The translations under genes were made by a program, and so were the position numbers. Below are positions 1 through 48,607 of a stretch of DNA of 48,607 nt, one piece after another. Source of the DNA: Candidatus Woesearchaeota archaeon. GTDB taxonomy: Archaea > Nanobdellota > Nanobdellia > Woesearchaeales > WJKV01. The stretch spans positions 1 to 48,607 of the forward strand of contig JAHWHE010000027.1 in the NCBI GenBank assembly GCA_019323495.1, written 5' to 3'. Position 1 is the stretch's first letter; each line of letters begins with the position of its first letter. Below the pieces are notes generated by a model. The model made no database searches. It was not told the origin of the DNA and saw only the letters and a program-made list of their open reading frames with translations.

Positions 1-588
1 CCAGAGCCAGAAATACCGGTTGGTATTCCATGCCCTATTCAAGACCCAAAAAACAGATTGCAGGAATTCATGGAAAGCACAGGCGGAAAAAGCGCTTATG
101 GAAATTACATGAGAATGACAAGAAACGAAGTTCCTGGAAACCTGGCATTGATGCTTAACTGGGGATACAGCATGTACGCAGGATCTAAATGGTGGAACAA
201 CAGCAAAAAGTTCTTTGAGAAATCAAAGGAAATAGGAGACATTGTTGACAAGTTCGCAAGCGAGCAAGGAATCGGTGCACCATCTTTCAGATTCGGCAAC
301 GAAGATGGTCCAATGAACGAGGTAAAAGCTGCTTACGAATTCAATATCGCTGGAGACAGATTCTATGTGATAGAATTCAGGAGCCAGGGATCAATGAATT
401 ATGCAAAAGCGCATGACAAAAAGAAAGGCGATATTGCGCCAGCAGTGATGGTCGACATAATCGCAGACTGCAAGGTTGTTTATGACATGAGGACAGGAAA
501 AGTCATAGACTATCATGTGGAAAAAAGCATCAACAGGCACGGCGGTCCTATCTTGGGCGCGCCAATGCCAGCTGTCAAAGAGGAGTAG
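1..588 (+). CDS. Hypothetical protein, C-terminal part; the 5' end runs off the window
   Basis: Frame 1 is open from base 1 (PEPEIPVGIPCPIQDPKNRLQEF...) to the TAG at 586-588. The track start at 58 is a TTG inside this open frame. No family recognised. Confidence 0.6.
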   Translation, partial: PEPEIPVGIPCPIQDPKNRLQEFMESTGGKSAYGNYMRMTRNEVPGNLALMLNWGYSMYAGSKWWNNSKKFFEKSKEIGDIVDKFASEQGIGAPSFRFGNEDGPMNEVKAAYEFNIAGDRFYVIEFRSQGSMNYAKAHDKKKGDIAPAVMVDIIADCKVVYDMRTGKVIDYHVEKSINRHGGPILGAPMPAVKEE

Positions 589-709
589 AGGTTCCAGAGC
601 CAGTTGTGCCTGGTGCCAAATAATTTTTCTTTTTTTCTTTATAAACCCCTTTTTCTAATACCACAATACTTTTAAATTCCACTTATAAATCTAATAGAAG
701 GGGGACTAG

Positions 710-2545
710 ATGGGAAAGATTATACAATTATCAGAGGATCTTATAAACAAGATAGCTGCAGGAGAGGTGATAGAACGGCCTGCTTCTGTAGTTAAAGAAT
801 TGATAGAGAACAGTATAGATGCAGGTGCAAAGAACATCATAATCGAGATAAAGGAAGGCGGCAAGAGCTTTATCAAGATAACAGACGACGGTAGTGGCAT
901 GTCAAAAGAAGATGCCTTGATTTCTATCAAAAAGCACAGCACGTCAAAGATAAAGGATGTAGATGACTTGTTCAATATTGGCAGTCTTGGGTTCAGGGGA
1001 GAGGCTCTTGCGAGCATTGCAGCTGTCAGCAACATGGAGATAATCACAAAGACGCAGTTTGATCTTGAAGGAATCGAGATTGAAATTAGCAATGGAAAGA
1101 TAAAGAATGTCAAGGAAATAGGTGCACCGGTCGGCACGACAATAAAGATTTATGACTTGTTCTTTAATACACCAGCAAGAAAAAAACACCTTGGAGACAT
1201 GAATGTCGAATTAAGGCACATAACAGACATTGTTGTCAAATACGCTCTTGCATATTTTGAGATTGGCTTCAGGCTTGTGCACAACGACAAAGAACTGATA
1301 CTTGCTCCACCGACGCCTGACAAATTAGGAAATATCGTGAATATCTTTGGCAGGGATTTCGCAAAACTGTTGCTGCCTGTTGCAGGAGAGACAGATTTGG
1401 TGAATGTCAGCGGTTACATCGGCAAGCCTGCATTGAACAGGGCAGACAGATCACATATTTTTACGTACGTTAATGGCAGATACATAAAGAACAAGGAATT
1501 ATTGGATGCTGTTGAAAAAGCATACGACCATCTGCTGAATACAGAGAGATATCCTGTTGCAATACTTAATTTTGAACTGCCGTACGAGAGGGTGGATGTC
1601 AATGTGCATCCTACAAAAGCAACAATAAGGATTGAAAAGCAGGAAAGAGTGTGCAGCGATATCGCTGATATTTTGAAAAAGCAATTGGAAAGAGCAAATC
1701 TTGTGCCTAAGATAGAGCCGAGCAAGGTAGTGCAGCAGATACTTGACAAGGAAAAATCAGAACTGCCGAGCACAGACATCAGGCAGATACTGAAGCAGAA
1801 ATCGAATGTCATGCAGACTTTGCAGGAGATCAAGAACAGGCCTATCGACGCGCAGAGGAGCAGGCAGCAGCAATTGCTGGACAAGCAGAAACAGCAGAAG
1901 CAGTTGGACAAGGAAAAGATTGTCGTTGATCCTATCAAGATAGATTACATAGCATACAATGTGCTTGGGAAGATACACAAGACATTCATTCTTGTCGAGA
2001 CGATGGACGGCTTGAGGATTATAGACCAGCACGCTGCGCACGAGCGCATACTGTTCGAGAACATCATGGAAAAGTTCGAGAGCAAGCAAAAGATAAAGAA
2101 GCAGACATTGCTGAATCCGATACAGGTGAATGTTCTTCCCAATGACGCATTATTGATAAAAGACAGCTTGGAGAAATTAGACAAGTTTGGCTTTACTGTC
2201 GAAGAATTCGGCAACAACACATTCATAATAAGGACATTGCCGGCCATCCTGGGAAAACAGCAGACAGAAGATTTTTTCCACGAGATAATCGCAGAACTAA
2301 AAGAGAACCAATATAAAAAAATAAAAGGGATAACAGAAGAAAGATTCGCGCGCATGGCGTGCAGAAAAGCTGTCAAGGCAGGAGATGTCCTGGAAAACAT
2401 GCAGATGGAGCAGCTGGTGAAGAGATTATTGGAATGCAGGCAGCCTCATACCTGCCCGCACGGAAGGCCTACTATGATAGACTTCACAATAACAGACCTG
2501 GAAAAAAGTTTTAATCGAATAAGAGGTTTTGAGACAAATGCGTGA
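710..2545 (+). CDS. mutL: DNA mismatch repair protein MutL (endonuclease-type)
   Basis: N-terminal GHKL ATPase signature (IAAGEVIERPASVVKELIENSIDAGA, DDGSGM). C-terminal endonuclease motif DQHAAHERILFE, plus ACRKAVKAGD and CPHGRP. AGGGGGA SD lies 5 nt before the ATG. Confidence 0.95.
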   Translation: MGKIIQLSEDLINKIAAGEVIERPASVVKELIENSIDAGAKNIIIEIKEGGKSFIKITDDGSGMSKEDALISIKKHSTSKIKDVDDLFNIGSLGFRGEALASIAAVSNMEIITKTQFDLEGIEIEISNGKIKNVKEIGAPVGTTIKIYDLFFNTPARKKHLGDMNVELRHITDIVVKYALAYFEIGFRLVHNDKELILAPPTPDKLGNIVNIFGRDFAKLLLPVAGETDLVNVSGYIGKPALNRADRSHIFTYVNGRYIKNKELLDAVEKAYDHLLNTERYPVAILNFELPYERVDVNVHPTKATIRIEKQERVCSDIADILKKQLERANLVPKIEPSKVVQQILDKEKSELPSTDIRQILKQKSNVMQTLQEIKNRPIDAQRSRQQQLLDKQKQQKQLDKEKIVVDPIKIDYIAYNVLGKIHKTFILVETMDGLRIIDQHAAHERILFENIMEKFESKQKIKKQTLLNPIQVNVLPNDALLIKDSLEKLDKFGFTVEEFGNNTFIIRTLPAILGKQQTEDFFHEIIAELKENQYKKIKGITEERFARMACRKAVKAGDVLENMQMEQLVKRLLECRQPHTCPHGRPTMIDFTITDLEKSFNRIRGFETNA

Positions 2546-3212
2546 GCTGCAAGAAGTGTGGAGGCAAGTAGATGACTGTGAATTCTGCAGGCAGAGCAAT
2601 AACAGATTGCAGCACATCCTTGGAGGAGGGAAAGAGCAACAGCCGGACGTGATGTTTTGTTTTATCAATCCTACCTATAGGAACATAACAACAGAACCTG
2701 ACTATAGGGGCCAGAGATTTCCATTCATGGGAACAACAAAAGTATGGAAGGTCTTTGTCAATGCAGGCTTGCTCGAGCAGGATGTGATGGCGAGGATTAA
2801 AAAAGGATGGGACCAAGATTTAATAGACAGCACAATAAAAAAGATAGAAGAAAAAAATTTCTACTTCACAAACCTTGTCAAATGCGCACAGCCGCACGCA
2901 GACAATCCAAAGACAGCAGAGATAAGAAAACTCTTGCCTTTGTTCTTTAAGGAATTGTCCGTTGTGCAGCCAAAGTTGATCTGCAGTTTCGGCAGCCTGC
3001 CTTTCAGATGGCTGACAAACATCAATAGTTTGAAATTATCAGAGCACTATGAAAAGCAGAAGCGATCAAATAAATTGATAACTTATGATTCAGTCCCTAT
3101 CAACGGAAAAAAGTATAGTGTATTTCCTTGCTATTTTCCTGTCGGCAGGGGTAATCCTAAAAAAGCAGTCGAATTGCTGCAGATATTGAAAAAAATAAAC
3201 CTGGAGGCATGA
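2538..3212 (+). CDS. Uracil-DNA glycosylase superfamily protein (family 4/5-like, divergent motifs)
   Basis: Layout follows the family 4 UDG order: CEFC near the N-terminus, GGG..PDVMFCFINPT, FPFMGTTKVW, FYFTNLVKC, CSFGSLP, YFPVGRGNP. ATG 2538 overlaps the mutL stop (ATGCGTGA), and the stop overlaps the mutS ATG. The track start at 2529 is TTG. Confidence 0.7.
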   Translation: MRELQEVWRQVDDCEFCRQSNNRLQHILGGGKEQQPDVMFCFINPTYRNITTEPDYRGQRFPFMGTTKVWKVFVNAGLLEQDVMARIKKGWDQDLIDSTIKKIEEKNFYFTNLVKCAQPHADNPKTAEIRKLLPLFFKELSVVQPKLICSFGSLPFRWLTNINSLKLSEHYEKQKRSNKLITYDSVPINGKKYSVFPCYFPVGRGNPKKAVELLQILKKINLEA

Positions 3213-5761
3213 TGGAAGAGCGTCTTACACCTGCAATGCATCAGTACAAGGAAGCAAAAGCGCAGTATCCGGACTGCATTATCTTTTTGAGGCTGGGTGA
3301 TTTTTATGAGATGTTCTATGAAGATGCAAAGATCGCATCAAAAGTACTGGATATCACATTGACAAAAAGGGCAGGCGTTCCGCTGGCAGGCGTGCCGTGG
3401 CATGCATTAGATCCTAATCTAGCAAAAATGATTGAGAAAGGCTACAAGGTGGCTATCTCAGAGCAGATGGAGGATCCAAAGACAGTCAAGGGCAGGGTCG
3501 TAAAAAGAGAAGTGGTTAGGATAGTGACGCCTGGTACTGTGATTGCGCCGAGTTTATTAGACGAGAAAAGCAACAATTTCTTGATGTCGATTCATTTTGC
3601 AGAAAATCAGCCTGGCAATGGGAAAAAGTTTGGTGTTGCATTGGCAGATGTCAGCACTGGCGAGTTTCTGACAACAGAATTGGACAGCGATGATAAATTA
3701 TTGAATGAGATTGTTCGTTTCGATCCAAAGGAGATAATTGTCAGCAATGCAGTTGGATTCGATACGGAGAAGTTTGTGAACGGCAGGCAGAATCTCTTTG
3801 TCTCTGCGTATGATGATTATCATTTTTCTTTCAGTTCTGCGTACAAGGAGCTGATCAGGCATTTTGATGTCATGAATCTTGAATGTTTTGGCATGGAGCA
3901 GAAAGAAAATGCGATAATTGCGGCAGGCGCCTTGCTTGCTTATCTGAACGAGACCCAGAAAGGAAGCACAAAACAGATCACAAGACTGAGGCAGTTTGTC
4001 ACAGAAGACTACATGATTTTGGACAGCAGCACAATAAGGAATCTCGAGCTGATGAAAAACATAAGAGACGGGACAAGAAGAGGAAGTTTATTGGACGCGA
4101 TCGACAAGACAGTGACTCCAATGGGAAGCAGGCTGTTGAGGCAATGGATACAGCAGCCGTTATTGGATGTCAACCTGATCAACGCGCGCTTAAACGCTGT
4201 CGAAGAGTTGACAACAAAGACCCTCGTCAGGGAAGAAATCAAGGCGTTGTTGAATAATGTCTATGATGTGGAAAGACTGATCACAAGAATAAGCAGCAAC
4301 AGCGCGAACCCGAAAGACCTGATTGCATTAAAGGACAGCCTCAAGATTCTTCCGTCTATAAAAGAACAGTTGAATGACACAAACTGCATGCTTTTGAAGG
4401 ATTTCAAGCTTCTTCCTGAACTCCCTGAATTAAGGGATTTGATTGAAAACGCGATTAAAGACAATCCTAACACAAAAACAAAAGAAGGAAACATCATCAG
4501 GAAAGGTTACAATCAGCAGTTAGATGAATTGCACCAGATAGCTTTCGGAGGGAAGAACTGGATAGCGCAATTAGAAGCAAAAGAAAGGGAGGCAACAGGC
4601 ATTTCTACCTTAAAGATAGGTTTCAATCGGGTCCATGGCTATTACATCGACATAACAAGAAGATTCAGCGACAAAGTTCCTTCTACATACATAAGAAGGC
4701 AGACATTGGCGAACAGCGAGCGATATGTGACAGAAGAATTGAAGCAGAAAGAAGAGCAGGTGCTTGGTGCAGAAGAAAAGATCAATACATTGGAATTTGA
4801 ACTGTTCATGCAGATCCTGGAAAGATGCACAGAGAAGATAATCGACATACAATTAATTGCGCAAAGCATCGCGCTTCTAGACGTCACTATTTCTTTAGCG
4901 ACAGTCGCAGTTAATAATCGTTATACAAAACCATCAATAACAACCAATTATGAATTAGACATAGAAGACGGAAGGCACGCAGTAATCGAAAGCATCCAGT
5001 TAGAGCCTTATGTCCCCAATCACACAAAGATGAACAAGGACAACAGGTTGTTCATTATCACAGGCCCTAACATGAGCGGCAAATCCAGCTTCATGAGGCA
5101 GGTTGCTTTGATACAGTTATTGGCGCAGATTGGAAGCTTTGTGCCAGCAAAAAAAGCAGTTGTCGGCATTGCTGACAGGATCTTTACTAGGGTCGGTGCT
5201 TATGACGACCTGACAATGGGCCAGTCCACTTTCATGGTCGAGATGACAGAGACAGCAAACATTCTGAACAATGCGACTGAAAAATCCTTGGTTATTTTGG
5301 ATGAGATTGGTCGCGGCACTAGTACTTTCGACGGCATCAGCATTGCATGGGCTGTCGCAGAATACATCTACCAGAACATTGGTTCCAAGACATTGTTTGC
5401 AACGCACTATCATCAGTTGAATAAATTGGCAGAACGCTTCAAGTCTGTCAAGAACTTCAATATTGCTGTCAAGGAAAAAGCAGACGACATAATATTCTTG
5501 AGGAAGATCTTGGAAGGGGGGACCGACAAGAGCTATGGTATCCAGGTTGCAAAACTCGCAGGTCTGCCGGCAGAGGTCATCGAAAGAAGCAAGAAGATAA
5601 TGAATCAGCTCGAGATGGATGACGAGATTGCAGAAAAAATCCATGCGCCTTTGAAAAAAGAAGAGCCTGAGATTGGAAAGAAGATCGAGCAGGTTGAGCA
5701 AAAGGAACAGGCAGAAAAGCAGGAAGAGACCAATGCCAAATTGAACCACTTTTTTGGGTAA
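3209..5761 (+). CDS. mutS: DNA mismatch repair protein MutS
   Basis: N-terminal TPAMHQY..GDFYEMFYEDA mismatch-binding signature, Walker A GPNMSGKSS, DEIGRGTSTFDG, ATHYH. The start is ATG 3209 or 3212, after GGAGG. Confidence 0.95.
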   Translation: MMEERLTPAMHQYKEAKAQYPDCIIFLRLGDFYEMFYEDAKIASKVLDITLTKRAGVPLAGVPWHALDPNLAKMIEKGYKVAISEQMEDPKTVKGRVVKREVVRIVTPGTVIAPSLLDEKSNNFLMSIHFAENQPGNGKKFGVALADVSTGEFLTTELDSDDKLLNEIVRFDPKEIIVSNAVGFDTEKFVNGRQNLFVSAYDDYHFSFSSAYKELIRHFDVMNLECFGMEQKENAIIAAGALLAYLNETQKGSTKQITRLRQFVTEDYMILDSSTIRNLELMKNIRDGTRRGSLLDAIDKTVTPMGSRLLRQWIQQPLLDVNLINARLNAVEELTTKTLVREEIKALLNNVYDVERLITRISSNSANPKDLIALKDSLKILPSIKEQLNDTNCMLLKDFKLLPELPELRDLIENAIKDNPNTKTKEGNIIRKGYNQQLDELHQIAFGGKNWIAQLEAKEREATGISTLKIGFNRVHGYYIDITRRFSDKVPSTYIRRQTLANSERYVTEELKQKEEQVLGAEEKINTLEFELFMQILERCTEKIIDIQLIAQSIALLDVTISLATVAVNNRYTKPSITTNYELDIEDGRHAVIESIQLEPYVPNHTKMNKDNRLFIITGPNMSGKSSFMRQVALIQLLAQIGSFVPAKKAVVGIADRIFTRVGAYDDLTMGQSTFMVEMTETANILNNATEKSLVILDEIGRGTSTFDGISIAWAVAEYIYQNIGSKTLFATHYHQLNKLAERFKSVKNFNIAVKEKADDIIFLRKILEGGTDKSYGIQVAKLAGLPAEVIERSKKIMNQLEMDDEIAEKIHAPLKKEEPEIGKKIEQVEQKEQAEKQEETNAKLNHFFG

Positions 5762-5764
5762 ACT

Positions 5765-5772
5765 TTTTATAT
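5765..5772 (+). promoter_or_regulatory. Archaeal TATA box for the leaderless gene at 5794
   Basis: TTTTATAT is centred about 25 nt upstream of ATG 5794, with no SD in between. Confidence 0.5.
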
Positions 5773-5793
5773 TCCTTTCACATTACATACTGT

Positions 5794-6237
5794 ATGGAAA
5801 GATCTATAGATGATTCTTTTGATGACAGCAATAGAGATGAACTTAGTGATAAAGCAAAGATTGAAATAAATAAAAAAGGACATATCTATTTTACAGGTAG
5901 AGATAAAGCTACATATGATGAATGGCTCACTTTGATGGATGACAGAGTAGGTAAGATGAAGGAAGCTTATGATTTATCTGGTTTTGCGACGTTTTTAGCT
6001 TCAGCAGAAATTGCGGGCTATTTTCTATATAAATATGCAGTTCAACATGTAGCAGGATTACATGCGACAGAAAATGTAGCGACTGCAGCATATGTTACAT
6101 TTTTATTAATTGCAGCTAGTCTTGTTTGTCGCTCTATTAAAAATGTAAGAAAGTCTAATCGCAATGAAAGACAAATAGAAGAATTAAGACAGCAACATCC
6201 TAAAGTTTTCAAGCAATTATCATTGTGCCATTACTAA
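5794..6237 (+). CDS. Hypothetical two-TM membrane protein (paralog of 6276..6773)
   Basis: Acidic N-terminus with DELSDKAKIEINKK, two hydrophobic segments, and a charged C-terminal helix. The neighbour has the same architecture. Confidence 0.7.
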   Translation: MERSIDDSFDDSNRDELSDKAKIEINKKGHIYFTGRDKATYDEWLTLMDDRVGKMKEAYDLSGFATFLASAEIAGYFLYKYAVQHVAGLHATENVATAAYVTFLLIAASLVCRSIKNVRKSNRNERQIEELRQQHPKVFKQLSLCHY

Positions 6238-6243
6238 GGATAA

Positions 6244-6253
6244 GCTTTTTAAA
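6244..6253 (+). promoter_or_regulatory. Archaeal BRE/TATA box for the leaderless gene at 6276
   Basis: GCTTTTTAAA is centred about 26 nt upstream of ATG 6276. The start context tgtATGg matches the gene at 5794. Confidence 0.5.
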
Positions 6254-6275
6254 CCTCTTTCTCCTATAATATTGT

Positions 6276-6773
6276 ATGGCAGACAAACCATACAAAGTTG
6301 TTCCAAGCGACGAATCGCATCATTTCAGCTATCCTGTTCCTGAGAAAAAGGAAGAGCTAAGTGATAAAGCAGCAGTTAACATTAATAATTCTTTAGCAGG
6401 TTTAGTGCGCTCAGAAGAAGAAACAAGGAAAAATGCGATTGAGATTCCTTGCTATTCAACGTGCTTTTCAATTGTAGCATTAGGCGCTGCCTTGATACAT
6501 CAGGCAGGCTACGAGCACATGGGTGCAGTTGGACAACATGTTGATAAATGGGATAGATTTGTTGATAACGCAATACAGATCGCAGCATCGCCTGCACCTG
6601 TTTTAATTCAATATTGCATGCTTGCAGCAGCACTTATAGCTTTGCTTCGGGCATTTGCTGTTAGGTCAGAGCATAGAGATATTAAGATTCAGATGCAGCA
6701 AAAAGAAGAAGACCTTAAAAGACTGAACAAGAATTACAACCGGTTGATTTCTTCAGGATCCAAAGACTTATAG
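6276..6773 (+). CDS. Hypothetical two-TM membrane protein (paralog of 5794..6237)
   Basis: EELSDKAAVNINNS motif, two hydrophobic segments, and a charged C-terminal helix. Its 3' end overlaps the convergent ORF at 6734..7153 by 40 nt. Confidence 0.65.
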   Translation: MADKPYKVVPSDESHHFSYPVPEKKEELSDKAAVNINNSLAGLVRSEEETRKNAIEIPCYSTCFSIVALGAALIHQAGYEHMGAVGQHVDKWDRFVDNAIQIAASPAPVLIQYCMLAAALIALLRAFAVRSEHRDIKIQMQQKEEDLKRLNKNYNRLISSGSKDL

Positions 6774-7153
6774 CACGGGTTGCATAAATACCTGTTTCCC
6801 TTGAATTTCTGAGCATATTTTTTATTGCCGACTTTTCCGCACACTTCACACTGATAGTCAGGACAGTCATCTCCGATCTCGATTTCATCGATGCCTATCA
6901 TCTTGACCTTGTCGCTCTTCGCAAACTCCATCAGCTTCATGTTGTTCATCTCTTCCCTTTCGCTCTTGCTGCAGGCCTTGCCTCCTGCGTGCGAGAAATG
7001 CCATATCTTTTTGTCCCCCATTTTAGGGAAGACTTTTTCACCGCAAAAAGGACAGAAATATTCAAAAAGATCTTTTTTATGCTTCTGAACTCTATCTATA
7101 TGAACTAGTGTTCTCATTACCCCCTTAGCATAAAACAACTTCCTATCAGGCAT
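6734..7153 (-). CDS. Zinc-ribbon protein with a CoiA-like N-terminal motif
   Basis: CPFCGEKVFPKMGDKKIWHFSHAGGKAC resembles the CoiA N-terminal CxxC...HFxH...C signature. A second Cys4 set follows (CPDYQCEVC...CNPC). Confidence 0.5.
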   Translation of the reverse strand: MPDRKLFYAKGVMRTLVHIDRVQKHKKDLFEYFCPFCGEKVFPKMGDKKIWHFSHAGGKACSKSEREEMNNMKLMEFAKSDKVKMIGIDEIEIGDDCPDYQCEVCGKVGNKKYAQKFKGNRYLCNPCYKSLDPEEINRL

Positions 7154-7228
7154 TATTTATAACTATGGAATTACTAATTAATAAGGTTTTCTGTGGTTTA
7201 TATATAAAGATGGTGACCTAATCTGCTA

Positions 7229-8404
7229 TCATTTTGCCTCAATCCCGAACGATTTAGAGAACCAAACTACGACAGAAGAGACTATCAATGAGTACAGAAC
7301 GAACGCAAGTATGTAATGCAGAATTGGGTCGAACCCTGTGATCGTGCTCGCAAGAATGAATGTAACTACAACAACTGCCAGTCCTTTGCTTGCTGTCAGG
7401 GCCATGAACAATCTTATCAGGACAGGCTCTTCTTTTGCAGCAACTTTCACTGCAAGATACCTGACTGCTAAATAAATTATGAAAAGGGATATCGATTTGA
7501 TGAAGAATATCGGTGTTATAGGGAACTTGATGATTACGCCTATCAGCACAAAGATCAGGACCTTCAGCAAGGTCGACAATACAGATTCGAATTGAAGGAG
7601 AGTGACTTTCTGTTTTATCTCGAGGTTGCCGAAAAACAAACCAAGAGTGGTGACTGCGATTATGCCGTTTCCGCCAATCCTTTCAGCAAGGACATAGCTC
7701 AATAATGCTGCGGCAATGACCGCTATTGGGCTGTATCTTTCACTGTACTGCTTTCTCATTATCTTGAACATGACCAAGCCTATCAAAAGGCCAGAACCAA
7801 GTCCGGCAGTTATCTTCAATAAGAATCCTCCTGTGAATCCGGCAAATACTGCGCCAGTCGCGCCCTTCTGCAGATCAACAATGATCAACGGCAGCAATAC
7901 TGTGAATGGCGTATTTATTATGCTCTCGATAGACAAGACCCTAAGAATTTTCTGCTTGCAGCTTCCAAGCAAAGACAAGATAACATCGGGTGCTGTTCCG
8001 CACGTCAGTGCGCCAAACAATAACGAAAGGAACAGGAATTTCAGCTGGAATCCGAATACAATCGCTAAAGTCGCAAATGACAGTATGACAAAATTGAAAA
8101 ACACTGTGCTGAAAGTGATCTTTAACGCAGAGACACTCACCCAGTCAAGCTCCTTGAACCTTATCTGCGCAGTGCTTTCAAAGACCAATAGAACCAAGGT
8201 GAACAGACCGAGCGCACTAATAAGAGGAGTTGGCAATACAAAGTCAATATTCTCTATCTCTATGTACAGTCCGAAACCGATACCTACTGCGACCAAAACA
8301 AGAACATCAGGGATCTTTAGTTTTTTTGCAAAGATTGAAGATATCAAGCCAATTAGAAGAGCAACTGCGATAAATGTCAGTCCGTTCAATATTGCATCAA
8401 CCAT
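7229..8404 (-). CDS. Cation/H+ antiporter (Na+/H+ exchanger, CPA family)
   Basis: Polytopic membrane protein. Its N-terminus (LLIGLISSIFAKKLKIPDVLVLVAVGIGFG) is typical of sodium/hydrogen exchanger family proteins. Confidence 0.75.
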   Translation of the reverse strand: MVDAILNGLTFIAVALLIGLISSIFAKKLKIPDVLVLVAVGIGFGLYIEIENIDFVLPTPLISALGLFTLVLLVFESTAQIRFKELDWVSVSALKITFSTVFFNFVILSFATLAIVFGFQLKFLFLSLLFGALTCGTAPDVILSLLGSCKQKILRVLSIESIINTPFTVLLPLIIVDLQKGATGAVFAGFTGGFLLKITAGLGSGLLIGLVMFKIMRKQYSERYSPIAVIAAALLSYVLAERIGGNGIIAVTTLGLFFGNLEIKQKVTLLQFESVLSTLLKVLIFVLIGVIIKFPITPIFFIKSISLFIIYLAVRYLAVKVAAKEEPVLIRLFMALTASKGLAVVVVTFILASTITGFDPILHYILAFVLYSLIVSSVVVWFSKSFGIEAK

Positions 8405-8463
8405 ATTGCCTCTTTTTTATAAATGAAGTATTGCTGGGTTTAAATATTTTGTGTTTAGAAAAG

Positions 8464-8471
8464 TTTATAAA
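8464..8471 (+). promoter_or_regulatory. Archaeal TATA box for leaderless cca
   Basis: AAGTTTATAAA; the box is centred about 27 nt upstream of ATG 8495. Confidence 0.55.
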
Positions 8472-8494
8472 CCAATAACCCCCTTGGCCCTACT

Positions 8495-9709
8495 ATGAAA
8501 TTTTTGCAGGAGCTCATAGATGAAAATGCAGTAAAACTGGTTGAATACCAGATTGTGATAGATTTGATTAGAGAGGAATTGAAAAAGCATGACATCAAGG
8601 CAGAAGTGGTCCTTGGAGGAAGCGCTGCCAAAAATACATGTTTGAAGAACTATGACCTTGACATCTTTGTCCGCTTCTACAAGAATCCTGATTCAGACCT
8701 ATTAGAGGTCGTTCTCAAGAATGTCTTCAAGAAAGTTGAAAGACTTCATGGAAGCAGGGACTATTTCAAGATACATCACAAGGGGATGGACTATGAGATC
8801 GTGCCCGTCCTCAAGATATTGAGAGCGAGCCAGGCAGAGAATGTCACAGACGTGAGCATGCTCCATGTAGAATGGGTAAAAAAGCACCTGAAGAATCCAG
8901 AAGAAGTAAAACTGGCAAAATTGTTCTGCAAAGCGCAGAGCGTGTACGGCGCAGAATCATACATAAACGGTTTTTCAGGCTATATCTTAGAGATATTGAC
9001 AGTGCAATACGGCAGTTTCATGAAGATGATGGAAGCAGTGAGCAGATGGAAGCCCGGCATAATAATAGATGTAGAAAAGCACTATACGAACAGGAAGACA
9101 TTGATGAAGCAGCTGAATGTTGCAAAATTGCAGAGTCCGATTATTGTCATAGATCCGACACAGAAAGACAGGAACGCAGCAGCCAGCGTGACAATGGAAA
9201 CCTTCTGCAAATTCATTTTAGCTGCCAGGCAGTTCCTGGAAAACCCATCAAAGGGATGGTTTGTAAAAAAGAAATTCTCATTGTCAGATGTTGTGAGGGA
9301 AAGCAGGAAATACTACACTGTCCTGAATGTTTTGAAAGTAGAAATGCCAGAAGGAAAGCAGGATGTTGTAGGAAGCAAGTTCCTGAAAGTATTCAAGTTC
9401 ATCAAAGCCCAGTTAGAGCAGAATGATTTTCAGGTTTTTAAGGCAGGCTATGACCTGGAAGAATCGACCATGTGGTATCAGACTCAGCCTCAAAGGCTGC
9501 CGTTGTACACAAAAGCGCTGGGCCCGAGGGTCTGGGCGCCGATGGAGAACCTTAATGCCTTTATCGACAAGTATGATAACGTCTTTCTGGAAGAGGACCA
9601 TCTGTGTGCAATAAAGAAAAGAAAACATCTGAGGGCAATAGATTTAATCAAGGACTTGGTCAAGACAGAATATGTCCAAGAAAAAGTAAAAAAAATAATA
9701 ATAAGATAA
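8495..9709 (+). CDS. cca: CCA-adding enzyme (archaeal class I tRNA nucleotidyltransferase)
   Basis: GGSAAKNTCLKNYDLDIFV catalytic signature, YGAESYINGFSGYILEILTVQYGSF, and VIDPTQKDRNAAASV. These match the conserved blocks of archaeal CCA enzymes. Confidence 0.9.
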   Translation: MKFLQELIDENAVKLVEYQIVIDLIREELKKHDIKAEVVLGGSAAKNTCLKNYDLDIFVRFYKNPDSDLLEVVLKNVFKKVERLHGSRDYFKIHHKGMDYEIVPVLKILRASQAENVTDVSMLHVEWVKKHLKNPEEVKLAKLFCKAQSVYGAESYINGFSGYILEILTVQYGSFMKMMEAVSRWKPGIIIDVEKHYTNRKTLMKQLNVAKLQSPIIVIDPTQKDRNAAASVTMETFCKFILAARQFLENPSKGWFVKKKFSLSDVVRESRKYYTVLNVLKVEMPEGKQDVVGSKFLKVFKFIKAQLEQNDFQVFKAGYDLEESTMWYQTQPQRLPLYTKALGPRVWAPMENLNAFIDKYDNVFLEEDHLCAIKKRKHLRAIDLIKDLVKTEYVQEKVKKIIIR

Positions 9710-9710
9710 A

Positions 9711-10760
9711 TTAATGATTTCCTTCGCATCTACCTACTGTGACTTTCTTCACAATCCATTTGCAAGGATATCCGTGCGGGCATGTTCCTCCGCAAAGTTC
9801 TCCTGTTGTTTGGCATCCTTTTTCTCTTATTCCCAAGTCAAATGGTTCTGCGAATGATCCTGCAGGTCCTGCCTGCTGTTCAGTACCGTCTGCATCTTCT
9901 GGATGCTCTCCTGCACAGATTATAGAATCTACATAATCGTATGTTTTCCATACGCATTCTAATCCGTGGGTGCAAGTTCCGCTGCAGTCTGCTTCTGTCG
10001 ACCCGACACATCCTTCTTCAGGCTTAGGTACGACTCCAAGATCAAAAGGATCAGTAGGATCTCCTATCTCAAAGACAGAGTTTAGATAAACCTCTCCTGA
10101 CACAAGATCCAAGAGTTCGTATTCTGTTGCAGCAGTAATCGTTTCTGCAGGTGCTGTGCTTACAATTCCTGTTGCTGGTGCAATCGTGGTTTCTGTACCT
10201 GTTTCAGGTATTGTTTCATCCACAGGTTCTGTTGATTCAACGATTTCTGTTGCAGGCGCTCCAGGTTCTTCAGGGAATACTTCAACCATTTTAACATTGA
10301 TGTCATCTAGAACCCATTTGTAGCCATTGCAGTCGAATGTTCTTGGGACAGATCCCGGATTACAATAATATGCAATATACCACAGCTTGCCGGATTGTTT
10401 AGGGCTGAAACTAAAGATCCCTTCTGCATTGCCAGCAATCCAATTGTTATTCTCTTGGTATGCATCTCCACTCAGATCGATTGGTTTCCATGAACTGGTT
10501 TCTACATCATACCAGTAGCCCAAGTGCCAGATGTATCTTCCAGCAACAGTATATCTGACTGTGGCGCTTTCTCCTGCTGCAAGCTCCACATCTTTAGGAG
10601 TAGTCAATACTAGATCATTTGTAAATGCATAGGCTTCTGCATATTCTCCTGCTTGTCCGATTGGTCCGCCTGGCGAGCCTGGCTCTGCAGGAAGAAGACT
10701 TGCGCATGATGTCAGCATAGCAAGCGCACATAAAAGAACTAAAACATACATTAGCTTCAT
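9711..10760 (-). CDS. Secreted lipoprotein with a duplicated Cys-rich C-terminal module
   Basis: Signal peptide with lipobox LTSC and a Thr/Glu/Pro linker. Two copies of PFDLG..GC....C.GTC.HG..C.W follow. GGTGA SD lies before the ATG. Confidence 0.7.
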   Translation of the reverse strand: MKLMYVLVLLCALAMLTSCASLLPAEPGSPGGPIGQAGEYAEAYAFTNDLVLTTPKDVELAAGESATVRYTVAGRYIWHLGYWYDVETSSWKPIDLSGDAYQENNNWIAGNAEGIFSFSPKQSGKLWYIAYYCNPGSVPRTFDCNGYKWVLDDINVKMVEVFPEEPGAPATEIVESTEPVDETIPETGTETTIAPATGIVSTAPAETITAATEYELLDLVSGEVYLNSVFEIGDPTDPFDLGVVPKPEEGCVGSTEADCSGTCTHGLECVWKTYDYVDSIICAGEHPEDADGTEQQAGPAGSFAEPFDLGIREKGCQTTGELCGGTCPHGYPCKWIVKKVTVGRCEGNH

Positions 10761-10835
10761 TTTATCACCTTCATGGTTTTTTAGAACAAAAGTCCTTTAG
10801 ATATTTAAATTTATACTCCGAATAATCCAGTAGAC

Positions 10836-10843
10836 TTTATAAA
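10836..10843 (+). promoter_or_regulatory. Archaeal TATA box for the gene at 10871
   Basis: GACTTTATAAA is centred about 31 nt upstream of ATG 10871. Confidence 0.45.
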
Positions 10844-10870
10844 TGACCTGAAATAGGGTTATTAGGCAAA

Positions 10871-11362
10871 ATGGTGTTTGAGCTTATAGCTGAATTTTTC
10901 AAGAATCTTGATCCTTCTATCTATTCAGCACTGGCAAGCATATCTCCATTTGGTGAATTGAGGGCAGGCATCCCGATCGCATTATTGACAGGGCACAGCT
11001 TATGGCAGGCCTTCTGGTTGTGCACAATTGCAAACTTCCTGACAATACCTATTGCATTCTTTTTCATTGACAAGTTTCACAATTATTTCTTGAAATTCCA
11101 AAGATACGAAAGAATGTTCAATAAGCACGTGATTAGAATCAGAAAAAAAGGAGAGAAATGGGTTGAAAAATATGGAGCATTTGGCTTGATAATTTTTGTT
11201 GCGATCCCTATTCCGGGAAGCGGTGCATACACAGGATGTCTTGCAGCCTGGCTGTTCAATGTTAAAAGAAAGCACGCATTCATATCAATAATGGCGGGAG
11301 TAGTGATTGCAGGTCTTGTGGTGACTGCGATTGCTGCAGGCATTGTCAAGGGATTATTCTGA
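10871..11362 (+). CDS. Small multidrug export protein family membrane protein (COG2426-like)
   Basis: SPFGELRAGIPIAL motif near the N-terminus and four hydrophobic segments. The 3' end overlaps the convergent ABC gene by 9 nt. Confidence 0.55.
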   Translation: MVFELIAEFFKNLDPSIYSALASISPFGELRAGIPIALLTGHSLWQAFWLCTIANFLTIPIAFFFIDKFHNYFLKFQRYERMFNKHVIRIRKKGEKWVEKYGAFGLIIFVAIPIPGSGAYTGCLAAWLFNVKRKHAFISIMAGVVIAGLVVTAIAAGIVKGLF

Positions 11363-13141
11363 TTCCTTCTTTTTCCTTGCCTTATTGTACTTGTCCCATT
11401 CCTTTTTGAACTCTGGCGATCGTCTCAACAATTGTCTGAAATTGCCAGATGCGATTATCTTGCCCCTCCTGAAGAAATAGATCTGATCGAACAATGGCAA
11501 AAGGTGCAGCCTGTGTATAGAAGATATTATTGTCTTGCTCTTGTATTTCCTGAATATGTTCTTGAATATGATCATCTCATTCTTGAAATCTACACTGCTC
11601 GTTGGCTCGTCAAACAAAATTACAGATTTGTCTTCGCACGCCATCAGGCCTCTCGCAAGCGCCAATCTTTGCTTCTCCCCTCCGCTGAGATTGACGCCTT
11701 TTTCAACGATAGAAGAGTTCAGTTTCCTGGGCAGCCTGTTGATTACTTTTGTGAACTGGGCCATGTCTGTGTATTTTTTTATCTCTTCAAGTGTGCGCGC
11801 AACACCCACTGTGATGTTTTCTTTGATAGTCGTAGTGAATATCTCTGGGTCTTGAGGGACCAAGGCCATCTCGTCACTGATTGATTCGAATCCGTTCTCC
11901 AGCAGCTTGTTGTCGAGATACAGCTTGACGTGTTTTGGATGATAAAGATCCCTGATAACTTTTAGCAATGTTGTCTTGCCGCTTCCGCTTGCACCAATCA
12001 ATGCAATTCTCTGGTTTCTTTTAATTATCAATGACACGTCATCAAGGTGCAGATCCGCTCCCTCTTTTGTATGGTATGAAAAATTAAGATTATCTATCCT
12101 AAGCTCCTTCCATCTCTTATCTAATCTTACTGACTTAACTTTCTTTTTTGCCTTGAATTCGTTCGATATCTCTTCTGCATTCATTACAGCAGTCCTTTCA
12201 TTGACAATGTCTCCGTATCTATATGCGAACCTGAAGAAAAGTCCGCTGATCCTGTGCCCATAGCCATATAGCGCATAAACAGTGCCCCCAAGAATAACAT
12301 TTCCTGCCTTGTAATTATATAGTATATACGTTACAAGTATCAGAAATACCATCATAACGCTGCAGACAGAAACAAGGAACCATTTGAACTCGCTCAGCCT
12401 GCTGTTCTTCCTATAGGTTTCAAACGGCGCCATGATCTTCCTGAACATAGCGCTCGATACCAATTTTTCCAGTCTTAGGATGATGACAGTGGTGATATTG
12501 CTGATAACGTCGAAAATTTTTGCGCTGATCGCATTCTCATACTTGTTAAGCTCCTTGTATTGCGCTACAAGCTTCTTGTCGAATTTGATTATTATTATTC
12601 CGGTGATTATGACTAAGAATATCACGATATAGATTGAATGAAAATTAAAATACACAAGCGCTATGAACGAACCTGCGAATCTCAGTACTGTTTCAATGAC
12701 TTCATACATCCTTCCTGAATAGTTGTAAAGCGCTTTTGTTCCTTTATTGATTTTGTCTATGGTGTCTCCTGAATGATGGTCTGTGTGCCATTCAGGAGGC
12801 AGATTCATTGTGCCGTCCAAAAGGAATTTCTTGTAATTGGCCCTTACAAGGAAAGCGTTGTTCCTTTCAATAACTCTTGCAGGTCCGTGGAATGCCCAGA
12901 ATCCGACTGTTATCGCCACAAATATCGTTATGTATATTAGAATTGTATATAGATTCTCGCTATGTATGCCCTGCTCTTGTATTATGTTCAGGATCTGCGC
13001 CACGATCAAAGGCTCGACAAAATTAATCGCGTTCGCAAACACGAACAACATAGTATACAGCACTACGTTGTGTCTGTTTCCTTTAGAATACTCCCACATC
13101 TTTGCTGTCAGATAGACAGCAGGATTGTCTTTGAACCCCAT
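11354..13141 (-). CDS. ABC transporter, fused permease/ATPase (type I exporter)
   Basis: N-terminal six-TM domain. Walker A GASGSGKTT, signature LSGGEKQRLALARG, Walker B ILFDEPTSSVD. Confidence 0.9.
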   Translation of the reverse strand: MGFKDNPAVYLTAKMWEYSKGNRHNVVLYTMLFVFANAINFVEPLIVAQILNIIQEQGIHSENLYTILIYITIFVAITVGFWAFHGPARVIERNNAFLVRANYKKFLLDGTMNLPPEWHTDHHSGDTIDKINKGTKALYNYSGRMYEVIETVLRFAGSFIALVYFNFHSIYIVIFLVIITGIIIIKFDKKLVAQYKELNKYENAISAKIFDVISNITTVIILRLEKLVSSAMFRKIMAPFETYRKNSRLSEFKWFLVSVCSVMMVFLILVTYILYNYKAGNVILGGTVYALYGYGHRISGLFFRFAYRYGDIVNERTAVMNAEEISNEFKAKKKVKSVRLDKRWKELRIDNLNFSYHTKEGADLHLDDVSLIIKRNQRIALIGASGSGKTTLLKVIRDLYHPKHVKLYLDNKLLENGFESISDEMALVPQDPEIFTTTIKENITVGVARTLEEIKKYTDMAQFTKVINRLPRKLNSSIVEKGVNLSGGEKQRLALARGLMACEDKSVILFDEPTSSVDFKNEMIIFKNIFRKYKSKTIISSIHRLHLLPLFDQIYFFRRGKIIASGNFRQLLRRSPEFKKEWDKYNKARKKKESE

Positions 13142-13173
13142 GCATAATTTTAAAGATAAAAAGGTTTAAAAAT

Positions 13174-13521
13174 TTATCTGTTTATAGAAATCTTATCACC
13201 GGAATTTATATGTTTGAAACTATCAGTTGCACTTTCTATCACATATTTGTACGGCTTTTTTGGAGCATAACTTAAAATCCAGGGTTTCAGAACAACCTTG
13301 TCAACAACAACATTGTTTGAATCAACAAAGATCACATCCATCGGATAAAAACAGAACAGCATTGTTATTCCTGCCCTTGATTCCTTCCTGTTCATCAGGC
13401 ACATTCCTTTTCTTATTTTATTTTTGGAAGCGAACATCAAGCCTATCGCCTTTCCTATTGGATTCTTGACGATTTTCATATCATTTAGAATTACTTTATT
13501 TTTATGGATTAACCTAGCCAA
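13174..13521 (-). CDS. DUF192 (COG1430) family protein
   Basis: GLMF...GM...M..PMDVIFVD....V pattern and a YVIE block. Its start overlaps the stop of the upstream M50 gene by 8 nt. Confidence 0.6.
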   Translation of the reverse strand: MARLIHKNKVILNDMKIVKNPIGKAIGLMFASKNKIRKGMCLMNRKESRAGITMLFCFYPMDVIFVDSNNVVVDKVVLKPWILSYAPKKPYKYVIESATDSFKHINSGDKISINR

Positions 13522-14197
13522 ACCTTATCATCCCCATCTGCAAAGCGAATAGAAGGACAGCAAAGCCTGCAGTGATTCCCCAGACAGCCTTGTTCCAGTT
13601 GAAGATCTTTCTTCCGTCCAATAATGAGATTGGAATCAGATTGAACAAGGCAAGCCAAGTATTAATCATGAATCCGTACATGAACAGTTTTGCAATGAAA
13701 GGAGATGTAACTCCAAACGCGCCGAGCACGACAACTGCAACTATAAAGAAGATGACAGCCATTATCAGGTTGCTCAAAGGCCCGCTCAAACTAATGATTC
13801 CGTTCTGTCTTTTTGTAGGCTTTCCCATTATCAATACTGCTCCTGGAGCTGCAAACACAAAACCAGAAAAGCTGATAAGAACAGCAAACAACAGCATCAT
13901 CATGCTTGCCCGAAACTCTGCGATCATGCCGAATTTTCGCGCCACAAAACGGTGCGCCAGTTCATGGAACAAGAAACCAAAACCAACTGCGATTCCGCTG
14001 ATGATGAAGTATTCTAGAAAAATCATCCAGCCATAGCTTCCTACGCCAAGAAAACTGCTGCCTGTCTGTCCTTTGACAAGCACGTTTGCAAAGGCGAATG
14101 TTATTGCGACCCAAGCATAAGCTAGATGTTTAAGCTCGATAGGATTGAACTTGCTTTTTTTCTTTTTCTCGTAATAAGGATTAGGATAATATCTCAT
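13514..14197 (-). CDS. Site-2 (M50 family) membrane metalloprotease
   Basis: HELAHRF (HExxH) lies in a TM segment. The second motif LFNLIPISLLDG (NxxPxxxLDG) is present. Confidence 0.85.
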   Translation of the reverse strand: MRYYPNPYYEKKKKSKFNPIELKHLAYAWVAITFAFANVLVKGQTGSSFLGVGSYGWMIFLEYFIISGIAVGFGFLFHELAHRFVARKFGMIAEFRASMMMLLFAVLISFSGFVFAAPGAVLIMGKPTKRQNGIISLSGPLSNLIMAVIFFIVAVVVLGAFGVTSPFIAKLFMYGFMINTWLALFNLIPISLLDGRKIFNWNKAVWGITAGFAVLLFALQMGMIRFG

Positions 14198-14198
14198 T

Positions 14199-14837
14199 CT
14201 AATTCATGGATGCAAATCTTTCTCTGCTCAATTTCACTTTATTCGACTGTATGCCCATGCAGCCCGGCACATTGCTTGTTATCCTTCCCTGTAGAAGGTC
14301 AGTTGTCATGCTCAGTTCCCAGTGATTGTCGCCAGGATCATCGAATGTGAATCTGCTGCTGCTTACTACGCCGTTAGCTATGACGCCTCTGCCAACAACT
14401 CCTCTGTTGACCATGTCCTGGAAAGTGCCGCAAGGCATATTCTGGAGAAGCTGCTGTATCTCGAAGTTTGCAAAATACATCACAATATTGCCGTTCACAT
14501 TATTTCCGTTCTGCACAAGATTAAGCTCTATAGAATGCGGCGTCATCTTTCCGACATATCTGCATGTAGGATTTGCGCAGTTGTTCGTAAACTCAATAGA
14601 ACCCACCCATGTTCCTGTCAGATCTCTCGCAGGCGTTATGGTAGAAGTCATCTGTGGTGCTTGCTGCTGCTGTGCAGGAGGTTGCGCAGGCTGTTCAACA
14701 GGTGGTTCTTCTTTTTCTTCCATAACCTGTTCTTCTGGTTCTGCTTCCTGTATCTGTTCATCTGCAGGTGCTTGCGTACCGCAGCCTATTATGAATATAC
14801 TCAAAAGAATGATTCCGATCAATAAATATGCTTTCAT
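14199..14837 (-). CDS. Hypothetical lipoprotein
   Basis: Signal peptide with lipobox IIGC, then a Glu/Pro/Gln-rich linker and a globular domain. There is a 1-nt gap to the M50 gene. Confidence 0.7.
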   Translation of the reverse strand: MKAYLLIGIILLSIFIIGCGTQAPADEQIQEAEPEEQVMEEKEEPPVEQPAQPPAQQQQAPQMTSTITPARDLTGTWVGSIEFTNNCANPTCRYVGKMTPHSIELNLVQNGNNVNGNIVMYFANFEIQQLLQNMPCGTFQDMVNRGVVGRGVIANGVVSSSRFTFDDPGDNHWELSMTTDLLQGRITSNVPGCMGIQSNKVKLSRERFASMN

Positions 14838-14860
14838 GGCAACTAATTATAATATATTGG

Positions 14861-14868
14861 TATATAAA
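14861..14868 (-). promoter_or_regulatory. Archaeal TATA box for the leaderless lipoprotein gene starting at 14837
   Basis: The minus strand reads GATTTATATA, centred about 27 nt upstream of the ATG at 14837. Confidence 0.5.
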
Positions 14869-14881
14869 TCTTTCAGTAAAG

Positions 14882-14889
14882 CTTATAAA
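14882..14889 (+). promoter_or_regulatory. Archaeal TATA box for the small gene at 14912
   Basis: AAGCTTATAAA is centred about 27 nt upstream of ATG 14912 and about 21 nt upstream of ATG 14906. Confidence 0.45.
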
Positions 14890-14911
14890 CAACATACAGT
14901 TCATAATGAGC

Positions 14912-15097
14912 ATGGAAAGCAAGAACTTTACATTGAAATCAAAATCGCAAGACAAGCTTCTTGAAAAGCCAAAGATAAAACTGGATGATTCTACTGTCAT
15001 AGATTTAAGAAAGATGAATGCAAAGGTCGCAGACCACATAGAGATGCAGCTCAAGGCAAGAGACGAGCTTACAAAAAAGAAGTATTTTCTGAAATAA
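14912..15097 (+). CDS. Small hypothetical charged protein
   Basis: In-frame ATGs occur at 14906 and 14912. I chose 14912 from the recurrent 27-nt TATA spacing. The track start at 14828 lies inside the divergent promoter region. Confidence 0.4.
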   Translation: MESKNFTLKSKSQDKLLEKPKIKLDDSTVIDLRKMNAKVADHIEMQLKARDELTKKKYFLK

Positions 15098-16789
15098 TCA
15101 TTCAAAATCAAAAACCAGATTATCGAATTCTTTAACATTTATTATTGTCTTGTCTGATTCAATGTATTTTATTCTTACTTCATCCCCTTCTTTTGTTATC
15201 TTTGCTTCATTGTTCTCAAGATTTATCTTGAAGATGTGCTCGTCATTGTTTTCAAGCACTATTAAATCGCCATTAATTCTTTTAACTTTTCCATCAACAG
15301 TCTGATAACCTTCATCAGCCATTCCTTCTGCTTCAACAGACACTCCTTTTTCTTCCAGCCATTCCTTGTACTTTGCCAAGCTGTCTTCAAGTTTTTCCTC
15401 GACAACAACATATCCTGTCTCTGCATGGACAAGAGCGATCCTCTGCAGCTTGCTGTTAGAGCTCAAGATAGGAACTACCCAAGTCAGCTCTCCAAACAGA
15501 TTATAGAATATAGGCTGCGCACCCCAATAACCTTGGAAATTGCTAACTTTGCTATTTGCATTACTGACTGCAGCATCTTCATTATAGTATCCATTCACAT
15601 TGCTATAATACACAAACTCTCCTGTCTGCGTGTTCATCATGCTATAGCCCATCAATGACTTGTCAGCCAGGCTCGGAGAAGTATGTCCTGTGAACCAGTA
15701 CATTCCTTCTGGTCCTCTGACAGCAAAGACATCAATCACTCCGTTCGAAGTTGTAGGTACGTGCATGTCTTTCTGTGAAAATTTGGTATTCCAGAAGCCG
15801 TTAGTATATGCGCCATACCAATAGTTGTATTTCTCTGCCAGTCTTTCAGGTACAACCCTGTCAACCCATTTAGGAATCTTCTGTGGAAATTCCATTTCTC
15901 CTGTGACAGGATCTACGATAATGACCCCCAACACCTGTTCACCAGTGAACCATACAGTAGGTTTTGTAACACTCACAACCCATTTAGGATTATTTTCATC
16001 GTCTATCTCAAAAGTGAACTCTGACAATCTGACAAAAGGATATCGCTGATAAACATGCCTGTATACATTTTGCTGGAAAAAAGCACTACTCATGTATTTT
16101 AATTCAAGATTATCTATTCTCTCAACCTTTGCTTCTGGATCTTCTGCATCTACCATCAAGAAGCCGGGCGATGTCCTGAAACGAAGCCATTTCCAAAAAT
16201 TGCCGAGTTCCAATGGGGCTATCCAATACAACCGGTCACTGACAAGCTGTATGTTCAAATCTCCGACTTGGACTTTATATCCTAGATCCCCAACAACCTT
16301 GTCAGCCATCCAGTATGCAAATTCTATTGGCACTTGTCTAATATGGGAAGTATCTATTTGATTTATTTTTTCATTGCTTACAATAGCATTAGGCAGTTCG
16401 TGCAAAGTTTTTGTCTGGAACAAAGGAACGATTGGCGCGCTTACCAAAATAATAAGCAAAATAACAAGAACTGCAATAGGAACCTTGAATCGTGCAAGAT
16501 CCACTTTCTTTTTTTCATCTACAACTATGATCTTCTGCAGCTTAATTGGCCTGACAATCGTTATAAAGCAATTGATCGCCAGCAATATGCCGATAGGCGT
16601 TATAATGTCTGGAAACAATATTGCAGGCATATAGACATAGGCAATAATCAGTGCAATAGGAGCTCCCCATTTCAGATTATTGATCTGCCCTTTCAGCCAG
16701 CTGAAATACTCGCCTCTTCCAAACTTATAGAAATCTAAGTTAATACAGCCAATCAATGTGATCAAAAAAGCGAGTAAAATGCCGTTCAT
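15098..16789 (-). CDS. Hypothetical membrane protein with a large extracytoplasmic domain
   Basis: Four N-terminal hydrophobic segments are followed by a soluble domain of about 430 aa rich in Trp and Tyr. No family recognised. Confidence 0.7.
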   Translation of the reverse strand: MNGILLAFLITLIGCINLDFYKFGRGEYFSWLKGQINNLKWGAPIALIIAYVYMPAILFPDIITPIGILLAINCFITIVRPIKLQKIIVVDEKKKVDLARFKVPIAVLVILLIILVSAPIVPLFQTKTLHELPNAIVSNEKINQIDTSHIRQVPIEFAYWMADKVVGDLGYKVQVGDLNIQLVSDRLYWIAPLELGNFWKWLRFRTSPGFLMVDAEDPEAKVERIDNLELKYMSSAFFQQNVYRHVYQRYPFVRLSEFTFEIDDENNPKWVVSVTKPTVWFTGEQVLGVIIVDPVTGEMEFPQKIPKWVDRVVPERLAEKYNYWYGAYTNGFWNTKFSQKDMHVPTTSNGVIDVFAVRGPEGMYWFTGHTSPSLADKSLMGYSMMNTQTGEFVYYSNVNGYYNEDAAVSNANSKVSNFQGYWGAQPIFYNLFGELTWVVPILSSNSKLQRIALVHAETGYVVVEEKLEDSLAKYKEWLEEKGVSVEAEGMADEGYQTVDGKVKRINGDLIVLENNDEHIFKINLENNEAKITKEGDEVRIKYIESDKTIINVKEFDNLVFDFE

Positions 16790-16825
16790 ACAGGCATAGA
16801 ATTAGAGTGAATTTAAAAAGGTTAC

Positions 16826-17584
16826 TTACAAATCCAGCTCTAGGCGAATAGGACAGTGGTCAGAGCCCAAAACCTCTTTTAATATCTCGCTGTTCTTCAG
16901 GCTTGTTTTCAGTTCTTCGCTTACAATAAAATAATCTATACGCCAGCCGATGTTTTTCTGGCGTGCATTGTACATGTAGGACCACCATGTATATTGCCCG
17001 CTGTCTGAATTGAATTCCCTGAAAGTATCTACATAACCCTGCGCTAAAAAAAGATCGAACCATCTTCTTTCCTGTTCTGTGAAGCCTGCATTTTCCGTGT
17101 TCTGTCTAGGATTCCTCAAATCTATTTCCTTGTGCGCGACATTGAAGTCTGCTGCGATCACGACCGGCTTTTGCTTTTTCAATTCTTCGCAGAATTCCAA
17201 GAACAATTTGTTGAAATTCAATTTGAAATCTATCCGTTCAAGATCCCTTCTTGAATGAGGAAAATATCCGTTGATCAAGAAAAACTTTTCAAATTCCAGC
17301 GTGAGAACGCGCGCTTCTTTATCAAATTCTTCATTCCCAATGCCTTCTATAACTGCAAAAGGCTTTATTTTAGAAAACACAAGCAATCCGCTGTATCCTT
17401 TCCGTTCAGCAGTCATCCAATACGATTCATAACCTTCTAATTCTGTATACTCTTTGATCTTTTCAGGACTGCTCTTTATCTCCTGGAAGCAAAAGATGTC
17501 CGCGTTCTCTTTCTTCACAAAATCAAACATGCCTTTATTTGTTGCAGCATTTATTCCATTAATATTCCATGAGATTAGTTTCAT
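16826..17584 (-). CDS. xth: Exodeoxyribonuclease III (AP endonuclease)
   Basis: MKLISWNINGI, FCFQEIK, GYSGLLVFSK, NVAH, WSY and SDHCPIRLEL motifs of the ExoIII/APE1 family. Confidence 0.93.
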   Translation of the reverse strand: MKLISWNINGINAATNKGMFDFVKKENADIFCFQEIKSSPEKIKEYTELEGYESYWMTAERKGYSGLLVFSKIKPFAVIEGIGNEEFDKEARVLTLEFEKFFLINGYFPHSRRDLERIDFKLNFNKLFLEFCEELKKQKPVVIAADFNVAHKEIDLRNPRQNTENAGFTEQERRWFDLFLAQGYVDTFREFNSDSGQYTWWSYMYNARQKNIGWRIDYFIVSEELKTSLKNSEILKEVLGSDHCPIRLELDL

Positions 17585-17641
17585 AAAAGAAGAACTAGAA
17601 CAGGTAATATAATAACTTTGCCTAAAAAAGAAAGAAAAAAT

Positions 17642-17908
17642 TTATTGAGGAGTCGAGCTCCTTCCAAGGACTTTCACTACTCTTACTGTTGAGCTTCCCC
17701 AGCTCCTGGGCATTGTTCGAGTTCCTGTCATCCTGGGTGTTGCAGGGGCTTCGTACAAAACTTCGTCTCCTGGAGCCAGCCTCAATCCGTATGCTGCTTC
17801 GTACGGAATCTGCCCTCCTTTTTTGTAGTGTGTCAGTTTTCCTCTTTGTATCTTTCTTGCTTTGTCGTGCTGCACGCTCTCGATTATTCCTTTCAATTGT
17901 CTTGGCAT
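17642..17908 (-). CDS. Small hypothetical protein (paralog of 21732..21983)
   Basis: ATG at 17908 is preceded by GAGGTGG. The track start at 17917 is GTG. Shares QLKGII, LAPGD.V.YE and T.TMPR blocks with the 83-aa ORF. Confidence 0.65.
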   Translation of the reverse strand: MPRQLKGIIESVQHDKARKIQRGKLTHYKKGGQIPYEAAYGLRLAPGDEVLYEAPATPRMTGTRTMPRSWGSSTVRVVKVLGRSSTPQ

Positions 17909-18011
17909 GAATACCACCTCATTTTAGTATGATGTGTTGTAAAAAACAATTATAGTATTTAATCTTTACTGATAGAAATAGTTAAATACCTCTGAATACA
18001 TCATAAACCAT

Positions 18012-18605
18012 ATGGTATTTAAATTCATACTCTTGGGTATTTTCGTTAAGATAGTAACAGGATTTGACGACACTATAACCCACATACCTATAATAACAAG
18101 CATCACTAAAACAAGGAAAGGCAAAATTGCTTTTACAGCAGGAATGTTTCTTGCTATAATTTTGGCGATAATAATCGCTATGTTTTTCTCTACTTTGCTG
18201 AAATCTGTACCTTTCTACAAGGAGATATTCGCAGGCCTCCTGTTTGGGCTGGCTATCGCAATATTTTTTGACATCCTTGTGCATAAGCCTAGAGCAAAGG
18301 CAGAACATGAGATTATGAAGTACAAGAAGAAGATCCCTACAGAAAGAATTGCCCGGCTATTGTTTGTGGGATTCATTGCATCTTTCGCAACAGTGCTTGA
18401 CGATATAATAACATACTCTCCATTATTTACTCACGGATTTTTATACGATATTTTCGCAATAATTGGAATTTTGGCCGCTGCATTGCTCGAGCTCCTGCTC
18501 GTCTTATATTTTTCAGAGAAATTAACTAAATTCAAGCACAAGGAAAAGATAGCAAGCGTAGGATTAGTTATTCTGGGAATTCTAATCTTGACAGGAATAA
18601 TATAG
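18012..18605 (+). CDS. Hypothetical membrane protein with an internal duplication
   Basis: About six hydrophobic segments. GFDDTITHIPI in the N-terminal half is echoed by VLDDIITYSPL in the C-terminal half. Family not recognised. Confidence 0.6.
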   Translation: MVFKFILLGIFVKIVTGFDDTITHIPIITSITKTRKGKIAFTAGMFLAIILAIIIAMFFSTLLKSVPFYKEIFAGLLFGLAIAIFFDILVHKPRAKAEHEIMKYKKKIPTERIARLLFVGFIASFATVLDDIITYSPLFTHGFLYDIFAIIGILAAALLELLLVLYFSEKLTKFKHKEKIASVGLVILGILILTGII

Positions 18606-18607
18606 AA

Positions 18608-19546
18608 TTATCTTCTTTTCTTTCTAGCAACAGTCTTTCTTTTCGCTGCTTTTCTTTTGCTCTTCCTAAGCTTCTTTGGCTTCGGAAGATCTTTCTTATA
18701 GACAATGGTTCTGTATGGATACGGTATTTCTATACCTTCTTTGTCAAACCTTTCCTTGATGCTCTTGTTAAGGTCTGTGCCCAGCCTGAAAGCTGCCATT
18801 GGATTCTTTGCCCATACCCATGCGCGTAGATTCACAGAGGATTCTCCTAATCCTATTACTCTGACAACAACAGAGGGAATATTGTTTTTCTTTTCCTGTG
18901 CAGACCTGACATCTATGTATTCAGGATGTTTCATCGCCTCTTCCTGCATAATTTTCATTGCCTTGTCTATGTCAGAATCATAACTTATGCCGAAATCTAT
19001 AAATCTACAAATTCTTTCATCTTCTATGTTATAATTTTCAATAGCTGTGTCGCTTATGATTGCGTTAGGAACAACAACTCTTTTATTTTCAAAATTTTTA
19101 ATGATGGTATGTCTTAAGGTTATGTCCTCTACTGTTCCAACCGTATCGCCGAACTTTATAATGTCTCCCACCCTGAATGGTTTAAAAATGGCAATAAAAG
19201 CTCCGCTTATCAAATTAGAGACTGTTTTCTGCGATGCGAAACCTATGATTATTGCAAGCACTCCTGCGCCGGCGAACAAGGAAACAGAGAGCGTCTTTAG
19301 TTTTGGTATCATTAATATTGCTATAGCAAACCCAATGATGTAGATTACAGCAGATAGAAAATGCTTCATTAATACAAATTGTGTTTTGTCTGCCTTGAGC
19401 AATAAAGTGGATTTTTCAATATACCTGTGCAAGATAAATCTAAAGATTCGTTCTAAAGCGAAAGTGATGATGAGAATAATTATAACTAAAGCATATTTGC
19501 CGTATTCGCTTTCCAATACTTTCAGTCCGAATTCAATAATTCCCAT
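18608..19546 (-). CDS. Mechanosensitive ion channel (MscS family) with a Lys/Arg-rich tail
   Basis: Three TM segments, then PFRVGDIIKFGDTVGTVEDITLRHTIIKNFENKRVVVPN, the MscS beta-domain signature. The C-terminus is KPKKLRKSKRKAAKRKTVARKKRR. Confidence 0.88.
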   Translation of the reverse strand: MGIIEFGLKVLESEYGKYALVIIILIITFALERIFRFILHRYIEKSTLLLKADKTQFVLMKHFLSAVIYIIGFAIAILMIPKLKTLSVSLFAGAGVLAIIIGFASQKTVSNLISGAFIAIFKPFRVGDIIKFGDTVGTVEDITLRHTIIKNFENKRVVVPNAIISDTAIENYNIEDERICRFIDFGISYDSDIDKAMKIMQEEAMKHPEYIDVRSAQEKKNNIPSVVVRVIGLGESSVNLRAWVWAKNPMAAFRLGTDLNKSIKERFDKEGIEIPYPYRTIVYKKDLPKPKKLRKSKRKAAKRKTVARKKRR

Positions 19547-19561
19547 ATTTTCTCTCTTTTT

Positions 19562-20620
19562 TTAAAACCACTTTTTCCTTTTGAAAAGGACGATCATTAA
19601 AACCCCTATAGCAATGATAATACCCCATATTAAGTAGTAACCATATCGCCATCCAAGCTCGGGCATGAAATCAAAATTCATTCCATATATTCCTGTGATG
19701 AATGTCAACGGAATAAAGATTGTTGCAATTATTGTCAGGACTTTCATTATCTCGTTCATCCTGTTGTTTATGCTCGAAAGATAGACATCAAACATTCCGC
19801 TGACCATGTCCCTGAATGTTTCTATCGTATCCATAATCTGTATTGTGTGATCGTACAAATCCCGAAGATAGAATGTTGTCTGTTTTTTGATGAACCTTGA
19901 TTCTCCTCGTTCAAGATTGCTTATGATCTCTCTAAGCGGCCAGGCAGCTTTTCGGAAATACAGCAAATCTCGTTTGAATCTTCTTATGTTATTCAATGTT
20001 TTTGTCGAAGGCTTCTCAACAAGCTCTTCTTCCAGTGTTTCTATTTTCTCGCCATAATACTCAAGCACAGAATAATAGCCGTCAACGATCGCATCCATCA
20101 GGCTGTACAAAAGATAGTCTTCTTCTTCTTTCCTTATCTTGCTTTCTTTGTTTCTTATCCTCTCCCTCACATTATTGAAGACATCTCCGTCTGCTTCCTG
20201 GAAAGATATGATGTAATTAGAGCCGACAATCAGGCTCACCTGTTCGATATTAAGTTTGTTATGCTCATCAAGAAATATCATCTTCAGGATGACAAACAGG
20301 TATTTCCCGAAGTCCTCTATCTTTGGCCGCTGGTTTGTGTTTACAATAGCATCCATCACAAGAGGGTGCAGATCAAAGTACTTTCCTATTTTTTCAACAA
20401 CCTTCACATCATGGATGCCGTTCACATTAATCCAGGTCTTTGTAGGTGATTTTTTGAACGGAAAGCATTCTTCAACCTTTGTGACTATTTTTTCCCTTAA
20501 TTTGTCTTTATTAAAATCAAGAATGTGTATCTTTACCTCTTTTGTCTTTTTCTTTCCTATATAAACTAAAACAGAAGCCTTTCCCCCTTTTTTTGATGTT
20601 GTATTGCTGGCACTTGCCAT
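19562..20620 (-). CDS. corA: Magnesium/cobalt transporter CorA
   Basis: YGMNF motif before the last TM segment and a typical CorA cytoplasmic domain. I prefer ATG 20620; the track start at 20632 is TTG. A TATATTAA box lies about 28 nt upstream. Confidence 0.9.
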   Translation of the reverse strand: MASASNTTSKKGGKASVLVYIGKKKTKEVKIHILDFNKDKLREKIVTKVEECFPFKKSPTKTWINVNGIHDVKVVEKIGKYFDLHPLVMDAIVNTNQRPKIEDFGKYLFVILKMIFLDEHNKLNIEQVSLIVGSNYIISFQEADGDVFNNVRERIRNKESKIRKEEEDYLLYSLMDAIVDGYYSVLEYYGEKIETLEEELVEKPSTKTLNNIRRFKRDLLYFRKAAWPLREIISNLERGESRFIKKQTTFYLRDLYDHTIQIMDTIETFRDMVSGMFDVYLSSINNRMNEIMKVLTIIATIFIPLTFITGIYGMNFDFMPELGWRYGYYLIWGIIIAIGVLMIVLFKRKKWF

Positions 20621-20703
20621 ATTTAAATACAAAATGTTCTCCCATTAATATACTTTTTCATATTTGTTCAATATGGATTAATTACTCTGAAGTAAAAATA
20701 AAG

Positions 20704-20713
20704 CTTTTTATGA
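20704..20713 (+). promoter_or_regulatory. Archaeal BRE/TATA-like box for the leaderless CaCA gene
   Basis: AAAGCTTTTTATGA is centred about 26 nt upstream of ATG 20735. Confidence 0.4.
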
Positions 20714-20734
20714 GTATGCATCATTTTCCCACGC

Positions 20735-21718
20735 ATGGCCTTGTTAATACCGTTTTTGATAGTCGCTTTGACAGCTGCAGTTGTTTTGGTCTCTGCAGAA
20801 TTCGCAGTAAAGTATTCTATCAGGATCGCAAGGCATTTCAGGCTTTCTGATGAATTGATAGGAATGACAGTGCTGGCAATAGGCACCAGCATCCCGGAGA
20901 TCATGACGCACATTGTGGGCAGCATTGAAATATTGAAAGATCCAAGCCTGATGAATCCTCTTTCAGGGCTTGTCATCGGCACCAATATTGGTTCTGATAT
21001 CTTCCAGCAGAATTTCCTGATTGGGTTGGTTGCATTGCTGGGCATTGTTGTCATAGCAAGAAAACACCTGTTCAAGGATGTGGGAGGATTGCTAGGCGCA
21101 GCATTAATTGTCTTGATATTCTCGTTGAACGGAATATTTTCCAGGATAGAAGGAGTTATTTTAGTAGCGGGTTATTTTGTTTATCTCTATGTGCTGAAGA
21201 AAAAAGGTATGCTGAAAGAAAAACCAATAGAACTTGCACAGAACAATAAAAATCACATTGCAAAATATGTGGTATTCTTAGCAATAAGTTTTGTAGCGAT
21301 GGCTATCGCAGCAGATTTTTTGATCACGAATTCGACAATTTTGATCAAGGCTCTTCCGATCAGTGCGTCTTTTTTCGGAATTATCCTGTTAGGCATTGCA
21401 TCAGCTTTCCCAGAACTTACTACTTCCATTCTTGCAATCAAGAAGAAAAGAGCCAGGATTTCTGCAGGAATCTTGATAGGCAGCAATATCACAAACCCTA
21501 TGCTGGCTCTTGGTCTTGGAGCGATTATTTCCACGTACACTGTTCCTAAAGTCATCTTTGCTTATGACCTGCCTTTCAAGATAGGTACTGCGTTGCTCAT
21601 CCTGCTTTTCTTGTGGAAAGGAAGACTAAAGAAGAAGTATGCTGTTGCTTTGATTGCCCTTTACATAATTTATTTGATATTTAGAGAATTATATTTCCCG
21701 GCAGATATATTCATGTAA
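20735..21718 (+). CDS. Sodium/calcium exchanger (CaCA family, YrbG-like)
   Basis: Two alpha-repeat signatures, GTSIPEIMTHIVGS and ASAFPELTTSILA, in a polytopic membrane protein. Confidence 0.88.
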   Translation: MALLIPFLIVALTAAVVLVSAEFAVKYSIRIARHFRLSDELIGMTVLAIGTSIPEIMTHIVGSIEILKDPSLMNPLSGLVIGTNIGSDIFQQNFLIGLVALLGIVVIARKHLFKDVGGLLGAALIVLIFSLNGIFSRIEGVILVAGYFVYLYVLKKKGMLKEKPIELAQNNKNHIAKYVVFLAISFVAMAIAADFLITNSTILIKALPISASFFGIILLGIASAFPELTTSILAIKKKRARISAGILIGSNITNPMLALGLGAIISTYTVPKVIFAYDLPFKIGTALLILLFLWKGRLKKKYAVALIALYIIYLIFRELYFPADIFM

Positions 21719-21731
21719 GAAAAAGAAAAAA

Positions 21732-21983
21732 TCAAGCCTTCTTAAGGATTTTTAGTATCTTGACTTTCAAATCCCTAGGCATTGTTTTTGTTGTCCTTAC
21801 TTGAAGCACATTATTTTCAGGAATTTCATAGACAACAATGTCTCCAGGAGCAAGATTCAAGCTGAACGCTGCTGTGAAAGCCAAAGGATTTCCGCCTTCA
21901 ACAGGCCTGGAAACAGTTCCCATGTTTGTTTTTCGTGCAACATCCCTTTTGACAGTCGAAATGATTCCTTTCAATTGAGCCAT
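21732..21983 (-). CDS. Small hypothetical protein (paralog of 17642..17908)
   Basis: MAQLKGIISTVKRDVARK..LAPGDIVVYE..TKTMPRD. Its leader aaatgaGGTGatgttttATG resembles the leader of the paralog. Confidence 0.65.
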   Translation of the reverse strand: MAQLKGIISTVKRDVARKTNMGTVSRPVEGGNPLAFTAAFSLNLAPGDIVVYEIPENNVLQVRTTKTMPRDLKVKILKILKKA

Positions 21984-22037
21984 AAAACATCACCTCATTT
22001 ATCTTACTAAATCAATCAGAGTTTATATGTTTTATGT

Positions 22038-23228
22038 TTATTTCTTCACAGTTAAAGCAACAATCATTACCAGAGCAAGAATACCTGCAGAACCGAACCA
22101 CAAGCCCCCATAGCCCCATAAGAAGATGAAACCAGAAGCTATCAAAGGCCCGATCACGTTTGCAACAGGATCAGACATGTTGTATATCCCGAAAAATCTT
22201 TCTGCATCTTTCTTTTTGGCTACCTTGAAGAAATATGTTTCCTGCAGCGGCTCTACAAAAGCAGCGCCTATGTTGACTGCAGCCATAAGGAATAAAACTA
22301 TAGCTACAATAGGAACGATATGGAACAAAATAAGCGTGACAGCAAGTATTAGATAACCGATGCTCAAGTAAATCCTCAAGCCTCGTTTGTCTGCCAACTT
22401 ACCAATGTATCTTTCCAATATTATAAGGGGGATTATCCCTGCTGCAAGTACAATTCCTACTGTCACATCGCCAAATCCTTTTTCCATGATGTACAAAGGA
22501 ACATAGATGCTGTGTATCGCCCACCAGAAATTCAGGCCCATTGCTATCACAAAAACCTTTCTTAGATCCTTGACCTTGAAATAATCCCTAAGATTTATCG
22601 CAATGATTTCTTTCAAGGTCTGTTTTTCTTTTACGTGATAAATTACATCGCCTTCTTTCCTGTGGTAGTATTGGAATATGAAGAAACTCACTAAGTACAA
22701 TATGCTGCTGAAGATGAATACAGAGTCTCGCGACACATACTGACCGAGTGCGCCTCCTATCAAGGGGCCGATCAACCATCCTACGTTTGCGTAAAGATAA
22801 TATCTTCCTTCAGCAGTGCCGATCTTTCCTTCTTTTGCATAATCCCGCACATACAAAGATAACGATATGCCTACAAGAAGCGTGAAAATAGAACGCAGCA
22901 CTTCTATATAATAAATCTGGAGCAGGCTGTTCGCAAAGATGAACAAAAATAGTAAACCGGTGCAGCAAAGGAACGATAGTTTCGCGAGATAAATTCTTGA
23001 GACTCTTCTCAGGACAATCGAGCTGAGCAATGAGCACACAAGAATGATGAGTGCGATTACAGTGAAGAACAAGCCGACAAGAACCTCTGATTGAACCGTG
23101 TCTTCTATGACTAATGGAAATATGGTCCAGAATGCTGCATTGCCGAATCCAGTTGTCAGCGCAAGCCAGGCGAATACTCTGCCTTTGTCGCGCAATGAAC
23201 CTGCTTTGAACCTCTTTTTGAAATACAT
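22038..23228 (-). CDS. MFS transporter
   Basis: About 12 hydrophobic segments, with short basic loops between TM2/3 and TM8/9 as is typical of MFS proteins. Confidence 0.75.
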   Translation of the reverse strand: MYFKKRFKAGSLRDKGRVFAWLALTTGFGNAAFWTIFPLVIEDTVQSEVLVGLFFTVIALIILVCSLLSSIVLRRVSRIYLAKLSFLCCTGLLFLFIFANSLLQIYYIEVLRSIFTLLVGISLSLYVRDYAKEGKIGTAEGRYYLYANVGWLIGPLIGGALGQYVSRDSVFIFSSILYLVSFFIFQYYHRKEGDVIYHVKEKQTLKEIIAINLRDYFKVKDLRKVFVIAMGLNFWWAIHSIYVPLYIMEKGFGDVTVGIVLAAGIIPLIILERYIGKLADKRGLRIYLSIGYLILAVTLILFHIVPIVAIVLFLMAAVNIGAAFVEPLQETYFFKVAKKKDAERFFGIYNMSDPVANVIGPLIASGFIFLWGYGGLWFGSAGILALVMIVALTVKK

Positions 23229-23245
23229 TGTTCCTCTTTTATATT

Positions 23246-23875
23246 TTACTGCAAAAAGCTCTTTACTAATAACTCGCCTAATGGACTTAATCTTACGTCA
23301 ATCCTGCCTCTTTTTTCTTTTGTGTCTACCAGTCCAAGGCCTTTAAGTCCTGTTGATTTGATGTTTCCATTAATGTGATATGATATCAAAGGCAGGCTCA
23401 TGCCCGTCTTGTTGCTCAATGCTTCAAGTGAATTGTGGTTTTCTGTCAATAATTTCAGAATCTCCATCTTCTTGTCAGCCAGAAGTTTGAAATAAGAAAA
23501 CTTAAGGACAGGCAAAATCCTTGCCTTGTCCCCAGTTATTGTTATTGCTTTGACACCGTGGACAAACGCTGCGCATGTCGCAGCGCAGCGGCCCTCGGTT
23601 GTTCCTGTTGACACGTTAATCGTAAGTTCATCTTCTGGAAATTCTTTTGTGATCTTTGAAATGAAATGAAAAGTTTCTGCCCAAATGTCAGAATTAGCAT
23701 CATGCAATTGAACATCTATCTTGAATCGCTCCAGTTCCTGCTTTGTTTTATTCGCCTTGCTATAGTATTCTTTAGGTGTAATAAGAACTACTTTGTCTGC
23801 GGGATGCTCTTTAAGACCTATGTACAAGGAATCGAGATCATCGCCAACAGGAGCAATAACAACCCTCTTTCCCAT
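23246..23875 (-). CDS. Transcriptional regulator, Csa3/HFX_2341-like Rossmann (CARF-like) domain plus winged HTH
   Basis: The N-terminus (VVIAPVGDDLDSL...VVLITP...INVSTGTTEG...AA) fits the Csa3-like N-terminal domain pattern. The C-terminus (MEILKLLTENHNSLEALSNKTGMSLPLISYHI) is an ArsR/MarR-like wHTH. Confidence 0.55.
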   Translation of the reverse strand: MGKRVVIAPVGDDLDSLYIGLKEHPADKVVLITPKEYYSKANKTKQELERFKIDVQLHDANSDIWAETFHFISKITKEFPEDELTINVSTGTTEGRCAATCAAFVHGVKAITITGDKARILPVLKFSYFKLLADKKMEILKLLTENHNSLEALSNKTGMSLPLISYHINGNIKSTGLKGLGLVDTKEKRGRIDVRLSPLGELLVKSFLQ

Positions 23876-23967
23876 CTTCTGCTGGAAAATGGGATGCTCA
23901 AATATATAAAAGTTTTTCTTTTAGTATTTAAACGCCCGCTTTAAATGCTCAATTCCTGTTCAAAACA

Positions 23968-23975
23968 TTTATATA
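23968..23975 (+). promoter_or_regulatory. Archaeal TATA box for the leaderless glutaredoxin-like gene
   Basis: TTTATATA is centred about 29 nt upstream of ATG 24001. It is only about 8 nt from the track start at 23980, so I prefer 24001. Confidence 0.5.
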
Positions 23976-24000
23976 TGTAATGCAGAATAATGGAAGTAAA

Positions 24001-24252
24001 ATGGCAAAAGAAAAAGCAAAGAAAAAAGTCATTGTCTACAGCACTCCGACTTGCCCGTTTTGTCATCACGCAAAGGATTTTCTGAAGCAGCATAAGATAG
24101 AATTCGAGGACATCGATGTTTCAGCAGATCAGGACAAGGCGCGGGAAATGGTAGAGAAGAGCGGTCAGATGGGTGTGCCTGTCATTGACATTGACGGCCA
24201 AATCATAATCGGCTTTGACAAGGAAAAGATAAAAAAAGCGCTTGGATTATAA
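24001..24252 (+). CDS. Glutaredoxin-like protein (NrdH/YruB type)
   Basis: VIVYSTPTCPFCHHAKDFL with a CPFC redox motif, GVPVIDIDGQIIIGF, and thioredoxin-fold length. Confidence 0.88.
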   Translation: MAKEKAKKKVIVYSTPTCPFCHHAKDFLKQHKIEFEDIDVSADQDKAREMVEKSGQMGVPVIDIDGQIIIGFDKEKIKKALGL

Positions 24253-24312
24253 AAAGGCTTATATACCTATTTTCTATTATTCTTTTTATTAATCAAAAAA
24301 GGAGGCGATATA

Positions 24313-24711
24313 ATGAACGATCTATACGATTATGCAATGGTTTTCCTGAGATTAGGTTTAGGTTTCGTATTCTTGTGGACAGGAATCAACAAAGTCTTTT
24401 TTGGCGCGCTGCCAGGATTTCTGCCAGAGTTCTTGTCGAATTTTCCATACCTTAAAGTGATGCTTCCTATGCCATTGGGAATTATAGAATTGGCAGTGGG
24501 ATTATTGCTGATACTGGGATTGTTCACAAGAATCGTAGGGATAATCAGCGCGATACTGATACTGGGATTCACAGTGACAGTTACTGCAGGAGTCGCGAAC
24601 GGCTTTTCGATCGTGGCAATGAACATCGGCTTGTTGGGCGGAGCGATTGCACTTGGAATCTGCGGAAGCAAGCTATTCAGCGTAGACGGGCTGTTATGGC
24701 ATCACGAATAG
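24313..24711 (+). CDS. DoxX family membrane protein
   Basis: RLGLGFVFLWTGINKVF signature and four hydrophobic segments. GGAGG SD lies 7 nt upstream of the ATG. Confidence 0.75.
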   Translation: MNDLYDYAMVFLRLGLGFVFLWTGINKVFFGALPGFLPEFLSNFPYLKVMLPMPLGIIELAVGLLLILGLFTRIVGIISAILILGFTVTVTAGVANGFSIVAMNIGLLGGAIALGICGSKLFSVDGLLWHHE

Positions 24712-24717
24712 TTTTTT

Positions 24718-25587
24718 TTATTTTTTTATTTCATATAAATCCAATTTCAGAACTCTGAACAATTCTTGATATAAAGCTGCTTCTAGAGAAATTCTTCTTA
24801 TATCCATAACTTCGTCGATAGGGGGGCTGTTGTACAGGTTTTCTCTTACATGAACAAACCTATGTTCTTCTGCTTTTGCTCCTGATTCCTTATCATATTG
24901 CTCTATAACGTCATGGATGCCCTGCCAGTGCATTGGCAGTCCCTGCTCCATGCGCCCCCATCTGAAATAAAATCCACAAGGAGCAATCATTGCACAATTT
25001 TTTGATAAAAAAGACAATATGTATTTTTCATTTCCTCTTGCATCTGCAAACAACCTTACCAATCCTATGTTCAGGCGTTCGAACAGTTCTCCGAATCCTA
25101 ACAATCCAAAATATTTTGTTGATAAATTTTTATCCAAAACAGTCTGGCCAAGAACAGCAATAGAAGAATTTTGTACCTTGGTTTTGTCGACAAATACTGC
25201 GCTATGTACTCCGCCCATGTCTTCTTTACGATAGCAAACAGCATACGGAATCTTATCGTCTATCGAGACCCACGGCTGGCATCTCTTTACAGTGACTCTC
25301 TTTTTGTCAGAATCTGTTACAGGAAAAACCAGACACGCTCTTCCTCGCGGCTCCCTGGTGACAGTGCCGCAAAATCTTTCGTCAACAAAACTTCCAAGAT
25401 CAGTCCCTCCTTTGGTTCCGTCCTTATGCGTTCTTGTTTTCCTTAACTTAAAGGGCATGCGGTCATGTAATTGAAACCACGGTTTGCAGCCTTTGACAGA
25501 AACAATCCTTCTTCCAGGTTCGCTCGGCAAGACTAAATAACTGCCGTCCTTCCTTGTGTTGGTAATCTTCCCGAATTCAACTTCCAT
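24718..25587 (-). CDS. Hypothetical protein with a tandem N-terminal domain duplication
   Basis: Residues from about 6 to 48 (GKITNTRKDGSYLVLP..RIVSVKGCKPWFQLHDRMPF) are echoed by GTVTREPRGRACLVFP..RVTVKRCQPWVSIDDKIPY. No family recognised. This is the last gene of the mtnA-like operon. Confidence 0.7.
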   Translation of the reverse strand: MEVEFGKITNTRKDGSYLVLPSEPGRRIVSVKGCKPWFQLHDRMPFKLRKTRTHKDGTKGGTDLGSFVDERFCGTVTREPRGRACLVFPVTDSDKKRVTVKRCQPWVSIDDKIPYAVCYRKEDMGGVHSAVFVDKTKVQNSSIAVLGQTVLDKNLSTKYFGLLGFGELFERLNIGLVRLFADARGNEKYILSFLSKNCAMIAPCGFYFRWGRMEQGLPMHWQGIHDVIEQYDKESGAKAEEHRFVHVRENLYNSPPIDEVMDIRRISLEAALYQELFRVLKLDLYEIKK

Positions 25588-25595
25588 TTTACTTG

Positions 25596-26723
25596 CTAAA
25601 CAAAATCCCTTCCCATTTCGTCCAGCATTCTGTCAATCGTTTCACTGCTTGCTTCATAGGGGATCGTATCTTCATTTTTTCGTGATGCGCTTACTGTCAA
25701 TGTCAATCTTCTTTTTGGCTCGCCATTAATGTGCCCGACGCATGTTCTCCATCCTTTATCTTCTGATGAGCTCTCCTCGCTCACAGCTTCGAAATAGAAC
25801 GGATTCTTGTCGAAGAAGTACGCTCTTCCTAATGGGTAAAATGTTGTTTGTGCATGTGTTATCACAGATAGGATTTCCATCAGCTCTGTTCTGCATCGTT
25901 GGAAAAATTCCTCTATGCCAGGATACTTGCCGCCAAACCCTTCTTTCAAATCATACGCTAATTTTTTTCTGGCATCTTCGTCTAAATTTTCGCTATATAA
26001 TGGCAAGAGTAGTTCTTGCAGTTCCCGAAGTTTTTCTTCTCCTGGTTTAGGCAGCATAGAATAAAATACAAACGGCAAGATGTGCGCCTTAACGATTTTT
26101 CCTGAAGGAACATCTGCTATAATCTCGCCATTTGCGCTTATAGATTTCCCTAGGCCTGGCACAGGTCTGATGAATCCTTCTTCATTAAATCTGAAAAAAT
26201 CCCCTGCTCTCAACATAAATTCGTCGAAATGCACTTGGCCTGTCTTGAACACAAGCCCTTTCTTTTTATTATCTGGATGATGTTCAGACACAGTCCATAC
26301 TTTTCTGGCTGCTAATTCTTCCAATGCAGGATGTCCTTTGAATTGCAGATAAACTTGACCGAAATTGTCATAGACAGCCCTGATTCTAATCTCGGGGACA
26401 GAAACAGGTCCGTCATTCGAACGCAATAAGAGGATGTGTCCATAGAAGTTATGCAAATTTACTCCTACACCGTCCAATCCAAGAAGCATTTTACCGAGAT
26501 CTGCATCTACAGCAGGTGTAAAAGTATCTTTTCCGCTATTAAAAAATCCTGCGCCTGGGATCTTTTTAAGATCTTCATGCAAAGGTCCAAGTACCACTCC
26601 TCCTGTGATGATATTTTTCGGTTCTGTTCTAGAAAATACATCTTCGAATATAGCATTCTTTGCTGCTTTTAAACTTTCAAAAAATTCTTGTTTAGTTGCG
26701 GTTTCAGTTATGGTTTCATTCAT
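25596..26723 (-). CDS. Hypothetical protein (375 aa, no recognisable family)
   Basis: Long ORF with ordinary soluble-protein composition. Its ATG overlaps the stop of the upstream isomerase gene (ATGA). Confidence 0.7.
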   Translation of the reverse strand: MNETITETATKQEFFESLKAAKNAIFEDVFSRTEPKNIITGGVVLGPLHEDLKKIPGAGFFNSGKDTFTPAVDADLGKMLLGLDGVGVNLHNFYGHILLLRSNDGPVSVPEIRIRAVYDNFGQVYLQFKGHPALEELAARKVWTVSEHHPDNKKKGLVFKTGQVHFDEFMLRAGDFFRFNEEGFIRPVPGLGKSISANGEIIADVPSGKIVKAHILPFVFYSMLPKPGEEKLRELQELLLPLYSENLDEDARKKLAYDLKEGFGGKYPGIEEFFQRCRTELMEILSVITHAQTTFYPLGRAYFFDKNPFYFEAVSEESSSEDKGWRTCVGHINGEPKRRLTLTVSASRKNEDTIPYEASSETIDRMLDEMGRDFV

Positions 26724-27850
26724 TTTTCAATCCTCCGTTCTGGAAATAATCTTAAGATTGCTTCTTCGTTGGCATCGCAGACTCCTCGTTCTGTGATTAG
26801 GCCTGTCACGAGTCGTGCAGGCGTTACGTCAAATGCATAGTTCGCGCACGGACTTTTCTCGTCGTACAAGCATACAGTATCAACGCTCCATTCGTCTTTT
26901 GTCATGCCTGTTACATATCTCACTTCCCCAGGATTTCTTTGTTCGATCGGGATGTCCATTCCATCTCTTAAATTCCAGTCAAAAGTTGTTGACGGAAGCG
27001 CAACAAAGAACGGCACGCCATTGTCTTTTGCAGCGACTGCTTTCAGATATGTTCCTATCTTGTTCGCGACATCTCCTGTCCTAGTTGTCCTATCTGTGCC
27101 GACAATAATCAGATCAACCATGCCGTGCTGCATCAGATGGCCTGCTTCATTGTCTGCAATAACAGTGTGAGGAATTCTATACTTTCTCATCTCCCACGCA
27201 GTCAATCCGCCTTGGTTACGAGGCCTTGTCTCGCTCACCCAGACGTGCACATCGATTCCTTCTGCATCTGCAGCATATATTGGTGCAGTTGCACTGCCAT
27301 AAGCACTGAACGCCAGCGCGCCTGCGTTGCAATGCGTCATTATGTTCAAAGGTTCTTTTCCTCCTTTATTAGCGAGGGCCATTTTGATGATTGTAAGGCC
27401 GTTCTCTCCGATACGTTTGCAGCAATCTGTGTCTGCTTCATGTATGTCTTTAGCAACCTGATGCAATGCTGCTACTTTATCTTCAACTCTTTCGCAACAT
27501 GAAATCGCAAGCAATTGCCTGTCAACTGCATACGCGAGATTCACAGCAGTAGGTCTTGTAGATCTTAGTTTCCCGCCCGCTTCATTAATGTATCGATTGA
27601 AAGCAAATGTGTCAGTTGCGGTCATGCGTTCTGCAGCTTCCCTGCCAGCTATATACATTCCATATCCTGCAGTTACTCCGATTAGTCCTGCGCCCCGCAC
27701 TTCCATGTCAGCGATTGCTCTGCAAGCATCATCCAAAGTTTTAAGTTCTTTAGTTACCTCGTGAAAAGGCAATCTTGTCTGATCAAGAATGAAAATTCTT
27801 CCACCTTTTTCTTCCCAAATCGTTCTAAAATGTTTGTTTTCTACTGGCAT
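26720..27850 (-). CDS. mtnA: Methylthioribose-1-phosphate isomerase-like protein (eIF-2B alpha/beta/delta, e2b2 family)
   Basis: ILDQTRLP, MEVRGAGLIG, TRPTAVNL, THCNAGA (catalytic Cys position), ETRPRNQG, and VGTDRTTRTGDVANKIGTY (catalytic Asp position). GGGGGGA SD lies before the ATG. Confidence 0.85.
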   Translation of the reverse strand: MPVENKHFRTIWEEKGGRIFILDQTRLPFHEVTKELKTLDDACRAIADMEVRGAGLIGVTAGYGMYIAGREAAERMTATDTFAFNRYINEAGGKLRSTRPTAVNLAYAVDRQLLAISCCERVEDKVAALHQVAKDIHEADTDCCKRIGENGLTIIKMALANKGGKEPLNIMTHCNAGALAFSAYGSATAPIYAADAEGIDVHVWVSETRPRNQGGLTAWEMRKYRIPHTVIADNEAGHLMQHGMVDLIIVGTDRTTRTGDVANKIGTYLKAVAAKDNGVPFFVALPSTTFDWNLRDGMDIPIEQRNPGEVRYVTGMTKDEWSVDTVCLYDEKSPCANYAFDVTPARLVTGLITERGVCDANEEAILRLFPERRIEK

Positions 27851-27930
27851 AAAAATCCCCCCGTATTTATAATTAGTTTTGAGAATGAATTAATAAACAT
27901 TGCCATTGCCTTTTAAATAGCAGAATAACC

Positions 27931-27938
27931 TTTAAATA
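27931..27938 (+). promoter_or_regulatory. Archaeal TATA box for the leaderless gene at 27962
   Basis: CCTTTAAATA is centred about 27 nt upstream of ATG 27962. Confidence 0.5.
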
Positions 27939-27961
27939 TTCGCAGAAATAAGAGCACTAAA

Positions 27962-28552
27962 ATGCCATTTACTCACATACTTCATCTCAGAAGAGAAAAA
28001 TACGGCGATGCTTACAAACCACAATCAAGAGTTTATCTTCACCATACTGCTTCTGATGTCACAGTCAAATGGAATGAAGAGGACGAAGATTTTGTTTATG
28101 CGAGAGACGGCGCTTACAGATTTTTTGAGCAGGCAATTTACATGAAAAAATTGTTTGACACATCAAAATTTGCATACATCATAGCAGCTGTCTGGGCAGA
28201 CACCTCTAAAAGAAAAGCTCATATTGACAGAACAACGCATAAGATGATAGATTTCTTTGGCTTTTATGATTTCGACGACAAAGCAAAAGACGATCAATGG
28301 AGAGCACAGAATCCTAGTGTTTTCGCAGCAGTCATTCGGCATACAGAAGGCCGCGGAATAGAGCCTGTCCCTATCGGCTGGAAATGGGACGAAGAAAAGA
28401 AACTTTTTGTTCCGCAGGAAGGAACGCATTGCGAAGACATGAATATAATTCTGGGCAAAGAAGCAGAACACAGACGAAATACATACAGTCTGGATGAATA
28501 TCTCGATAAGGATCCTGACTTGGGAAGAAAGATCCTGCTTCCGAACCAGTAA
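27962..28552 (+). CDS. Hypothetical protein (196 aa)
   Basis: ORF divergent from the mtnA-like operon, with a correctly spaced TATA box. No family recognised. Confidence 0.65.
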   Translation: MPFTHILHLRREKYGDAYKPQSRVYLHHTASDVTVKWNEEDEDFVYARDGAYRFFEQAIYMKKLFDTSKFAYIIAAVWADTSKRKAHIDRTTHKMIDFFGFYDFDDKAKDDQWRAQNPSVFAAVIRHTEGRGIEPVPIGWKWDEEKKLFVPQEGTHCEDMNIILGKEAEHRRNTYSLDEYLDKDPDLGRKILLPNQ

Positions 28553-28624
28553 CCCCCGACAGGTGATTGATTAAGTTTATATAAACAAATTCAATTTCTA
28601 AGCACAACAAGGGGGTGAAATGAA

Positions 28625-28921
28625 ATGAAAAAGGTGATGAGATTATTGTTCTTGCTTGCATTGGCATTAAGCATGCTGCTAGTTACATTAACAGTCGCTA
28701 GTGCATCTTACGAGAATGACGGTTATGGCCATGAGAGCTGGAGGTACGGTTATCCGCCAGAAAGGGCAATCTACGACTACAGCGTGCACAGATACTATGA
28801 CGAGTATCAGCCATACTACTGGGGAAAAGGGCCGGCTTATGCCTACGATTACAGATACGATTATGGTCACAGACATTACAACCGCGATAGGCCAAAATTA
28901 TTATCAGCTTTGTTCTGGTAA
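28625..28921 (+). CDS. Small secreted Tyr/Arg/Asp-rich protein
   Basis: Signal peptide (LLFLLALALSMLLVTLTVASA), then a low-complexity Tyr-rich region (YDYRYDYGHRHY). TTTATATAAA box at 28576-28585 and GGGGGTGA SD at 28611-28618. Confidence 0.65.
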   Translation: MKKVMRLLFLLALALSMLLVTLTVASASYENDGYGHESWRYGYPPERAIYDYSVHRYYDEYQPYYWGKGPAYAYDYRYDYGHRHYNRDRPKLLSALFW

Positions 28922-28928
28922 TTTTTTC

Positions 28929-30071
28929 TTATACTTTTAATTGTTTTCTAAAGACAAATACTAGAAGGCACGTTATCAAGATTATTATTCCGCTGATCAA
29001 GATTGGCCATTGGTACCCGAACTTATAGCCGACAGGGCCATAGATCAGGGCGCCTGCAAAACTTCCGAAGATCATTATCGCTCTCAATGCACCTCCGTCT
29101 CCTCCTATTCTTTTCAAGCTGAACAATTTGCTGACAGCCATGAAGCTAATCAAAAGAACGCCTGCATCTCCTATCTCGTGCACCACCCTGAAGAAAAAGC
29201 TGAAATAAAGATTAGGGTAAGTCATGAAGATGTGTCCAACGCCGCTCAGTATCAACCCAATATACAAAAGTTTCATGTCGCCGAAGCGATGGTCCAATTT
29301 TTTGCCGAAGAAATATGAAAACAATACAAGGAAAACAATCGCAGCTGCAATGTAAATTCCTATTTGCACTTTATCCAGGCCGATTACTGTCTGCAAAAAC
29401 AATGCAAAGCTTGTTTTTTCAGCTCCCCAATGAAGAGAATAGAGAAACATCAAGATGATGAAGATTATCACGGGCTTCTGGAAGAAATCCAGTTCATAGA
29501 ATTTCAAAGCAAACTTGCTCTTTCTTGTTTTTGGAATAAAGAACGCGAAAATTATCAGGATGACGAACATTCCTCCTGCGAATTTCAGCACAGGAGAGAA
29601 ACCGCTTTTCATCAACAGGAAACCTCCTATGAAAATTCCTACTGCGCTTCCCATGTGCGAGAAAGAATTGAAGATTCCAAACCTTGTGCCCCTATGAAAA
29701 TTCTTGACAACCCTGAATGTCACGCTCAGCACAGAAATCTGGACCAGCATGTTTCCAAAACCGCCCACCAAAAACAAGATGACAAACAGCCAGAAATTCT
29801 GCAGATAACCTATTCCGAAACTGAATACAGCCAGCAATAGCAAGCCCATCATAATCAAATGTTTGCTTCCTAGCCTGTCGCTTGCAATGCCGATTGGGAA
29901 TGAGACAAGCAATGCGCTGATTGTAAACAATGAAAGCAAGACACCTGTCTGCCAGCCGTTGAATCCCAGCTGCAGGAAATAGATCGGCAGAAACAGCATT
30001 GTAAACTGCACAAGCAGATTTTTCAGGAACACTAATGAATCCTCTACCTTCAGGCTGTCCTCTTTTTCCAT
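28929..30071 (-). CDS. MFS transporter
   Basis: About 12 hydrophobic segments. I prefer ATG 30071 (MEKEDS) because a minus-strand TTTATATA box is centred about 27 nt upstream. The track start is 30077. Confidence 0.75.
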   Translation of the reverse strand: MEKEDSLKVEDSLVFLKNLLVQFTMLFLPIYFLQLGFNGWQTGVLLSLFTISALLVSFPIGIASDRLGSKHLIMMGLLLLAVFSFGIGYLQNFWLFVILFLVGGFGNMLVQISVLSVTFRVVKNFHRGTRFGIFNSFSHMGSAVGIFIGGFLLMKSGFSPVLKFAGGMFVILIIFAFFIPKTRKSKFALKFYELDFFQKPVIIFIILMFLYSLHWGAEKTSFALFLQTVIGLDKVQIGIYIAAAIVFLVLFSYFFGKKLDHRFGDMKLLYIGLILSGVGHIFMTYPNLYFSFFFRVVHEIGDAGVLLISFMAVSKLFSLKRIGGDGGALRAIMIFGSFAGALIYGPVGYKFGYQWPILISGIIILITCLLVFVFRKQLKV

Positions 30072-30093
30072 GCACATTTCGAAGGACTTTTCA

Positions 30094-30101
30094 TATATAA
30101 A
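30094..30101 (-). promoter_or_regulatory. Archaeal TATA box for the leaderless MFS gene
   Basis: The minus strand reads TTTATATA, centred about 27 nt upstream of ATG 30071. Confidence 0.5.
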
Positions 30102-30114
30102 TACATCCCAAAGC

Positions 30115-30122
30115 TTTATAAA
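30115..30122 (+). promoter_or_regulatory. Archaeal TATA box for the leaderless four-subunit OFOR operon
   Basis: AAGCTTTATAAA is centred about 27 nt upstream of ATG 30146. Confidence 0.55.
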
Positions 30123-30145
30123 TGGATGGTTGAAATAAATATAGA

Positions 30146-30364
30146 ATGAAGAAAGTAGGTCCGCTTGAATGGAACGAGAAATTATGCAAGTTCTGCAATC
30201 TTTGCATTCAGATGTGCCCTAAGAATGGCTTGAAATTCGAAGGCAAGGAATTAGTACAGACTGCAGAATGTATCAAGTGCGGGATCTGCTGCAAATACTG
30301 TCCTGAGATGGGATTGAATTTAGAAAAATCTGAAAATCGAAAAGAGATAAAATCCAAGAAATAA
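30146..30364 (+). CDS. 2-oxoacid:ferredoxin oxidoreductase delta subunit (2x[4Fe-4S] ferredoxin)
   Basis: Two CxxCxxCxxxCP motifs (CKFCNLCIQMCP, CIKCGICCKYCP). It is the first gene of a delta-alpha-beta-gamma cluster. Confidence 0.85.
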   Translation: MKKVGPLEWNEKLCKFCNLCIQMCPKNGLKFEGKELVQTAECIKCGICCKYCPEMGLNLEKSENRKEIKSKK

Positions 30365-30365
30365 G

Positions 30366-31391
30366 ATGGCTAAACAATTACTGCAGGGAAATGAAGCAAT
30401 CTGCCTTGGCGGATTGAAGGCAGGAATGAAATTCTTTGCAGGCTATCCAATAACTCCTGCTTCAGAGATCATGCATTTTCTTTCAAAACAAAAAGACTTC
30501 AATTTTGTTCATGCAGAAGATGAGATTGCAGCGATAAACATGATAATCGGTGCGAGTCTTGGTGGAGCAAAATCAATGACAGCTACGTCGGGTCCTGGAT
30601 TCTCGCTAAAACAAGAAGGGATAGGATTGGCGCACATGATGGAAGTTCCTGTTGTTGTTGTTGACTGCCAGAGAGTGGGCCCTAGCACAGGAATGCCGAC
30701 TTTGGGTGCGCAGGGTGACGTCCTGCAGGCAGCGCATGGAAGCCATGGAGATATTTTTCCGATTGTTTTCTGTCCGAACAGTGTTGAAGAATGTTACAAA
30801 TACACAATAGAAGCTTTCAATGCAGCAGAACAGTCAAGGTCTCCTGTCATTCTTATCACAGACACTTCTGTTTCCCATATCTATGAAACAGTCGACATTG
30901 AAGAGATAGATAAGAAAATAAAGATACAGCCAAGAACACTAGAGCCTTTCGGCACAGGAACGAGGCATTTCACAGGCTTGGCGCACGACGGAGACCAGCC
31001 AAAGACAAAGGACGCTGAGAATTACAGAAGATGGATACAGGGGACGAAAAAGAAGCAGCTGAAAGTTGCGAAAGACTATACGTTCTATGAATATTTCGGG
31101 AAAAAAGATTCAAGAACATTATTGATCGCGTACGGTATAACAAGCAGGGTCATCAGCCCGCTTAAAGATGCGTATGCTATTTTCAGGCCGATAAGGATGT
31201 TCCCTATATTAGACGAGCTAAAGATTATCGCAAAGGACTACAAGAACATCGTTGTGGTAGAGCAGAATGAGGGACAGTACATGCACGAAGTAGAAGCTCT
31301 CCTCAAAAAAGATGTCAAAGGAATTTTCATCCACGGAGGATCCGTAAGTCTTTCAGAAGTTAAAGAAAAGCTGGAAATACTTGGTTTGTAA
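30366..31391 (+). CDS. 2-oxoacid:ferredoxin oxidoreductase alpha subunit
   Basis: GNEAI..G....G..FFAGYPITPASEI, AEDEIAAINM..GAS..GAK.MTATSGPGFSL, and QR.GPSTG.PT motifs. Confidence 0.9.
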   Translation: MAKQLLQGNEAICLGGLKAGMKFFAGYPITPASEIMHFLSKQKDFNFVHAEDEIAAINMIIGASLGGAKSMTATSGPGFSLKQEGIGLAHMMEVPVVVVDCQRVGPSTGMPTLGAQGDVLQAAHGSHGDIFPIVFCPNSVEECYKYTIEAFNAAEQSRSPVILITDTSVSHIYETVDIEEIDKKIKIQPRTLEPFGTGTRHFTGLAHDGDQPKTKDAENYRRWIQGTKKKQLKVAKDYTFYEYFGKKDSRTLLIAYGITSRVISPLKDAYAIFRPIRMFPILDELKIIAKDYKNIVVVEQNEGQYMHEVEALLKKDVKGIFIHGGSVSLSEVKEKLEILGL

Positions 31392-31392
31392 A

Positions 31393-32127
31393 ATGAAAGA
31401 CATGAAATACTTCAAGCAGGAATTGTTTCCGACCATCTGGTGCCCAGGATGCGGCATTGGCTTGGCAATGAAGGAGACAGCGAATGCGTTTGAAGAATTA
31501 GGATTGAAAAACAACCAGATCAGTGTAGTCAGTGGAATAGGCTGCAGCGGAAGAGCAGCAGGATATTTCAAGGCAGACTCCATACACGGCTGCCATGGAA
31601 GAGCGATTCCTGTTGCAGAAGGGCTGAAAAGAGCGAATCCAGAATTAAACGTAATTGTTTTCAGCGGCGACGGCGACATTGTCGGAATAGGAGGAAATCA
31701 TCTGATCCACAGTCCTAGAAGAGATACTGACATCACAGTAATATGCATCAACAATCAGACTTATGGCTTGACAGGCGGACAGCTCGCACCCACGTCAAGC
31801 AAAGGCGCGATAACGATGACAAGTCCGTACGGAAGCAATTATTATCCAATCAATATACAAGGTCTCATACTTGCCAACAAGAGATTTTTCTATGCAAGAA
31901 CAACTGCATTCCACATAGACCACATGAGAAAATGCATCAAGGAAGCTCTGCAGTTCAAAGGCTTCTCATTCGTAGAGGTAATCACTAACTGCGTCGAGAC
32001 ATACGGAAAAAGACAGGGCTATACAGACGCTTACCAGATGTTGATGGAATACAAGAATAAGTACAAGATTGTCAGCGGAAAAGACAGATTAGAAGACAAT
32101 GAGATAGGCATTGTTAAAAAAGAATAA
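31393..32127 (+). CDS. 2-oxoacid:ferredoxin oxidoreductase beta subunit (TPP-binding)
   Basis: WCPGCGIG, SGIGCSGR, GDGD..GIGGNH, NNQTYGLTGGQ. ATG 31393 follows the alpha stop by 1 nt. The track start at 31381 is TTG. Confidence 0.9.
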   Translation: MKDMKYFKQELFPTIWCPGCGIGLAMKETANAFEELGLKNNQISVVSGIGCSGRAAGYFKADSIHGCHGRAIPVAEGLKRANPELNVIVFSGDGDIVGIGGNHLIHSPRRDTDITVICINNQTYGLTGGQLAPTSSKGAITMTSPYGSNYYPINIQGLILANKRFFYARTTAFHIDHMRKCIKEALQFKGFSFVEVITNCVETYGKRQGYTDAYQMLMEYKNKYKIVSGKDRLEDNEIGIVKKE

Positions 32128-32172
32128 TGAAATTAAAAAATAATAAATAAAATATTAAAAATTAAAACAAAA

Positions 32173-32691
32173 ATGAAAAAAATAATAATGAGCGGGGCAG
32201 GAGGACAGGGCATCAAGGTGATGGCAATCACTCTAGGCAAGATTCTTGCTCAATTAGGATATAATGTGAGCACAGACATTCAATATGATGCTGCAATAAG
32301 AGGCGGGAAGATCTCAGCGTTCCTTACTTTCTCAAAAGAAAAAATAGGCAATCCCATTATAGAGAACCCTGACATTTTTTTGAAACTGCATAAGGAAGGG
32401 GATCACTTTGTCGCGCAAAAAATAATCTGCGATGAACGGATGTGCCTCCACGGCCCAGAATGCAATAAATGCAAGGAATGCGGAGGAGAACAGCTGCCTT
32501 TTGAAGAGCTTGCAGAAAAGAAATTCAATTCAAAGATAGCGATGAACATGATTGCGCTCGGCCGTCTGATGAAATTGCTAGAGATAGACATAAGCGAAGT
32601 GGATTTAAACAAGGCTCTGCCAGGAAAGTTTGCAGAGCAGAACAAGCAGGCGATTGAATATGGTTATTCCAACTTTATTGACAGAAGTTAG
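32173..32691 (+). CDS. 2-oxoacid:ferredoxin oxidoreductase gamma subunit
   Basis: GAGGQGIKVMA..LG..L...G..V....YDAAIRGG signature. It contains an unusual Cys cluster, CLHGPECNKCKEC. Confidence 0.8.
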   Translation: MKKIIMSGAGGQGIKVMAITLGKILAQLGYNVSTDIQYDAAIRGGKISAFLTFSKEKIGNPIIENPDIFLKLHKEGDHFVAQKIICDERMCLHGPECNKCKECGGEQLPFEELAEKKFNSKIAMNMIALGRLMKLLEIDISEVDLNKALPGKFAEQNKQAIEYGYSNFIDRS

Positions 32692-32692
32692 A

Positions 32693-32700
32693 TTTATATA
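32693..32700 (+). promoter_or_regulatory. Archaeal TATA box for the leaderless TVP38 gene
   Basis: GATTTATATA is centred about 28 nt upstream of ATG 32725 and abuts the gamma-subunit stop codon. Confidence 0.5.
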
Positions 32701-32724
32701 CTTGAAATTCATGAGTGATATTAT

Positions 32725-33450
32725 ATGAATGGCAAAAAAGGGATGTTCACAAAAGCGTCAATCATAAAGCTGATTTTTTTCTTAATCTTCATTGCGTTCT
32801 GTTTTTATTTTGCATTCGCAAGCGGTTTTGCAAAACACTTTTTGACAAAGCAGGGAATAAACACTTTTGTTTCTACTTACGGTGCAATGGCCCCGTTGGC
32901 TTTTATCGGACTGTACATAGTGGGAATCTGCCTTTTCATCCCTAGCCCCATCTTCACAGGAATCGGCGGATACTTGTTCGGCACGTTCCAGGGCACGTTG
33001 TATAACATGTGCGGCCTTGTTATCGGTTCATCCATATCTTTTTTTGTAGGAAGGCATCTTGGCAGAGATTTCGCAAGCCCTTTGATAGAAAAATGGCTGC
33101 ACAAGTATGACAAATTGCTGGAAAAGCACGGTTTCGTAACTGTTTTTTATCTCCGCCTGTTCAATTTTCCTGTGATAGGATTGAACTATTGCGCAGGCCT
33201 GACAAGAATAAGTTTCAAGGATTTTTTCCTCGGCACTGCGATAGGCATTATACCTGGAACATTTGTCTTGACGTTTTTCATCAGCCAAGTTTCACAGATA
33301 AGAGTATTTTCAGACATATTTAAGGGAAAGGTCCTGCTTTCAACTATTCTGCTCATCTTGTCGATTTTAATCCCTATAATCATGAAAAAAGTGAAAAAGT
33401 ATATAAAAATAAACAGTACTAAGGTTGAATTAGAAGCAGAAGAACAATAA
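32725..33450 (+). CDS. TVP38/TMEM64 (DedA-related, SNARE-associated) membrane protein
   Basis: GGYLFGTFQGTLYNMCGLVIGSSISFFVGRHLGRDF signature and multiple TM segments. Confidence 0.8.
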   Translation: MNGKKGMFTKASIIKLIFFLIFIAFCFYFAFASGFAKHFLTKQGINTFVSTYGAMAPLAFIGLYIVGICLFIPSPIFTGIGGYLFGTFQGTLYNMCGLVIGSSISFFVGRHLGRDFASPLIEKWLHKYDKLLEKHGFVTVFYLRLFNFPVIGLNYCAGLTRISFKDFFLGTAIGIIPGTFVLTFFISQVSQIRVFSDIFKGKVLLSTILLILSILIPIIMKKVKKYIKINSTKVELEAEEQ

Positions 33451-33466
33451 AATAAAAGAGGTTGCG

Positions 33467-34381
33467 ATGGCTATTGTAACTACAAAGAGGATATTGAAAG
33501 ATGCACAAAGATCTGGTTACGCAGTAGGCCATTTCAATACTAGCAATCTTGAGATTACAAAAGCAATTATCGAAGCGGCTTCTGAGATGAATTCTCCTGT
33601 AATACTCGCAACAAGCAAGGGTGCGATAAATTATGCAGGAATGCAGCAGATATCAAATATTGTAAGAACTTTTGCCAATAATGCAAAAATTCCTGTTGCT
33701 TTGCATCTCGATCACAGTCCTGACCTGAAGCTTGTAAAGCAATGCATCGCAAACAATTGGACGAGCGTGATGATAGATGCGTCACATTATTCTTTTGCAA
33801 AGAACATTGAACTGACAAAAAAGGTTGTCCTCTTTGCCCGCAAATCAGGAGTGCCTGTTGAAGCAGAACTGGGACAGCTTAAAGGAAAAGAAGGCTGGGT
33901 AAAAGGAAAAAAGATTTTCACAGACCCTGAGCAGGCAAAAGTATTTGTTGAAAAAACAGATTGCGACAGCCTTGCAGTCAGCATAGGCACGAGCCACGGC
34001 GCCTACAAGTTCAAAGGAACCCCCAAGTTAGACATAAATAGACTGAAAGAGATAAATAATTTTGTAAAAATCCCTCTTGTGCTGCATGGAGCATCGTCTG
34101 TGCCGCAGATACTAGTAAGAAAAGCAAACAAGTACGGAGCAAAATTGAAAGGCGTACAGGGTGTGCCTGACAGCCAGACCAGGCAGGCAATAAAAAACGG
34201 AATCTGCAAAGTGAACACAGACACAGACATAAGGATTGCATTCGATCTAGGAATAAGAAAGCATCTGAGGCAGAACCCTGGAGATATTGATTATAGGGAG
34301 ATACTTGGCAGCGCAATGAAAGAAGTCAAAACCTTGGTTAAAAACAAGATTGAGCTTTTTGGTAGCGAAAATGCAGGCTAA
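33467..34381 (+). CDS. fba: Class II fructose/ketose-bisphosphate aldolase
   Basis: GYAVGHFN, PVALHLDH, SVMIDASH, VEAELG, SIGTSHGAYKF, LVLHGASS and KVNTDTD motifs. AGAGGT SD lies before the ATG. Confidence 0.92.
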   Translation: MAIVTTKRILKDAQRSGYAVGHFNTSNLEITKAIIEAASEMNSPVILATSKGAINYAGMQQISNIVRTFANNAKIPVALHLDHSPDLKLVKQCIANNWTSVMIDASHYSFAKNIELTKKVVLFARKSGVPVEAELGQLKGKEGWVKGKKIFTDPEQAKVFVEKTDCDSLAVSIGTSHGAYKFKGTPKLDINRLKEINNFVKIPLVLHGASSVPQILVRKANKYGAKLKGVQGVPDSQTRQAIKNGICKVNTDTDIRIAFDLGIRKHLRQNPGDIDYREILGSAMKEVKTLVKNKIELFGSENAG

Positions 34382-34835
34382 AATTTACAAACAATTTATT
34401 TTCATTCTCTTGATCTTTCTAATTACATCTTTTGCTCTGGCCGGCTGTGAAAAAAAAGAAAAAGAATCTGTCGGAGAGAAGATCGTGCAGGATGTTGTGA
34501 AGAGCGTTGTCCAGATAAAGAAAGAATATGACAATAACAAGAACAACAAAACAGATACAGCAGAACCGGAAAAAACCGTAATTGTAGAAGAACCAAAAGA
34601 TTCTGTCTCAAAGATAATGCTGCAGAGGCTTGAGAAGATGTATGATCTTATAGACGATCCTTTGTCAGGCAATTACATGAAAGAGCATTTCCCTGACCTT
34701 GAGCTGATATATTCAAACGAGAACAAAACAATGCAGTATTTTTACAGCGAACTGGTCAACAGCACCTTCAAATTGTGGTCAAGGCACAACAAGGTTATTT
34801 CAATTAAAGAAGGAAAACGGATAGATTTTGACTAG
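34371..34835 (+). CDS. Hypothetical lipoprotein
   Basis: Signal peptide with lipobox LAGC. ATG 34371 overlaps the fba 3' end by 11 nt. The track start at 34350 is TTG. Confidence 0.6.
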   Translation: MQAKIYKQFIFILLIFLITSFALAGCEKKEKESVGEKIVQDVVKSVVQIKKEYDNNKNNKTDTAEPEKTVIVEEPKDSVSKIMLQRLEKMYDLIDDPLSGNYMKEHFPDLELIYSNENKTMQYFYSELVNSTFKLWSRHNKVISIKEGKRIDFD

Positions 34836-34837
34836 AT

Positions 34838-36109
34838 TCATTCATCTCTCTGCATTTCTGCCTTCTGTTTGATGAGCAGATAGTCAAAATCAAACTCGGG
34901 GTCAAGAATTTTCTTTTTAATGCTGGAAATATCTATTCTTTTTTCGACCAATTCCCTGACAGCAGATGCGCATCTTCTTTCTCCGAAGAAGCTTGCGCCA
35001 ATGATCCTGTTATTTTTCAGGATAAAAAGCCTATGATCGTCTGTTTTCTTGCAGTTGGAATGAAGAACCTCATAATCTTTCTTTTGTTTTATCTTCGGCG
35101 AAAGCTCCCCGACGCAAGTGTAAGGCGTGTCCAGTATAGATGTGCTGTGGTATCTTACTGCAGGATAGTATTTGGCGTCCTCTCCTATCATGTTTAATGC
35201 AGCCACTTCGCCCATTCTTGCGCTGTCATACCAGCTCTGTCTCAACAAGTGTTCGCCGCTCTCTGGGTCATTGATCTCAGCGACATCGCCTGCTGCAAAA
35301 ATATTGCTGTCGCTTGTCCTGAGATTATTGTCAACAACAACGCCTTTGTTAGTATTTATTCCACTTCCTGCCATGAAGTCTGTGTTCGGAAGAGTTCCTG
35401 TGCAGAATATCACCAGATTGGTTTTAATGATCTTGCCTTTTGTTGTCCTGACTTCACTTACATGCCCTTCCTTGCCCCTCAGTTCCTTTGCAGTTTCTTT
35501 CAGCCTTACTTCAATTCTTCTTTTTCCTAATTCATCCAAGACCCTGAGAGCAGTACAAGGATCCAATAATCCTGTGCCTAATCTTGCTTCTGTTTCAAGA
35601 AGAATAACTTTATTGTTTTTCTTTGTAAGTGCGTCGGCAAGTTCGATGCCAAGGATGCCTCCTCCGATTATCGCAACATACCTGCTGTGCTTTGCCAGCT
35701 CTATTATGTCAAGGACGTCTTCATAAGTCCTGCAGGTCTTGACGCCTCTTAATTCTGCACCCTCAATGTCAGGGATGGCAGGAACAGCGCCTGTAGCAAT
35801 CAATAATTTATCATATTTTATTATATTGTCCTTGTCGATTATGACTTGTTTTGTTTCAGGGACTATTTTTTGGACATTTATTCCGTCCAGAACATCTATG
35901 GTTTTCAGGTTGAAAAATTTCAGAGGCCTCGCCATCATCTGTTCTTCTCCCAGTTCTCCTTTCAAGAATTCAAGAAGGCCGCTCCTGAAATAAAACGCTC
36001 TGCCCTCTCCATTTATCAAGGTGATCTTATTCCTCTTGTCATGCTCCCTGATTGTTTCTGCAGCAGTCACGCCTGCGTTTCCGCTTCCGATTATAACATA
36101 GTGCGTCAT
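34838..36109 (-). CDS. FAD-dependent pyridine nucleotide-disulfide oxidoreductase family protein
   Basis: HYVIIGSGNAGVTAAE (FAD GxGxxG), VAIIGGGILGIELA (NAD GxGxxG) and FAAGDVAE motifs. There is no N-terminal redox Cys, so it resembles ferredoxin/rubredoxin-reductase or NirB-N types. Confidence 0.8.
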   Translation of the reverse strand: MTHYVIIGSGNAGVTAAETIREHDKRNKITLINGEGRAFYFRSGLLEFLKGELGEEQMMARPLKFFNLKTIDVLDGINVQKIVPETKQVIIDKDNIIKYDKLLIATGAVPAIPDIEGAELRGVKTCRTYEDVLDIIELAKHSRYVAIIGGGILGIELADALTKKNNKVILLETEARLGTGLLDPCTALRVLDELGKRRIEVRLKETAKELRGKEGHVSEVRTTKGKIIKTNLVIFCTGTLPNTDFMAGSGINTNKGVVVDNNLRTSDSNIFAAGDVAEINDPESGEHLLRQSWYDSARMGEVAALNMIGEDAKYYPAVRYHSTSILDTPYTCVGELSPKIKQKKDYEVLHSNCKKTDDHRLFILKNNRIIGASFFGERRCASAVRELVEKRIDISSIKKKILDPEFDFDYLLIKQKAEMQRDE

Positions 36110-36110
36110 T

Positions 36111-37277
36111 TTATTCTTCTAGTTCTTCCTCGCTGACTTCTTCTTTTTCTTTTGCCTGCTCTTCCATCATTTCTTTTTCAATAGAATTGTACACCAGACT
36201 AATAACGTCAGTAAGCTTGATTTTTTTCTGCTCAGCAGCAGGAGCCAAATTGCTCCAGCAGTTGATGCATTCCACACCTAGATAATTTGTCTTGACATGT
36301 TCCAATTTTTTTGCCTGCATCGTTTGCAAGGCATCCAGATCATGCTCCCCCCGAAGGAATCCGCAGCACATGCAAAGGCCTTTGTCTTGCGGAATGTCGA
36401 CAATCGTGCATATTTTGTCGAGCAATTTCCTCGGCATCATTCGCTTATTCTCCTTCCTGCTTAATATGCATGAATCATGGAATGTGATCCTGCTCTTCTC
36501 TCCTTTGAGCTTTAATTTTGCGACATTGTCCAGCAGCCATTCAGTCGCGGTCTTCAAGACAAAATTTAACCCCCAGTATCTCTGCAAGTTTTTCATTGCT
36601 TCGTAATCTTCTCCGGTAATCGTAACTATAATTGTAGGATTCACTTTCAATACTGCATCATAAAGCACGTCATGCATTTTATCCGCAGCATCCAGCAGTC
36701 CTGCATAATAATGCTGTATTCCGTTGCTGTATTTGTATCCCGCGAGCACTTCATATTCAGCGCCTATGTAATCTGCGATCGCAGTCAATTTATGCTGCGC
36801 CAATGACGGAGAGTATACAGAGTCTCCGAAATAGAACAATAGCGGCGTTTCCTTGAAACTGCTCTTGTCAATGTGTTTTTTCAATGAGCCTGCGATGGGG
36901 TCCAGTTTCTTGAGCGCAAAGTATTTCCCTATTTTTTCAAAGAACGAAAGTTTGCTTCCTTTGTATTTCAATGCATTCTTATAGCCTTTTGGCAGAGTAT
37001 TGCTCAGTCTTGCTTTAAGCCAGAGCATCATCAACTCCCTGTGGCAGTCAGCAGGGCAGTTAGCTCCGCACGCCCCGCACTGTATGCACTTCTGGGCAAA
37101 TTCAATTGTCTTTGCAGTAGGCATGCTTTTTTTGTGCGTAGCGTAATTCAAGCTTCTAACTAGCATGGAATCGGATTCTGGCAAGCGGCAGACCTTCATG
37201 CATTTACCGCAACCAGTACATTGTTTAAGAAAGTCTTCAACCTCGTTTTCAAGTTTTTCTTTGAACATCTGCCTCAC
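36111..37277 (-). CDS. HdrD/GlpC-like Fe-S oxidoreductase (two 4Fe-4S motifs plus CCG domains)
   Basis: CTGCGKCMKVC and CIQCGACGANCP cluster motifs. Cys-rich CCG-type motif GLCMCCGF. There is a 1-nt gap to the downstream FAD oxidoreductase. Confidence 0.75.
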   Translation of the reverse strand: MRQMFKEKLENEVEDFLKQCTGCGKCMKVCRLPESDSMLVRSLNYATHKKSMPTAKTIEFAQKCIQCGACGANCPADCHRELMMLWLKARLSNTLPKGYKNALKYKGSKLSFFEKIGKYFALKKLDPIAGSLKKHIDKSSFKETPLLFYFGDSVYSPSLAQHKLTAIADYIGAEYEVLAGYKYSNGIQHYYAGLLDAADKMHDVLYDAVLKVNPTIIVTITGEDYEAMKNLQRYWGLNFVLKTATEWLLDNVAKLKLKGEKSRITFHDSCILSRKENKRMMPRKLLDKICTIVDIPQDKGLCMCCGFLRGEHDLDALQTMQAKKLEHVKTNYLGVECINCWSNLAPAAEQKKIKLTDVISLVYNSIEKEMMEEQAKEKEEVSEEELEE

Positions 37278-37382
37278 AACACCTCTTTGTTACCAACAAG
37301 TGATTAGGACCTGTTGTTTTTAAGCAATATCATTGAATCATATTTTATACTATATAAGCTTTTTTGTTCAAAAACCTCTAAA

Positions 37383-37390
37383 TTTATATA
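37383..37390 (+). promoter_or_regulatory. Archaeal TATA box for the ferredoxin / two-subunit OFOR operon
   Basis: AAATTTATATA lies about 57 nt upstream of ATG 37444. The predicted leader of about 30 nt contains GGGGGTGA (37428-37435). Confidence 0.45.
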
Positions 37391-37443
37391 TTAATTAATG
37401 TTAAACAAAACATAATATCTGACCTGTGGGGGTGAATATATAT

Positions 37444-37665
37444 ATGGCAAAATATAAGATAGAGCACGACAGAGCTGGCTGTATTGGCTGTGGTGCGTGT
37501 GCTAGAGCTTGCCCTGAGAACTGGGTCATGGCCCCAGATGGTAAAAGCAAATGCAAAAAAACCGCGATAACAGATAAGGAATACCCATCAAACAAGAAAG
37601 CTGCTGATGGCTGCCCTGTCAATGTGATTCACATAAAGGATGAAAAAGGCAAAAAGATAATTTAA
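37444..37665 (+). CDS. Small ferredoxin
   Basis: CIGCGACARACP motif plus a distal CP. ATG 37444 follows the GGGGGTGA SD. The track start at 37426 is GTG within the SD. Confidence 0.75.
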   Translation: MAKYKIEHDRAGCIGCGACARACPENWVMAPDGKSKCKKTAITDKEYPSNKKAADGCPVNVIHIKDEKGKKII

Positions 37666-37681
37666 GAGAAATCAAATAACA

Positions 37682-39661
37682 ATGAATAGAGACAGTTTAG
37701 TCTGGATGATTGGGGGCGAAGCAGGCTACGGCATTATGACCGCGGGCATGTTGTTTGCCAAGACTTGTACCAGAAGTGGGTACCATGTATTCTGTAACAC
37801 AGAGTATCCTTCCTTGATAAGAGGAGGACACAACACTTTCAGGACTACGGTGAGCAATGAGAAATTGTATGCTCATCATGAAGTCATTGACATTCTGATT
37901 GCCTTGAACAAAGATGCATTGGAGCTTCATTCTGACTCAGTAGGGAAGAACGGCATTGTTGTCTATGACGGAGAAGAGATAAAATTAAGAAGAAAGGAAT
38001 TAAGGAAGAATGTCAACCTTGTTTCTGTGCCTTTCTTGAAGCTTGCAGGAAAATTCGGAACAGAATTGCTAAGGAACACAGTGGCGATAGGCGCGTCAAT
38101 AGCTTTGCTTGACCTGGATTTCGTATTCTTGCGGGATTTGATAAGAGACAAGTTCAAGAATAAGGGCGCGATGGTCGTGAATGAAAACCTGAAAGCTGCA
38201 AAAGCTGCGTACGATTATGTCAAAGACAATTACAAGGAATATTCTTTTTCCCTCAAACAGGAAGAAGAACAGCAACAACATTATCAAAAACCAAGGCAGA
38301 TGCTTGTGACAGGCAATGAGGCGATCGCGATAGGCGCTGTAAAAGCCGGCTGCAAATTTTATTCTGCTTATCCTATGACTCCTGCGTCGCACATCCTGCA
38401 CTACATGTCAGAGCACGAACTGGACACTAATATGGTTGTCAAGCAGACAGAGGACGAGATAGCTGCCATAAACATGGCGCTCGGCGCGGCATTCACAGGA
38501 GTGAGGGCTATGACCGCAACAAGCGGGGGAGGCTTCTCATTGATGGTAGAGGGATTGGGCCTTGCAGGGATCACAGAGACTCCTTTGGTTATTATCGAAT
38601 GCCAAAGACCTGGCCCGAGCACAGGCCTGCCGACGAGGACAGAACAGGCAGATTTGAAATTCTTGATCAATGCATCGCAGGGAGAATTCCCAAGAGTGGT
38701 CCTTGCACCAGGTGATGTGGAAGAATGCTTCAGCAAAACATTCGAAGCGTTCAACATAGCAGAACAGTTCCAGCTTCCTGTCTTGATATTGTCAGACAAA
38801 TTATTGTCAGAAAGCGCGATCACTGCGCTGCCTTTTGATACTGAAAAGGAGATTGACAGGGGCCAGCTCGCAGAAGAGAACGAGCTGAGAAGGGACAAGG
38901 ATTTCAAGCGCTATGCTGTTACAAAAACAGGCATAAGCCCTAGGACCCTGCCAGGTACAAGATACGGCATGTTCACCACGACAGGAAACGAGCACAATGA
39001 AATTGGCTTGATTGTCGAGACAAAAGAGAACAGGAACAAGCAGATGGACAAGAGGGCGAGGAAACTGGAATTATTGTCAGAGAAGCTTCCAAAGCCGGAA
39101 TTGCTCGGCCCAAAGAAAGCAGACGCAACAATCATCTGCTGGGGAAGCACAAAAGGCCCTGTCAGGGAAGCTATGAAGATGTTCGAGAAGAATGGTATGG
39201 AAGTCAATCTCTTGCACATATTATATTTGCATCCGTTCCCTGCAGAAGCGGTTTCAGAGATAATAAAGAACGCAGAGAAAACTATCGTGGTAGAAGGGAA
39301 CCAAAGCAGCCAACTGTCATACTTGATAAAAGCAAATACAGGTCTTGATGTCGGCCATAAGATTCTTAGGTACGACGGCAGGCCGTTTAATCCGACCGGC
39401 CTTTTCAATGAGATAAGGCAGCTGGTCAAGCTTAAGCCAAAGAAGGCTGTGCCTGCAAAGATCGAAATCAAGAAGAAGACAAAAGAGATTACGAAAAAGA
39501 AGAAGATCCTGTCAAGACCGGCAAAAGGCCTGAAGAAAAAGATCAAGAAACAGAAGCTGAGAGCAAAGAAAGCAAAACCTAAAACAAAGAAACCAAAAAT
39601 TAAAGCGAAAAAGATCAAGACAAAAAAACAGCTAAAGAAAAAGACTAAGAGAAGGAGATGA
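37682..39661 (+). CDS. 2-oxoacid:ferredoxin oxidoreductase fused gamma-alpha subunit with a Lys-rich C-terminal tail
   Basis: The N-terminal gamma-like domain (GGEAGYGIMTAG) is followed by alpha motifs (GNEAIAIGAVKAGCKFYSAYPMTPAS, TEDEIAAINMALGA, MTATSGGGFSLM, QRPGPSTGLPT). The last 78 aa are mostly K, R and P. Confidence 0.9.
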   Translation: MNRDSLVWMIGGEAGYGIMTAGMLFAKTCTRSGYHVFCNTEYPSLIRGGHNTFRTTVSNEKLYAHHEVIDILIALNKDALELHSDSVGKNGIVVYDGEEIKLRRKELRKNVNLVSVPFLKLAGKFGTELLRNTVAIGASIALLDLDFVFLRDLIRDKFKNKGAMVVNENLKAAKAAYDYVKDNYKEYSFSLKQEEEQQQHYQKPRQMLVTGNEAIAIGAVKAGCKFYSAYPMTPASHILHYMSEHELDTNMVVKQTEDEIAAINMALGAAFTGVRAMTATSGGGFSLMVEGLGLAGITETPLVIIECQRPGPSTGLPTRTEQADLKFLINASQGEFPRVVLAPGDVEECFSKTFEAFNIAEQFQLPVLILSDKLLSESAITALPFDTEKEIDRGQLAEENELRRDKDFKRYAVTKTGISPRTLPGTRYGMFTTTGNEHNEIGLIVETKENRNKQMDKRARKLELLSEKLPKPELLGPKKADATIICWGSTKGPVREAMKMFEKNGMEVNLLHILYLHPFPAEAVSEIIKNAEKTIVVEGNQSSQLSYLIKANTGLDVGHKILRYDGRPFNPTGLFNEIRQLVKLKPKKAVPAKIEIKKKTKEITKKKKILSRPAKGLKKKIKKQKLRAKKAKPKTKKPKIKAKKIKTKKQLKKKTKRRR

Positions 39662-39665
39662 ATAA

Positions 39666-40520
39666 ATGCCGACAATAAATGAATTGAACACAATCGCGCA
39701 GCCCAACTGGTGCCCTGGTTGCGGCAACTTTGGAATACTCATGGCTTTGAAGAATGCGATTGTTCAATTGAATATTCCTAATGAAAACATCCTTCTAGTC
39801 AGCGGCATAGGCTGCAGCGGAAAGCTTCCGCATTGGATCAAGCTTTACGGCTTCCACGGAATCCATGGAAGAGCATTGCCTGTTGCAACAGGAGCTAAGC
39901 TTGCAAACCACAAGCTTACTGTAATCGCGCATGTAGGAGACGGCGATTGCTACAGCATCGGCACCAATCACTTTATTCATGCTGCACGAAGAAACATCAA
40001 CATCACTTGCCTGACGCACAACAATCAGATTTACGGCCTTACAAAAGGACAAGCAGGACCTACGAGCGATAAAGGTATGAAAACAAAAACCACGCCAAGA
40101 GGAAATATCGAGACGCCTATCAATCCGTTGACGCTTGCGTTGACAACAGGAGCTACTTTTGTAGCAAGAGCATATGCAGGCGATGTAGAACATCTTGCAT
40201 CCTTGATAGTGAGCGCGGTCAAGCACAAGGGATTCGCGATAGTCGACATACTCCAGCCCTGCGTTACGTTCAATAAGGTGAATACGTTTGATTGGTACAA
40301 GAAACGGGTCTACAAGCTCGACAAGAAGTATGATCCTGCAAACAAAGAAGAGGCGTACAAAAAAGCTCTTGAATGGGGCAAAAAGATACCTATAGGAATT
40401 ATCTATCAGGAAAAGAAGCCAAGTTACGAAGAAGAATTGCTGCAATTAAAGAAATTGCCTTTGGTAAAACACAGTATAACCAATATCAACATCAAGCCTT
40501 TCATTGAAGAATTCATGTAA
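39666..40520 (+). CDS. 2-oxoacid:ferredoxin oxidoreductase beta subunit (TPP-binding)
   Basis: WCPGCGNFGIL, SGIGCSGK, GDGDCYSIGTNH and NNQIYGLTKGQ motifs. Confidence 0.9.
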   Translation: MPTINELNTIAQPNWCPGCGNFGILMALKNAIVQLNIPNENILLVSGIGCSGKLPHWIKLYGFHGIHGRALPVATGAKLANHKLTVIAHVGDGDCYSIGTNHFIHAARRNINITCLTHNNQIYGLTKGQAGPTSDKGMKTKTTPRGNIETPINPLTLALTTGATFVARAYAGDVEHLASLIVSAVKHKGFAIVDILQPCVTFNKVNTFDWYKKRVYKLDKKYDPANKEEAYKKALEWGKKIPIGIIYQEKKPSYEEELLQLKKLPLVKHSITNINIKPFIEEFM

Positions 40521-40540
40521 TCTGTAAAACTCTATCTTAG

Positions 40541-41557
40541 GTGTCCAAGATTATTGAAGCGCAATTTTATCAAAAATTAGAAAATAAAACTGTCCAATGC
40601 ATGATTTGCCCGAAATCTTGCAGGATACAGGACAGGAAAAGAGGTTTCTGTAGAGTTAGGGAAAATCAGGACGGAAAACTGTTTTCTTTAGTATACGGCA
40701 GGCCTTCGAGCGCAGGCATTGATCCTATCGAGAAAAAACCGCTTTATCATTTTCATCCTGGATCATTGACATATTCTATCTCGACTGTCGGCTGCAACTT
40801 CGCCTGCCAGCACTGCCTGAACTGGCAGATCAGCCAGGCAAGCCCAGAGGATCTTCCGTCAATTGACATGCCGCCTGAAAAAGTTGTTGAGAATGCAGTA
40901 AAAGAAGGATGCAAGATCATTGCGTTCACTTACATTGAGCCTGTCATGTTCTACGAATACATGCTCGACATAATAAAATCTGCAAAAAAAGAAAAATTAA
41001 AAACAGTAATTGTGACGAACGGTTTTGTGAATCCAGAGCCTGCAAAGAAATTGTACAGCAAGCTGGACGCCGCCAACGTGGACATCAAGGGATTCACAGA
41101 AGAATTCTATAGAAAGATTTGTGCGGGCGAGCTGGAGCCTGTGCTTGATACATTGAAGATTATAAAGAAGCAGGACTGCTGGCTTGAGATGACGAATCTT
41201 ATAATCCCTACATTAAATGACGACTTGACAAAGATAAAAGAGATGTGCGAATGGATAAAGACTAATCTTTCTGATTCAACACCTTTGCATTTCAGCAGAT
41301 TCTTTCCTCATTATAAATTGACTGGTCTGCCTCCGACGCCTATCAACACCTTGCAGAACGCATACAAGATTGCAAAAGACATTGGTTTGAAATTCGTGTA
41401 TCTCGGCAACATCCCTCAGGGCGAACAGGAATACACTGTCTGCCCTAGATGCAAGGAAGTTCTGATTCAAAGAAGCAGTTTTTTTGAAGTTCTTGAAAAC
41501 AATGTCAGGAAAGGGCAGTGCAAATTCTGCGGAGAAAAGATTGACGGGGTTTTTTGA
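40541..41557 (+). CDS. amrS: AmmeMemoRadiSam-system-type radical SAM enzyme (PflA-like activase fold)
   Basis: N-terminal CMICPKSCRI..GFCRVR, IDPIEKKPLYHF, radical SAM CNFACQHC, and a C-terminal CPRC...CKFC. GTG start. Confidence 0.8.
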   Translation: MSKIIEAQFYQKLENKTVQCMICPKSCRIQDRKRGFCRVRENQDGKLFSLVYGRPSSAGIDPIEKKPLYHFHPGSLTYSISTVGCNFACQHCLNWQISQASPEDLPSIDMPPEKVVENAVKEGCKIIAFTYIEPVMFYEYMLDIIKSAKKEKLKTVIVTNGFVNPEPAKKLYSKLDAANVDIKGFTEEFYRKICAGELEPVLDTLKIIKKQDCWLEMTNLIIPTLNDDLTKIKEMCEWIKTNLSDSTPLHFSRFFPHYKLTGLPPTPINTLQNAYKIAKDIGLKFVYLGNIPQGEQEYTVCPRCKEVLIQRSSFFEVLENNVRKGQCKFCGEKIDGVF

Positions 41558-41855
41558 ACAGGTATATGGTGTTGTGAAGCGCATTCCTAGAGGCAGGGTA
41601 GTCACTTACGGCCAGATCGCGCAGCATCTTGGAAAGCCTGGCTCAAGCAGGCAGGTTGGGTGGGCGCTGCACGCAAACAAGGACATCGAGAAGATACCTT
41701 GCAGGCGTGTCGTCAACAGGTTCGGAGGATGCGCAAAAGGATTTGCAGGCGGCGGTGAGAAAAGGCAGAGAGAACTGCTCGAGAATGAAGGGATTGTTTT
41801 CGAAAAAGACAGCACAATAAATCTTAAGAAATATGGCTGGAAAATAAGGACATAA
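41541..41855 (+). CDS. Minimal MGMT-family (alkyltransferase DNA-binding domain) protein
   Basis: VYGVVKRIPRGRVVTYGQIA, SRQVGWAL and IPCRRVV (PCHR-like site with Cys retained and His replaced by Arg). The start is uncertain. TTG 41541 follows GGAG and overlaps the amrS end. The track ORF begins at 41484. Confidence 0.65.
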   Translation: MTGFFEQVYGVVKRIPRGRVVTYGQIAQHLGKPGSSRQVGWALHANKDIEKIPCRRVVNRFGGCAKGFAGGGEKRQRELLENEGIVFEKDSTINLKKYGWKIRT

Positions 41856-41859
41856 AAAT

Positions 41860-43443
41860 CTAATAATCAGGTTCGTCTTCTTCCTTGAATAGCTCTGGAT
41901 TCTGTTTTTCAATATCCTCATCAAGAAGCTCGTCGACAAAACTCTTTGTTTTCTGGACCTTGTATTTCTTCCGCCGTTTCTTTGGCTTCTCTGGCGTCTT
42001 TATTTTTTCAATCACAACTTCTGGTTCTTTTTGTTTCAGTTCAGGTTTTGCTTCTTCTTTAGAAATAGTTTCAGCAGGCTTTTCTTCTGCTGGCTTTGCT
42101 GTTTTTTTCTGTTTCTTTGGTGCGGCCTTTTTCTGCTTTTTTGGCTTGCTTTCCTTAGGCGCTTTCGCAGCCTTTTTCTCTTTTGCTGAATCAGGCTTTT
42201 TTTCTTCTACTGGAGGCGCTTTTTCTTGCGTTTTTTCTGCTTTCTCTTCTGTTTGTTCTTTTTTTTCCTCTGGAGTTTCTGCTTCGATTTTTTTTTTTGA
42301 TTCTGATTTTTTCTTGGATTTCTTCTCTTTTGTCTCGTCCCTTTTTCCCCTGAACAGGATTATCAAGATGATAAATATGATGATGACGACAATGATTACT
42401 TTGACAGGGCTCCTTTTAGCCCCTTCTTCTTGGTCAGGTGCGACTTCTTTTTCCTTTTCTTCAGGCTCTATGATGGGTTCAGTGGTAGTGCTCCTGCTGA
42501 CAATCACAACATCTTTTGGCTTGTCTCCGATAGAAATGAAATCCTTTTCATTATTCTTTATGTCGATAAGCTCAAGCCCTTCTTCTTTTACAACAATGAG
42601 TGCGCCGTCTGCAAAATCCATGCCAAACGCTTCGCCATCTAAAGGAATGGTCAATGTAACTTCGTTCTTGGTAAGATCTATGACTTGTATTGCAGAAGAA
42701 TCTTCATCTCCGTTCGCGCTGAGCAATGCCAGCCTGTTTCCCACAATGAGTTCATTATTGATATTTGTGTTCATGGTGTCCAGGTTGTCTGGCAGGAACC
42801 TGTTCTTCTCCATATCCAGCTTTATTATCTTGTTGTATTTCGTGTCGACAATGTATGCGATTTTTCCGTCCGAAGAAATCGCAATGTCTCCCGGACTGGT
42901 CAAAATAGTGGGATCTTTGATAGTATCTATTACTCTTTTTGTTTCCCTGTCAATAACATCTATAGAGCTGTCTGCCAGATTTGTGATATAAGCTCTTTCG
43001 TTTGTAAATGCAATGCCGATAGGAACTTCGCCGACTTCTATTGTTTTGTTCCCTACCAAATTTACTAGATCAATGACATGAATCTTGTTCGATTGGCTGC
43101 TGGCAACGTATGCTTCAAGGCCGTCAGGCGTAATCTGTACTCCGATTGGTTCGTCTGCAACCTTGATCTTTTTTATCTGTTTTAGATTTTCTATATCTAT
43201 TATAGAAATGCTGCCTTCTTTTGTATTTGTCACGACCGCGAGTTTCTTGTCAGGCGTTATCGAGATTTTGTTAGGTCCTTCCCCTACCTTTATCTTTTTT
43301 GTTTCCCCGCTGTATATATCAAGATGGCTGACGCTGTTGTCTGCGAATCTTGTAACCAATACCTCTACTGCAGAAGCAGAAGCTATTAATGACATGGTGA
43401 AAATAAGCATAATTGCAATTAATATTAGTAATTTGTTCCTCAT
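41860..43443 (-). CDS. Surface YVTN-type beta-propeller repeat protein with a TM anchor and a long Lys/Glu-rich cytoplasmic tail
   Basis: Signal peptide and repeated blocks (GP..I.ITPD...AYV.N....SI.VID). TM segment VKVIIVVIIIFIILIILF, then a 163-aa K/E/P-rich tail. GGAGGT SD. Confidence 0.8.
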   Translation of the reverse strand: MRNKLLILIAIMLIFTMSLIASASAVEVLVTRFADNSVSHLDIYSGETKKIKVGEGPNKISITPDKKLAVVTNTKEGSISIIDIENLKQIKKIKVADEPIGVQITPDGLEAYVASSQSNKIHVIDLVNLVGNKTIEVGEVPIGIAFTNERAYITNLADSSIDVIDRETKRVIDTIKDPTILTSPGDIAISSDGKIAYIVDTKYNKIIKLDMEKNRFLPDNLDTMNTNINNELIVGNRLALLSANGDEDSSAIQVIDLTKNEVTLTIPLDGEAFGMDFADGALIVVKEEGLELIDIKNNEKDFISIGDKPKDVVIVSRSTTTEPIIEPEEKEKEVAPDQEEGAKRSPVKVIIVVIIIFIILIILFRGKRDETKEKKSKKKSESKKKIEAETPEEKKEQTEEKAEKTQEKAPPVEEKKPDSAKEKKAAKAPKESKPKKQKKAAPKKQKKTAKPAEEKPAETISKEEAKPELKQKEPEVVIEKIKTPEKPKKRRKKYKVQKTKSFVDELLDEDIEKQNPELFKEEDEPDY

Positions 43444-43565
43444 CTTAAACCTCCAATAACCTCTCTTTTTCCGATTTTATGGAGTTCGCAATACAATATA
43501 TAAATTTTTTCATTTTTTTAACTTCTTAATGACAAAGAAAATAATTACCTATCGGAGACTAACGA

Positions 43566-44216
43566 CTATTTGTTTTTCTTGACTTTTTTCTTCAGTCTTT
43601 CAAGAATTCTTCCTTTTTTCAGCTTTTCAATCGCTGCAGCAACAGGCTCGACATGCTGTCCGACAGGAAACAGGTCTTTTTCTTCATGCCGTGTGCCGTA
43701 TTTTCCAAAATAAGTGAGATCGTCCAGTCTGAATCTGCTCGGTGCAGGAACCTTCTCATCTGCATGGCCTAATGTAATTATTCCCTGCGGCCTTGCGTTG
43801 TCTGGGATATCTAAGTCTCTTTTCAACTGTCCTTCATCAAAAGCTCCAACAAAACAGGTTGCAAGCCCCAAAGATTCAGCAGCTAGCAGCATGCTCATTG
43901 CAGCCATTGCACAGTCCTGGACAACGTACAGTCTTTCTCCTCTTACGCCGTAGGTCTGGCTCGACCTTGACAAGGATGCGCAAATCACGATGTGGACAGG
44001 TGCAGTCTCCATCCATAATTGGTTGAAAGCTGCATTCGCTATCTTATTTTTTGTTTCTGGATCTTTTACAACAATGAATCTCCAAGATTGCAGGTTGCCT
44101 GCAGAAGGAGCATGATGGCCTGCATTCAATATCTTGGCCACTTTGTCCCATTCAATAGGGTCGGGCCTGTATTTTCGTATGCTTCTCCTCTTTTTTATCA
44201 GCTCATAAACGTCCAT
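43566..44216 (-). CDS. Nitroreductase family protein
   Basis: RRSIRKY, AGHHAPSAGNLQSWRFIVV and other motifs typical of the NADH oxidase/flavin reductase (nitroreductase) fold. Confidence 0.88.
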   Translation of the reverse strand: MDVYELIKKRRSIRKYRPDPIEWDKVAKILNAGHHAPSAGNLQSWRFIVVKDPETKNKIANAAFNQLWMETAPVHIVICASLSRSSQTYGVRGERLYVVQDCAMAAMSMLLAAESLGLATCFVGAFDEGQLKRDLDIPDNARPQGIITLGHADEKVPAPSRFRLDDLTYFGKYGTRHEEKDLFPVGQHVEPVAAAIEKLKKGRILERLKKKVKKNK

Positions 44217-44239
44217 AAGAGTGATGATATTGTTTTTAC

Positions 44240-44246
44240 TTATAAA
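44240..44246 (-). promoter_or_regulatory. Archaeal TATA box for the leaderless nitroreductase gene
   Basis: The minus strand reads AAATTTATAAG, centred about 27 nt upstream of the ATG at 44216. Confidence 0.45.
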
Positions 44247-44300
44247 TTTATCTCAAATAGAAAACCTTAAATAGGTAGTATCACTGAATTCACAGTTTCA

Positions 44301-44822
44301 ATGGCAATTACAAAGAAAATAGCAACAATTGGGATAAAGAGGGAGCCTGGTTTTCTGTATTTTATTGACAAGAATGGGAATGTCTGTTGCACTCTCGCTA
44401 AAAAGTTCAAGTCCCAGAAAGAAAAAGGCATCGATATTGTTGCAAATGCAAAGATAAGCAAAAAACAAGGCTGCATGTACTATGTTGATAAGGACGGGGA
44501 TGTGTGCGAAGTACAGATGAGCAGGAACGGCGCAAAGAAAAAGAAAAGAACAGAGAAAGCAAAGGCAGACATAAAATACATAGTGTATGAGCAGAACGGA
44601 AAGATGCGCCTGTTCAGGTCAAAGAAACTATTTCTCGCAGAGAACGGGCGAAACTTTGAAATCAGCGAGCCAGTGATAGAAAACAAACAGTACGGTGTCT
44701 GGCTGACATACGAGGCAAAAAGATCTACACGCTATAAGAAAACAAAGAAGTTCGTGAAATTAGCAAAACCTGCGAAGAATATCCGGTTGGTTAACAAAAT
44801 TCCTAAGAAGTACAGTTATTGA
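44301..44822 (+). CDS. Hypothetical basic protein with a duplicated N-terminal motif
   Basis: GFLYFIDKNGNVC and GCMYYVDKDGDVC repeats, followed by a Lys-rich region. No family recognised. Confidence 0.65.
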   Translation: MAITKKIATIGIKREPGFLYFIDKNGNVCCTLAKKFKSQKEKGIDIVANAKISKKQGCMYYVDKDGDVCEVQMSRNGAKKKKRTEKAKADIKYIVYEQNGKMRLFRSKKLFLAENGRNFEISEPVIENKQYGVWLTYEAKRSTRYKKTKKFVKLAKPAKNIRLVNKIPKKYSY

Positions 44823-45383
44823 TTACCAATGCAGCTTCGAAGTAAATATCCTCGTTCTTGGATGCGACAAAATCTTCTTCATTAATTTGTCTTTTCCGTC
44901 TAGATATAATGTATCTGCTTTCTGCCATTTGCTTTTCTGAATCTTGCCACCAGGCATTCTTTTGTAGAATCTCTTTACAAAAGTTTTGGTAATCTTGAAA
45001 CCGCATTTAGCGTAGAAAGGGGCATTCTTCGGACTACAAAAACCAATCCCTGTCTGTTTTGTTCTTTTCAGATATTTATGGATAGCCTGCATCACTATCT
45101 TTCCATAACCCTTTCTTTGTTTGACAGAAACAATGTCTCCGATCCCCAATATTTTATAGTCTTTTCCAAGGAACTCGAAAGTTATATGATGCAATCGTCC
45201 TATAGAAATTATCTTGTTGTTGGAATCGCGGACAATAAAGAAGATGTCGTCTGCAAACTTTTCACGATTTCTTGCCGTCAAAGGTGTTTTAACCGGCCAT
45301 TCCTTTCGCCAGACATCAGTCACGCGTTTACAGGTTGGTGCAGGCAGATCCCGGCCTCTCTGTATTTTCACACTGGTTTTCAT
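44823..45383 (-). CDS. GNAT family N-acetyltransferase
   Basis: VKQRKGYGKIVMQAI (Q/RxxGxG acetyl-CoA site) and YAKCGF. ATG 45383 follows an AGAGGAA SD. The track start at 45401 is TTG. Confidence 0.8.
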   Translation of the reverse strand: MKTSVKIQRGRDLPAPTCKRVTDVWRKEWPVKTPLTARNREKFADDIFFIVRDSNNKIISIGRLHHITFEFLGKDYKILGIGDIVSVKQRKGYGKIVMQAIHKYLKRTKQTGIGFCSPKNAPFYAKCGFKITKTFVKRFYKRMPGGKIQKSKWQKADTLYLDGKDKLMKKILSHPRTRIFTSKLHW

Positions 45384-45438
45384 AATTTCCTCTTTTTGCA
45401 AGAATAATAAAATAAAAAAGAATAGTATAAATATCTTT

Positions 45439-45516
45439 CTAAAATCTTGCGCCGACTAATGTTATGGCTACAAAGATTAAAAATACTGCTATTGCGAAGA
45501 AGGTTTTCATTTTCAT
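45439..45516 (-). CDS. Candidate 25-aa hydrophobic micro-protein (not in the ORF track)
   Basis: The minus strand reads GGTGaattctATG and encodes MKMKTFFAIAVFLIFVAITLVGARF, then TAG. The SD overlaps the stop of the upstream acidic-protein gene. Confidence 0.35.
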   Translation of the reverse strand: MKMKTFFAIAVFLIFVAITLVGARF

Positions 45517-45521
45517 AGAAT

Positions 45522-46499
45522 TCACCTTAGGTCATTGCATTTGTTTCGTAGGGTTCTTAATTCGTCTCTCAAATCTTCAAGTCTTTTTTCAGCTTCGTCT
45601 AGGTCGTCCTGCGCATCGTCAACATCTTCAAGCGCTCTTTCCACTCTTAATTGCGCCCTGTCAATGTCTGTCTGCGTTCCGTTTATCCTGTAGTCTGCGA
45701 GTGTTGCTTCTGCTGCGCTCAGGCTGTCTTTTTCCCTCTGCAGGTCTTCCTGCGCATCGTCCTCATCTTCCTCTGCGTCATTTATGTCTTCGTCAAGCGA
45801 TTTGATCTGTATATCACAGATCTCTTTGTTTAGATTGGAATATCCTATTGTTTTTGAGGCATACAGCTCTTTCAGTTGCTGGCACCTGTCTTTTAATTTC
45901 CGTAGATTGTCTTTTGCATCATTTGTCGCGTCTTCTGCATCGTCAAGCTCATCTTCTGCATCTTCTGCATCTGTCTCAGCATTCCTGAGCCTGTCATTCA
46001 GTCTGTTGAGCTCTTCCTGCGTTGCATTGATAGCAGCGTCTATCTCGATTTTGATGGCATCAACCGCATCTTCTTCCCTTCCAAGTTTTCGTTCTGCGCT
46101 TTTCTCGTCTCTTTTTGCATCGTCAAGCTCATCTTCTGCAGATTGTATCATCGAATCGCAGTTCTCTACTGTCAAGCCTTCAAAATCAGATCCTAATGAG
46201 GAGTAATCTATAACAGTCTCTTCTTGTTCTTGCACTGGTTCTTCTTTTTCTTCTTCAACAGGAGCGTACAACTTCTCTAGTTCAGCAATAATCTGTTTTT
46301 CCAGTTTCTCGCTGTTCTGCTGCATCTCAAGCAGTTCTTGCTGAAACTGGTTGTCTTTTGGGGATTCCAGCTCTACAAAGCTGTCAAGATCAATGCTTGT
46401 TCGAGAATATTGTGCAACAAAAACAACAGCAATAACTGCCGCAGCTAGAATAACTATAGCAACTATGCCGAATATCAATTTTTGGTTATTATCAGTCAC
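45522..46499 (-). CDS. TM-anchored hyper-acidic coiled-coil protein with two Cys-bounded hairpin modules (paralog B)
   Basis: GTG start after GGGGGAG and an N-terminal TM segment. Four Cys delimit modules of 93 and 94 residues, with NAT and NGT at the midpoints. No family recognised. Confidence 0.8.
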   Translation of the reverse strand: MTDNNQKLIFGIVAIVILAAAVIAVVFVAQYSRTSIDLDSFVELESPKDNQFQQELLEMQQNSEKLEKQIIAELEKLYAPVEEEKEEPVQEQEETVIDYSSLGSDFEGLTVENCDSMIQSAEDELDDAKRDEKSAERKLGREEDAVDAIKIEIDAAINATQEELNRLNDRLRNAETDAEDAEDELDDAEDATNDAKDNLRKLKDRCQQLKELYASKTIGYSNLNKEICDIQIKSLDEDINDAEEDEDDAQEDLQREKDSLSAAEATLADYRINGTQTDIDRAQLRVERALEDVDDAQDDLDEAEKRLEDLRDELRTLRNKCNDLR

Positions 46500-46533
46500 T
46501 CTGCTCCCCCAAAATTAAGAAAAAAAAAGGAAA

Positions 46534-47601
46534 TTAATAAAGTCCGCTGCACTGCTGCTTGATTCTTCTAAGTTCTCTCTTAGCAACATCTACTGCGTCT
46601 TTTGCGTCGTCTTCGTCATCTTCTGCATCGTCTAGATCGTCTTCTGCGTCATCCAGGTCGTCTTCTGCATCGTCAATTGCGTCCTGTAGGTAATCAAGTT
46701 CAGATTGTGTAGCGTTTCTTGCCTGAGCTGCTGTATACGCAGCCTGCGCGGCAGTCAAATCATTTCGAGCTTCCTGAACATCATCTTTTTCATCGTCCAC
46801 ATCGTCTCCTGCATCATCTTCTGCGTCTTCTGCAGCGTCAACTGCATCTTCAGCAGCAGATATTGCAGCTGGGCATGTGTTCTTGTTCAGGTTCGAAAAG
46901 TCAACTGTTCCGCCGCTGTAAGCGGCTTTATTAGCGCATCTTCTTTTGATTTCCCTTTCTATGCGCTTAGCATCATCTTCATCGTCTTCTGCATCGTCAA
47001 CATCATCTTCTGCATCATCAACGTCATCTTCTGCATCGTCTACATCATCTTCTGCATCATCGATATTGTCCTGCAGCCTGTCTAGTTCAGATTGGGTTGC
47101 ATTGTTTAGTCTTGCAGTTGCCAATGCAGCTTCTGCCTGAGCTAGTTTGTCTCTTGCTTCTGTCAAATCTCTTTTCTCATCGCTCAGGTCATCCTTTGCG
47201 TCGTCTACATCATCTTCTGCATCATCTACTGCGTCTTCTGCAGCCGCTATAGCTGCGTCGCAGTTTGAAAGATCTTCTAATAGACCGTAATTATCAGTTG
47301 GCTGCTCTGTTTGCTCAGGTTGTTCAGCTTCCTGCTGTTCCTTAGCTTTTTCTTCTGCAGCTTTCTTTGCTGCGTCCAGCTTTATCTGCTCCAGCTGAGC
47401 TTTAAGAGCATCTTCCCGTGCCTGCAGTTCTGCCATTGCCTGCTGTCTTGCAAGCTCTTCAGCACTAGGTGTCTCGTCAATCAACTCGTCTTCTATCTCG
47501 CTCTGGTTCGCTAAAACGAAATATACTGCAACTGCTGCAGCTACCAGAACTACAATTATAACAATCGCCAATATTAGCTTTGTCTTCTTGTCTTTTTCCA
47601 T
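46534..47601 (-). CDS. TM-anchored hyper-acidic coiled-coil protein with two Cys-bounded hairpin modules (paralog A)
   Basis: ATG after GGGGGT and an N-terminal TM segment. Four Cys delimit two modules of 109 residues, each with NAT at residues 54-56. DDAEDDV heptad repeats. Confidence 0.8.
   Translation of the reverse strand: MEKDKKTKLILAIVIIVVLVAAAVAVYFVLANQSEIEDELIDETPSAEELARQQAMAELQAREDALKAQLEQIKLDAAKKAAEEKAKEQQEAEQPEQTEQPTDNYGLLEDLSNCDAAIAAAEDAVDDAEDDVDDAKDDLSDEKRDLTEARDKLAQAEAALATARLNNATQSELDRLQDNIDDAEDDVDDAEDDVDDAEDDVDDAEDDEDDAKRIEREIKRRCANKAAYSGGTVDFSNLNKNTCPAAISAAEDAVDAAEDAEDDAGDDVDDEKDDVQEARNDLTAAQAAYTAAQARNATQSELDYLQDAIDDAEDDLDDAEDDLDDAEDDEDDAKDAVDVAKRELRRIKQQCSGLY
46606..46668 (-). 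repeat. In-frame 21-bp tandem repeat, 3 units, encoding AEDD(L/E)DD heptads
   Basis: The units at 46606-46626, 46627-46647 and 46648-46668 share the gtcttctgc core. Confidence 0.8.
46981..47064 (-). repeat. In-frame 21-bp tandem repeat, 4 units, encoding DDAEDDV heptads
   Basis: The units are atcgtcttctgcatcgtcaac, atcatcttctgcatcatcaac, gtcatcttctgcatcgtctac and atcatcttctgcatcatcgat. Confidence 0.85.
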
Positions 47602-47721
47602 CTTAATAAACCCCCAAAAGCATTATCACTCTTGATTTTCACCCTATTTTAGGGCTATAAATTCCTGCTATTATTTAAATGTTACTATTTTCAAAGAGTG
47701 AATTTATTGCCTTACAGTACA

Positions 47722-47747
47722 GGCCTTAATTCGTACGAATTCGGGCC
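47722..47747. promoter_or_regulatory. Perfect 14-bp palindrome AATTCGTACGAATT flanked by GGCC arms, in a divergent intergenic region
   Basis: GGCCttAATTCGTACGAATTcgGGCC is followed by TTTTAG. It lies between the acidic-protein operon and the Zn-ribbon gene. Confidence 0.3.
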
Positions 47748-47785
47748 TTTTAGCCTACAGATGTGATGCTAATATTTTATATAAT

Positions 47786-47793
47786 TTTATATA
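47786..47793 (+). promoter_or_regulatory. Archaeal TATA box for the leaderless Zn-ribbon gene
   Basis: TTTATATA is centred about 27 nt upstream of ATG 47817. Confidence 0.5.
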
Positions 47794-47816
47794 TAAAGAC
47801 TGCTATTCTATTTGCC

Positions 47817-47996
47817 ATGAAAATGCCAGAAAAATCGAAAAGACAAGCTAGGAAAACCGCAACAATAATTAGGCGGTGTCCTGTCTGCAAGTCAACAGAT
47901 GTGATGTTCTACATGGGCGGCCAGTTCGGACAGTACAAATGCAAGAATTGCGGCTATGTGGGTGCCTTGGTTATAGAAGAAGAGATTGAGGACTGA
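47817..47996 (+). CDS. Small zinc-ribbon protein
   Basis: MKMPEKSKRQARK..CPVC...17 residues...CKNC (Cys4). The track start at 47763 is a GTG inside the promoter. Confidence 0.6.
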   Translation: MKMPEKSKRQARKTATIIRRCPVCKSTDVMFYMGGQFGQYKCKNCGYVGALVIEEEIED

Positions 47997-48073
47997 TTTT
48001 GTGCTTAATTCTCAGTTAAATTTATATACTACAAACCATTGTTTTTAAAGAACGTAGGATAGGTTGAGGATTG

Positions 48074-48607
48074 ATGTTAAAATCAGAGGTGAGAAAACAA
48101 TTAGTAATTCTTCTAGTAGTATTCATAGTCCTTTTTTTCAGCGCGATTTTCTTGATAGGCCATGAAAACCTGGGCATTACAGGCCTGGCAGTCACAGGCA
48201 CTCATTCAGTCGCAGTCAACAAGCAGTTTTCATCTAATTCATTTTTAGATTTGCAGTTATCAACAATCCCGAGTTCCATCAGCATTTCTGGCGCAGTCCA
48301 AGGTCAAGGAACAATAAAAGTTTATGCAAACGACGGCCAGTCACGTTCTTTAATTTTTGATAAGCAGGTCCTCAACCTACCTACGCAACTTACTGAAGAC
48401 GAATTGTTGGATCTCCAGCAATTCTCTTCGACCTGCTTAGATTCTTGTTCTCATGCTTTCGCAACAAATAACATCCGTCTTGAGATAGAAATCCAGGACG
48501 CAACACTCTTCATCGAAGACGTAATCTACAGCGAGTTCGCACAACAGCCGCAGCAACCTTTGCAGCTGCCAGAACCAGTTCCAGAACCAGAACCGCAGCC
48601 TGCACCA
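48074..48607 (+). CDS. TM-anchored surface protein, N-terminal part; the 3' end runs off the window
   Basis: ATG 48074 follows GAGG. N-terminal TM segment, then an ITGLAV motif. The frame stays open to the last base and ends in QQPQQPLQLPEPVPEPEPQPAP on a complete codon. Confidence 0.7.
   Translation, partial: MLKSEVRKQLVILLVVFIVLFFSAIFLIGHENLGITGLAVTGTHSVAVNKQFSSNSFLDLQLSTIPSSISISGAVQGQGTIKVYANDGQSRSLIFDKQVLNLPTQLTEDELLDLQQFSSTCLDSCSHAFATNNIRLEIEIQDATLFIEDVIYSEFAQQPQQPLQLPEPVPEPEPQPAP

What the first reader, a model, noticed from the sequence alone, without database searches (positions are those of the whole stretch)
45522..47601. Tandem paralogs of a hyper-acidic, Cys-clasped helical-hairpin surface protein with a glycosylation sequon at each module midpoint
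Both proteins (355 and 325 aa) share one architecture. Each has an N-terminal TM anchor, a coiled-coil stalk, and two modules that begin and end with a Cys. These four Cys are the only ones in each protein. By my residue count the modules are 109 and 109 residues in the 355-aa protein (46534..47601), and 93 and 94 in the 325-aa protein (45522..46499). Each module carries an N-x-T sequon (NAT, NAT, NAT, NGT) at its midpoint; in the 109-residue modules it sits at residues 54-56. The arms are heptad-periodic and dominated by Asp, Glu and Ala (DDAEDDV repeats). The inter-module linker (Y)S..T..(F/Y)SNLNK..C and the GGGGG-containing leaders are conserved between the paralogs. This geometry suggests antiparallel helical hairpins closed by a disulfide, with an N-glycan at the tip, forming a dense polyanionic surface. 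I recognise no named family. Possible roles (cation capture, envelope or host-contact structure) are speculation.
Basis: partly seen in the sequence, partly recalled or inferred. Interest (0 to 1): 0.75.

Follow-up and report, generated by a model that had tools for sequence, protein, structure and literature searches.

The report
Acidic Cys-clasped hairpin envelope protein pair
Two adjacent genes of a Woesearchaeota (DPANN) archaeon encode membrane-anchored, extremely acidic surface proteins built from long helical hairpins, each probably pinned shut by a cysteine pair. They belong to a small lineage-specific family that no database describes, and their function is still only inferred.

Summary
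Two minus-strand genes, A (46534..47601, 355 aa) and B (45522..46499, 325 aa), each encode an N-terminal anchor and exactly four Cys. The Cys bound two modules of 109/109 and 93/94 residues, each with N-x-T at its midpoint. D+E is 32% and 28%, against 10.7±4% for the window's other proteins.

AlphaFold2 models each module confidently as one antiparallel helical hairpin that turns at the N-x-T.

About 38 relatives exist. All that carry a name are Woesearchaeota/Nanoarchaeia. They have 1, 2 or 3 Cys-to-Cys modules. Only one has an extra ectodomain Cys. The two arm lengths co-vary (r=0.72). Two homologs use a lipobox anchor, which places the domain outside the cell.

The tip sequon is present in 47 of 63 modules, far above chance, but is not universal: one subfamily has G-D/N at the tip instead.

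A and B are an old two-gene cassette found in five genomes, with matched module number (2+2 or 3+3). dN/dS is 0.07–0.12.

No Pfam, NCBIfam, PDB or viral family fits; all hits are generic coiled coils.

Best reading: disulfide-stapled, probably tip-glycosylated polyanionic rods on the cell surface that bind cations. The structure is well supported. The disulfide, the glycan and the function are inferred.

The parts
46534..47601 (-). Gene A (355 aa): the hyper-acidic 'A-type' two-module hairpin protein
   Evidence: ORF. Composition and Cys positions. AF2 model. Orthologs in L013, L001, L011 and L022. dN/dS 0.074.
45522..46499 (-). Gene B (325 aa, GTG start): the 'B-type' two-module hairpin protein. 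It starts 35 nt after the stop codon of A.
   Evidence: AF2 model of the ectodomain with pLDDT 87.3. Orthologs P0001, P0002, P0004 and the L013 copy. dN/dS 0.117.
47509..47577 (-). A residues 9-31: N-terminal signal-anchor TM helix. A Lys-rich N-terminus precedes it and an acidic flank follows it, giving N-in/C-out topology.
   Evidence: Hydrophobic run. AF2 helix 3-31. The positive-inside reading is inference.
47329..47463 (-). A residues 47-91: charged E/K/Q/A-rich helical spacer. A disordered Q/P/T linker (residues 92-109) follows it.
   Evidence: AF2 helix 47-91 with pLDDT 73-79, and residues 90-109 below 50. No heptad signal.
46936..47262 (-). A module 1 (Cys114..Cys222, 109 aa): helical hairpin with net charge -33
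   Evidence: AF2 helices H114-165 and H170-229.
47095..47103 (-). A module 1 tip, N167-A-T169
   Evidence: Non-helical residues 166-169 in the AF2 model. Codons aat gca acc read.
46876..46935 (-). A inter-module linker (residues 223-242, ..AAYSGGTVDFSNLNKNT)
   Evidence: pLDDT dips at residues 229-234.
46549..46875 (-). A module 2 (Cys243..Cys351, 109 aa): helical hairpin with net charge -32. The tip N296-A-T298 lies at 46708..46716.
   Evidence: AF2 helices H243-294 and H299-352.
45882..46160 (-). B module 1 (Cys114..Cys206, 93 aa). The tip N158-A-T160 lies at 46020..46028.
   Evidence: AF2 helices H4-48 and H54-110 of the ectodomain model, which correspond to B residues 111-155 and 161-217.
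45537..45818 (-). B module 2 (Cys228..Cys321, 94 aa). The tip N273-G-T275 lies at 45675..45683.
   Evidence: AF2 helices H118-166 and H169-217 of the ectodomain model.
46980..47058 (-). 21-nt (one heptad, DDAEDDV) tandem repeat, 3.8 copies, in the C-arm of A module 1. A second array lies at 46596..46674 in module 2.
   Evidence: Tandem Repeats Finder. The repeat length is conserved without indels in A-type orthologs.
47611..47615 (-). GGGGG ribosome-binding-like motif 9 nt upstream of the ATG of A. B has the same motif at 46506..46510, 6 nt upstream of its GTG.
   Evidence: The motif also precedes other genes in the window (710, 26720) and in related genomes, so it is generic.
45439..45516 (-). 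25-aa hydrophobic mini-ORF (MKMKTFFAIAVFLIFVAITLVGARF). It starts 5 nt after the stop codon of B and has an AGGTGA Shine-Dalgarno motif. It may be a third, small membrane component of the operon.
   Evidence: It is conserved in frame in L013 with 4 of 25 substitutions. It is absent in L001 and L011.

Best explanation
A and B are the two members of a conserved gene cassette in Woesearchaeota (DPANN archaea). It encodes membrane-tethered, extracellular, rod-like proteins.

**Predicted build of each protein**
- An N-terminal signal-anchor holds the protein in the membrane. Some relatives use a lipobox lipid anchor instead.
- A charged helical spacer and a flexible linker follow.
- Next come two (elsewhere one or three) helical hairpins about 7-8 nm long.
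- The hairpin arms pack through an Ala/Val/Leu heptad seam.
- The open, membrane-proximal end of each hairpin is pinned by one Cys at the first turn of helix 1 and one Cys near the end of helix 2. These most likely form an intramodule disulfide.
- The distal tip is a 3-4-residue turn, N-x-T/S. It serves as a helix cap and very probably also as an N-glycosylation site.
- All solvent-facing heptad positions are Asp or Glu. Each module therefore carries roughly -15 to -33 net charge.

**Proposed function (inferred)**
The rods form a dense polyanionic layer on the cell surface. Such a layer needs, and therefore binds and concentrates, Mg2+/Ca2+ and other counter-ions. Cation binding also screens the repulsion between the two acidic arms, so the hairpins would fold only outside the cell. 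The layer sets surface charge and hydration and may mediate cation-bridged contacts with other surfaces.

A and B probably act together, because their module number and stalk length track each other across genomes.

**Shown:** the sequence anatomy, the predicted hairpin fold, the family-wide Cys pair, the enrichment of the sequon at the tip, the evidence for an extracytoplasmic location, the conservation of the cassette, and purifying selection.

**Inferred:** the disulfide, the glycan, cation binding, A-B co-assembly and the physiological role.
For: **Anatomy.**

**Fold.** AF2 on full-length A gives pLDDT 80.7, with hairpin arms mostly above 90 and turns at residues 166-169 and 295-298. AF2 on the B ectodomain gives pLDDT 87.3, with turns at the NAT and NGT motifs.

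**Family.**
- 133 profile hits.
- Of these, about 38 non-redundant proteins have an anchor plus 1, 2 or 3 Cys-Cys modules of 93-97 or 104-110 residues.
- Only one has an extra ectodomain Cys.
- Arm lengths correlate at r=0.72.
- The first Cys is preceded by N/T/S and followed by D/P, which is a helix N-cap box.

**Tip sequon.** It is present in 47 of 63 modules, at -0.9±1.3 residues from the midpoint. In the 69-module count, 53 modules have it against 3.3 expected by shuffling, and only 2 sequons lie elsewhere in the modules. Thr outnumbers Ser 38 to 9. AglB is reported for the DPANN superphylum (PMC8993221).

**Outside the cell.**
- Lipobox-anchored homologs occur in L015 (LLFIFAGC) and L022 (LLTAC).
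- Basic N-termini and acidic post-TM flanks are seen across the family.

**Cassette.** An A-type plus B-type pair occurs in the window, L013, L011, L001 and L022. The module number is matched at 2+2 four times and 3+3 once. The TM-to-first-Cys distances for A/B are 105/106, 105/109, 102/103 and 112/115.

**Selection.** dN/dS is 0.074 and 0.117. The A-type modules keep their exact length across orthologs of 40-60% identity.

**Acidity is specific to these proteins.** The window's other ORFs have median pI 9.0.
Against: - No experiment or structure exists for any member.
- The Cys-Cys distance in the models could not be read.
- Both arms of each hairpin are acidic and show no general charge complementarity. 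Only the last ~10 residues of the C-arm are basic. An isolated hairpin is therefore electrostatically strained, and AF2 may over-predict it.
- A quarter of modules, including a whole Woesearchaeota subfamily, lack the sequon.
- N-x-T can be explained by helix capping alone.
- No oligosaccharyltransferase, thiol oxidase or cation-related partner is linked to the cassette. The recurring neighbours (nitroreductase, YVTN beta-propeller protein, small M50 peptidase, a basic 173-aa protein) give no functional clue and may reflect shared ancestry only.
- A-B co-assembly rests on five genomes.
Confidence: 0.5

Rival explanations
1. The tip N-x-T/S is purely structural and is not glycosylated. Asn takes the left-handed C-cap position that ends helix 1, and Thr/Ser is the N-cap of helix 2, often followed by a capping-box Glu (T-Q-S-E).
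For: A sister subfamily from the same phylum has [S/A]-G-[D/N] at the same place. Gly is the other classic C-cap residue, and Asp/Asn are the other classic N-cap residues. AF2 puts the helix break exactly on these residues. Helix-capping preferences are established knowledge.
Against: When Asn is used, the third residue is almost always Thr or Ser (47 modules), and Asp appears only once (P0026, N-S-D). Thr is preferred 38 to 9, as oligosaccharyltransferases prefer. Sequons are almost absent from the rest of the modules (2 in total). The site is at the most exposed point of an extracellular rod. The two roles are not mutually exclusive.
Confidence: 0.3
2. The Cys pairs do not clasp their own hairpin. 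Instead they form intermolecular disulfides (A-B or homo-oligomer cross-links at the hairpin bases), or they jointly bind a metal ion.
For: All four Cys of a two-module protein would lie at the same membrane-proximal end. A and B have their first Cys at the same distance from the membrane. The module number is matched between the partners.
Against: Single-module members have exactly two Cys, and three-module members have six, so the unit is a pair per module. The two Cys of a module are equidistant from the turn and lie on the hydrophobic seam. Two thiolates alone are a poor metal site.
Confidence: 0.2
3. The rods are a specific attachment device rather than a generic cation-binding coat. They would dock the small DPANN cell onto a host cell or a mineral surface, directly or through cation bridges.
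For: The family is confined to Woesearchaeota/Nanoarchaeia. Many members of this group are thought to live attached to other cells (general knowledge). The rods are extended, tip-decorated and membrane-anchored.
Against: The surface is a repetitive Asp/Glu array with no variable or recognisably specific binding site. The orthologs are under strong purifying selection and show none of the diversification typical of host-contact proteins. No adhesion domain is present.
Confidence: 0.2
4. They are cytoplasmic, membrane-tethered coiled-coil scaffolds of the EzrA or SMC-like kind. The Cys would be reduced and the sequons irrelevant.
For: The best Pfam hit for both proteins is EzrA (E 4e-4 and 8e-4). 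NCBIfam gives weak SMC and ASRP hits.
Against: - All these hits are far below the curated cut-offs (19 against 39.6 bits; 27-33 against 300-567 bits).
- The charge distribution around the TM is the opposite of EzrA's (EzrA topology recalled from general knowledge).
- Two homologs have lipobox signals.
- Pro/Thr-rich linkers follow the anchor in relatives.
- Conserved Cys pairs and tip sequons make no sense in the cytoplasm.
Confidence: 0.05
5. The acidic repeats are drifting low-complexity sequence with no specific function.
For: 21-nt tandem repeats are present. The two modules of A-type proteins resemble each other more than their orthologs do, which suggests intragenic homogenisation.
Against: dN/dS is 0.07-0.12 with dS about 1.2. 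Module lengths are identical in orthologs of 40-60% identity. Module lengths fall into discrete classes, and the arms co-vary.
Confidence: 0.03

Closest known systems
Alpha-helical hairpin of periplasmic adaptor / membrane-fusion proteins (AcrA, MacA, HlyD, TMexC)
   Same: An extracytoplasmic antiparallel coiled-coil hairpin on a protein tethered to the cytoplasmic membrane by an N-terminal TM or a lipobox. Two HlyD-like proteins (P0006, P0007) cross-hit through an acidic DDAxDD hairpin. Foldseek superposes 71 columns on TMexC (9j3d_D) at 1.9 Å.
   Different: The hairpin is not flanked by lipoyl, beta-barrel or membrane-proximal domains, and there is no HlyD Pfam hit. The hairpins are longer and arranged in tandem, have a Cys at each end, and are far more acidic. 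Archaea have no outer-membrane channel to dock onto.
CHCH-domain (twin Cx9C) proteins of the mitochondrial intermembrane space
   Same: The same principle: a helix-turn-helix hairpin stapled by disulfides between the two helices in an oxidising compartment (general knowledge).
   Different: CHCH hairpins have about 10-residue Cys spacing, two disulfides and about 15-residue helices. Here one Cys pair lies 92-112 residues apart and closes a hairpin with roughly 45-to-60-residue helices. There is no sequence similarity.
SEC10/PrgA surface-exclusion proteins of Gram-positive conjugative plasmids (TIGR04320)
   Same: A surface protein with a long antiparallel helical stalk (the stalk description is from general knowledge). 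It is the best NCBIfam hit for both A and B (E 3e-10 and 1.7e-9).
   Different: The scores of 40 and 37.5 bits fall below the 70-bit cut-off. Other family members do not hit the model. hhalign against PrgA of pCF10 gives 0.4% probability. There is no LPXTG anchor.
Wall teichoic acids, calsequestrin-type polyanions and acidic haloarchaeal S-layer glycoproteins (functional analogues only)
   Same: Dense arrays of negative charge at or near a membrane that bind divalent cations with low affinity and high capacity and set the surface charge (general knowledge).
   Different: There is no homology. Here the polyanion is an ordered helical protein rod. The host proteome is basic rather than halophile-like.
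EzrA / SMC-type membrane-tethered or long coiled-coil scaffolds
   Same: An N-terminal TM followed by repeated antiparallel helical segments. These give weak profile hits.
   Different: All hits are below threshold. The predicted topology is the opposite. There are no ATPase heads, and these families have neither Cys pairs nor sequons.

Membership tests
Unnamed Woesearchaeota 'Cys-clasped acidic hairpin' family (defined here) | N-terminal membrane anchor (signal-anchor TM or lipobox) | tested here: met
   A residues 9-31 and B residues 8-30. All 38 family proteins passed the hydrophobic N-terminal filter used to define the set, so this is part of the definition. Two homologs have a lipobox.
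Unnamed Woesearchaeota 'Cys-clasped acidic hairpin' family (defined here) | 1-3 modules bounded by a Cys pair 88-114 residues apart, with no other ectodomain Cys | tested here: met
   A has modules of 109/109 residues and B of 93/94, with four Cys each. Across the family, 63 modules were counted, and 1 of 40 proteins has an extra Cys.
Unnamed Woesearchaeota 'Cys-clasped acidic hairpin' family (defined here) | Each module is one antiparallel helical hairpin with heptad arms of matched length | tested here: met
   AF2 models. Periodicity z up to 12. Arm-length correlation r=0.72.
Unnamed Woesearchaeota 'Cys-clasped acidic hairpin' family (defined here) | Significant profile similarity to other members | tested here: met
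   P0001 at 1e-29 to A. Profile hits from 1e-122 to 1e-10.
Archaeal N-glycoprotein | N-x-S/T sequon on an extracytoplasmic, exposed segment | tested here: met
   Sequons lie at the hairpin tips and are enriched family-wide.
Archaeal N-glycoprotein | Oligosaccharyltransferase AglB encoded by the organism | not tested
   No AglB-like ORF was found among the annotated window genes. The rest of the genome is not available. AglB is reported for the DPANN superphylum in general (PMC8993221).
Archaeal N-glycoprotein | Glycan attached to the Asn | not testable with these tools
   This needs glycoproteomics.
Disulfide-stapled helical hairpin | The two Cys of a module are within bonding distance and oxidised | not testable with these tools
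   Model coordinates are not exposed. The symmetry about the turn and the seam positions are consistent with a disulfide.
SEC10/PrgA surface exclusion domain (TIGR04320) | Score at or above the curated cut-off (70 bits), and homology to PrgA | tested here: not met
   40.0 and 37.5 bits. hhalign against PrgA gives 0.4% probability. P0004, P0011 and P0026 give no hit.
EzrA (PF06160) | Score at or above the gathering threshold (39.6 bits), and a cytoplasmic C-terminal domain | tested here: not met
   19.1 and 18.3 bits. The topology evidence points outside the cell.
PspA/IM30/ESCRT-III (PF04012) | Score at or above the gathering threshold (33.9 bits) | tested here: not met
   19.0 bits for B only. 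No PspA or ESCRT-III structure appears among the Foldseek hits.
Membrane-fusion / periplasmic adaptor proteins (HlyD family) | Hairpin inserted between lipoyl and beta-barrel domains | tested here: not met
   No HlyD, biotin-lipoyl-like or beta-barrel Pfam domains. The models are all-helical.
SMC / archaea-specific SMC-related protein (NF045487, TIGR02168/9) | Score at or above the cut-off, and ABC ATPase head domains | tested here: not met
   20-33 bits against cut-offs of 300-729 bits. The proteins are only 325-355 aa long and have no globular domain.
CHCH (twin Cx9C) domain | Two Cx9C motifs on facing helices | tested here: not met
   The Cys spacings are 92-108 and 21-22 residues.

The most novel reading that the evidence does not exclude
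A and B co-assemble, module against module, into a palisade of disulfide-locked, glycan-capped polyanionic rods. The rods would fold only once exported into Mg2+/Ca2+-containing surroundings. Together they would form a protein counterpart of teichoic acids: a previously unrecognised kind of archaeal envelope layer that stores cations and provides the cation-bridged contact surface through which these ultra-small Woesearchaeota interact with hosts or minerals.
Probability: 0.12. Interest if true: 0.75.

Novelty: new variant of a known kind. Interest (0 to 1): 0.45.

Why it matters
Woesearchaeota and other DPANN archaea are abundant and largely uncultured, and almost nothing is known about their cell envelopes.

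This cassette is a conserved, lineage-specific and probably abundant surface component. Its design is simple and testable: an anchor, a spacer, Cys-pinned acidic helical hairpins, and a sequon at each tip.

If the inferred properties hold, the finding would give:
- a handle on how these tiny cells manage surface charge, cations and contacts;
- a natural example of very long disulfide-stapled alpha-hairpins with extreme charge, of interest for protein design;
- a marker family for the lineage.

As it stands, it is a well-delimited new domain family of unknown function, not a new mechanism.

Tried and rejected
1. **PrgA/Sec10 lead.** The top NCBIfam hit was TIGR04320. I fetched prgA from pCF10. 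hhalign gave 0.4% probability, and several family members do not hit the model. Rejected.
2. **EzrA, PspA, Laminin_II, FliJ, SMC, Rad50 and tape-measure/spanin hits**. All are far below cut-offs and are generic coiled-coil resemblance.
3. **Foldseek on the full model and on the ectodomain.** Against PDB, nothing scored below E=0.06; the hits were F-BAR domains, axonemal filaments and TolC. Against BFVD, only tape-measure helices appeared.
4. **PDB sequence searches** returned only tropomyosin and keratin.
5. **tblastn against plasmids** and a **scan of viral contigs** found no relatives, so nothing suggests a mobile or viral origin.
7. **Sequon versus lineage.** I tested whether sequon-less modules belong to organisms without N-glycosylation. 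They do not: that subfamily is also Woesearchaeota.
8. **Charge complementarity between hairpin arms** is not present, except at the basic base of the C-arm.
9. **Bacterial promoter/terminator scan** is uninformative for an archaeon.
10. **Rfam and tRNA scans** of the window found nothing.
11. **Literature searches** for such a family in Woesearchaeota/DPANN found no description.


Full report
**1. What is in the sequence**

Gene A is at 46534..47601 (minus strand, ATG, 355 aa). Gene B is at 45522..46499 (minus strand, GTG, 325 aa). B starts 35 nt after the stop codon of A.

- Each protein has exactly four Cys: A at 114/222/243/351 and B at 114/206/228/321. These bound modules of 109/109 and 93/94 residues.
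- Each module has one N-x-T at its centre. In A these are NAT167 and NAT296, at module positions 54-56. In B they are NAT158 and NGT273, at module positions 45-47 and 46-48.
- A also has an NQS at residue 32, just after the membrane anchor.
- D+E is 31.8% in A and 28.3% in B, with net charges of -77 and -53. The other 40 ORFs of the window average 10.7±4.0% D+E (maximum 18.4%) and have a median pI of 9.0. The acidity is therefore a property of these two proteins and not of the proteome.
- The DDAEDDV repeats correspond to 21-nt tandem repeats.
- The 3.5-residue hydrophobic periodicity is very strong in all four C-terminal arms (z 9-12). It is weaker in the N-terminal arms (z 1.3-6).
- The 'GGGGG leaders' are DNA motifs 6-9 nt upstream of both start codons. 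The same motif precedes unrelated genes here and in related genomes, so it is the ordinary ribosome-binding motif of the lineage.

**2. Fold**

AlphaFold2 was run on full-length A with a 7-sequence alignment. It gives mean pLDDT 80.7 and the following elements:
- a TM helix, residues 3-31;
- a helix, residues 47-91;
- a disordered linker;
- two helix-turn-helix units, H114-165/H170-229 and H243-294/H299-352. Most of the arms score above 90, and the breaks fall exactly on N-N-A-T and R-N-A-T.

A second model covers the B ectodomain. It gives pLDDT 87.3 with the same picture and breaks at the NAT and NGT motifs.

The first Cys opens helix 1. Across the family it is preceded by N/T/S and followed by D/P, which is a typical helix N-cap box. 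The second Cys lies on the hydrophobic strip of helix 2, at the same distance from the turn. This geometry suits a disulfide that closes the open end of each hairpin.

I could not measure the Cys-Cys distance, because model coordinates are not exposed.

Both arms are acidic. Only the last ~10 residues of the C-arm are basic, and these face the acidic start of the N-arm. The hairpin would therefore need counter-ions to be stable.

**3. Relatives**

A word-indexed search found only five true relatives. One is annotated 'Nanoarchaeota archaeon'.

An exhaustive profile search found 133 hits. Filtering for an N-terminal anchor plus acidic Cys-to-Cys spans leaves 38 non-redundant proteins with 63 modules.

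- The 40-protein set, which included two near-duplicates, has 16 one-module, 19 two-module and 5 three-module proteins.
- Module lengths cluster at 93-97 and 104-110 residues.
- Only one protein has an additional ectodomain Cys.
- The N-arm and C-arm lengths co-vary (r=0.72).
- Every member that carries a name is Woesearchaeota, Nanoarchaeota or Nanoarchaeia.
- The closest genome hit is 'Candidatus Woesearchaeota archaeon Bin_486' (locus L013). It has the same gene order, and its A and B are 84% and 77% identical to the window's.
- Two homologs replace the TM with a lipobox signal: LLFIFAGC in L015 and LLTAC in L022. This is independent evidence that the hairpin domain is outside the cytoplasmic membrane.
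- The basic N-termini, the acidic post-TM flanks and the Pro/Thr-rich linkers of other members agree with that placement.

**4. The sequon**

In the 69-module count, 53 modules have N-x-S/T within six residues of the midpoint. Shuffling predicts 3.3, and only two sequons occur anywhere else in the modules.

In the non-redundant set the figure is 47 of 63. The sequon sits -0.9±1.3 residues from the midpoint, and Thr outnumbers Ser 38 to 9.

The sequon is not universal, however. Sixteen modules lack it. These include a single-module subfamily whose tip reads [S/A]-G-[D/N], and that subfamily is also from Woesearchaeota.

Asn and Gly are the classic helix C-cap residues, and Thr/Ser/Asp/Asn are the classic N-caps. 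The tip motif therefore has a structural reading that needs no glycan. The near-exclusive use of Thr/Ser after Asn, and the bias toward Thr, argue that the sequon as such is selected.

AglB is reported for the DPANN superphylum (PMC8993221). I could not check this genome.

My conclusion is that glycosylation at the tip is likely but unproven, and it is not a defining feature of the family.

**5. The two genes are an old cassette**

A-type and B-type proteins are distinct orthologous groups. An A-type gene sits immediately upstream of a B-type gene in the window, in L013, in L011 and in L022. In L001 the two are separated by a 2.8-kb insertion of small genes.

- The partners have the same number of modules: 2+2 in four genomes and 3+3 in L022. 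There the A-type protein reaches a net charge of -117.
- The distance from the TM to the first Cys tracks between partners while differing between genomes: 105/106, 105/109, 102/103 and 112/115.
- A-type modules keep their exact length across orthologs of 40-60% identity.
- Within one A-type protein the two modules are more alike (63-75% identity) than the modules of a B-type protein (23-41%). This suggests intragenic homogenisation.
- dN/dS against L013 is 0.074 for A and 0.117 for B, at dS about 1.2.

These facts exclude drifting low-complexity sequence. They suggest that A and B work side by side, but they do not prove it.

**6. Context**

The window is an ordinary chromosomal stretch. It encodes MutL-UDG-MutS, the CCA-adding enzyme, two 2-oxoacid:ferredoxin oxidoreductase sets, FBP aldolase, and CorA, MscS, Na/Ca and Na/H transporters.

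The genes that recur near the cassette are a nitroreductase, a YVTN beta-propeller membrane protein, a basic 173-aa protein and, in other genomes, a small M50 peptidase next to CTP synthase. None gives a functional clue, and they may simply reflect shared ancestry.

A 25-codon hydrophobic ORF follows B and is conserved in L013.

**7. Comparison with known families**

- No Pfam or NCBIfam model reaches its cut-off.
- The PHROG hits are tape-measure and spanin coiled coils.
- PDB sequence searches return tropomyosin and keratin.
- Foldseek finds nothing better than E=0.06 in PDB. In BFVD it finds only tape-measure helices.
- The most persistent hit was the SEC10/PrgA surface-exclusion domain. 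It fails the cut-off, fails for other family members, and fails hhalign against PrgA itself.

The nearest working analogies are the alpha-hairpin of periplasmic adaptor proteins, which is an extracytoplasmic, membrane-tethered antiparallel coiled coil, and the disulfide-stapled CHCH hairpins. Neither is a family match.

**8. Mechanism I commit to**

These are membrane-tethered extracellular rods whose hairpins are locked by a basal disulfide and capped by a tip turn that usually carries a glycan. Their Asp/Glu-covered surfaces make a polyanionic layer that binds divalent cations, which in turn stabilise the fold. The layer sets surface charge and hydration and possibly mediates cation-bridged contacts.

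| Claim | My confidence |
|---|---|
| Structural description | ~0.75 |
| Intramodule disulfide | ~0.6 |
| Tip glycosylation | ~0.55 |
| Cation-binding coat as the main role | ~0.3 |
| A-B co-assembly | ~0.4 |

**9. Verdict**

It is a new, lineage-restricted domain family built on known structural principles. It is not a new kind of system.

Interest is moderate. The anatomy is clean and testable, and it concerns a poorly known cell envelope, but there is no functional evidence.

Noticed in passing
window 45439..45516 (-): A 25-codon hydrophobic mini-ORF (MKMKTFFAIAVFLIFVAITLVGARF) starts 5 nt after the stop codon of B and has an AGGTGA Shine-Dalgarno motif. It is conserved in frame in the related Woesearchaeota contig L013 (4 of 25 changes) and is absent in L001 and L011. 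It may be a small membrane subunit or a leader-like peptide.
   Followed up: partly
window 44301..44822 (+): A 173-aa very basic protein (pI 10, 25% K+R) carries a duplicated G-[FY]-[LM]-Y-[FY]-x-D-x-x-G-x-V motif. It is kept next to the cassette in L013, L001 and L011. It has no Pfam, NCBIfam or PHROG hit.
   Followed up: partly
window 41860..43443 (-): This gene encodes a signal peptide, YVTN/YncE-type beta-propeller repeats, one TM, and then a Lys/Glu/Pro-rich tail of about 170 residues that is presumably cytoplasmic. The propeller gene is syntenic with the cassette in several genomes (L001, L009).
   Followed up: partly
window 46534..47601 (-), and L001:6086-7144, L011:93-1169: In A-type proteins the two modules of one protein are 63-75% identical, in some cases more than orthologous modules are to each other. 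In B-type proteins the two modules are only 23-41% identical. This suggests concerted evolution or gene conversion within the A gene.
   Followed up: partly
L022:4188-7171: A metagenomic relative has a three-module version of both partners. The A-type protein is 500 aa with net charge -117. The B-type protein is 471 aa and has a lipobox anchor. An FKBP gene lies next to the pair, and an FKBP gene also lies next to the three-module gene in L020.
   Followed up: partly
window 47611..47615, 46506..46510, and upstream of the ORFs at 710 and 26720: A GGGGG motif lies 6-9 nt upstream of the start codons of several unrelated genes, and also in related MAGs. It appears to be the preferred Shine-Dalgarno variant of this lineage.
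   Followed up: partly
window 710..5761 (+): A MutL gene, a UDG-superfamily glycosylase gene and a MutS gene lie in one co-oriented block. They overlap or abut one another. This is a compact mismatch and uracil repair cluster in a small DPANN genome.
   Followed up: no
window 9711..10760 (-): A 349-aa acidic ORF (pI 4.2) with 14 Cys has no Pfam hit at E<=1e-5. It may be another secreted or metal-binding protein.
   Followed up: no
window 47763..47996 (+) and 48074..48607 (+): A small zinc-ribbon protein with a CPxC..CxxC motif is encoded divergently from gene A. After it comes a TM-anchored protein with a Pro/Glu/Gln-rich segment that runs off the end of the window. A zinc-ribbon gene also lies just upstream of the single-module family member in L016.
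   Followed up: no
L007:5378-8939 and L020:3143-7428: In two more distant genomes the hairpin gene follows CTP synthase and a small (192-195 aa) M50-like membrane peptidase. An M50 peptidase also occurs 5.7 kb from the family member in L009. Whether this reflects a functional link or shared ancestry is unknown.
   Followed up: no
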